64,000 bases of DNA, from positions 328,765-392,764 of the forward strand of contig NW_019217998.1 in assembly GCF_002571385.2 (NCBI RefSeq). The letters are read 5' to 3'. Numbering within the stretch: position 1 is the stretch's first letter; each line of letters opens with the position of its first letter. Of the stretch, positions 1 through 64,000 are shown one piece after another. The stretch comes from Stylophora pistillata (lineage: Eukaryota). A program made the translations under genes and the position numbers. Below the pieces are notes generated by a model. That model had not been told where the DNA came from. It searched no databases and saw only the letters and a list, made by a program, of their open reading frames with translations.

Positions 1-2
1 AT

Positions 3-581
3 TTGAACTGGATCGTTCCGGGAAAGTTGTTGGCGTTGAGTGATCCTCAAAGAAGACCTGAACTCAAAGCGAGTCGATTCAGTCGCCTGAGAAAGTATTT
101 CAGGCAGAATGGAGTCAAGGGTGTCGTAAGACTGAACAAGGACGACAACATGATGAAATATGGGCTTATTTACGATGCGCGATGTTTTACCGCCAACGGC
201 TTCTCGCATAGCGATCTTTATTATGAAGATGGTGGAATTCCAACTAAAGCAATCATCAAGAAATTCACACGAGTTGTAGATCAGTGCGATGGAGCCGTCG
301 CTGTTCATTGCCGAGCCGGTTTAGGAAGAACAGGAACTCTAATCGCATGTTATTTGATCAGACAGTTCCGATTTTCAGCTGCCGAGTCCGTAGGTTGGTT
401 ACGCATCTGTAGGCCGGGTAGCGTGTCAACACTCCAACATTGTTTCCTACAACATAAACAAGAGCCCATAATGCGAGGGTACCCCGAAGATATGAAGATT
501 GAGGATCTCACCGAAGCCGTTAAAAAAAGTTTGAATATGTTTTCCTACCAAAATGCGATCATTGAAGAACAGGAGGAGTAA
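3..581 (+). CDS. CDC14: CDC14-like dual-specificity protein phosphatase, catalytic domain (5' part lies outside the window)
   Basis: NWIVPGKLLA, VVRLN, YDA..F, general-acid loop YYEDGGIP, P-loop VHCRAGLGRTGTLIACY and WLRICRPGSV match the CDC14 catalytic domain; stop TAA at 579-581, AT-rich 3'UTR with AATAAA downstream. Confidence 0.88.
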   Translation: MNWIVPGKLLALSDPQRRPELKASRFSRLRKYFRQNGVKGVVRLNKDDNMMKYGLIYDARCFTANGFSHSDLYYEDGGIPTKAIIKKFTRVVDQCDGAVAVHCRAGLGRTGTLIACYLIRQFRFSAAESVGWLRICRPGSVSTLQHCFLQHKQEPIMRGYPEDMKIEDLTEAVKKSLNMFSYQNAIIEEQEE

Positions 582-2682
582 ACATGAATATTCAGGACAC
601 CAATATGTTACTAAGAAAATTCTTTGACGTCTGGTTTGTGGGGCGGCAGTCGACAGCTGGGAGAATATTAATGAGGAACTCCTTTATCAGCCAATCAATT
701 GCCAAGAAAACCAGACATTGTTATTTTGATCTCACCTGAAGATGAAATTTGTCTGGCTTTGATCAATCTTCAGTGCCAACTAATATATTTAAAGCCAACT
801 CCTCTTCTCAATATTATTGTCCCTTTTTTTTTTATTTCTATTTCAATGAAAGATCACATCTGAGATTTTCTTACATTTGGTAGTAGGCAGGCAAGAGGTT
901 TTTTTAAGACATACTAATTTAATTCCATTGCAGCATGCAAAATGTCATATTTTTCTCTTTAACATACCAAACATAATTGAATAATGTACATTGCCATAAT
1001 TTCTTTCAATGTTCTGCTACCTCTAATTTGTTTGCTACTTCTAATGTGTTCACTCCAAAAGTCAGGAAAGGCCTAACAAAGAAATATTAAGGATAAAGCA
1101 ACATATTCTCCAAGGTATCATTGATTGTGGCTTCATTAACAGCAATCAAGCTTAACATGTTCTTAAGACAATTCGTGAAAGCCAATTTAAATCTTATTTT
1201 CAAAATGTGTGTTAACCATATTCAGAAGATCAATGCAAAGGGAGTGGTGAATGAATTTGAAATTTACACTGAATTCTCAATATTTAAAAAAAATAAGAAA
1301 GCTTAAATCCATTCTTGAAACAAATTTTCTTGAAAAGGATTTCAAATTCCTTTTTTTGGAAGTAAAACAAATAGAAATTGGAGTGAAATCATGTCATGAC
1401 AATCAACTTTAAGTTGGAATGATCATGAAAACCACATAATCACACTGGTAACATCTGATGACAATCAAAATGTCTGTGCTACTTCAGATTAATAAACCTG
1501 AGTAGGTATTGTAAATATATACCATATATTTTTGTCTTGCTGGCAAGATAAAAGGGGAAGGGATAATGTTACTTTTGGTTAATGAAGTATTTGTGTTGAA
1601 TGTACATTTGGTGTTCAACCACTGATCAATTGTTTCCCCAAAATATTTTGTAGCATCTGTGGAATTTTCTTGACAGGTAAATATTGCTGTAGGATATATT
1701 TGACATTATTTAGATATTTAAAATTAAAGATGTCTCAGTTATAAATTTAAGAGTTATATTTTCAACTCAGTTGTAAAGGTGTAATTAACAGAGTCATTCA
1801 GAGCAATGTGTAAATGTTGTTGCTCAATATTGTATAACTAGGAAATTACTCGGTGAAACCTTTGGTCAAACTTAAGTGTAAATAAATTCTGTAAAGTATA
1901 GGCTTTCTGTTCAGGGCTGCTGTGCCCTTTTGATCATGAAATATGACAACATATGCTGATTGTCTGGATGTTAAAGGATGTTATGTAAATTATTGAATTA
2001 AATTCATTGTGTTCAAAGTTATTTTATGTTGGTTCATTGAGGCTGGTATTATTAATTAGTGACCAAGAAATGATTATTGGGTCTTCTACAACAAGTTAAG
2101 TATAATGTACAAGAGGACTATTGCTGGACTGGACCAAGTTCTTGTGAGAATAAGTTTGTTCTTTTGAAATTTGAGATGGTTGAATTCACTCGAGTTCTCA
2201 CAGAATAACAATAAAGGCTTTTACAGTGCCCCCTTGTGATTGTTAAGTCTAGCTCTCAAATATAATCAAAGGGCATAATCAAATATTAAGCAATATTTTT
2301 TGTCCTGACGTTATGTTTCTCGAACTAGTGTAGAAAAGGATATTCATAGTTATCAAAAAGTTCAATTCAATTTGCCGAATCACGATGAACACGCGTTGTG
2401 GCTAATTTGAATCCTAGAAGAGCGTGGGTGGATGAGTGCGGCAGGGAGCCAATAAAAAAAAAGACAAAGTGTCATTACAAACGCTGGCTGGGTACCACGA
2501 TTTTGCTTTAGAATAATTCCATTTTTAGACGATGTTCAGTTTGCTAAGCATTTACTTAAGTGAAACGTGAGACAATCCATATTTTTGCTTGGGTGGTTCT
2601 TAGCAAGTAGTTCACTTGGCATTATTATATTGGCGCTGACGGACGAATAAGGCGAGAAAAATGCCAGATGGGGCTGTATTTG

Positions 2683-2696
2683 GTTTCCTTGACAAC
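2683..2696. promoter_or_regulatory. Candidate RFX X-box
   Basis: GTTTCCTTGACAAC resembles the palindromic X-box consensus (GTTNCC-NN-GGNAAC-like); target gene unclear. Confidence 0.3.
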
Positions 2697-5330
2697 AACG
2701 CGCAATCGCGCTGATCTGAATAATTTGTCTTTACCCTTGAACACGGCTAGTACAAGTTACAAATCAAAGTAGGAATGGAGAATGTCGGTAACGAAACCTA
2801 GAAATTGGAAAATGATTTCAAGTCCTCTTTACGCGAATGCGTGCCATACTGTTTGTTTCGTTTTTAGCTAAATATATTCTAATTTACTTTCGTTTCGGCG
2901 ACTAGTGTTAAGCAGGTCTCGTTGCTTTGACCTGCCAAAATATCACTTACACTCTATTCAATTGTAGTCGGATGTTCTTCAAATATTCGCTCTTTGGGCC
3001 ATGATAGATTCATAGGAAAGGAAATGGCACTGTTTTGATAGAGTTGAGTCGATTCGTTATTGTAATTGGGAGTAAAATCTTTCTTGGCCTGGTCAATTTC
3101 ACACGAATTAAGAAATTGATAATTATAAACTTAAAAAAAATTGAGCTATTTAAAAAAAATTTGAGAGCCGGCTGCGTGGCTTAATTGTCTCAATTTCTCC
3201 AAATTTTCAACTAATTTTATTTGTAATTTCGACCGTGAATATTCTTGTCAATTTGTGTTTCGGGAGGGAACAGATATGCAGACCTCAAACTACTTCTGTT
3301 GTTTCGAAACTAGAATCAACTCTTAAAATACGAGAAACAAAACTCACATCCGAAGATTCGAAACGAAAATAGTGTTGCTACGGTATCAGAACTGAATAGC
3401 ATTAATTTTTTTTTCTCCTTAAAACTTCCTGTTTTCAAGAGACAGCGGGCAGCAGCTTGTTATCTTCTATTGAGTGCTCTTTTGGTGTAATTAGTTTCGC
3501 GCAAAGGAACAACAGCCTATCGTGTTGATTGGCGCAATGTAATAAAAGAATACCGCTTGTAAAAAGCGTGGAAAAGAGGATTAACTTGAGGTCATGCCTG
3601 AAATCCTCTTATGGAAACATTCAGCACGAAACTGGAACCTGTTCAAGCACACCTCGATAAGACAAGAGCGGAAGTCCAATTTAAAGATAGTTTCGAATTG
3701 GACCCTGCCAAAGTTGATTAGAGAACGCGAAAAGGAAACCCTTACCTGAGAGTGTGAAAAAAAAAAAAGCAAAAAAGAAAAACAGGAGTTCATCTTCCCG
3801 TTGTCAATTCGTAGGTGGACTCAATAATTAGAATAATTTCTCCATATTTTCCCATAAAACCACGTGGATAAAAGAAGTCTTACTGCTGGTCGGGTTTCTT
3901 TCCTTTTTCTACTCTCTTTTTTAACGGGTGAAAGAGAAAGAAAATTTTTCGCTTCCAGGAAGTCGGAACTTACCGCTCCCGTACCGTGGTTTGACTAATT
4001 GACTAATAAGTAACTATAATTCAAAATAATTTGTACCGGATAGGTGTACCGATTAAACATTTGCCCCGTGCCGGGTAGCAATAACAAATTCATAAGGTTC
4101 GTGTCCACACATATATCATACGTAGGCTACTGCATTGAAGTAATTCCAATCCCCCACCCCCGACACACACAGATTGAGATAGAGACATGCATCCATTCGC
4201 GTGACTGAAAAAACTGTTTCGGTGTCAGCAGCAGACGATGAAAAGGGGCCACTGCGGACTCATTGACACATATGATGGCCATGCAGAGGGAGGGGCGAGC
4301 GGAGAGGGTTTGATGATCGATGAATTATAAATAAGCAAGAGTTGCATCAACGTAGATATTGATCCGTCCAGAACAATATCCTGCTCAGCTAGAGGCCTTA
4401 TTGATGTCTATGCGCGGTCTATCATCAACTACTCAGAGAGCGACGGAAATGCTGAAAACAAGCGGCGATCGGCAAGGCGTTGTGCTGGCGTTTCGCAAAT
4501 TTGGAGACAATCCCAAGGAAGCAAACCTTGGGTACTAGATCACAACGTACCACTGAAACCAAGCATTATCGAGATAGGGAACAGGAGGGTGGCCATAATG
4601 GCAAGCGACACTTGCTGTAAACAGATCTTATAGCTCGATTTTTTACAAGAAGTCGCAGTCATGCCCAAGTCATGTCGGTTTCTGTGTCAGTCTTGAGGAA
4701 TTTGAACTCTTTTCTTATGAAAACAGTTCCTTTTTTAATGAATTTACCTAGCTTCCCAAAACTTCCCGATGTAAAATCGGTTATTTATGAAGCAATAGTG
4801 AGAGATATCTTAACACTTTTTTTGAGACATAAGGCAAAATATTTGTTACACCGACAATCTTTTTTGTCATTTCCGAGATGTTTGGGTCAATATCTCTCTG
4901 GAAATAAAAATTGCACCAATTTTGCACGATATTGGTGAAAATGACCAGTATCACTGTTAGGGAATTTTGAAACTGATATTTCCATTTATTGATGGATAAT
5001 AAACTCTTCCGGTTTCAATACTCTTGCATGTACAAATGTATATAATATAATTCTTCGCATCTAACATAAAATATTTAAAGTGAGTGTTTCCCGTTTCCAC
5101 GTGGTCTATGGAGTAATTATCTGACACACTCAGGTTCACAAGGGCTGCCTAAGCTACCTACACTACATCAATATTCAACTGACAGTACGGTGTAGATTTA
5201 AAAAAAAACATACTTAAAAAGAATCTTTAATTAGTAACCGCAGACTCCCACAGCTGAATAGACGAGTAAGCAACTGTTTAATAGAAGCCGTTTGATTTCT
5301 GCTGAGGAAGAGGGGTTTACACTAATTATT

Positions 5331-5698
5331 AGGGAGCTTTAGCAACGACGACGGCGACGGCAACGAAAACGTCGTGTCGAAATCTAACTTTTCGTTTTTG
5401 TAACTCTTTCGAGGTTATTCCGATGTGTTTCGCTTGGAAAATGCTGGCGAACTATTCAGGGACTATATCACTACGAACGGCGTTAAAGTAAGGAGAAAGA
5501 AAGAAAAATTAACCGTCATGCGCTCACGTTCTCGAGAAAACCTAAAGTTTGGTTATTTCACGTTGTTGTTTTGCCGAGAACGGCAAAGAAATGTACCAAA
5601 ATGTTAAACGCACGTGCAGGGCGATTGTTTTTGCTCATTAAGCCTATTGTTTTCTGCCGTTCTCGTTGCCGTCGCCGTCGTCGTTGCTAAAGCTCCCT
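5331..5698. mobile_element. MITE with trinucleotide-containing TIRs (coral CMITE-like)
   Basis: 41-bp TIRs AGGGAGCTTTAGCAACGACGACGGCGACGGCAACGA(A/G)AACG with 1 mismatch; flanked by direct repeat AATTATT (5324-5330 and 5699-5705); no coding capacity. Confidence 0.85.
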
Positions 5699-6312
5699 AA
5701 TTATTTACACCAAGACAACCTCAGTAATCTGGCTATGTCGGTATGTGACATTATAGTACACCATAATTTAAAGAAAGGCGAAATAGCCGTACCAGCAAAC
5801 TTATAGAGTCCTAGAAATAACTATGTCATGCTATGATTGAAAATTTTCTCAAAAGTGAATGAAAAAGGATGAGAAAAAGTTTTTGATCTGTCCATCACGA
5901 TGTTTAAAATATTGATTGTCTATTCATTTGTGCTGAAAATGATTTTTGATATTTTCAGTTAGTACAGCCAGTTGGTTCTGGTGTCGGTTTGCGAATGGGA
6001 ACTGTTCCTTTTACTTCCATGAACGAATCAAATTGTCTGGTTACGCTGAATGCCTTTGACTGAAATTTCTGCGATAGATTCTCTATGTAAATTATCATAT
6101 GTGGCTTTTGGAAAAGTTTTGTACATAATATACAAACTTACATACGCGCTGTTCCTTGAATGTCTCAAGTGAACTGAGGCAGTCATCTATCTTAGCTCAT
6201 CACGCAACGTTTCCAGTTGTCACGCAATCGCACGACTCCTCTCGGACCCGTTGCGTGACGACCTTCAGACTGACTGCTTGGGAGACTACTAAACTTTCAT
6301 GTTAGTAAAAGT

Positions 6313-7383
6313 TTATCCTGTTTCACACGGTAACATTTTCCAGATGAGCATTTGGCTTGTCAATCTTCTGTTGATCTCAGCTAATGCTAGCGAGAGCTTC
6401 AAACGTCTTTCAGGCGAAGACAACACTCGCACGATGCGATCGATCTTTTTTACTTTTGCCTTGGTCCGGTTTTCTTTAAATAGTGTGGGATGTCCCTTTC
6501 GTTTCATGGCGGGTTTTTCCGGCACGATCTTTGATTTTTCCTGCACAACTTTGGAACTTTTGAGGTTCTGATACAGAGCAGGTTTGCGCACCTGTAGAAG
6601 GTGATAGACACGTTCAAGAATTCTGGAGAGTACTTTCAACATCAATTATTCGTTTTTTAATAGCAAGATTTCCAAATTTCCTAATCTTTTGTATAGGCAC
6701 TTTAATTGAACAGCCGGATGGCTTATACAATACTCAAGCAACATGTATGATTTATAAGGAAAATTAGGCCAATTTTTTTCTCAGCCAATTAAGCGCGGCG
6801 TCTCCGTAAAGCTGGTGGTTTTCACCAGCCTCAAGTGGACCATGACCACTTGAAGTCACGTTAGTTTCATGGCCACTGGGAGTAAAAAGTTCCTAATGTT
6901 TTACAAAAGTCGTTAATCTGGACAAATTGTTCACAATTACTTTCAATTATAGGAATATCTGATCTAGCAAGCAGTTAGATAACCGGTCAAGTTGTTTGGA
7001 GTTTCCGAAATTGGCAAAAGTTCTTCCACTCGCGTCGTTCTTTGGCCCAATCAGCAAAGTGTTGTTTTAAGGAGACCAGTGGTGCATTCAAAGGACAATA
7101 CAATATATTTCCTTTTTCAGCATTATAGACAATTTTCGTTCTTTAAAATTAGCCTGAGTTTGAAGAGACCGTGAACTATTAGTTGGGCAAGAACTAATAG
7201 TCCACGGATTGACTGAGCAATCGCAAGGATTGACTGAGACGCTGACGTACGTCACAAATAAACTTGAAAATTATAGGCTGATCCATAATTAACACTAAGA
7301 TCTTTTCCATGCAAGAAAAAAATTAAATGCCCAATACAATTTTCTTACCTTCCTAGGAAGAGGATCGCTAACCCCGCTGCCAT
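6313..7383 (-). CDS. Candidate two-exon microgene (small basic protein)
   Basis: Exon 7383-7349 begins AAAATGGCAG and ends AG|GTAAG; acceptor CCTTCTACAG| at 6592; ORF 6507-6313 (64 aa, K/R-rich) in the second exon; X-box upstream. Confidence 0.3.
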
Positions 7384-7438
7384 TTTGCTGTCCTTCCCTA
7401 CGAGTACTGAATGAATGTCTCCTTGTTGTTCCCAAACG

Positions 7439-7452
7439 GTAACCTAGGCAAC
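7439..7452. promoter_or_regulatory. RFX X-box
   Basis: GTAACCTAGGCAAC (reverse complement GTTGCCTAGGTTAC), near-canonical X-box ~55 bp upstream of a minus-strand ATG and donor site. Confidence 0.5.
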
Positions 7453-10400
7453 GATATAAAATGTTCATTTCTGCCTCCTCGATGAAAAGTTAAAAAAAGG
7501 AATTAATGATGTCGTCTTTGGCTCTCAAAAGTCGTTCAATTTTTATGCTTCGACAATGAACTTTTTTATTTGAAGATGACAGTTTTGGGGGCTATTTTTT
7601 GTTCTCTCGTAATTCTAAGGCTTACCGCAAATATCAGGGAAATAAATGTAAGAGATCACAATGCACAACAGTGCATTGCATGAAATGCACCTATTCCTGG
7701 GTTATTCCTTCTTACCCAGGGTTCCCTTAGAAACGCCATTTTCCCTCCCTCGGCAAGTGTCCAATCACCTCTCAATTTTTATCTGCCACTACAATTTTCT
7801 CAAGATTCCTTTCACAAGTCCCGGAACGAGAAAGACGTTTTTAAGAAATCTGGGTGATACATTTATCACAAATCCTTGCCTGTCCTACCTGAAAATCGTT
7901 TCCCACCAATCCTGCGGGTCTCCGGTGAGAACACGTGACCGCAAGAGCAGGTACGGCTGGAGGCAGCAACCTAGATGATAAGCGATACATATGCATGTGA
8001 GTTAAAATAATAAGTAAATAAATTGATTAAAAAAAAGAAGGATTCAAATCAAGATTTCTACTTCGCTGTAATCTTTAAGCCAAGGACAAGAAGAGCTTTT
8101 GTAAAAGGATTTCCTAAGAAAACTCAAGAATGCATTTAACATTAAGAATTGAGCCTTTATATGCTCAAATCCTCAAGTTCTTTATATGCTCAAATGCTCA
8201 AGATTGTCACGAAACGGTCATGTTGTTTTGCAATAAAGCTTTGATGCTAAATGGAGTTTGCGTCACATCTTTGTCAGGTTTCGTTCATAATTTTGTTAAT
8301 TTTGTTTATAACCACATACTCTGCGGGCAGATAAAAGGTGTACAAAGTCAGTGGTCTTTCTAATGTTTATTGGTTAGATTATAACGAACGAATATTTTCC
8401 GTGAAAATGGAAGAGCGACCTTGCGAACTCATCAAGTTGAAAACTGTAGTAAGATTTCAACAGCAACTCGCTTTAAATTGAATCAGATACGTGAGTAAGC
8501 TGAGCGCATTTGATCGCTCTCATAATGCTCTTCAAGGAAGTATTTTGTTCGTTGAAATATCGACAAATGATCGACATAGAGACAAACGCGATCGAATTCG
8601 AATTTTCCAGGTAGTACCAATTTGATTCTTTGTTTTCGCCTCATGGATGATGTACGATCAATCATACCAGTGAGAATTTTTAAGCACCACATACTTAAGC
8701 TTGCCGTAATAGAGTTTTTTCCCTAAACTAACACGAGAGGTATATAAGCAAATGTCACAATCCCGGTAAACGACATTCTGCATTCAGTTAAGGGAAAATA
8801 TTTTACATATACTGCAAATAAGGGATTTATCTTACTTTTCGATGATTTGAGGAAAAGAAAAAATGAACGATTGACTCGGAATTATTTTAGACGTACTTCG
8901 TTCCTGTAAACGCCATACTAGACTCGCTATAATTGAGGTTTTATCCTGAACTTATTTTTTGACTTGTTCTGTGCTTTACTGATGGTTCTAAGTTCTAGGG
9001 GTGGGTAAAAATGGTTCGAGTTTTCTGTGATCTGCGCCGGTTGCACTGGAGGAAAAGATTCGTGATATAGAGTTCTGTCGGTTGTAAGGATCTGTATTTC
9101 TGTTTAGCCAAGTGCACTCTCTCTCCTTCCGCTCTGATTTCTGGTTCCATGAAAGACTGAAGTTGTAAGCAACCGGCACAGTAGCAGTCAGGGTGTATAC
9201 GTTTGAGTTAGCGTGTGCAAAATTTTTACAGTGAAATAATACCATAAGGTGTCTTTTGTCACTATATCAAACGTAAACATAGTCCCCTTTTCAACTGTTT
9301 CAAAATGCAACAGAATACATTCTTCAAAGACTGCAACGAACGTCACATAAGCACACCGAACAAGGTAATTGTTGATGTTTTGGCAGCAGGAACGAAGATC
9401 GCATACAACTGATCATGGATTCAGCGAAGCAAAACTCCATTAAACGAAGAGAAACCGAATTAACCTCTGCGATGGTAATCTTTTTAACTGTTTCGCACTG
9501 TACTCAAATTCAGTAACAGGCTTGACATAAAACACTTCGTCACGATGAGGCACAACTGCCGAAAGACTCACTACTGCGCGATCGATGATTTACAAGCACT
9601 AAGAATCCTAGCTAACCTTAGAATGTTTTCCTTTAGATAAAAGTATAGGGTTACTTCAACATACTGACCAACCTTTGAGCTGCAGGCTATGCAGAGCTTC
9701 AGCATTGTCCTCGCACTATGTCCGCAAAACAAGACAAAACTTGTTTGGTAGGAGACGAGCGACGAACGATTTCTTCGTAGCCTACGTCAACAGCGCTCGA
9801 AAACAGCTCGATCAGAGTTCGTTGGGATTTGAGCGCCTTTTTGGCGTTATTCCAGAAATTGTTATGAATTAGCATAACAATGTGGTTTATTGTGACGAAC
9901 GGCTGCAGTGAATTCGGAAAATATGCTAATTATGTCGTCTTGTTTTCGATTTTTTTCCCCTCTGAACAATCGCTGAATATCAATGATTTTGCGACCAAAA
10001 TGTCAACTGTCGTTTTACAAGATGTTATAATTTTATCTGAAATATTCACAGAAAGTTCCCTATAATCTTGTTTTGAACACATGTCTAAGTAACCAAGTAA
10101 TCGGCCTTATGCGAAAAACCACTGCGTCACACAAACTGTAAATATGTTTACATCCTGCAGCGACTCATACGCCCACTCTTCGTTTTGTTCGTAAATCTTT
10201 TAGATCCTATGCAGTGTGGTAAAACTCCCGGGGCAAGCTAGTTTTTAGCTGTTATCAGACTTGTGTAGAATCAAGTGAACGAAAGACAACTCGGGTACTA
10301 TCTCAAAGGTTCAAAGGACTTTTTTTTTTTTTATTGCTACTGAGATGACGGGATGCGGTGAATGAACCCGGCGAGGACACTTTGGAGAAGCGAGAAATGC

Positions 10401-13400
10401 ACGATTTCTCTCGCGCGAGAGACGCACAACGCGCGTATTCGAGTCACTGATCGTCTTCCAGAGCCCCTTATAGAGTCACCTATGTGTTAGAAACTATCTT
10501 TAAGGTCTTTAAGGCGCAGGCAAGAGCTGTGGAAGCGTTCTCAGAACTAACAGCAATGATCAGACAATAAAGCGAAGTGAATGAGAGAATGAGCTAATGA
10601 TGGTACGCGATAACCAAATGATAAATTCAAAAAGTGCGCCTGGAATAGAATCAAGTTTCTAAATATTCACAGCGGAGAGGCCAGAAGCAGCAAGGCCAAC
10701 CGCTTGATATTTGGCAAGTGTTTTGGTAGTTTTGGATCGAGTGTTTACAAGACAACCAATCCAGCGTGACGCGTGCGCGTTCAGTTATTGAGCGTTCGGT
10801 TGGCAGTGTTGAGTTTAGAGAATCGCGTTTTGAGGATTTTTGAGCGCAAGTCTAATTGTGTTATAGTTTCGGTGGTGCTTTGTCCATTTATCCATCGGAA
10901 GCTTCTGTTTATGATACAACAGCTTTGTTGTTATTCGCACAAACAGCTTTCAAAGGTGGACCTTACTTATCATGAGTCTCAATTGCAACCACTGTCTTGC
11001 ATAAGGGGGGAATCGAAATTGAGTTTGTTTGCGCTGGCCTGATCTTTGGTTCCCAAATTCAAGGTAACCGGTCTCTCTTCGTAGTGAACGAGATGATCAC
11101 GAAGACTGCCGTCATTGAGAAGTTTCTCTCCGGTCTCTTCATGAGAATGAAGAAAAGAGGAGTTTTTATCTCGTCAACTGAGGGCAATGTAAAGAATTAG
11201 TTGATCAAAGTGCTGTTGATCAGGTAACCAAAGCTAACACGAGTCTCGCATTACGAGTGCGTCATCATCCAGGGCTCTAAATTTATGGGATCGAGTGAAA
11301 GGAAAGAGAAGAGGAGAAAGAAGAGGGCCCTGGTTCTAGTCACTTAGAACCTTGTTTGAGTTAGAGCAGTTTATAATTTGATTCTAGTATTCATTCCATA
11401 TACTTATATCAACAACTAGTCTCTTAATATACCCTAATTTATTATTACCTAACACTTGTATCCTGGACCTCTCTATTTACTTAAATGGGACAGTGACGAA
11501 CATGAAAGCTACGGCTACTTTGGTCGCTGTGCACACATATACAAACCTGCATGATATCTACTTCTCATGATCTTCTTCACCTAGTTAAAGAGTCATCTTA
11601 TACTGTATTCATTTGAATAGTGCGAAATAAACTTGGAAACTTGGAAAAGCCTCTCTTCTCTGTGCAAGTGAGATTCAGCTGTTTCTTTTGAGGAATATTC
11701 TCTTTCCTCTTTTCTTTGATCGCGAGTGTCTGATTAGCTCATCAAATACAAGCATGTGTCATAGCCTCGTTGAAAAGGGTACGCATGTACAGAAGAGGCC
11801 CTGCGTGAAGAAGATGTTACTTAAGCTCTCTGAAACTTGCTCTGCACCATTCCTCGGTGCCGTGACAATTCTCAGGCGTTCTACCCGACATGAAATGGTA
11901 TCATAGGGCCTTTGTTCAATGTACATTCCATGCCTAACATATAGACTCTAGACTGCATGATGTGGAGCTTGGATTCCACTTTCTTATTTTCCTTTGCGGT
12001 TTCCCAAGAACCCCCACTGATACATGCAAGCCCGCGGAGTATGTTTCTGTTGTTTCTTTTACTTCAATCGATTATCACTGTAAAATAAGCATCCCCATGT
12101 GATGTAATATGTCACTGTTTCTTTTCTCGCGCCTTTAAGAGCTAAAATCAAAACTGATGAATACCTGAAGCCAAAAATTTTGGATCTAGCTCAGTGTTAA
12201 AATATTATCATTTTGAAGCAACTGAGAAACAACAACAAAAAAAAACCGCAGGATTTAAACTCTAAGGGTTCCAGGTTCGAACACGGCCCTCACACTTTCA
12301 TTCGGCTTGTTTTGTTTTTTCGTTAAAATTCTCCGGACTAAACCTTACAAATAAATAATCCATTTGCCTCTCATCAATTGAGATTATCACTCTGCTTGTC
12401 TACATAGTCACCAGTTGATCACTTGTTTATATTCATGAACTTTCCCTCCAGTGCATGTGTCAACTTCATCTACACCTAATTTAAGCAATTTTTCCCTAGT
12501 CTGTAAGAATTCCATACAGGATGTCATATTGATAGACTGATCTCATTTTTAACTCTCCTGTGTGACCTAAAGATTTTTCAGATTTTCGGCTTCAACCTCT
12601 GCTTTTTAACACACCGACTACCACTTTCCCATTACTCGATCAGTTGCGAAAGACACAGTCATTGCGGCTAAAAAGTAACATCTTTGTCCTTCAAGGCTGA
12701 CCCAACTCTCAGTCGTTTCTCCTTTGGTCAGCGATGCCGGATTACTTGACACAACCTCAATTTTAAATTCTGCATGGATTGCCCAGTGGAATGGGTCATG
12801 CATTAAATATCAAAATAATTAAAAAGGAAATTTATTTAAGCACCTAGATAAAGATATGTTTGAAAATATCTAAGCAAACAATGTTCTACACTATAAAAAC
12901 AAATTGCGGCTGTTATTTCTGCTATGATGTGACGTGAGCTGACTCAATTTTTGTCCGAGTATTTCATTGTGTTGATGTGTTTTATCCATATGAAACAACG
13001 CTTCGTAACTTCGCCTTATTCATCCAGGAGACGTATCGTGTGTTACTAGCTAGTGAGTGATAATTTGGAAGGAATTTTCAAATTAATCAGTGTAATAATA
13101 AAGAATTGTGGCATATGTTGACAAACAGCTGAAGTATGCAGACGATTGTTTACAGTTATGATATATGGAAAAATGTGGTCTCGTTCTCAAAATTGTTTTG
13201 TTGAAACTGCTCATGAAATACCTGGGGAGCACTAAACTTTTTAAAAGAAATTAATTTTTTCACTTGCGCTAAAAACGATAGAAAGATAGCTTTAAGTATA
13301 ATTTGTAAACACGACTTTCTAATATAATTTCCAAACATATGTGCAGAGGCACAAAACGACACCAAAATTGCCAAAATGACCTCGCAAAATATTTCAATTA

Positions 13401-13473
13401 GACGTTAAATATAAGCACCTTTTGTCTGGTGTCAAACGCACAATAACCAACAATTACGCGTAAGTCAATTAGT

Positions 13474-13585
13474 ATAGGTAATCGCATGGGGCCGAGTAAA
13501 ATTAAGGATTAATATCACGCGTGTTTGCGGAAGTTGCTGAAATTGCCCGAGTCCCGCAGCGACGAGGGCAATTTCTGCAACTTCC

Positions 13586-13618
<33 letters not shown>

Positions 13619-13860
13619 GAGGAACCATGTGATTACTTGTTTATAATATAAGGGGCAAAATGTTTTCTTACTGATCTCGCGCAAAACGGGACGCCATTGT
13701 TACAAAACAAACAGAAATTTCTTTACTTTAGCAGCCGTTGCTAAGCGATTTTCAGCCGATCATTTTCAAGTAATTTTGCCCGGGGCAATTACAAAAATTA
13801 AGAAAAAATGCCCTCTGTCTTGACCAATCACAATTCAGTAATTTTGCCCCTTATATGATA
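13474..13860. repeat. Hairpin-type interspersed element (long palindrome followed by a second inverted-repeat segment)
   Basis: Imperfect palindrome 13474-13640 with perfect 23-bp arms (13496-13518 / 13596-13618); second 15-bp IR at 13647-13661 / 13841-13855. Confidence 0.75.
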
Positions 13861-14843
13861 AAGAGGTCGCTAATTACCAATTACTTGGGGGCAGCAATAA
13901 ATCTGAACTCAACACAGGTGCAAGAGTTGAACCTGTAAGGCTGCGCGACTTCAGCAGAAAAGATAATTCAATTCTTGTAGAGTGTTGTTCCATTTTAATC
14001 AGATCACCAAGAAAATTAGGCTTCATTCTTGTGTCAGTCACTCGTCTATTACGCGTTCTTGTTTACTTTCTTTGTTTCAGATGCAAATTTCCACCTTAAC
14101 ATCGCTTTTATGCGCTAATTGACACCTAAACGTGGAAAGAAAATCATGTTTAGTGATATATTGGTTCCCATCCAAGCCAACAAATTTACCATTCCGAGAA
14201 CCGAAATAGCTAATTTTACAGTTGAAATGGATTCATTTGAAAAATTATATGAAATCGGGCCGTAGTTTTGGTTTCCTTTCCCAAACTTTTTAAGTAGCTA
14301 GCTTTTTTTAATACTATATGTTACAATGTACATTTGTACAAGCTGAAGAAATTTTCAATAATATTTAAAGACCGATTTTACCACTAGCTGGATGACCAAT
14401 TGGAAATGTATATTAAATTTTTTTGGCTAAAAACACACCATGCAACATCTTTTCTGTAAGAGGCAAAAATCATCAGGATTTTCTTGTCGGAGCTACGTGT
14501 GTGTTTGTGTGTGTAAGTGTAAACCGCGCTTCTACCGAAAGTTAGCATCAGTGAACAACACGCGACGTGGATTTCGATTCATGAAATACTCTTCTACGAC
14601 GTCAGTGGAGGTTCCGCTACTCCGAGATCCGCAAATGCGTGTAAATGCATTCTTGTTACAAATTTGCGTTGGAAATGGAGTTCATCAAGACATTAGCGCC
14701 TCTCGTTTTTGTCCAACGCGTTTCAGAAGTATATCACGCACAGTATCTTTTTCGACGAAAGGGAGTCGATAACGTCCTAGTTGTACATCTAGATGGTAGA
14801 ATCCGTGAAAAATGTCTCTTAGATTTTTATAAAATTAACAGTG

Positions 14844-15608
14844 TCACTTAAGCTGTAGAGATTTCAAGTCAATCCCAACGTCTTCCACACCTTGATCGCC
14901 TTCTAAAAGTTTGATCACCTCCTCGAACTGAGGGCTGCATTTTACATTGGCACAAAGCGAAAATTTTGATCTATCATCAGTTATGGTGGGCAAAATGGTT
15001 TGCTTTCGACCTTGCTTTCTTTGGCGACCTCGCCATTTCATTGCCAAGCTTCTTGCTTTCACAATTGTTGTAATGGAGAAATGTTCTTTACCATCTGGAG
15101 GAACAGAGAGCGACCTTTTTCTTGATGTAACCATCAACAATGCTGGCGTTTCACTTGCTCGTCTTTTTTCAGTCGTAGGCAGCTTGCCTTTTATCATTTC
15201 TGTCGCTCGCCCTGAACGATCGGCTTGCAGTTTATTTTTCGAAGAAATGTCGCCAACTTTTCCTCGTGGCTTTGACGAACTGTTACCTGGTTTTGCATTT
15301 GAGCGAGATAACTGTAATGGCTTCGAGGAGAAATTTACTTTCTTAGAAGAATATTGTCCGATTAAACTCGATCCCTCGCGACTCCATTGTTTTGTAACAT
15401 GGTAACCCGCAATTGAAGATACGGTAGCAAGAGTTGTACTTCTCTCCCTCGACTTAAGTCTTTCTTTTCCAATCCCTGTCATAATTGATTCATTTTTGGC
15501 ACTTTTAATGCGATTTGTACCTTTTCCACGTGTAATTGAAGGTGCCATGTTATATCTCCGTAATTCCAAAACTGGATCAACTTGGGTAAACAGACTAGTG
15601 TGTGGCAT
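14844..15608 (-). CDS. Uncharacterised basic, S/K/R-rich protein (single-exon ORF, 254 aa)
   Basis: 765-bp ATG-initiated open frame in AT-rich surroundings; no recognisable domain. Confidence 0.5.
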   Translation of the reverse strand: MPHTSLFTQVDPVLELRRYNMAPSITRGKGTNRIKSAKNESIMTGIGKERLKSRERSTTLATVSSIAGYHVTKQWSREGSSLIGQYSSKKVNFSSKPLQLSRSNAKPGNSSSKPRGKVGDISSKNKLQADRSGRATEMIKGKLPTTEKRRASETPALLMVTSRKRSLSVPPDGKEHFSITTIVKARSLAMKWRGRQRKQGRKQTILPTITDDRSKFSLCANVKCSPQFEEVIKLLEGDQGVEDVGIDLKSLQLK

Positions 15609-17450
15609 GTCTTCGAAAAAACGCGTAAAAGATTGTGTAAGTCTTACATTTCCGGCAACATAACTAAACCACTATCTCCCGTCGCGATTCAACGGACCCT
15701 ATCTGTTTGTTCATGTTCTTTCTGTAACGATAAACTCGATGGGCTATTTTCTCATTACGACTAACGCCAAATTGAAAACCGTCTTTTGTGTTCGCACACC
15801 CGTATTACCTCCCTATTGTGTGGAGGCTTGCATCAAGATGTGTCTCTTTCCACTGAAAGCCAAGCGTGTCATATTGACAACGAAATGTAAATTCCCTAGA
15901 TCAACAATAGTGTTACTGTCAGCTTAGCCTCTTGTATTATGCGCTTTGCTTGTTAATTGTTTCAATGTTGACATTTGTTTCGGTGAAATATAGAAAGCTG
16001 ATTTCCAAATTTGTACCTGGCAGCCAATTGCACAGTTTAAATCTAAAACAAACTCAACGCGACAGCCGGCGATAAGTTATTTACACAGTGAAAGATAATA
16101 GAGTCATAGGATTGTGCTCTTTCTTTGGACAATGGGGTAAATTATCAGACAAAAATTGGCTTTATATTGTACTGTACTTTAGTACATGAAAGATGTAGTT
16201 TCCTTGTCAGTGACTTCGAAGAAATTAGCGGAGTTATTGTGCACTTACCAGACCAGGGGTTTATCCACTTCCATATATTTCGCACCAAATACAAAAATAG
16301 AACTTTAAGTTACGATATTGAGTCGATGTTGGAGTGATGTAAAATTGCTTTTAATACAATAAAACTATGAAATGATCGTTTGATTCGATGTAAAAGCGTT
16401 TAAAAGAAAGAGTAAATCGAAAAGAGGCGAATATGGTGAGTTAAGATAGACAAATAACTCAGATTGCACAGACTGCAAAAACACAGGATAGTTATCATGA
16501 GAATGGACAAATTTTGACGAAGCTCGGTTAAATATGCGTCACTAATCGGAAGTATTCAAGGATGACACTGAAAAAAGCTATTCTTAATTTTGAGTTAGAA
16601 TCAAAATTTAAACAGGGTCGGATGGGTTCAGGTTTGTTACAAAATTTGTTAAGCTAGTTTTCACTGCCATGAAAATACGGGGATGACACCCGATGGCTAG
16701 GTTGAATTCGGAAGGGATTTTGCTGACTAAGTCTGATACGCATACAGTGCTTTGTAAAAGTTCTTCATCACTCAAGAACTTTAGTTGTGAATGAAATACG
16801 GAAAGTGAAAACATCCGAAAAGTACTCGTTGAAATACAGGAAGTTTATTCGATTAGGGCTTTTTATCTAGGAAAGTAATTTTTTAGCACTTTTCTTAGAT
16901 TTCAAACTTCGTTCAGTTAGAACTTACTCGAGTGGAGTGAATTGCGTGCTTAATGACACAATACATGTAAAATAAAAAACAAAACAAACTAAAAGAAATA
17001 AACATGTCGAGAGCAATTAGCGTGAAATTTTGTGAAACGGCCGCTTTCTATTTCAATGCAAACATCATAATTTTAGTTCATTTGGTTCAATTGATGATCT
17101 AGCTTTTATCTGGAGTGAGTTTTTGGACTTAATTAGCTCAGGTCTTAGTCACAATACACAAAACATTAAATATTGGAGCTAATCAGTATTTCCTCAACCA
17201 CTCGAACAATTTACCAATTACAGCTTCATTTACGAAAATGTTCCAAATTACCCGAATAATTGATTAATTAGAGCCTAATTGTCTCTTACTCGTGTATTCA
17301 AAGTTCGGCAATTCTCGTAGGATACCCTTTAACAATCATTTCATGCAAGGATTTAAATTTCTTTAATGCAGTTCGCGTGCGGTTAACATAAATATAGTAC
17401 AATCTACTTGCAGTTAGCAGTTGCTTGTTACGGTTTGTTTGCGATCTTTA

Positions 17451-17738
17451 TAGGTGACTGGTCATTATTTGTCACTGGGGGGAGGGCAGGGGTCGAAGGA
17501 TTTTGGTTGTGTCACACTAAAATTTACCTGATCTTCCCTCCCATAAAACTATCTAACATTTTTATGACCCCCCTCATTGGCAGTTCATTGCAATCAATTT
17601 TTTATAGTCCCTCTTCCCTTTATACTCTGCTGGCGACGAAGGATCTTCCCTTTGTTCCCCTAAAAACTATTTGATCCCCCCCTTAAAACCTCTACGCCCT
17701 TTCCCCTCCCAAAGACGAAAGATAATGACTGGTCACTA
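17451..17738. mobile_element. Degenerate MITE-like element
   Basis: Imperfect ~20-bp TIRs TAGGTGACTGGTCATTATTT / AAGATAATGACTGGTCACTA. Confidence 0.5.
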
Positions 17739-18066
17739 CAATCGGTGACAAACTTGTTAACACATTGACCTTTTCAACCCCCTATTGCTTCAATTTTACT
17801 TCTTTTGCCCTTCAAAGTTAACCTTTTCGCCCCTTCCCCCAGTTAACCTTTTCGCCCCCTTCCCCCAGTTAACCTTTTCGCCCCCTTCCCCTAAAGCAAT
17901 GTTGTTTCGTGATTTCAGGAACCTCTAGCTACACACATGCAACGATTAATGGGGGAGGGGGAGTCTTATTAGCGATTTAGAGTGTGGTAGAGACAGGAGT
18001 GTTAATCCACACTTAAATAGAAATCTTCAAATATGATGTGTCAACTAATTTTGACGCTGATTGTAG
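17736..18066. mobile_element. Second MITE-like element abutting the first
   Basis: Imperfect ~30-bp TIRs CTACAATCGGTGACAAACTTGTTAACACAT / ATGTGTCAACTAATTTTGACGCTGATTGTAG. Confidence 0.55.
17816..17891. repeat. Tandem repeat, ~26-bp unit x3
   Basis: AGTTAACCTTTTCGCCCC(C)TTCCCC(C) repeated three times. Confidence 0.9.
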
Positions 18067-18793
18067 GAAACCTTCTTTTCTTTCACCCTTCAATTCAGTA
18101 ACTTTTTCATGAGTGAGGTGTTTCAGAGGGCGATACACAAACACAGCAAAGATTTATCAAGATATGTATTTAAAAATTCTCCTCAGTATACAGTTCTGAA
18201 AAACCTATCCAAACCAAAAATGTGACTGTTGAACCAGCTCATAGTTCTTAAAAATAAAACACTACACGTACGCTGTATATTTAACGTGTCCTGCACGATT
18301 TACATCAATCCAAATATGGTTAAACGTACTTTCAAGTGAGGTGCACGATAGTACATTAGTGTGAGTGCGTTCGAAATATATCGTATAAGCAATACTTAAA
18401 GCTCCTTTGCTTGTTTGAATATTATAAAACAAAAAACTCTAATCATCAAGCTGTGATATCTGAGAAATGTATGCATGAGCATGAAAAAATACCAAAAGAG
18501 GTTACAATTTACCAGAAATCAAACCATTGAAAAGTTTCACTGAATATTAAGCTCCACCAAAAGAGGATCCTCTCTTAGCTTCATTTTACGGGCAAGGGAT
18601 GCCTCTAAAAAGCGAGAATTATGAATGAAATCAATTATTAGAAAAATCCAAATACTTCCAACAAAAACTTTCTGGAAAGGTGCTTACGATCTACAACTTG
18701 TGACATATTTATCGTCTGTAAACGATCTCGCTTCGTTTTAGACCCTAAGGTAAGATATGTCACATGACTTTAAGACACCGCAATAAAACAACA

Positions 18794-18987
18794 TCATTTC
18801 TTTGAAATGTTAGACACTCTTCTTGTCCTTGCATTTTCCAAAGCCCTGGCCTTGCTCTTGCTACAAATCGAGGAGTGCTGTTCGTCATCCTGTTCCATAC
18901 AATCATCCCCACAGTACCCTTGAGTGTTACACTTTTTGCACCACACTTGAGCTGGCTTACCACACAGGCAGAAATACTCGCAGCTCT
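18794..18987 (-). CDS. Terminal exon encoding a MYND-type zinc finger
   Basis: FCLCGKPAQVWCKKCNTQGYCGDDCMEQDDEQHSSIC fits C..C/CxxC/YCxxxC/HxxxC spacing; acceptor TTTATGACAG| is phase 1, matching the donor at 19546. Confidence 0.7.
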
Positions 18988-21900
18988 CTGTCATAAAGAG
19001 ATAAAAAAAAATCATAATTAATGAGGGGCACTAGTTTATTAGCATTTAGATGCTATTTTGTGCTACCCTCGCTAAATAAAGACTTTACTTACTTACTTAC
19101 TTACTTACTTACATAGCTGTCAGTGTTTGCAGATCTAAAACCTCTTGGAGCAATTCACCGTTTTCGAAGGAAATATCCGGAGAATAAGCAAACCTAACCA
19201 CGCCCCCGTGACTCCTGATCTAGTTAGTATTTTCACAAACCTTTCCTTGTTAGAGAATCTTTGATGGTGACTGCTTAACTATCGCAAAAAGCACTATGTA
19301 GCCCAATGAGTAAATTTTTGTCTTCCCACAACTATTTTGCAATGCAATTTTAGTCCTAACTAATACTGGAGTTGCAATGTTTTGTGTTGGTTTTAAGTCT
19401 ATTAGTCATCATTTTTTCTTCGTTGCTGTACATTTTCGTCATTTTTGTGTAGGAAGAAAATTAAAAACTGATAGATTGATGAGAATATATGAATAAACGC
19501 ATCTCGGGCCATTTCTCATCTTAAAAACATATCCGAGAGCTTTACCTGCACCGTGGAACACTTTGACATAGACAGTCTTCTTATAAAGCGCGGATACCAC
19601 TAATTGTGTCTCCGTTCGAGGGTCAATGATTTTAAACTTTCGTGAAATAAACAATTATCTCACTGAACCAAGGTAACCGGGCAGCGAACGATTGATGTCC
19701 TCCCTTAATTCTGCTAATGTTCCTCCTTTCTTGGCGTTCACTATTCCTGCCATGTGCGCTAGGATCCCCATCTCTGCGTTTGGTCGAATCACCTTCACTT
19801 GCATTTTGCGTCGCTTTACGATTTGATCTACATAAAGCCCAACGGAAGAAAAACGTCGGAATGACATCAGTTCTCGACATTTAAAGATAATCCAGAACAA
19901 GGGAGACTAAAGAAGGGTCTGCACCCTACACAGACTCGCAGAAAGACGCTTATACTTCTTACCCAGTATAACACGACGAGGAGTGTTGCTGCCTCCCCGT
20001 GGTGTTTCACCCCCAGATGATACCATTCCTATCCGAAGGTGCTCCTTCCCTACGGTTTTTTTTAGGGATTATCCATTTATATCTGGACTATAACAAATAC
20101 TAATTTTATTCTTCAGGTATGAGCAAGTGGTTTTCTACTGCAGGTTTGCAAATTTTTGTCGCGCACATGTGTCTACCCCTTCCTATGATGCCTTTTGCCC
20201 TTAGAGTATTTTGGCTATTTTCCATTGAACCTCCTGATAAAGATTAATTTTCTAGGGCAGATTGGAAGTTCTGCACGTGCTTTACCCATTGCGCAAAACC
20301 ACTTTTATGGTGCCTGTCGTGTAAAAGGATTTAGACGCAAAAGTAAACCACAATCATTTTATTTTTTTTTTATAACGAGGTCGCCCAATCACGTGACCCA
20401 AACGTGACAAATTCAAACGCACGCAAGGCGTGCAAACGAGATAAAAAATTTTAAAAAAGCAAACGAAAGTAAGTGTCAATGTTCAGTCGCCTCTAACTCG
20501 TGGATAGTGCGAAAGATTAAGTTTACTCCTCTGGTATTAAGAAGAGGTATCCTATAACATGTTCTCACCTGTGACCATCAGAACACCCGGCATGTTTTCC
20601 CCCAAAGATGACGCCCGCCTACGCAGCATAGCCTCTTCTCTTGGATTTTCATCGAAGTCATCATCATCATCATCGTCAAAGATTCCCCCTATTACCAAGG
20701 TTTCTTCCAAAGCCGAAACAGATTTGACAGGGGATTGGATCTCAGTCCTAAAGCTTGTAGTTGATACCGAAAGTTCAGGTGAAGTGGGAGGAATCGGGGA
20801 AGTGTCCGTACCCTCACTCGACCGAAGACTGCCTTTTGAACTGTGGACTGGTGAAGATTTTCTGCTGATATGTGGAGTGGTTCTGGGTGTTCCTTGTTTG
20901 GACGGGACGTTAGGAAATGCAAGAATTGGTTTTGGGCGATCAGTGTCATCTTGCGATGTCAGCTTTGGACTCTAAAGAATAAGGCATAATTTTCAGTATT
21001 TCAAGAATGGCCTCACCCATTATTATCTGGCGTTCTCACTGTGCAAACTGTTCACTCAGTACGAGCATGCAAAGTTGTAGACGAAGCAACTAAAAAGTTG
21101 CTTACCAGCGTGCAAAGCTACGAGCATGCAAAGTTGTAGATGAAGAAAAATTATACAAAATATGGTACTGAAGGCCGCCAAATTACCTTAGAATGTCAAT
21201 ATCGGTGTGCTCTTTTCAAAAAGGATCGAAGTAATTGTATATGAGGCCCAACCTTCTAGAAGGAAGGTTATATTCTCACCAGCCCAATAACACAACTTAA
21301 CGACCTGACCAGGACTCGAACCCAAACCTCTAGATTCACGGTCAGTTACGTTGGTCAAACCAGCATTCTTTTTTTTAAATTTCATTAGAACATCTCACCT
21401 TAGAACTTGGCAAAGGTTCTTCTATCTCTTCAAAAGCTGGTTCCACAGTTTCTGCAAAAGCAACTGGAGTTGTACGTTTTATTTGATCATCGCTTCGCAT
21501 CGACTCTACAGAGCTGTGCACAGACCAGGTTGCACTTCTACTAGGTTTATGATACTTTGTTTCTACACCAAAACCTTTAGAGTATTTTTCACTGTCAATG
21601 AATATGTCCGGAGTTTCTGGCGGCGTTGGATTGATTTTTCTCACTTTGCTTCTCCGGCACCGACAGTAAATTACAATGACAACTAGAAAAATGACTGAAA
21701 ATCCTACAACACACGCAATAATGATGATGTAAAGCGCCATGCCCTCTTCGTCTTTAGGAGCATCCACTACTTTCTTTTCCTCACCATCCACCCTCATGAT
21801 CGGTCGCGTTGTAAGTGTTGCGCCATTAAACTCGAATTTCAGCCCCTCTTTCACGTCGTCCCAAAGGTTGTCTACCATTGCTTGTTTCTTTGATTGGCGC

Positions 21901-24900
21901 AAAGTCATGTTGAATGTGGCTACGATGCTACCCTTTCGTACGCGACAGTCAGAGAAAGTCGCATCAGGGTAGATCTTAGATAGTTGGTTCTCGCAGTAAC
22001 TTTGAAACTGCTCTTCTTTGCCTTTGATTACCTGATCGTAATCACCTTCGAAGGTAAATTCCACAGGTATCGTAACGAGCGGATCGTCATCGTTTTCATT
22101 GCAAGTTGCGGTTGACTCGGAAAGTTGCAATGTACGCTGTGGTGTAAAGCTCGCCTGATTTTTAGTCCAGGTGATGGCATCCAAATTGGAGACAGGATTC
22201 GAGGAGGGGAACATCGCGACAACATGTCTCGTTCCATCGATAGGTAACTCTTGCAGGACAGTCACACCCACGTCGGTAGCTTGCAGCTCGGAGTTTGCAG
22301 TTGCAATAATGAACTTCTCGTTGGCAAAACTAGCTTTTATTAAGCCATCTACGAATGAAGCACCGTCTATAGATTGTGGAGTTCCTGTGGAAAACGTTGT
22401 TCGTGCAAGTTGTGCACCTACGTCTGCACCCTGATGCGAGAAGATAAAGTATACTTCTGTTTGGGGGTTTACAGCTGGTGATCCATCCTTGTTAGCTAGC
22501 TTCAGAGAGAGTTCTAGGCCACACCGATCAGAAGACTCCTTGTTGTGATCAGGTACTTGATATGTCAGCTCAGTCACAAATTTTGCGCTTTCCAGGTAAA
22601 TAAGCGACAAGAAAAAGGCATCGTTAACGTCAATGACCTCGTCCCAGTTAACATCCATTCGTTTCTTCATCTCGTCAGTGAATCGAGATTTAGAAGAGGC
22701 AGTGATGTAACCACTGATGAAAGCGACATCAACAATGTCGAACCTACAGTCTACATCTACGTCACCCGATATTTCCTTGGAACATGGAGAAACTGTGACG
22801 TTCTTACTTGGCACCTCTGAAAGTTCTCTATTTACCGTTCTGAAAACTTCAACCATGACCCCAGGGACTCCATTTTTCTTTGACGTGAATGAAAGCTCGC
22901 CAACACTTTCCGAGAAGGCTTCTGATGCTGCTATTGGTCCAAATATGATAACTGTGTTTCCCGCCACTTTATACGGTAAAACAGTAGTAGCTCTGTCTAA
23001 CTGTAAGTCATCCAAGTCATACTGAATCTCTACCTGTACTGCCAAGATTCCCATGGAGCCAGGGTTTACCCTGATGGGCATTTTCCATGTATCGTCTTTA
23101 TCAAGCGACGGTATGGGCGGACCCTCCTTCTCTCCGATATCAATCTCACCGACCCTTGGCTCCACGTTGCAGTAAAAGGAAAATTCGTCTGTGACACTTG
23201 CATTTGCAATGAGGCTGGCCGAAATGGTGACACGGCTACTGCTGTCTGCCATCAGGGTCACTACGCCAGACAATGCATCGATTTTTGCTGAAGCAGGGTT
23301 GCTTGAAGAAAACGATAGCAAGCCGCTGTAACTCGTGAAGTTGTTGATGAAATAGCTCGATCCATCGCTCATTAATATTTCAGCAAACACCGAGGTAGTT
23401 TTTTCCATAGCCAGGCCACTGAGAGTCATATTGACATTTTCCAAGCCAAACCGAACGATGTTTACAGGTTTAGAGACAATTGAAGACAAGGACAAGTTAA
23501 GAACTGCTGCATGACTGCGCGCGAACTCTGCTTGTAACGAGACTTCTCCTCTCAAACCACTTCCTTCGATCGAAAAAAGATTGCTTGGAGAGGGTCCAAA
23601 TTCATAACTACCTCCTATCTGCTGAGCGTTTTTAAACGTAAAAGAAGTGTTATGCTTATTGGAAACATCAACGACTTGTTCATTTGTCAGGCCGAGAAGA
23701 ACTTTGAGTAACACCCGCTGGTAATGTCCTTGGATAACCTGTTTTAGTTCTGTAACCTTCGATGCGCCGGAAGTTTCAGGATAAGGCACAGCGCTGATAG
23801 CAAGGTTAGTACTGCCCACCACAGTAACGTTGACTTCAACAGAATTGACATTCGTGACATGTACGATTAGTTTGCCTGTTCCGAACAATCCTTGGTTGTT
23901 TGCTTCGATGTAAGGTGCGCCATTAGAAGTAGCACTGAAGAGACCATTAGATTTCGAAGAGTCGTCAATTGTATAACGGTCCCCTTCTGAAGTGATATCC
24001 ATCTCCGTTCCATTCTCATACACCAAAAGCACCTCCAAAAAAGATTTATGGGGAACGCCAGCCAAACCAGCTGGATTCATTGGAGAGGCGATAAATGCCT
24101 GTATGAGTCGAGCTTTAGCTGTGTACATCCCGCTGTCATCGATGTTTATGACCCGTACCCTAAGATGAGCTGTGATTTTCTTCCTTTTGCTAGGGTCCAC
24201 ACTTCTGTCACTCACAGTGACTTCCAAATTGTGCTCACCAACTGTTTCAAAATCCAACTCCTTTGCTAATGTTATGACACCTGTTAAAGATTTGCAAAGA
24301 AGGATTTTAAAAACTTAACCTCTGACAAAAAATTGCGAACAACAAAGACCAGACAACTTATAACAGACAGGAAAACTATGCCACACTAAAAACTAAGTTG
24401 AAGGAAATGGCCTTTAATGAAAAGAGGAGATCGCATAGAAAAAGTCTCTTCCCTTTATTGCGAGATTGAAATGAGTAGCTCGCGCATGTTCAATGAGGGA
24501 AAGGAACGAGAGGTAATTTCATTGGTATTTTACCTACTGTTACTCTGACTTACCCGTGACGTTGTCAATATCGAATGTTCCCAAACTGTTACCAGCAGTT
24601 AAGGAGTAAGACAGAACACCATCTTCACCGTAATCCCCATCAGTTGCATTCACATCAAAGATAACTGTTGCTATGCTGGTGTTTTCTCTTAGTTCTATTA
24701 TTTGGTTATCAGCATGATCCAGGACTGGTGTGAAGTCATTAACGTTCTGTACAGTGATGACCAAAGGTACAGAGCTGTTAAGCGGGACAGGTGTTCCTGC
24801 GTCCTTAACAAATACAACCAGTTGGTATGTACGGTCAGCGGTATGGTTTTGAGTCTCTATATCTAGGTCCTTGGCTGCTCGGATGATGCCTTGCTTGGAC

Positions 24901-27900
24901 TCGATGCTGAAAAATCCTAGGTCGTTGCCGCTCGCAATAGAATAGGTGAGCTCACTATTGGATCCTGAATCAGGATCATTTGCCTCCAAAGTGATGATTT
25001 CCCCTCCAGCGGTAACAGTCTCGTCGACAAGTTTAGAGTAAAAGTTTTTAAAGAAGGTAGGGATATTGTCATTAACATCCTTCAGACTAATATGAATGGT
25101 GGTCGTTCCAGATTTGCGGTTGCTGGTTGCTTGGTCTGTCGCTGTGACAATAAGACTATATGTACGCTGAACTTCTCGGTCTAAGGCAGCATCGTTGGTT
25201 ATAATACCATTTGCAGAATCTATCATGAACCTTAGATCGTTGTTCCCGTCTGTAATACTGTATACTATCTCTCCGTCTATGCCAAAATCCGCATCGGTAG
25301 CATTTGCATTGTAAATAACGCTTCCCTCTACAATGTCCTCATTAACTATGACTGACACATCAGAGGATGCAAAACTTGGTGCGAATTCGTTCTTGCGAAT
25401 CACGTGCATGATGAGTGTAGTGTTTGAGGAAAGCAACGGTGTCCCAGCATCCTGCGCTCCCACAACCAGAGTGTGCGTCCACGTTGAAAGCTTCCTGTTA
25501 TCCATGTCGAGTGAGGCTTAAGGGTCGAAAACATTAAAATCAGAAACGGCCATGAAGAAGACCAAATTACCAACTAGGTAGGTATTTATTGGAAACAAAC
25601 GGTAATAAGGGTTCATTAAAGCTATTGTAACATTCAATGCTAGATGTATATCCAACATTTACATTTTTGGTTCATTTGATATTCCTCCCGTAAAAAAATG
25701 TCTGTAACTATAAACAGATTAAGGCTACCAATTTTTGCGACATCACGCGCTGTATTAAAAAAAAGTTTCATTACAAAATCTTCAGCGCAAGAGCAACAAA
25801 ACTATTAGGACTGTCCCTCGATAAAGGGGAATATTTAACCCCGGGGGATTCTTTGGAGAGGAATTGGTTATTAAAGAAAAGGGCCGAACCGACAAGAAAT
25901 TGATATTACAATGCAAGCCAAAAGCTGCAGGAAAGAAGCCATTTTCTTACCGTTTAACGTGAGCTTTCCGTTGGAAGAGTTTATACTCCATAACCCATCG
26001 CTAAACTCAGTTGAATTCCTGACCAAGATTGAATACGACACGAGACCATTCAAACCACCATCGGGATCCGAAGCAAGGAATGTAAATACATCTGATCCAA
26101 CAGCTGTGTCTTCATCAACATTCACTTCATACCGAGGCTGAGAAAATGTGGGTGCGTTATCGTTCAAGTCCAACACGCTCACGTACACGGTAAATACCGC
26201 AAACTTCACGTTTCCCTCATGGTCCGAGTCACGCGTGTGGATTGTCAGAGTGTAAGATGGGGAGGTTTCGTAATCGAGTGAAGATATAAGCATCAGTTTT
26301 CCAGTTGATGCATTAAGGGAAAACTTCCCTTCGTCGTTACCTACAAGTACAAATGTTACCATCAAATGGACTTGCTACTCGTAAAAATAGTAAGATTAAT
26401 ACGGAAAATTTTAACATAGATCTTTGTTGTTCGTTCCTTTGTCATATTTTGGGTGATTGAAACTGAAAGGGGACGGAATTTACAATTTCCCGAGTGATAG
26501 ATGATGGAAAATAGCATGTAAGGTAACAAAACCACGTTAATCCTTGACTGGAGCTTGCCTAGATATTTTTGTTGATTGAGGGTAAAAACTTGAGAGAATT
26601 ATACATTTTTAAGCCAAACATTTTGAAGATTTCAAGTGTCTCAGGTCAGAGCTTTTCAACGTAAAGAAAAGTCGAACACAGACTACATATCACGTGGGAA
26701 AATATTCCCTGCTAATGATAAACAGAGTTGCAGAACCAACCCATCCGTTACCGGCTTGAAAAGGTCAAAGGCACTGAGCAAGAAAAGATGTTCAAAGAGA
26801 AAAAAAAGACATAAGCTGAATTGTTTCACTCGTACCCACCTGAGCTAATGACGAAAGTAACCCGTCCCTGCTCCCCATAGTCCTGGTCTGTAGCGTTGAC
26901 ATCAAACACAAAAACTCCATCCCCAGCAGGCTCATTCTCAGCAAAACTGAAGTTAAACGAGGAATTATGTTGAAGCTGCGGTGTGAACTCATTGACAGGC
27001 GCGATGCTGATATTGACTGTAACACTTGTGTTCATACTTGGCGTTCCCATGTCTTTAGCAAGGACAAATAAAGAATGATTGAAATCAGGTGTCGGTTCTT
27101 CATCCAAGTCGACCGAAGCATTTACTTGCACCTCCCCTGAAGTGCTGTTAATGGTGAAAATTCCAGCTTCGTTCCCTGCTATTATAAAATAAAGGACTTT
27201 GCTGTTTAAGCCTTCATCAGGATCGTGAGCATTGAGTGCGATCACGACGTCACCGGTAGCTGCATCCTCCTTGACAGTAGTGGCAATTGATGGGTTGTTA
27301 AATGAAGGAGCATTGTCATTAATATCAGAGATAGTAACTACTACCTGTCCGTCTGTGAAGCGCACCTTTTCAGCAACGGCACCGTCGGATGCTCGCACGG
27401 TGAGCGTAAAAACGGCGGTCGTCTCACGGTCAAGCTCTTCGATGGTTGTGATAACTCCAGTCGAGCTGTCGATAGAAAATTTGTTCCCAGTGTTCCCAGC
27501 AACTATAGAGAATGAAATATCTCCTTGAGAACCAGAATCTTGATCAGTTGCGGTAACCGTGATGACGGTCGTGCCATTGGAAGTGTCCTCCGAGATAGAT
27601 GCGCTGTAGGAACCATTATCAGGGTCAAATATGGGTGAGTAGTCGTTGACATAACGAACTTCGAAGGGCTGGGAGTTAACCTGGATAACCAAACAAGCAT
27701 GTAAATTTAAATTAATTAGTTGCGCGAGCAACTAGTTTCAAATTTATATTCCTTCAATCATGAATTAAAGCCGATAAATTCACTAACAGATATTGACAAT
27801 CAAGTTCTCCAAGACAGAAAAACGCTCGAATGTTTTTTCATAACACTGAGAAAATATCGGGACCCAAACGATCCATTAAGATCACCGATCACTTCACGTG

Positions 27901-30900
27901 CCCCTCTGCCAATGTAATCTATGGCATAACTTGCACTTATTGCAAAAATATTTACATCGGCGAAACAGGCAGAAGACTAGGTGACCGATTCCGAGAACAC
28001 CTTCGCGACGAGGAGAGGAATGACAAGAACATATCGAAGCCAGTCGCTTGACATTTCAATTTACCTAATCATTCTAAGCAACATATAGCAATCTGCGGTC
28101 TTTCCTTACACTTAGGTAGCACGGAAAGCCGTAAAACTCTTGAACAAAAGCTCATCTTTCAAACCGGCAGTCTAAATCCCACAGGTATCAACGAACGCTT
28201 TTCATTCCACTAATTTATTCGTATTTTTCTCGTTGCCATGTTCCCGCCAATAAAGTAGCTCCATTTTCTGCCTTTAAAAGCACACAAAACCCACAATTCC
28301 TCTATTCGCTCCGACGAAGGGCTAACGCTCGAAACGTCAGCTTTTATAATCGTAACGGTGGCCAATTTACCATTTCAACTTTGTTGATATAATCAAATTG
28401 TTTTTTAATATGTTGACATGGATGTAAACAGGAAAATCTTAAATTACCTGTCTTTACCTCGCCTAACAAACTATAGCCAAACCTAGATGATTGAAATACG
28501 TTTAATTTCATTGCCACTCTCAGACTAATGGTTCATATTACAGTTCCTTTCAGTGATAACTATTGCCTGTGAGGAAGCAATTGTTCGTTGTCATTGATGC
28601 TCTCATTTTTTTTGGCAATCATTTTTCAGTTGTTACCTTGAGTCTCTGGGAAATCTTGTTATTTATTTTTCTCGAGTTGTTAGTGACCCGTACATTATAA
28701 ATTCACAAGCATACTACTACATACCACGTGGCCTTGGTTGGACTCGAATACCAGCTCATATCCAATGCCATAGAAAGAAACAGACAGGTTCTTAAACTCC
28801 ACTCTCTCTTCCTCCACTGTAACATTTAACACTCCACTTAATGTTCCATTTAAATCAGATGGTTTGAGCGAAGCAGAAATAGACCAGTAACCTTTCAGTG
28901 GGTTTCCACGCATGCGCGTACCAAGGTCTCTTACTTCCACAACTGGGGGAACTCCAAATATTTCTGATTGATTAGCTTTGTCGGGCTGTGTAATGACTTC
29001 TAGGTAGAATTCTCGCGCACTTATGTTGAAAGTCTCTGAGGTTACGGATAGACTTGAATAGGAAGAGACTGGTTCTGTGATAACGGTGAACTTCATTTGA
29101 CGCTCTTGAGCCACGTCGAAGAAACGCAAATCTTGAAATTCCACGCGCCCATTGGTTTCAACTGGAAATAAAGTAGTACCGTTGACTACAGAGTTCTTAG
29201 CACCGACCATTGTGGCATTTATCGACCAAGTTCTCCCTCTCCAACCGATGTTATCTACCAGCGAGTCTGGATATGCATTCCTTATCTCTACAATCGGCTG
29301 ACTGCCACAGATCACTGTGTCATTACAATCACCAGGTTGTTGCGCAATTTTGAGATAAAGCATTCTCTCAGATACATTAAATGCCGTGGAATTGCCAATA
29401 AAGGCATAGCTTGAGGCCGGATCAGTCTTGACCTCAAGTGCTAGGATGTAGTTTATTCCAGAGATGTCGATGCTGAGGTTTGAAAACGAGGCTACACCTT
29501 CGACAAAGTCTACTTCAGCTGTACCATTTACATGTCCATTGTTATCCGCAGGATTAGCCAGTGAGGCAGTGAACAACCAACGACGTCCTTTCCAGCCAGT
29601 GTTGTCCACAATTTTACCGTTCGCTGAATCTCGAACCTCAATTCTGGGCTGCTGTCCAAAACTGACTGTTTCGTTCGCGTCTTCGGGTTGGGTGGTTACA
29701 GTAAAATACATGATTCTTTCTTTGACCTCAAATGACTGCGAAGTAGCGTTAAAGCGAGAAGCTGCTGGTTTGTTGACATAGAAGAATAATTTGTAGTCAG
29801 AACCGTTGTGAGTGATACTTAAATCGGTGAAATTCGCCCATCCATTAACCAGTGTCACAGTCACATTTCCTTCTAACACCGCCATGGAGTCCCCGGTGTC
29901 ATTCTGTATGGTTGCCATGACAGTCCACTTACTAAGCGAACCGTGCCCTAAGGTAGTTACTAACTTGCCATCAACGTCCACAAGTTTGAGTTTGGGCTGT
30001 GCAGTGAACGGTACAGTCTCGTTCCCGCCACTCGGCTCAGTCACCACCTCCAATCTAGAGGGAATAAGGAAGCTGAACACGTTACTTGCTTCTTCTGCCT
30101 CCTTCTCAGCTTGGACTTCGTCATACCGAAGGGTAGAGTTGCCTGTTACGTTCTGTTGATCTGAAAGACAAACACATTATTTATTGACGTAACTGGCCCG
30201 TGTCATACTCGTCTAGATAAGCTTGTAACTTTAAATTGAAGAAGTTGTGATGAGGCCACTGTTGGACAGTTTTGGACGAGACTAATTTTTCAGAATTAAC
30301 TGAAATGCTCCAGAAAAATTTCGTTACTGGAGATGTTAGAATCTAAGAAACCTTTCATTTAGCTGCGTCAGAGTGCAACCCAGGTGACACCGAAATGTGA
30401 TACCATAAAATTAACAAATAGTAAACACCACAGCGTACACTATTGAGTTATGGATGCACGCGTGAGGTTGCTAAGCACGAAAGCGACTCTAGCTTCTTGA
30501 TTGCTTAGCAAACCTCCCAAGTGCATCCATAACTCAATGGTGTACGCTGTGGTGTTTACCTTTGTTTTATAACATAACATTGATACATTGTAGCAAAAGA
30601 GTTCCCTTTTATTTAAAAAATCTTACGTGACCATAAAAAACAAGCGCGCGCGGAAAAATAGTCTTTGCATTTGCTCACGTCAGCAGCGTACACCCATGGG
30701 TAAATGGGGGACGCTAAATTGACCAATCAGAGCGCGCGCCTTACTTTGGTTATGTTATATATTGGCTTCCGAAAAAGATGTGTTAATAACAGGCAATAAA
30801 GAAGACTTACAAGTTTCGTTGGTAGCTCGAACACCTCCGGTCGGGTCAACAGGCTCAGGGATTGGGTCCGCTATGGACAGCGATACGATTTCAGTGTTGA

Positions 30901-33900
30901 GTTGCTGCGCAAGTTGCCCTGTCTGCACATTCTCCACTACTGAGTCTCCAATCTCTTTAAGCTCATCATAGGAGGTAGTCTTGTTAACTCCTGCAAGAGT
31001 GATTATGCAAAACATTATATATAACAAAGTACTAGTCGGTTTCAGTCTGAATGGATAATAAATAAGACTTTCACTGGGACCCACACCGTGTCAAACACAG
31101 GAGTCTTAATAAGAGGAATAAGGCTTTTACGATTGACCCCCTTGGTGATTTGAAGATGCATAGGTAAGATCTCGAGTTAAAAGGAATGCAGCAATGCATA
31201 GTCTATTCGTAGCATGAGTTAAGGCAAAGCTCTTGTCTTTTGAATGACATGCCAGAAAGATAATACAGGATTTTCTGGAACGAAAATCAGTAATCAGTAA
31301 TCAAAGTTTAATGTTTTTACGTGGGACATGGTTACCCATATTGTCCGAGCCAAAGGCTCATGTATGAAACGCAAGACAACAACCCACCCACCCAACCCTA
31401 GGGGAGGACATCCATCACACAGTAATCTCGTGCGTGGGAAATTAACGTCTCCTACCCCTAACCCTGCAGGAGAGGGGACCTCCATTTATTCGTCCCTATC
31501 CGAGAAGATAAACCTTTTGTGGCGACCAAAGCCTCTCCCTTTCATCTTCACGTTAGCTTCAGTTTCATAGATCCAAAACAGGTAATCTCACAACATCACA
31601 TGACATTTCTAGGGTACGGCCGGGTACTACCCTGAGCAAAAACAGATGATAACTACTAAGAAAAGGTTTGCAGAAGATAAAAGAGGGTACTGAGGGTACT
31701 GATGGTACTGATGAAAATATTTCCATACCTGATGAAAATATTTCCATACCTGTGTAGTTCGATGAAGTATTTGAAGCCTGAGGAGGATCAGCAATCTCAA
31801 TTTCCACGGAAACGTCACCAGCGGATCGACGCCGTCTCCGACCGCTACCGTCGGCACTAACAATGTTCACCACTCGGATAAGGGATTTGTCGATACCCAG
31901 CAGGTCAGCCAGGTTATTCACAAGGTTCACTTTGAAAAAGTCATCAATGGAAACAGCCTTCATTCCAATTTGTACCTATAAATGGAAATTTGAGGTTAAA
32001 AAAAGTTTCAAACACTGTTATAAGCGAGTCAAACTTTTGACTCCTGAGCTCTGATTGGTAACTCGTGACTCGAGGTGTGAGACATGTTCTCAAAAATTAC
32101 TTTAAGGAGTTTGGTGCTGTTTAATGTAAAGCCCTACAGCATGAAAAATGTATTTGTATTTATAACCTGTTTGCTACATGATATAGGGTAATTGTGAAAA
32201 AGTACGTTCAAATCTTCTCCGACAGTTAGAGAATGAAAGTCGTTGCGTGCTAATCAAACGGTTTAGTTGGAATTCATCTGCGACCACGAACACCCTAAAC
32301 GATGATGCCTTCACAGTAGGGTACTAGACTTTCTAGCGATACCATCTCCTATTCATTTGGTTTGATTTTAGTGTAAAGTTCCTGTTGAAAACTGCCTGCG
32401 GATCACATCAACTACATTTTAGGCCATGGAACTATCATACTATGACGTTAAAAAATGGTTTCACACTGCCACTGTGGCACTCTTGTAATAACATTTCAGC
32501 CTTCGAAAAACGTTTTACTTTGTGGTGTAAGCATTTTCGACCAATTCAGCGTGATTTTTTATGACTACGCTGACGAAAATGAACTCTCTCAGGGTATTAT
32601 ATTTGTTACCTTAACGACACGCATGACTATGATGTCCACCGGGTTGGAACCGCGCAAAACGACAAATAAAGTTGCACGTTCACGATCGAAATAATTAGCA
32701 CCACTAACACTGGTCAGCGGTGGTTCAAAGTAGTCGTCAGGAGCACCCGCGGGCTTGTCAATTAAAGTGAATTCTGATCCTTGGAGCCTTGCGTTTGTTG
32801 GATTTATAAATATTCCTAGAGGGTAAAGTAAACTCAAATAAACACCAACACTCAAGGGGTTAACGTTTTCCTGTAAGTGTGAGCTTTCTTTCTTTCCTCT
32901 GCTAGTCTGTCTGGCTTTCTTCTCACCTACAATCGTTGTGTTTGTTCGTGCGCCCGTTTTTTAAATTCGTCCCGTCGTACTTTTGATCGTTTGTTCGTTC
33001 CTCAAATAGGCACAAAGAGACTGGCAGACACACAAGACTGCAAACAGATCTATTACGACGATACAAATCGCTAAACACTGTCAATCAAAATCACGCAAAT
33101 AGCAGATAAACTTGTTCTTACTTGGGAGAGGTTCGAGCGATCATAAGTTAAGAACCAAAAAAAGTGTTGACATTCGGTTTTTTTTTCTCGTTTTTCAAGC
33201 GAAATTTTATGTACGAAAATGCCGTGTTTGGGCTTATATTCCAGTAAATGGAATAAATGTCGACCGATTATACCTTCTCTGTACACATCCTGCCTCTGAG
33301 GTCTTTGATAGAATATACCAACACGGACCGCATCTGTGGGATCACTGTTTAACATATGAAGCCTGAGTTTTTGGGGCTCATTACTGGTAAAATAAAGAGA
33401 GTAGTTTGTTCCAGTCGCCACTATCCCGTAAAATGTTGAAATCCTTTCTTGGCACGTGTATCCCAGGCACCAACCGTGGTCCATGGGCCCATTAAGAAGA
33501 TTGACATAACCATTTGCAATCAGAGCAACTGGTGACAATCGTCTGGTCTCAGTGTCAGCATCTAAACTCTCAATAACTAACATCCTGTAATCAATGTCGT
33601 TACACTTGTACGCATTCCAGTTACCATACCACGAGCACATGCTATGACCAGGTGTGCCGCGAACAATTCCCTTCTCTGGAGCAACGACCGACATGTCAAG
33701 TCTAGTACCATCGGGTAACGTCGTGGCAGGTTTCGGAACGCGGTAATCACCTGTACGATATGTGAAACTCGTAATTAATACAAAACAAAGCCGCCATGAA
33801 CTGGCGACGAGAGCCAAATGTATTTAATGTCGACGTGCATAATTAGCTTTCTGCCCCCAAAAAGCAAGTGGTATATTTGTGACATACCCAATCCGTATCG

Positions 33901-36900
33901 CTTGTCTCCGCCCCACTCGAACTCGGCCTTTGCGAGCACCGAGCCCCCAACAGCGCCTGTCAAAGAACCATCGAGATCTCGGATAAGGATTTGCCTCCTG
34001 GCGTCGCAGTCCATATCCACGCAGTCGGATGGGTTGACCCACTGAGGTGTTGGCACGTTCAAGAGCAGCTTAGATTCTTCGTCAACTGATACAAAATGTA
34101 ATCCTAGAAGATAAAGAAATCAGTTGTCAATAAGTTGAACCTTTGACACAACGATGTGATATGATGGTGTAGCTCAGAACAAGACTTTTCGAAGAAATGA
34201 AGTGTCTTTCAGTGAGGAGGAAATTCCAAAACAAGAGTTTGCAAGGATACCAACGTGGCAGTAGGGAGGCAAGAACAACTGAAATGGAAAATGGATGGTT
34301 AATGATCTTAACTGACAGATTTAAATAGGTTGGGAAAACTACTTTGTGATGTGTAACCTGTTACGTGGCTGTTCTAACTCTACGCTTTGAATGTTTCACT
34401 CCCTTTTCTTTTAACCCCTACCGTAAGTCTTGAAGCGTTAGCCACATGTAAGCAGGTGTAGGTGAAGGTAATTGTAATTTAAATATAGCCTGTTGTAATG
34501 AAACATCTTTTCAGCAATCCTACTATTCCCCAATTTTTCCTCATTCATTCGTAGTCTACTAATATATTCATACCAAGTGAGTGAGATCGAGACGCATTCG
34601 TCGCTTTTTGGAAAATTATGCATTGAACGAGACAAACCTCGCACATCCATGGGATGTATAATGTCGCCAATCCACTCGTTAGACATGATAGCGTGATGTC
34701 TCTTCCCACAAGTCTCTTGAAAACCAAAGAAGGTCACCTCGTGATAAAGAGTGTAGCCATTAATTGCTGAATAATCATGAGGGCTCTCCCACGTCATAAT
34801 CGGCCCAGGTGCAGGGAGTGAGCTAAATTGCGATATAGTTATTCCAATTTTACCGTCTGACAGGAAATAAAATAACAGCGTTGTTAATGAATGTGAAGGT
34901 TCTAAGTTCCTCTATACATTTCTCAACGTGTGACATCTACCGGCCGGATGTAAACGCGACATAAATGATCCAATATTTTTGTGCTGCCCAAGGGCTTGAA
35001 TGAGCAGTCACGAAGTCATACTCTTTATTACCTTCAGCTACGTCAAATAGTACGTGTCATGATACGTTTTTAGAAAAGGAATGTGAAACTGGGTCCTGAC
35101 ACTTGACCCTTAGTGTTTGCCATTTGAAGTTATAATAGGTGAAGTTAGGAAACAACTTCAATGAAAAGTTTTAGGATTATTTCAAGAACGATGGAGTTTC
35201 AAGGTAGATGCAAGGTATAAGCATTGTATTTAAGTAAGCCACACATACCTTCCGGTGTCTTTTGAATTTTAATCGAGTTATATGGTTGCCTGGCGTATGG
35301 TAAGATGCTATCATGCTCACAGTCGTAACCAGGACTCGTGCCCACGATGAGCGTGTTCCTCACAATAACGTATTTGTCAGCAGTCTGATGCGACAGGGCA
35401 TGCGGACCCCACACATTCGGTAACATACCAACTGTATTCTCCACGGATATGACGTTATCTATTATAACACTGGGCTCGCCGTAAAGGAAGATACCATAGT
35501 CGTAGTTTCTCCAAGTCAGGTAACCAGAAAGCATGGAACACCCTGGAATTCCTCCTTTGTAAGGAAAATGCATTCCATGCCAAGCACCGTGAACTTCGTT
35601 CCCAACAGATACCCCTGGGCCGTCTGAACACTTCTCGCCACCAATTTTAAACCCAAAACGTTCACTCCCAGCCACTGTGTTGTTAATCAAGATAACTTCC
35701 TTGGCTTCGTACACTTCTATTGCTCCTGGCCAGTGCAGATTTGATTTATCCTTTCGTCCGTTGTATGTATGTATTGAGATAGAATAAACTGCCAGATTTC
35801 GTAATAAACTAACAAAGCTGCCAGTGACTCTTATTGAAGGGCCCACTGTGTGGTGGACAATATTGTCCTCAATGTTCAAGTTATTCGTTCCGAGCACACC
35901 AATACCAGTGTTGAAACCGTCGTGGAATGAATTCCCACGGACATATGAAGTATTTCCTTCCACGTCACCGGTATCGAGGAACGCTAAAGCAAATCTAAAA
36001 CAGAGGAATGATTTGTAACCTGTGAGGTTCTGACTTACAAGTAGAACACACTCGCAATTTCAAAGAAAGGAGGTGATCGATTAAAAACCGGGGGGGGTAA
36101 CTATCACGGGTTTACGTGCTTTTCTCTCGTGGACTGTTGTATTAAGTTTGAACCTATTGAAGACCATAGTTTTCTTCGTACATTTTACTTTGCATTGGAA
36201 ATGTATTCAATTAGGCCTTGAATAACATGCCCCTATATCATTCCTTCTGAAAAAGGAACTTTAAGGGGATAAGGAAAAGGATAACAACTTTCTTGTTTTG
36301 TTTTGTTATGTTCTTTTTTTCCTCTCTGCTTCTCTTTCATATTAAGTTACCCTCCATGAACTGTTCTTTCTAATTTTCCCCTCTCCTTTTTCTACTCTCT
36401 TTTCTAAATTCTGGGGTTACGCAAAAGACGCAAATGTATAAATCTCACTTATCTACATTATAGATAGTTTAAAGCTTTTTAACAAATTGACAGAGGTTTA
36501 GCGTGAGTCCACAAAATTTTGACCATTGCGATGACGAATATCGTTGTCGATAAGAATACAGGCCACGCAGTTTGTTTTTTGTTTGTTTGTTTTTTTTGAC
36601 CGCAATATGGACATTATATAAAGCAATTCTTTCAGTGATTAAAGCATTGCGTAACATGTTGACGCGAGCAGCGTTGTCTGTACTCTTATCGACATTGGCA
36701 AACTAACCAATCAGATTGTGACATTACTGTCCATTGAGAGAAAAAAACTGATTTTCTACCTAGGATCGTAATCATCAATCCAGCCCTCCTGTCCACAGCG
36801 GTTGAACTCGACATTTTCAATCCTGGCACTGCCCTTAAATTCAATTCCCTCAATTGACGTTCGGCCAATCAGAACTCTGCATCCAAAAGATTGGTCCCAA

Positions 36901-39900
36901 GCTCCAGTTGGGTAGTCTGCTCCCTCCACCAAGATATTTCTGGTTAACAGTCCCACTTCTGCCGCCAAAGTATAAGTCCAATTACCGGCCGTGTGAGTCA
37001 CGGCAATATGTTTATACTGAAGAGCTTTGTCTAGAGTCAAATTTCTCCTGTTTTGTGTAATGGCCGTTATAAAGAACTTTTCTGTTTGCTGTGGCTCAAC
37101 TGTAGTCGATGTAATGACAATTTCGTCGCCAATATTCCAATCAACGGTCTCGGATAGTAGTACCGAATGGTCTCCAGCTTCAGCAGTAACAGCTAAATGA
37201 GTCCAATACACTTTTCTTGGCCGCCCGTGCATCCACAGGAATCCAAACACGCCAAGGGCCTTGCTTCCAACATTAACATCCCGCAAAGGTAGGTCCTCAC
37301 TATACACGTTGCCCTGGAGGCTGATCATAAAATTCGATAGATAAGGCTGATCCGGCCATCCTACGATCAATCCTCCGGCAACAAAGATAATAGAAGCATT
37401 CAGGACCATACCTGGTCTGTCATCTATCTCAAGTGTTCCATATATGAACAGTTGGTTTAAATATGGCAATTCTATGTCTGCCACCATGTACCAGTGAGTC
37501 TGTATCATAACGTCACTCCCATTGGTTGGTAACCTTCGTCCATAACCCCCATACATAGGTTCAGTGCCATCCCAGTCATCCACGTTGGACCAAAGCTGGA
37601 CTTTTGCAGGTCTTCCTTTAGGAGGGGGAGGTGGTACCGGAACAATACATTTCTCATAAAAGCAACGATATACTCGCAGCGTGACATCTCGGGGTTCGAT
37701 GTTGTTATTTGGTGTGCGAGGAGCATCCCTGCCGGAGGCAATGTATGTGAACTCCTTAGTCTCGTTTACGAAACTCCAGTTACCGTGTTGAGCGTTAGCC
37801 GGTGGAGTGACGTCGGTTTTGTTTTGATAAGCTCCAGTGGTGGTGAAATGATCAGGCGTTTGCACCAACCAGTGCTTTATCCAGATATGGTCATTTTCTT
37901 CCATGTCGTAAAACTTACCGCTGTAGGTGATGTTTGTTAGCTGCCAAGCATTTTCAAAAGTGATGTTGTACTCTTCTCCAAGTATCAAGAGCGTGACCCA
38001 GCCTTGAGGATGTGTCGAGCACTTAATGCAGAAAGGCACCACGTCCATCCCATGTCTGTTTTCCAACAAAACGTTTTTGCTTATGAGGGATTCTGGCGCA
38101 ACCTCATTAAAAGCAAATCTCCTAAATTTCACAGTTGAGTCGCAGACACTTCCATTGTGAGGACCGTAGCTATCCTGGGGAGAATAGAAACAATGGTCTG
38201 GTGGTAGATTCGCGTTTAGTGGCACGAGGCTGCCGTTTGGATATCCAGTCAGAGTGCCATCTAGATCGACTATGACCGACTCATGACTCCAGAGGAAGGC
38301 ACTTCGGCGTGGGGAGTTCACAAAACGATTTTTCATGGTGTACGTGGTCCATCCGCCTTTCTTTTTAAACTCCACACACTGAGCGCAAGCACTGTAACAG
38401 GTACAGCCTTCTTGGTCGAAGTTCACGAAGGTGACGTTTTCAACAACGAGTTTGGAGAACTGTGGTAATTTTATGCCGGAGGTCGTACAAAGTGTGTTGC
38501 TCCGTATTTTCAAATCCAGGCCTTCACTCACCTGGCTGTGACCAACGATAAGCGCATTTTTAATTCTAGGACCCCCCCTCGGAGCATCTTTGGTATCGGC
38601 AAATACGTATTCAATTCCAGCGATATCATTATCGAGCATTTTAAAGTCGTGCATTTGAACTGCTCCTATTTTCACGGCTTCTGCCCCACGCATGTTGTTG
38701 TAGGCGATAAAAGAGCCAAACACAGCAGGCTTAGTAATAATTGATCCACAGCTTCCTCCTTCCATGGGATGATAAACCGGAAAAATCCACAACCCATAGC
38801 GTCCAAACGAATGAGCAGAGTTGTTGAAAAATTCGAGCATGAAGACATTCCTCGGGCAGTAATCCGGTCTAAAAGACGGGCCGTCTGGGTGCTCAAACAT
38901 CTGGTACCAAAACCCGAAATGGCTTCCTCCTGCGGCTGCATTATGACGCACCGTGTTGTTGGCATTTGTTACCCAGTAAGTTGCTGGAGTTATGTCGACA
39001 TTTAGTGCAGATGTAGAGGCGATGACAAATATACCCAAATTGTATTCGACCACGTTACCAGTTTCTATGCCGTCCTCCATGAAGAAGCAATTCCCGCGGA
39101 CATTGAACACAACATTATGGCTAACATGAAGGTTATGAATGCCATGCATTGTTATAGCACGGTTGAAGCTGTGATGTATTGCGCAGCCGCGGACATATGA
39201 ACCTGAGACGTCGCCACTGAGATGAAAATGTATCGGATAACGACCAAGACGGAATGCCTGTCCTGCATTCGAGATTTCTACATAACTAAACCTTGCTGTC
39301 ACCAAGTTCTTACTTTCCTCAGGAGCATGAATCATGATGGTTACACCAAATTCATCGCTTCCAACTTCTTCGCCAAATTTTCCTTGGAAGCAAGTCTGGG
39401 TCTGAAATTGTCCTGGTCTAAACTCGTCTTCGCACGCTTCGATTTTCTCTGTCCATGCGCTGTGCACTGAGCCTCGCACCCTCACGTTTCGCGTCAGTAA
39501 ACCCACCTCTGCGCGCGTCTCCACTTTATGAATACCATCGAACGTCTGGATTATAGAAATCTGTTTGTACTTCAGCGGTGGCGAGACTTCTAAGGTGTAA
39601 TTATCGTTGAGAACGGCTGTGATGGTAAGCTCTTCAAACTCTCGCTGCGATTTTCCAGTTGGTGCCAGAATGATGCGATCACCTGGTTTCCAAGAGACCT
39701 GTTTGACAAGATGTAGCTGAGTTGCGTTAACCTCCGCCGTTGAGCTTAGATGTGTCCACGTGATTGGGACATGTAGCCCATGAAGATCAAGCTTTCCCTC
39801 GCGTAGCGCAATGCTCTTGGTGCCAAACACAGGAATCTCTCTTGAACGAACATGGCCGTGCAGAGTGATAAGTGCCTGGCCGGGAAATGGGTCATCTTCA

Positions 39901-61943: not shown

Positions 61944-64000
61944 GACTGCCAAGATTCGCGCCTTTAAGCGGCGTAAACCTTCTCAAAGTAAAATCACTTT
62001 CGTCGCTAGCACCCTCGCGTCCGGTAGCTTTTAATCAAAGTTCTTAAAGGTCTGAATTTTGATTTGCAGTTTCTTTTATAAACACTAGAAAGCAACGTCA
62101 CAAACCACGAGAAAGGGTTAATTATGGTCTTTTGTTAAGTAAATAAAGCGAGTCGCGGTTCAATAGAACGTAGCAGGTTTCAAGCTAAGTAAGAACAGCT
62201 CGAGGCGACATAACAAAAATTCTTTTTTCAAACATATTCAAGGAGCTGAATGAAATTTATCTAAGTGAGAACGTCAAACATAAAGGCGCCTTGCACGATT
62301 TTGAAAGTTTTACGATGCACCCAGTCTCTTGAAAAAACTTTTAATATCTTAGGATGCGGCCAAGATCAACCAATTTAATTAAATCAAAATTTATCCCCGG
62401 GGGGAGAATGTGGTCGCGCGCATTGTGTATAACTTACTGACGTCACTTACGACCAGTATGTATCATACCAACATTTAGACTGAAGCTAAGAATTTCGAAA
62501 CAGCCCAGCCGGTTTTGATTTATCGGTAAAGTAACAAGACATGAGGGTTTTACTGACAAAATTTGAAATTTTCTTTAAGTTTGCATCCTCATAATTTTCC
62601 TAAAACAAGACTTGACTTTAGAGTTAGAAGGCAAATACTGCATCAAGGCACTGGACTAAGAATTTTTGCGCTTTTGAATGCCGAAGGCTGTCACGTTTAT
62701 ATTTTAAAATCTTACGATTAAGTTGGTGTTTCATTGGTTCACTGATATTCTTTGTTAAAGAAACCACAGAACAGTTGTAAGAAAAGCAGCATGACATACA
62801 GAAAAAATGTGCGCGTGACTTGATTTTCATGAGTTCCGATCCTCTGGATCCCTGCAGTCCTCCTGTGTTTATCACTTGTGGTTTTTCCACAAAAGAACGA
62901 TATATCAACATTTCTATTGCTCTCAGTGAACTCCCTCCCGTAATTCTTCGGTAATATGAATTTAAACTAATTCTCTCTGAGTAACGTGGAATGTAAGCTT
63001 TCATTAAATCTGCCACAAAGCATACATTGTCCATAATAAGCCTCAAGACACCTTTCTAAATCCATCGACACCAGCCAGCTGTAATCCCCTTGTTTTCTTT
63101 TGTATTTTCTTCTCATAACAAATATATTTTGATCAGGTCAAAGCCTTTTGTTAGCCCCAAACAGTTCGCATCTATCACTACAATTTTTTCTGTAAGCTTG
63201 GCTTGTTCAAGTGTATTTTGATGGGGTTCAGGAAAATAAGATCGAATAGATGCACCCAATCGATTAATTGATTCCCAATAATTAGCTTCGCAGGATTCAT
63301 CTAACTAGGTTGGATCACTTTTTCAAAACAAAATTTTTATCATTTCAATTCAACCGCTTTAACTGTGTGCTTTTCAAAAGAAATCATGTTGGACAGGTCG
63401 GCTAAGGAGAGAGGGAGGACTCATCCCTAAGCTTATAACATGACACCGTCACTGCTAACCAATGTGCATGCTCTTTGTCATGTCTAGGTTTCCGTTCACT
63501 GAGCCTAAAGAGCTTCCAACTGTTCGAACAACTCAAGCCGTCCTTGAAGTAAATTTTCTGTTCACTGGTTTTCGGATAGGATGTGGACCCTGAAGATTGT
63601 CGCGAGAAGATTGTTTCCCCCATTTGCATGCGTGCCCCAGTCAGCTTCCTGTCACTGTAAATCGTGCCGATTGCCTAACTTTATGCCCCAATTACTCTTC
63701 AAGTCACGTTTTGCGCGTGGCTTTGAATAAAAAGAAATCGATTAGTTATGCAAATTGTTTTTCTGGAATTTTAATCGGTTAAGCTCGATAATGTGGCGAT
63801 AAGCACCGTTGACAATGATTGTTTGGATTTGGAGCATTATGTTGAAAGCTGAAATCAAAGTGTGCCTTTAATTCTATACCTTCATTAATCGTACTTTTTT
63901 TTGAGAAGCAGAGACGCGTAAGGTCAAAGAAAGTCGCTAGACTCGAAAACAGGATGAAGAATACGGTATTAGACGAGGTGCTCAAGATTTACAGACCGAG

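Follow-up and report, generated by a model that had tools for sequence, protein, structure and literature searches.

The window, by which we mean the entire 64,000-nt stretch of the Stylophora pistillata genome analyzed here (contig NW_019217998.1, positions 328,765 to 392,764), carries the exons of what appears to be a giant membrane receptor, all on the minus strand. The ectodomain exons (28725..51289) encode PA14, TIG repeats, two G8 domains, beta-helix regions, and Ig-like repeats, with Pfam E values of 5.8e-6 for PA14, 2e-91 for TIG, 1.2e-58 for G8 (in two stretches), and 8.4e-53 for the CEMIP beta-helix; the combination of PA14, multiple TIG, two G8, and beta-helix that defines fibrocystin and fibrocystin-L ectodomains is present in full. 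In tblastn, residues 126-4295 of the Acanthaster protein P0037 are colinear with the window from 51247 down to 28752, after which the alignment jumps the cadherin block and restarts at the juxtamembrane domain (22052-21756) and at the MYND exon. The gap in this alignment identifies the three cadherin-repeat exons (24554..27680; Pfam Cadherin 3.4e-47, 2.2e-19, and 1.6e-48; GT-AG introns, in frame) as an insertion relative to the starfish fibrocystin-L-like proteins.

The next, large exon (21399..24280) encompasses the last cadherin half, a block of Ig-like, cohesin-like, and dockerin-like stretches, the juxtamembrane domain, the transmembrane (TM) segment, and the start of the tail, as delineated by Pfam (Cadherin 1e-4, Dockerin_1 6.6e-4), hydropathy, and RNA splicing to 20971. 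The juxtamembrane domain is shared with the starfish proteins by sequence match, hydropathy places a single TM helix at about 21740-21666, and a scan of the C-terminal 778 aa of protein P0001 detects one C-terminal hydrophobic peak. The cohesin domain finds no Pfam match at E 0.001 and the model of 22602-23168 is poor (mean pLDDT 34), whereas the dockerin-like stretch has weak matches to PDB dockerins (E 0.13-0.21). The arrangement of cadherin, Ig-like, cohesin-like, and dockerin-like stretches (24554-27680 and 22085-24280) is seen in the coral genes and in the jellyfish Sanderia, and is absent from the starfish relatives; the cnidarian proteins might thereby represent a hybrid between fibrocystin-like and coherin-like architectures.

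Downstream of the TM exon, three spliced and expressed exons complete the cytoplasmic tail, which is about 381 aa long. The linker exon (20569..20971; 403 nt), bounded by RNA depth and joints, is Ser/Thr/Pro-rich and acidic, with a terminal motif, just before the ubiquitin-like (UBL) domain, that is conserved in Oculina. The UBL exon (19546..19827; 282 nt, 94 codons, phase 1-1) has GT-AG flanks and RNA joints on both sides, and its product is 93 aa long. The last coding exon (18794..18987) encodes a MYND-type zinc finger (about 18970-18863; Pfam, profile match) and a short basic end, with the terminal TGA of the tail frame ending at 18794 and a 3' UTR that, by RNA depth, extends at least to 18400. 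The last three introns (427, 741, and 558 nt) are all GT-AG, and the latter two, 20569>19827 and 19546>18987, are phase 1 each. Joining 8 exons, from 30071 to 18794, yields 2434 codons with a sole internal stop, TAA at 19657-19655, which agrees with the sequence-only reading that a continuous frame leads to the MYND-type finger, broken by one TAA. Together with about 4070 starfish-equivalent residues upstream, this gives a receptor of roughly 6,500 aa, an estimate made with the 5' end unmapped. The window gene is best described as a fibrocystin-L-like receptor with inserted cadherins, its orthology to PKHD1L1 being putative only, and the G8 exons and the tail probably belong to one gene, the link running through reading frame and colinearity rather than through spanning reads.

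Two further frames flank this gene. Upstream of the PA14 exon lies a 295-codon frame (51612-52499, minus strand) that contains the only N run of the window; a Pfam search of 51783-52499 returned no match, and we take the frame to resemble a retrotransposon ORF1/gag-like protein. On the other side, a 275-codon Ser/Lys/Arg-rich frame (14844-15671, minus strand), also without a Pfam match, belongs to the next gene downstream.

Splicing and expression of the tail

Sequences from 8 of 24 runs, representing 7 samples and 5 studies and including both RNA and DNA, cover the tail. The RNA set consists of two stranded raw-read runs (X23, X24) and two RNA contig sets (X8, X9), and the DNA-type contigs come from X1 and X2 (one sample, S1), X5, and X6. 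The splice model read from the DNA letters, with joints 20569>19827 and 19546>18987, is confirmed by raw reads, by contigs, and by the splice sites themselves: donor after 20569 (GTGAGA) with acceptor before 19827 (ATGTAG), and donor after 19546 (GTAAAG) with acceptor before 18987 (TGACAG). The first of these junctions, proposed as the RNA-seq check, is found in 22 (X23) and 62 (X24) raw reads, the second in 26 and 63, and both are also present in X8 and X9 contigs. Joint 21399>20971 is supported by 13 (X23) and 11 (X24) raw reads; a mismatch between these reads and the window at 21401 causes the joint to be recorded as 21402-C-20973. In such libraries minus-strand RNA should place first mates on the plus strand, and nearly all of them map there. 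A single X8 contig of 2966 nt covers the TM-side, linker, UBL, and MYND exons, and the read depth over the UBL and MYND exons is the same as over the TM exon.

The sequence-only reading had also allowed for a short tail that, if the donor at 20569 were skipped, would end at the intronic TAG at 20552..20554. Raw RNA-read depth across 19843-20508, within the intron, is 0, with no loose ends there, and therefore neither this short form nor a separate start of the last two exons is supported; an own promoter for those exons likewise has zero raw-read support. Low-depth intronic contigs do occur in X8 and X9 (depth 2-12 vs 200-444) and look like pre-mRNA or DNA. The joint 20569>18987, an in-frame skip of the 282-nt exon that would bypass the stop, is absent from the RNA joints listed.

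With a probability of roughly 0.68, we read the region as the 3' end of an intact fibrocystin-L-like receptor gene, both spliced and expressed, whose tail ends in a predicted UBL domain and a MYND-type finger that likely serve as a docking module, the TAA being most likely an error of the assembly.

The in-frame TAA

The TAA (19655..19657) occupies, in frame, the place of a Tyr codon. The proposal that it breaks the frame and is one base away from Tyr holds for the assembly and fails for the gene of the species, where all 8 runs, RNA and DNA, read TAT or TAC. At position 19655, X23 has 10 A and 20 G among 30 raw RNA reads and X24 has 1 A and 33 G among 34; the contigs give A in X8 and X9 (RNA), G in X1 and X2, and A in X5 and X6 (DNA-type). 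On the coding strand, A and G correspond to TAT and TAC, both Tyr. Inspection for heterozygosity turned up no stop allele in the raw RNA reads, which show only A and G: the stop is carried by 0 of 64 reads and by 0 of 8 runs, which represent RNA and DNA of 7 samples. The suggested comparison of orthologues bears out the Tyr, which is found at the stop position in all 6 members of the matching, transcript-derived protein cluster, all of them intact. The corresponding alignment column of 21 rows contains 12 F, 7 Y, 1 L, and 1 M, that is, Y or F in 19 of 21, a residue in every row, and a stop in none.

In sample S1, the letter of the window occurs at 12 of 13 variant places in one of the two runs or in one arm of a bubble; at the remaining place, 19655, neither run has it. 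Inside the 19810-19959 bubble the window passes from one arm to the other, as a collapsed, haplotype-mosaic consensus does. Among the variant places listed, 9 exonic ones have a window letter that none of the four RNA runs shows, and at two of the nine (18686 and 19655) the runs carry two other alleles; with 1.3-2.4% of the sites polymorphic in the background (21-38 in 1575 bases, a range that allows for 17 further variant rows), the binomial P for two such triallelic places is 0.006-0.019, with only these 2 of 9 sites behind the test. The mosaic pattern in S1 together with the triallelic excess favors a wrongly resolved polymorphic site, and the TAA is most likely a consensus error at a TAT/TAC polymorphism. 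Of the origins that had been offered for the TAA, a sequencing or assembly error is the one favored, a rare truncating allele is less likely, and recent loss and readthrough find no support, as neither the DNA nor the RNA of the 7 samples contains the stop and 19 of 21 aligned relatives have Y or F there.

Position 18686, in the 3' UTR, follows the same pattern as 19655, with the window letter in none of the four RNA runs and two other alleles in its place. Three further window letters, at 21401, 20953, and 21508, change amino acids and are likewise found in none of the four RNA runs; these are either private alleles or more consensus errors.

The rival that fares best, although we consider it unlikely, retains the gene and the module as described and takes the TAA for a genuine nonsense allele of low frequency, for which the assembled animal is heterozygous; such an allele would cost the protein 101 residues, comprising the MYND finger and half of the UBL, or lead to decay of the transcript. 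The window does contain other private-looking letters relative to the RNA samples (the 9 exonic places), polymorphism in corals is high, at 1.3-2.4% of the sites here, and a paralogue with the same module could buffer the loss. Moreover, the X1 and X2 contigs drop alleles, so that T/G stays compatible with them: contigs collapse heterozygous sites, and if S1 were a T/G heterozygote, the chance of obtaining G from each run would be about 1 in 4. In RNA, a T allele could be hidden by nonsense-mediated decay, given that the stop lies 109 nt before the last junction, if the 50-nt rule, as stated in a passage of PMC11043200, extends to corals. Against such an allele speak its occurrence in 0 of 7 samples, the G in both S1 runs, and the fact that the site already has two Tyr alleles, with a second triallelic, window-only site 1 kb away.

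It is highly improbable that the UBL-MYND exons are being lost in the species or lineage, leaving a pseudogenised tail, or that the short tail ending at TAG 20552 is the working form: the TAA itself, the in-frame intronic TAG, and the replaced Trp of the MYND finger could be read that way, but the exons are spliced at a depth equal to that of the TM exon with 0 raw-read depth in the intron, the 6 transcript-derived proteins are all intact, and the UBL is 74% identical to its Oculina counterpart vs 55% for the linker. Programmed readthrough or RNA editing at the TAA, switching the module on and off, can be practically dismissed, for the only point in its favor is that one lone stop interrupts a frame that is open elsewhere, whereas the stop is missing from the mRNA (0 of 64 reads), a residue is present in 21 of 21 aligned rows, and the DNA-type runs already read TAT or TAC, so that editing is unneeded. 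On the preferred reading, a consensus error, the TAA has no importance beyond the caution that, in this assembly, polymorphic sites can appear as false truncations.

The UBL and MYND domains and their spread

The fold of the UBL domain was predicted with AlphaFold2 for the orthologue P0003 (74% identical to the window domain) rather than for the window's own letters, using 21 rows, with pLDDT 89-97 over residues 51-130 and the strand-strand-helix-strand-strand order of the beta-grasp. In a Foldseek search with this model, UBL domains make up most of the top rows (best E 2.9e-4), and in VIA-align against 48,161 chains the UBL of USP7 comes first (Z 8.6, rmsd 2.1, 75 aligned), followed by the Dsk2 UBL (Z 8.0) and a long list of UBLs tied within about 1.5 Z; scores of 8.0-8.6 are near the level reached by common folds and single out no UBL subfamily. 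The class of the predicted fold, beta-grasp (ubiquitin-like), is clear, and the ubiquitin-like domain recognized from the DNA alone is upheld to the extent that the orthologue model and its fold matches can do so. Integral UBLs, namely, those of USP7, Dsk2, and HOIL-1L, talin F0, and the SHANK3 SPN, share the same beta-grasp (Z 7.0-8.6, rmsd 2.1-2.9 A over 70-78 residues), but with the coral domain at only 8-20% identity and in tied rows. No Pfam family matches at the cut-off, including searches with the 21 members (TECR_N, E 0.019, at best), and a PDB sequence search with the UBL profile gives 0 matches at E 10. In the ESM Atlas, the best score is 0.82, two ubiquitin-family clusters at 0.78-0.80 are a lead only, and the Sanderia domain retrieves no usable named match. 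With no Pfam family at the cut-off and the fold rows tied, this is probably a distinct, unnamed UBL family; the domain may resemble the N-terminal domain of SPATA1. It has no terminal GG and, in the coral, jellyfish, and starfish proteins alike, is followed directly by the MYND finger in the same chain, which suggests that, lacking the diglycine of ubiquitin-like modifiers, it is probably non-conjugatable. It is basic (17 K/R vs 7 D/E) and is preceded by an RRRAS motif, kept in Oculina, that resembles a PKA site.

The MYND-type finger of the sequence-only reading stands, even with a Pfam score below the cut-off: the window exon matches zf-MYND (PF01753) with E 9.2e-4 and 19.7 bits vs a gathering score of 22.7. 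Relatives straddle this threshold, with Sanderia (26.7), Patiria (22.9), and the paralogue on contig C84 (31.7) above it and Asterias (22.6) and Acanthaster (22.5) just below; when the tail profile is compared with the PDB, the best matches are the MYND domains of ETO2 and ETO (E 1.3e-6 to 3.6e-5). Eight zinc ligands in C4-C2HC order, spaced 1-7-2-4-3-7-3, are found in 8 of 8 proteins examined, and the first ligand pair is CxC, a variant of CxxC, in 8 of 8 relatives checked. Three positions before the His, where the Trp of DEAF-1 and ETO packs on a proline of the ligand (a passage in PMC3555993), the window protein has Asp, two corals have Glu, and Sanderia has Val, whereas the Trp is kept in all 4 starfish proteins and in the C84 paralogue. 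The replacement of Trp by Asp suggests that the ligand of the MYND finger in the window paralogue would likely differ from PxLxP. The fingers of ETO/MTG8, DEAF-1, and BS69 have the same C4-C2HC ligand set but belong to nuclear co-regulators, whereas the coral finger, with its CxC pair and Asp for Trp, is part of a membrane receptor.

Of 1.84 billion proteins, a profile made from four sequences recovers 21 at E <= 0.001, most of these 21 being single-exon fragments that end at the same donor. Alignment A3 consists of whole proteins, many with intron-derived ends; it omits P0012 and P0019 of the 21 matches, and in it P0001 is represented by P0026, a member of its cluster. P0019, a 62-aa protein from another coral, joins the beginning of the UBL directly to the latter half of the MYND and is either a mis-assembly or an odd splice. 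P0023, from the scyphozoan Sanderia malayensis, repeats the order cadherin, dockerin-like, TM, UBL, and MYND (E 7e-23 over 151 aa). Compared with Oculina, the window tail is 74% identical over the UBL and 55% over the linker; a match to Oculina at 77% identity is in keeping with a stony-coral host. With the 21-row profile, 4 long proteins emerge among 4671 candidates of 1643-4690 aa, all fibrocystin-L-like and from starfish; the matches in Asterias, Acanthaster, and Patiria each end in TM-UBL-MYND. Residues 598-778 of P0001, used as the query for long relatives, retrieved 0 of 1575 candidates. Proteins longer than 4690 aa lay outside the candidates of these searches, and the taxonomic range is a lower bound.

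The starfish proteins (XP_022097673.1, XP_038070546.1, XP_071793632.1), whose database names carry no hint of the tail module, share with the coral receptor the colinear ectodomain, the juxtamembrane domain, the TM segment, and the MYND ligand spacing, with 29-32% identity over UBL and MYND (E 1e-14 to 4e-16); they differ in having no cadherin/dockerin-like insert, a tail of about 230 aa, and the retained MYND Trp.

Within the genome, the UBL exon has a single match by DNA and by proteins P0003 and P0022, counts that are lower bounds, as these searches missed the diverged UBL exon on C84, which was found by local profile only. The gene in question (G000:C84:477188-503999, minus strand) is a fibrocystin-L-like paralogue of the window gene; it shares the cadherin/dockerin-like insert, the TM, and the overall layout, has two G8, and contains a UBL-like exon and a MYND. 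Its UBL-like exon is open at about 477829-477551 (local profile E 5e-5; hhalign probability 60%, E 8.8e-5) and has candidate phase-1 splice sites on both sides, picked from the sequence alone.

The order TM-linker-UBL-MYND is thus conserved in the paralogue, in corals (Oculina), in the jellyfish Sanderia, and in three starfish genera. The UBL-MYND module is not a coral oddity; it is common to cnidarians and echinoderms.

Possible functions and relation to known receptors

Integral UBL domains are protein-docking modules. The same has been described for MYND fingers (a passage in PMC3555993). The giant ectodomain could be engaged in adhesion or matrix contact or in glycan sensing and would be coupled, via a flexible, phosphorylatable Ser/Thr/Pro-rich linker, to the basic surface of the UBL and to the MYND finger. 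It seems reasonably likely that, given such a docking role, the UBL and MYND would bind cytoplasmic partners at the membrane; that they instead do so after proteolytic release, by analogy with the tail of vertebrate fibrocystin, is a rather doubtful alternative.

The word MYND is absent from both fibrocystin papers whose text was word-searched, one of which, PMC13424714, also lacks the word invertebrate. The literature searched, that is, titles and the beginnings of abstracts with few subscription papers, contains no description of a UBL-MYND tail in the fibrocystin family, so such a tail is seemingly undescribed, although a cnidarian protein with such a layout may already appear in earlier coherin domain diagrams or in the PMC6030884 supplement. 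Coherins, which combine cadherin and cohesin domains, are described from choanoflagellates and sponges (PMC6030884, PMC8164589, and PMC5097364). They resemble the coral receptor in having Ig-like, cohesin-like, and dockerin-like stretches after the cadherin repeats, the coral cohesin-like stretch being so named by resemblance only, and differ in that their description in PMC6030884 includes neither a fibrocystin ectodomain nor a UBL-MYND tail.

Vertebrate PKHD1 (fibrocystin/polyductin), compared here by description only, belongs to the same ectodomain family and also has a cytoplasmic tail, one of 192 aa that is released by proteolysis (passages in PMC13424714 and PMC10579373). Excerpts of PMC13424714 present FPC-L as the ancestral member and the FPC tail as novel and unique among vertebrate proteins. 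Vertebrate PKHD1L1 is similar to the coral receptor in having PA14, TIG repeats, two G8, a beta-helix, and one C-terminal hydrophobic segment, but its tail is very short, 8-9 residues in the human protein (passages in PMC11043200 and PMC13424714), and it is reported to be GPI-anchored in platelets (a passage in PMC13566292). The coral receptor, with its tail of about 381 aa containing UBL and MYND and its cadherin/dockerin-like block before the membrane, does not belong to this short-tailed type, and the early impression that such a module is unusual among described fibrocystins is borne out.

PKHD1 causes recessive polycystic kidney disease and PKHD1L1 hearing loss, and for the way in which receptors of this family signal, a folded, conserved intracellular module on the invertebrate members offers a concrete handle. 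The odds appear evenly balanced that the fibrocystin-L of the cnidarian-bilaterian ancestor was a true signaling receptor with a UBL-MYND output, that PKHD1L1 lost this module, becoming tail-less or GPI-anchored, and that PKHD1 later gained a different tail. If true, an ancestral UBL-MYND tail would reverse the usual reading in which the short-tailed FPC-L is the ancestral form.

What the first reader, a model, noticed from the sequence alone, without database searches (positions are those of the whole stretch)
22590..23111. Cellulosome-type cohesin-dockerin pair in tandem inside an animal membrane protein
Seen: two 12-residue loops, DVDVDCRFDIVD and DVNWDEVIDVND, each with D/N at positions 1, 3, 5, 9 and 12 and each followed by a hydrophobic helix, ~35 aa apart; this is the duplicated Ca2+-binding signature of type-I dockerins. 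Directly upstream is a beta-rich domain (DTWKMPIRVN..GILAVQVEIQYDLDDLQL...VGELSFT) matching the cohesin pattern. Known: cohesin-dockerin is the high-affinity assembly pair of bacterial cellulosomes. Inference: carrying both modules could let the receptor self-polymerise in cis or trans, or bind microbial cohesin/dockerin proteins. The recognition positions (10/11) differ between loops (IV vs VN), suggesting one binding mode rather than dual.
Basis: partly seen in the sequence, partly recalled or inferred. Interest (0 to 1): 0.85.

Follow-up and report, generated by a model that had tools for sequence, protein, structure and literature searches.

The report
Cohesin-dockerin pair in coral cadherin receptor
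The last big exon of a giant cadherin-type membrane protein of an invertebrate (earlier notes say a coral) really does encode a cohesin domain directly followed by a calcium-binding dockerin domain, the pair known from bacterial cellulosomes. The pair is one copy of a conserved cassette found in ancient animal cadherin families, so it is real and interesting but not a one-off oddity.

Summary
Observation confirmed. On the minus strand, one 2.9-kb terminal exon (24281-21375) is spliced to cadherin repeats. It encodes BIG-like Ig domains, a cohesin (aa 368-490), a dockerin (aa 495-562), an Ig-like domain, a SEA domain, a TM helix and a short tail.

- **Fold:** an AlphaFold2 model of the pair is confident (pLDDT 90.5, pTM 0.86). 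The 14 best PDB matches are all cohesins (Z 9.8-11.9). The helical part superposes on C. thermocellum type I dockerins (Z 9.0, 62/62 residues, 2.1 Å, 26% identity).
- **Sequence:** Pfam Dockerin_1 scores 20-26 bits here and passes its threshold in relatives. Pfam Cohesin misses this copy but hits the homologous domain in relatives, including one copy above threshold in the same genome.
- **Loops:** the two 12-residue loops are the only matches to their pattern in the 64-kb six-frame translation.
- **Family:** among 150 representative homologs, 93% of 191 dockerins sit directly after a cohesin. These include 3,000-8,000-aa cadherins with TMEM132-type cassettes (lefftyrin/coherin-like).

Binding is untested; the complex prediction gave no verdict. 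I favour a Ca2+-dependent, disulfide-stapled cis unit in a force-bearing stalk above a cleavable SEA domain.

The parts
21375..24281 (-). Terminal coding exon, 968 codons plus stop. The acceptor AG is at 24282-24283 and the stop codon at 21375-21377.
   Evidence: The frame is open. The upstream exon ends ...FDIDNVTG at a GTAAGT donor near 24553, and this exon continues VITLAKELDFE. Together they complete one cadherin repeat across the intron.
24132..24281 (-). C-terminal half of the last cadherin repeat.
   Evidence: The LDxE...D.N.D motifs are visible in the translation. Orthologs hit Pfam Cadherin at this position.
23142..24125 (-). 'Nunit', aa 45-372: a conserved unit of about 330 aa that always precedes the cohesin, probably tandem BIG/TMEM132-type Ig domains.
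   Evidence: It is repeated about three times (three phmmer matches each) in the 6,000-aa homologs mapped. ESM Atlas neighbours carry Big_2, Ig_TMEM132_4th/5th or NUP210 Ig domains, which is a lead only. This copy has no Pfam hit.
22788..23156 (-). Cohesin module, aa 368-490.
   Evidence: AF2 pLDDT is 96-98 across the sandwich. Foldseek's top hits are cohesins (3ul4_A E 4e-5; 1anu TM 0.64, rmsd 2.6 Å). VIA-align's top 14 are all cohesins, Z 9.8-11.9, about 110 residues at 2.1-2.8 Å. Pfam Cohesin hits the homologous domain in relatives: P0033 at 1e-11, P0026 at 5e-10, and same-genome copies at 28.7 and 23.8 bits. This copy itself has no Pfam Cohesin hit.
22572..22775 (-). Dockerin module, aa 495-562: two F-hand repeats and three helices.
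   Evidence: Pfam Dockerin_1 scores 20.3 bits in the exon, 22.7 in 240 aa and 26.5 for the isolated module, against a threshold of 22.9. VIA-align gives 2ccl_B Z 9.0, 62/62 residues, rmsd 2.1 Å, 26% identity, and 4fl4_A Z 8.0. The best PDB hit by sequence is the dockerin 5nrm_B, E 0.33. Twelve of 21 relatives hit Dockerin_1, the best at 1.6e-7.
22728..22763 (-). Ca2+-binding loop 1 (aa 499-510), with D at positions 1, 3, 5, 9 and 12 and Cys at position 6.
   Evidence: Across 192 modules, position 1 is D in 89%, position 3 is N or D in 93%, position 5 is D or N in 94%, position 6 is C in 86%, position 9 is D or N in 82%, and position 12 is D in 97%.
22620..22655 (-). Ca2+-binding loop 2 (aa 535-546), with D/N at positions 1, 3, 5, 9 and 12.
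   Evidence: Position 1 is D in 98%, position 3 is D or N in 94%, position 5 is N or D in 90%, and position 12 is D in 97%. The ligands are kept in the orthologs aligned, 51-98% identical.
22746..22784 (-). Invariant cysteine pair, Cys492 (22782-22784, in the linker) and Cys504 (22746-22748, loop 1 position 6). I infer a disulfide that staples the Coh-Doc linker to the first Ca loop.
   Evidence: Both are invariant in the 21-sequence alignment A1. Cys at loop position 6 occurs in 86% of 192 modules. The disulfide itself is inferred, not shown.
22116..22589 (-). Domain X, aa ~557-714: an Ig/FN3-like beta sandwich after the dockerin.
   Evidence: AF2 pLDDT is about 85-90. Fold matches are only weak and generic, Z about 6.5. 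It follows the dockerin in several of the giant homologs too.
21768..22088 (-). SEA domain, aa ~724-830, with an invariant Gly776-Ser777 (21927-21932) at the beta2-beta3 turn.
   Evidence: VIA-align gives MUC16 SEA5 7sa9_A at Z 9.9, plus 8gkl_E, 1ivz, Gpr126, TMPRSS6 and TROP-2 SEA-type domains. G and S are invariant in 24 homologs. The local sequence K-G-S-I-V-A resembles the G/SVVV cleavage motif of mucin SEA domains; that comparison rests on my own knowledge.
21666..21737 (-). Transmembrane helix, aa 841-864, followed by a basic stop-transfer stretch and a 96-aa cytoplasmic tail running to the stop codon.
   Evidence: This is the highest hydropathy window (3.41) among the minus-strand open frames of at least 70 aa between about 20,000 and 52,000 in the window.

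Best explanation
This is a genuine cohesin module followed, after a linker of about 12 residues, by a genuine dockerin module with two calcium-binding loops. Both are related to the bacterial and archaeal families. The pair is the membrane-proximal part of a very large type I membrane protein. Upstream exons encode fibrocystin-like TIG/G8/beta-helix domains and cadherin repeats. This exon adds BIG-like Ig domains, cohesin, dockerin, an Ig-like domain, a SEA domain, a TM helix and a short tail. The Coh-Doc pair is one copy of a conserved cassette (Ig unit, cohesin, dockerin, Ig-like X). That cassette recurs, often about three times per protein, in 3,000-8,000-aa cadherins that also carry TMEM132-type domains. 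These are the lefftyrin/coherin/hedgling kind of ancient cadherin. Mechanism, inferred and not shown: the dockerin folds around two Ca2+ ions. It is stapled to the linker by a conserved disulfide (Cys492-Cys504). It packs against its own neighbouring cohesin in cis. The result would be a rigid, calcium-dependent, mechanically strong joint in the extracellular stalk, just above a SEA domain that is probably self-cleaved at Gly776/Ser777 and could act as the force-sensitive link. I put module identity at about 0.9. Among the mechanisms, I put the cis unit at about 0.5, trans or daisy-chain binding at about 0.25, and no Coh-Doc contact at all at about 0.2.
For: - **Fold.** The AF2 model has pLDDT 90.5 and pTM 0.86 over the 240-aa segment that holds the cohesin, the dockerin and the first strands of the next domain. 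That implies a fixed mutual arrangement. Cohesins fill the top of both fold searches, and dockerins match the helical part over their whole length.
- **Sequence.** Dockerin_1 hits this copy near threshold and 12 of 21 relatives. Pfam Cohesin hits the homologous domain in P0033, P0026 and P0123 and in two cassettes of a second gene of the same genome. ESM Atlas neighbours are all bacterial Cohesin+Dockerin_1 proteins of about 200 aa (score 0.92, 195 shared features).
- **Conservation.** Ca ligands and the Cys pair are conserved in 192 modules and in orthologs 51-98% identical.
- **Linkage.** 177 of 191 dockerins (93%) have a cohesin directly upstream. That fits a co-evolving unit better than freely shuffled partners.
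- **Host gene.** It is eukaryotic, because an intron splits a cadherin repeat.
- **Membrane-proximal end.** SEA fold with an invariant G-S, and a TM helix.
Against: - This copy's cohesin has no Pfam Cohesin hit. A five-sequence profile reaches solved cohesins only at E 0.33. Cohesin homology for this copy therefore rests on fold and on transitive similarity.
- Dockerin_1 is just under Pfam's threshold when scored in context (20.3 and 22.7 bits against 22.9).
- No coordinates or PAE were available, so I could not see whether the dockerin touches the canonical 8-3-6-5 face of the cohesin. A high pTM could also come from packing against domain X.
- Loop 1 has Cys, not Gly, at position 6. Helix 3 of this copy lacks the Arg/Lys that the family usually has at repeat position 18.
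- No binding, calcium or expression data exist.
Confidence: 0.75

Rival explanations
1. The pair works in trans. The dockerin of one molecule binds the cohesin of another copy of the same receptor, or of the giant cadherins that carry extra, dockerin-less cohesin-type domains. This would give head-to-tail chains in the membrane plane or Ca2+-dependent cell-cell adhesion.
For: Cohesin-dockerin pairs are intermolecular glue in bacteria (established knowledge; PMC6030884 summarises it). The family holds many more cohesin-type domains (318) than dockerins (191). The giant cadherins carry TMEM132-type cohesin-like domains with no adjacent dockerin, which could be free acceptors. The short linker may be too short to reach the binding face in cis, but I could not measure this.
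Against: The strict 1:1 tandem order with a short, disulfide-stapled linker in 93% of cases, and the high pTM of the monomer model, fit a pre-formed unit. The pair sits next to the membrane, below thousands of residues of ectodomain, which is a poor place for contacts between cells. There is no computational support for binding.
Confidence: 0.25
2. The modules are relics used only as structural spacers. They keep the folds but neither binds the other, and any ligand is something else, such as matrix or glycan.
For: Cohesin-like sandwiches also match pilin and adhesin domains at Z 8-9. This copy deviates from the family consensus on helix 3 and has lost about 12 residues between the two repeats. 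The complex prediction did not reach its mark, which counts as no verdict and not as evidence.
Against: The Ca ligands, the Cys pair and the tandem order are under clear constraint across hundreds of modules. A mere spacer would not need to keep both partners together.
Confidence: 0.2
3. The dockerin or the cohesin is a receptor for microbial cohesin/dockerin proteins, for example symbionts or pathogens of the host.
Against: The cassette is ancient and repeated inside giant adhesion proteins, and is membrane-proximal here. No close bacterial relative was found by sequence.
Confidence: 0.05
4. The resemblance is chance or an artefact: a generic beta sandwich next to an EF-hand-like acidic stretch, or bacterial contamination of the assembly.
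For: This copy has no Pfam Cohesin hit, and its Dockerin_1 score is below threshold in context.
Against: Two independent structure aligners put cohesins first and align a whole solved dockerin. The loop pattern is far beyond chance. Relatives pass both Pfam thresholds. The exon is spliced to a cadherin repeat, and its composition is similar to that of the surrounding window.
Confidence: 0.03

Closest known systems
Bacterial and archaeal type I cohesin-dockerin modules (Pfam PF00963 and PF00404), e.g. C. thermocellum CipA cohesin with Xyn10B dockerin (1ohz, 2ccl) and the non-cellulosomal A. fulgidus cohesin (2xdh)
   Same: The folds are the same: Z 10-12 over about 110 residues for the cohesin, and Z 9.0 over 62/62 residues at 26% identity for the dockerin. 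The duplicated 12-residue Ca loops have D/N at positions 1, 3, 5, 9 and 12, each followed by a helix.
   Different: The host is a eukaryotic cadherin-type membrane protein, not an enzyme or scaffoldin. The two modules are always fused in the order Coh then Doc on one chain. Loop 1 position 6 is a conserved Cys paired with a linker Cys, where, to my knowledge, bacterial dockerins have Gly. Sequence similarity of the cohesin to Pfam's model is below detection for this copy. Binding is untested.
[quoted passage not shown] 2012 and Abedin & King 2008, as cited in PMC6030884)
   Same: These are cadherin repeats plus a cohesin domain in one large transmembrane protein. Relatives of this exon carry the same TMEM132-type cassette plus Pfam Cohesin. 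A second gene in this genome has Laminin_N, TMEM132 Ig domains, Cohesin, cadherins and fn3, like a lefftyrin.
   Different: In this gene I found no TMEM132_3rd/4th/5th Pfam domain in the window. The N-terminal part is fibrocystin-like (TIG, G8, beta-helix) and the membrane-proximal part has a SEA domain. The source I could read says eukaryotic cohesins were thought restricted to choanoflagellates and sponges, and does not mention an adjacent dockerin.
TMEM132 family (PMC6030884)
   Same: It is a cohesin-type domain combined with tandem BIG/Ig domains next to a TM helix, in a predicted adhesion molecule. Relatives of this exon contain Pfam TMEM132_3rd and Ig_TMEM132_4th-6th domains.
   Different: The order differs: TMEM132 has cohesin then three BIG domains, while this exon has Ig unit, cohesin, dockerin, Ig, SEA. 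TMEM132 has no dockerin; the paper states that dockerin homologues are not detectable in vertebrates.
Bacterial small proteins with Cohesin and Dockerin_1 in one chain of about 200 aa (ESM Atlas clusters)
   Same: Both modules lie on one polypeptide of similar total length. These are the nearest neighbours in language-model feature space (0.92, 195 of 256 features).
   Different: No detectable sequence similarity by HMMER among the 196 short candidates scored. Order and linker were not compared. They are free-standing proteins, not part of a receptor.
SEA-domain receptors and mucins (MUC16, MUC1, TMPRSS, ADGRG6)
   Same: The membrane-proximal SEA fold (Z 9.9 to MUC16 SEA5) has an invariant G-S at the beta2-beta3 turn, where mucin SEA domains self-cleave (the cleavage site is from my own knowledge).
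   Different: Cleavage is not shown here, and the domains upstream are unrelated to mucins.

Membership tests
Type I dockerin (Pfam PF00404 Dockerin_1) | Two duplicated segments, each a 12-residue EF-hand-like loop with D/N at positions 1, 3, 5, 9 and 12 followed by a helix | tested here: met
   The loops are aa 499-510 and 535-546, and helices follow both in the model. The ligands are conserved in 192 family modules.
Type I dockerin (Pfam PF00404 Dockerin_1) | Profile match at or above Pfam's gathering score (22.9 bits) | tested here: inconclusive
   The score is 20.3 bits in the exon, 22.7 in a 240-aa piece and 26.5 for the isolated 67-aa module. Relatives pass (28.2 and 24.2 bits), and 12 of 21 hit at E<=0.01.
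Type I dockerin (Pfam PF00404 Dockerin_1) | Three-helix fold superposable on solved dockerins | tested here: met
   2ccl_B gives Z 9.0, rmsd 2.1 Å, 62 of 62 residues and 26% identity. 4fl4_A gives Z 8.0 over 66 of 68 residues.
Type I dockerin (Pfam PF00404 Dockerin_1) | Ca2+-dependent folding and binding to a cohesin | not testable with these tools
   The complex prediction gave no verdict. This needs ITC or SPR with and without EDTA.
Cohesin (Pfam PF00963) | Nine-stranded beta-sandwich superposable on solved cohesins | tested here: met
   In Foldseek about 30 of the top hits are cohesins, E from 4e-5. In VIA-align the top 14 are all cohesins, Z 9.8-11.9; the first non-cohesin matches score Z 9.4 and most other adhesin and pilin folds Z 9.4 or less.
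Cohesin (Pfam PF00963) | Profile match at or above the gathering score (24.1 bits) | tested here: not met
   This copy has no hit even at E<=10. The feature is met by the homologous domain of relatives: P0033 at 45.6 bits, P0026 at 40.2, P0123 at 31.2, and a same-genome cassette at 28.7. A family HMM built from those relatives hits this copy at 2.6e-22.
Cohesin (Pfam PF00963) | Binds a dockerin through the 8-3-6-5 sheet | not testable with these tools
   No model coordinates or PAE were available, and the complex prediction gave no verdict.
Coherin-type cadherin (cadherin repeats plus a cohesin domain in one membrane protein; definition as cited in PMC6030884) | Cadherin repeats and a cohesin domain on the same polypeptide, with a TM anchor | tested here: met
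   The cadherin exons at 24543-27731 are joined to this exon through a repeat split by an intron. The cohesin fold is and the TM helix. The join is inferred from sequence, because no RNA reads were available.
Coherin-type cadherin (cadherin repeats plus a cohesin domain in one membrane protein; definition as cited in PMC6030884) | TMEM132-type cassette (conserved N region, cohesin-like domain, three BIG domains) in the same protein | tested here: inconclusive
   No Pfam TMEM132 domains were found among the window's exons that I scanned. The Ig unit before the cohesin resembles them only in ESM Atlas features. Relatives and a second gene of the genome do have them.
SEA domain | Alpha/beta SEA fold next to the membrane, with a G-S[VI]V motif at the beta2-beta3 turn | tested here: met
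   MUC16 SEA5 matches at Z 9.9 over 101 residues, and other SEA domains match at Z 7.4-9.8. Gly776-Ser777 is invariant in 24 sequences and lies between strands 213-220 and 224-233 of the model. Self-cleavage was not tested.

The most novel reading that the evidence does not exclude
Animals outside the vertebrates kept a working cohesin-dockerin system. The dockerin of this cassette would be a real, Ca2+-dependent, high-force ligand for cohesin-type domains, either its own neighbour or the orphan TMEM132-type cohesins of giant cadherins. That would make dockerins the missing class of partner for TMEM132-like adhesion molecules. It would also make Coh-Doc, together with a self-cleaving SEA domain, a mechanical module of early animal cell adhesion.
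Probability: 0.2. Interest if true: 0.8.

Novelty: new variant of a known kind. Interest (0 to 1): 0.55.

Why it matters
Cohesin-dockerin is among the strongest known protein-protein bonds and is thought of as a microbial device for building cellulosomes. Cohesin domains in premetazoan and sponge cadherins and in TMEM132 were already known. However, the paper I could read says no dockerin partner is detectable in vertebrates and leaves the ligand of animal cohesins open.

Here a dockerin with intact calcium ligands sits directly behind a cohesin in an invertebrate receptor. The same pairing holds in 93% of about 190 related modules. That gives a concrete, testable candidate for what animal cohesin-type domains bind. 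It also points to a calcium-dependent mechanical joint placed just above a SEA domain.

It is not a unique oddity. It is a conserved cassette that standard Pfam thresholds mostly miss in this copy.

Tried and rejected
1. Complex prediction with cohesin (aa 368-490) against dockerin (aa 491-560) scored 0.20 and 0.25, under the 0.34 mark. That is no verdict, so I do not use it for or against binding.
I therefore have no RNA evidence for expression or splice joints and made no read-laying run. I did not try to get this another way.
3. The search for homologous proteins with the 240-aa module alone gave nothing at E<=0.01 among 196 candidates. The length window excludes the long relatives, so this says little.
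4. The same tool on region 361-600 of the exon found 26 exon-level orthologs but no named proteins. I could not learn what public annotation calls the protein.
5. A PDB profile search with the whole-protein alignment A1 was swamped by cadherins. A trimmed five-sequence cohesin profile (A3) put a cohesin first, but only at E 0.33.
6. The listing of cluster members returned no names or accessions.
7. Two of three encoding-contig look-ups returned no DNA, so I dropped the plan for a large trimmed alignment built from DNA references.
8. The key papers (Peer et al. 2009; Nichols et al. 2012) are not held. What I say about them comes from PMC6030884 or from memory and is marked as such.
9. Chance and contamination were considered and rejected (see rivals).
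10. Model coordinates and PAE are not exposed, so I could not inspect the cis interface.
Full report
**What is there.** The finding lies in one long open frame on the minus strand, 960 aa from the first listed start. The frame is open from 24314.

- The upstream exon ends ...FDIDNVTG at a GTAAGT donor near 24553.
- After an AG at 24282-24283 this exon continues VITLAKELDFE. Joining the two restores a textbook cadherin strand motif in frame.
- The exon (24281-21375) is therefore part of a spliced eukaryotic gene whose preceding exons encode cadherin repeats (24543-27731).
- Further upstream lie a 461-aa ORF with no Pfam match, then CEMIP/beta-helix, G8 and many TIG domains, i.e. a fibrocystin-like ectodomain.
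- No strongly hydrophobic segment occurs among the minus-strand open frames of 70 aa or more between the TIG exons and this exon. The only one is aa 841-864 of this exon. One very large gene is plausible but is not shown by RNA.
- The genome is 398 Mb in 5,513 contigs.

- The pattern D-x-[DN]-x-[DN]-x3-[DN]-x2-D matches nowhere else in the six-frame translation of the 64-kb window.
- The expected count in a shuffled copy of the exon is 0.004, and none of 20,000 shuffles gave two or more.

**The dockerin.**

- Pfam Dockerin_1 matches aa 498-550 with 20.3 bits in the whole exon, 22.7 in a 240-aa piece and 26.5 for the isolated module. The gathering score is 22.9.
- The only PDB chain found by sequence is a type I dockerin, 5nrm_B, at E 0.33.
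- An AlphaFold2 model of aa 361-600 with a 21-sequence alignment has mean pLDDT 90.5 and pTM 0.86.
- In an all-against-representatives structural search, the helical part (model residues 135-198) aligns with the C. thermocellum Xyn10B dockerin 2ccl_B at Z 9.0, rmsd 2.1 Å, 62 of 62 residues and 26% identity. It aligns with 4fl4_A at Z 8.0.
- Twelve of 21 relatives hit Dockerin_1, the best at 1.6e-7.
- In 192 family modules the loop positions are strongly conserved. In loop 1, position 1 is D in 89%, position 3 is N or D in 93%, position 5 is D or N in 94%, and position 12 is D in 97%. In loop 2, position 1 is D in 98% and position 12 is D in 97%.
- Orthologs 51-98% identical keep these residues.
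- Two features differ from what I know of bacterial dockerins. Loop 1 position 6 is Cys in 86% of modules (Gly is usual in bacteria, from my knowledge). That Cys and a Cys in the linker are invariant in the 21-sequence alignment. I infer a disulfide that pins the linker to the first calcium loop.
- This copy and its closest orthologs lack about 12 residues between the two repeats.

**The cohesin.**

- Pfam finds no Cohesin in this copy.
- The model's beta sandwich (pLDDT 96-98) is matched in Foldseek almost only by cohesins of types I, II and III and by non-cellulosomal ones. The best is E 4e-5, and 1anu gives TM 0.64 at rmsd 2.6 Å.
- In VIA-align the top 14 are all cohesins at Z 9.8-11.9, with about 110 residues at 2.1-2.8 Å. 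Pilin and adhesin sandwiches follow at Z 9.4 or less.
- Relatives give sequence-level support. Pfam Cohesin hits the homologous domain just before the dockerin in P0033 (1e-11), P0026 (5e-10) and P0123 (3e-7), and in two cassettes of another gene of this same genome (28.7 and 23.8 bits).
- A family HMM built from relatives hits this copy at 2.6e-22.
- A five-sequence profile that includes this copy ranks a solved cohesin first, but only at E 0.33.
- ESM Atlas neighbours of the 240-aa piece are all bacterial clusters carrying Cohesin and Dockerin_1 (0.92, 195 shared features).
- I conclude it is a cohesin by fold and by transitive homology. The direct Pfam membership criterion is not met for this copy.

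**The rest of the exon.** A second model (aa 555-835; pLDDT 88, pTM 0.70) shows two domains.

- The first is an Ig/FN3-like sandwich with only generic matches.
- The second is a SEA domain. It matches MUC16 SEA5 at Z 9.9 and also MUC16, TMPRSS, ADGRG6 and TROP-2 SEA-type domains.
- Gly776-Ser777 is invariant in 24 homologs and sits at the turn between strands 2 and 3. Mucin SEA domains cleave themselves at that point (my knowledge).
- The 330-aa unit before the cohesin has no Pfam hit, but it resembles BIG/TMEM132/NUP210 Ig domains in Atlas features. That is a lead only.

**The family.** An exhaustive HMMER search found 375 representatives at E<=0.001.

- Close orthologs are single exons of about 980 aa (37-65% identity; further ones at 51-98%).
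- Most other hits are proteins of 1,300-8,000 aa in which the unit Ig-unit, cohesin, dockerin, X recurs, about three times in the 6,000-aa examples mapped.
- These proteins also carry cadherin repeats and Pfam TMEM132_3rd and Ig_TMEM132_4th-6th domains.
- Among 150 representatives, 177 of 191 dockerins (93%) have a cohesin directly upstream. Cohesin-type hits (318) outnumber dockerins.
- The window holds one pair only.
- The same genome has a paralog on contig C84 with the same Ig-Coh-Doc-X-SEA order and an intron between the two dockerin repeats.
- It also has a giant gene on contig C3 with Laminin_N, TMEM132 Ig domains, two Coh-Doc cassettes, more than ten cadherin repeats and fn3.
- This matches the lefftyrin, coherin and hedgling cadherins that PMC6030884 describes (citing Nichols 2012 and Abedin & King 2008) as carrying the TMEM132 architecture and cohesin domains in choanoflagellates and sponges.

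**How it probably works (inference).**

- Shown: the folds, the conserved calcium ligands, the Cys pair, the fixed tandem order, the SEA fold with G-S, and the TM helix.
- Inferred: the dockerin binds two Ca2+ ions and is disulfide-stapled to the linker.
- Also inferred: it forms a compact unit with its own cohesin. I infer this because partners that are always fused 1:1 with a short linker, and a monomer model with pTM 0.86, fit a pre-formed joint better than free intermolecular glue.
- Placed just above a probably self-cleaved SEA domain, such a joint would pass force to the SEA link.
- I put this at about 0.5. Trans or daisy-chain binding, possibly to the orphan TMEM132-type cohesins of the giant cadherins, is about 0.25. 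No Coh-Doc contact at all is about 0.2. Microbial ligands are about 0.05.
- I could not see coordinates or PAE, and the complex prediction gave no verdict. The choice between cis and trans is therefore open.

**Comparison with what is known, and novelty.**

- The modules belong to known families.
- Cohesin-bearing cadherins and TMEM132 cohesins are published.
- From memory, Peer et al. 2009 listed dockerin-like modules in some lower eukaryotes. I could not read that paper.
- In the searchable literature I found no description of a dockerin next to the cohesin in animal cadherin-type proteins. PMC6030884 states that dockerin homologues are not detectable in vertebrates.
- New in what I could check are four things: the near-obligate Coh-Doc tandem in these animal proteins; its Cys-stapled loop; its presence in an invertebrate receptor that combines a fibrocystin-like ectodomain with cadherins; and the neighbouring SEA domain.
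- I rate it a new variant of a known kind, with interest 0.55.

Noticed in passing
window 21768-22088 (-), Gly776-Ser777 at 21927-21932: A membrane-proximal SEA domain (Z 9.9 to MUC16 SEA5) has a G-S dipeptide invariant in 24 homologs, at the turn where mucin SEA domains self-cleave. The receptor may be a cleaved, non-covalent heterodimer.
   Followed up: partly
window 23142-24125 (-): A conserved unit of about 330 aa always precedes the cohesin and is repeated in the giant homologs. It has no Pfam match. Its ESM Atlas neighbours are uncharacterised eukaryotic clusters (some labelled Haptophyta) and Big_2, Ig_TMEM132 and NUP210 Ig clusters.
   Followed up: partly
G000 contig C3, 666580-682226 (loci L005, L007), minus strand: A giant gene in the same genome has Laminin_N, a cohesin-like domain, TMEM132 Ig 4th/5th domains, two Ig-Coh-Doc cassettes, more than ten cadherin repeats, a TMEM132_3rd domain and fn3. 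It looks like a lefftyrin-type cadherin retained in this animal.
   Followed up: partly
G000 contig C84, 479034-481998 (loci L002, L006), minus strand: A paralog has the same Ig-Coh-Doc-X-SEA order, but an intron falls exactly between the two dockerin repeats (HMM positions 1-45 and 47-79 lie in separate open frames).
   Followed up: partly
window 18794-19015 (-): A short open frame has a MYND-like Cys/His pattern (C-x-C...C-x2-C...C-x3-C...H-x3-C), and an acidic run lies at 20552-20710. A link would need an alternative donor, which I did not test.
   Followed up: no
window 28698-30176 (-): A 493-aa open frame lies between the beta-helix/CEMIP exons and the cadherin exons. Its 461-aa ORF (28698-30080) has no Pfam match at E<=0.01.
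   Followed up: no
window 22656-22727 (-), between the two dockerin loops: This copy and its closest orthologs lack about 12 residues of the inter-repeat linker that more distant orthologs and paralogs keep. Helix 3 here has Leu where the family usually has Arg or Lys (repeat position 18).
   Followed up: partly
window 51645-51780: A run of 136 N (assembly gap or masked stretch). I left it untouched.
   Followed up: no
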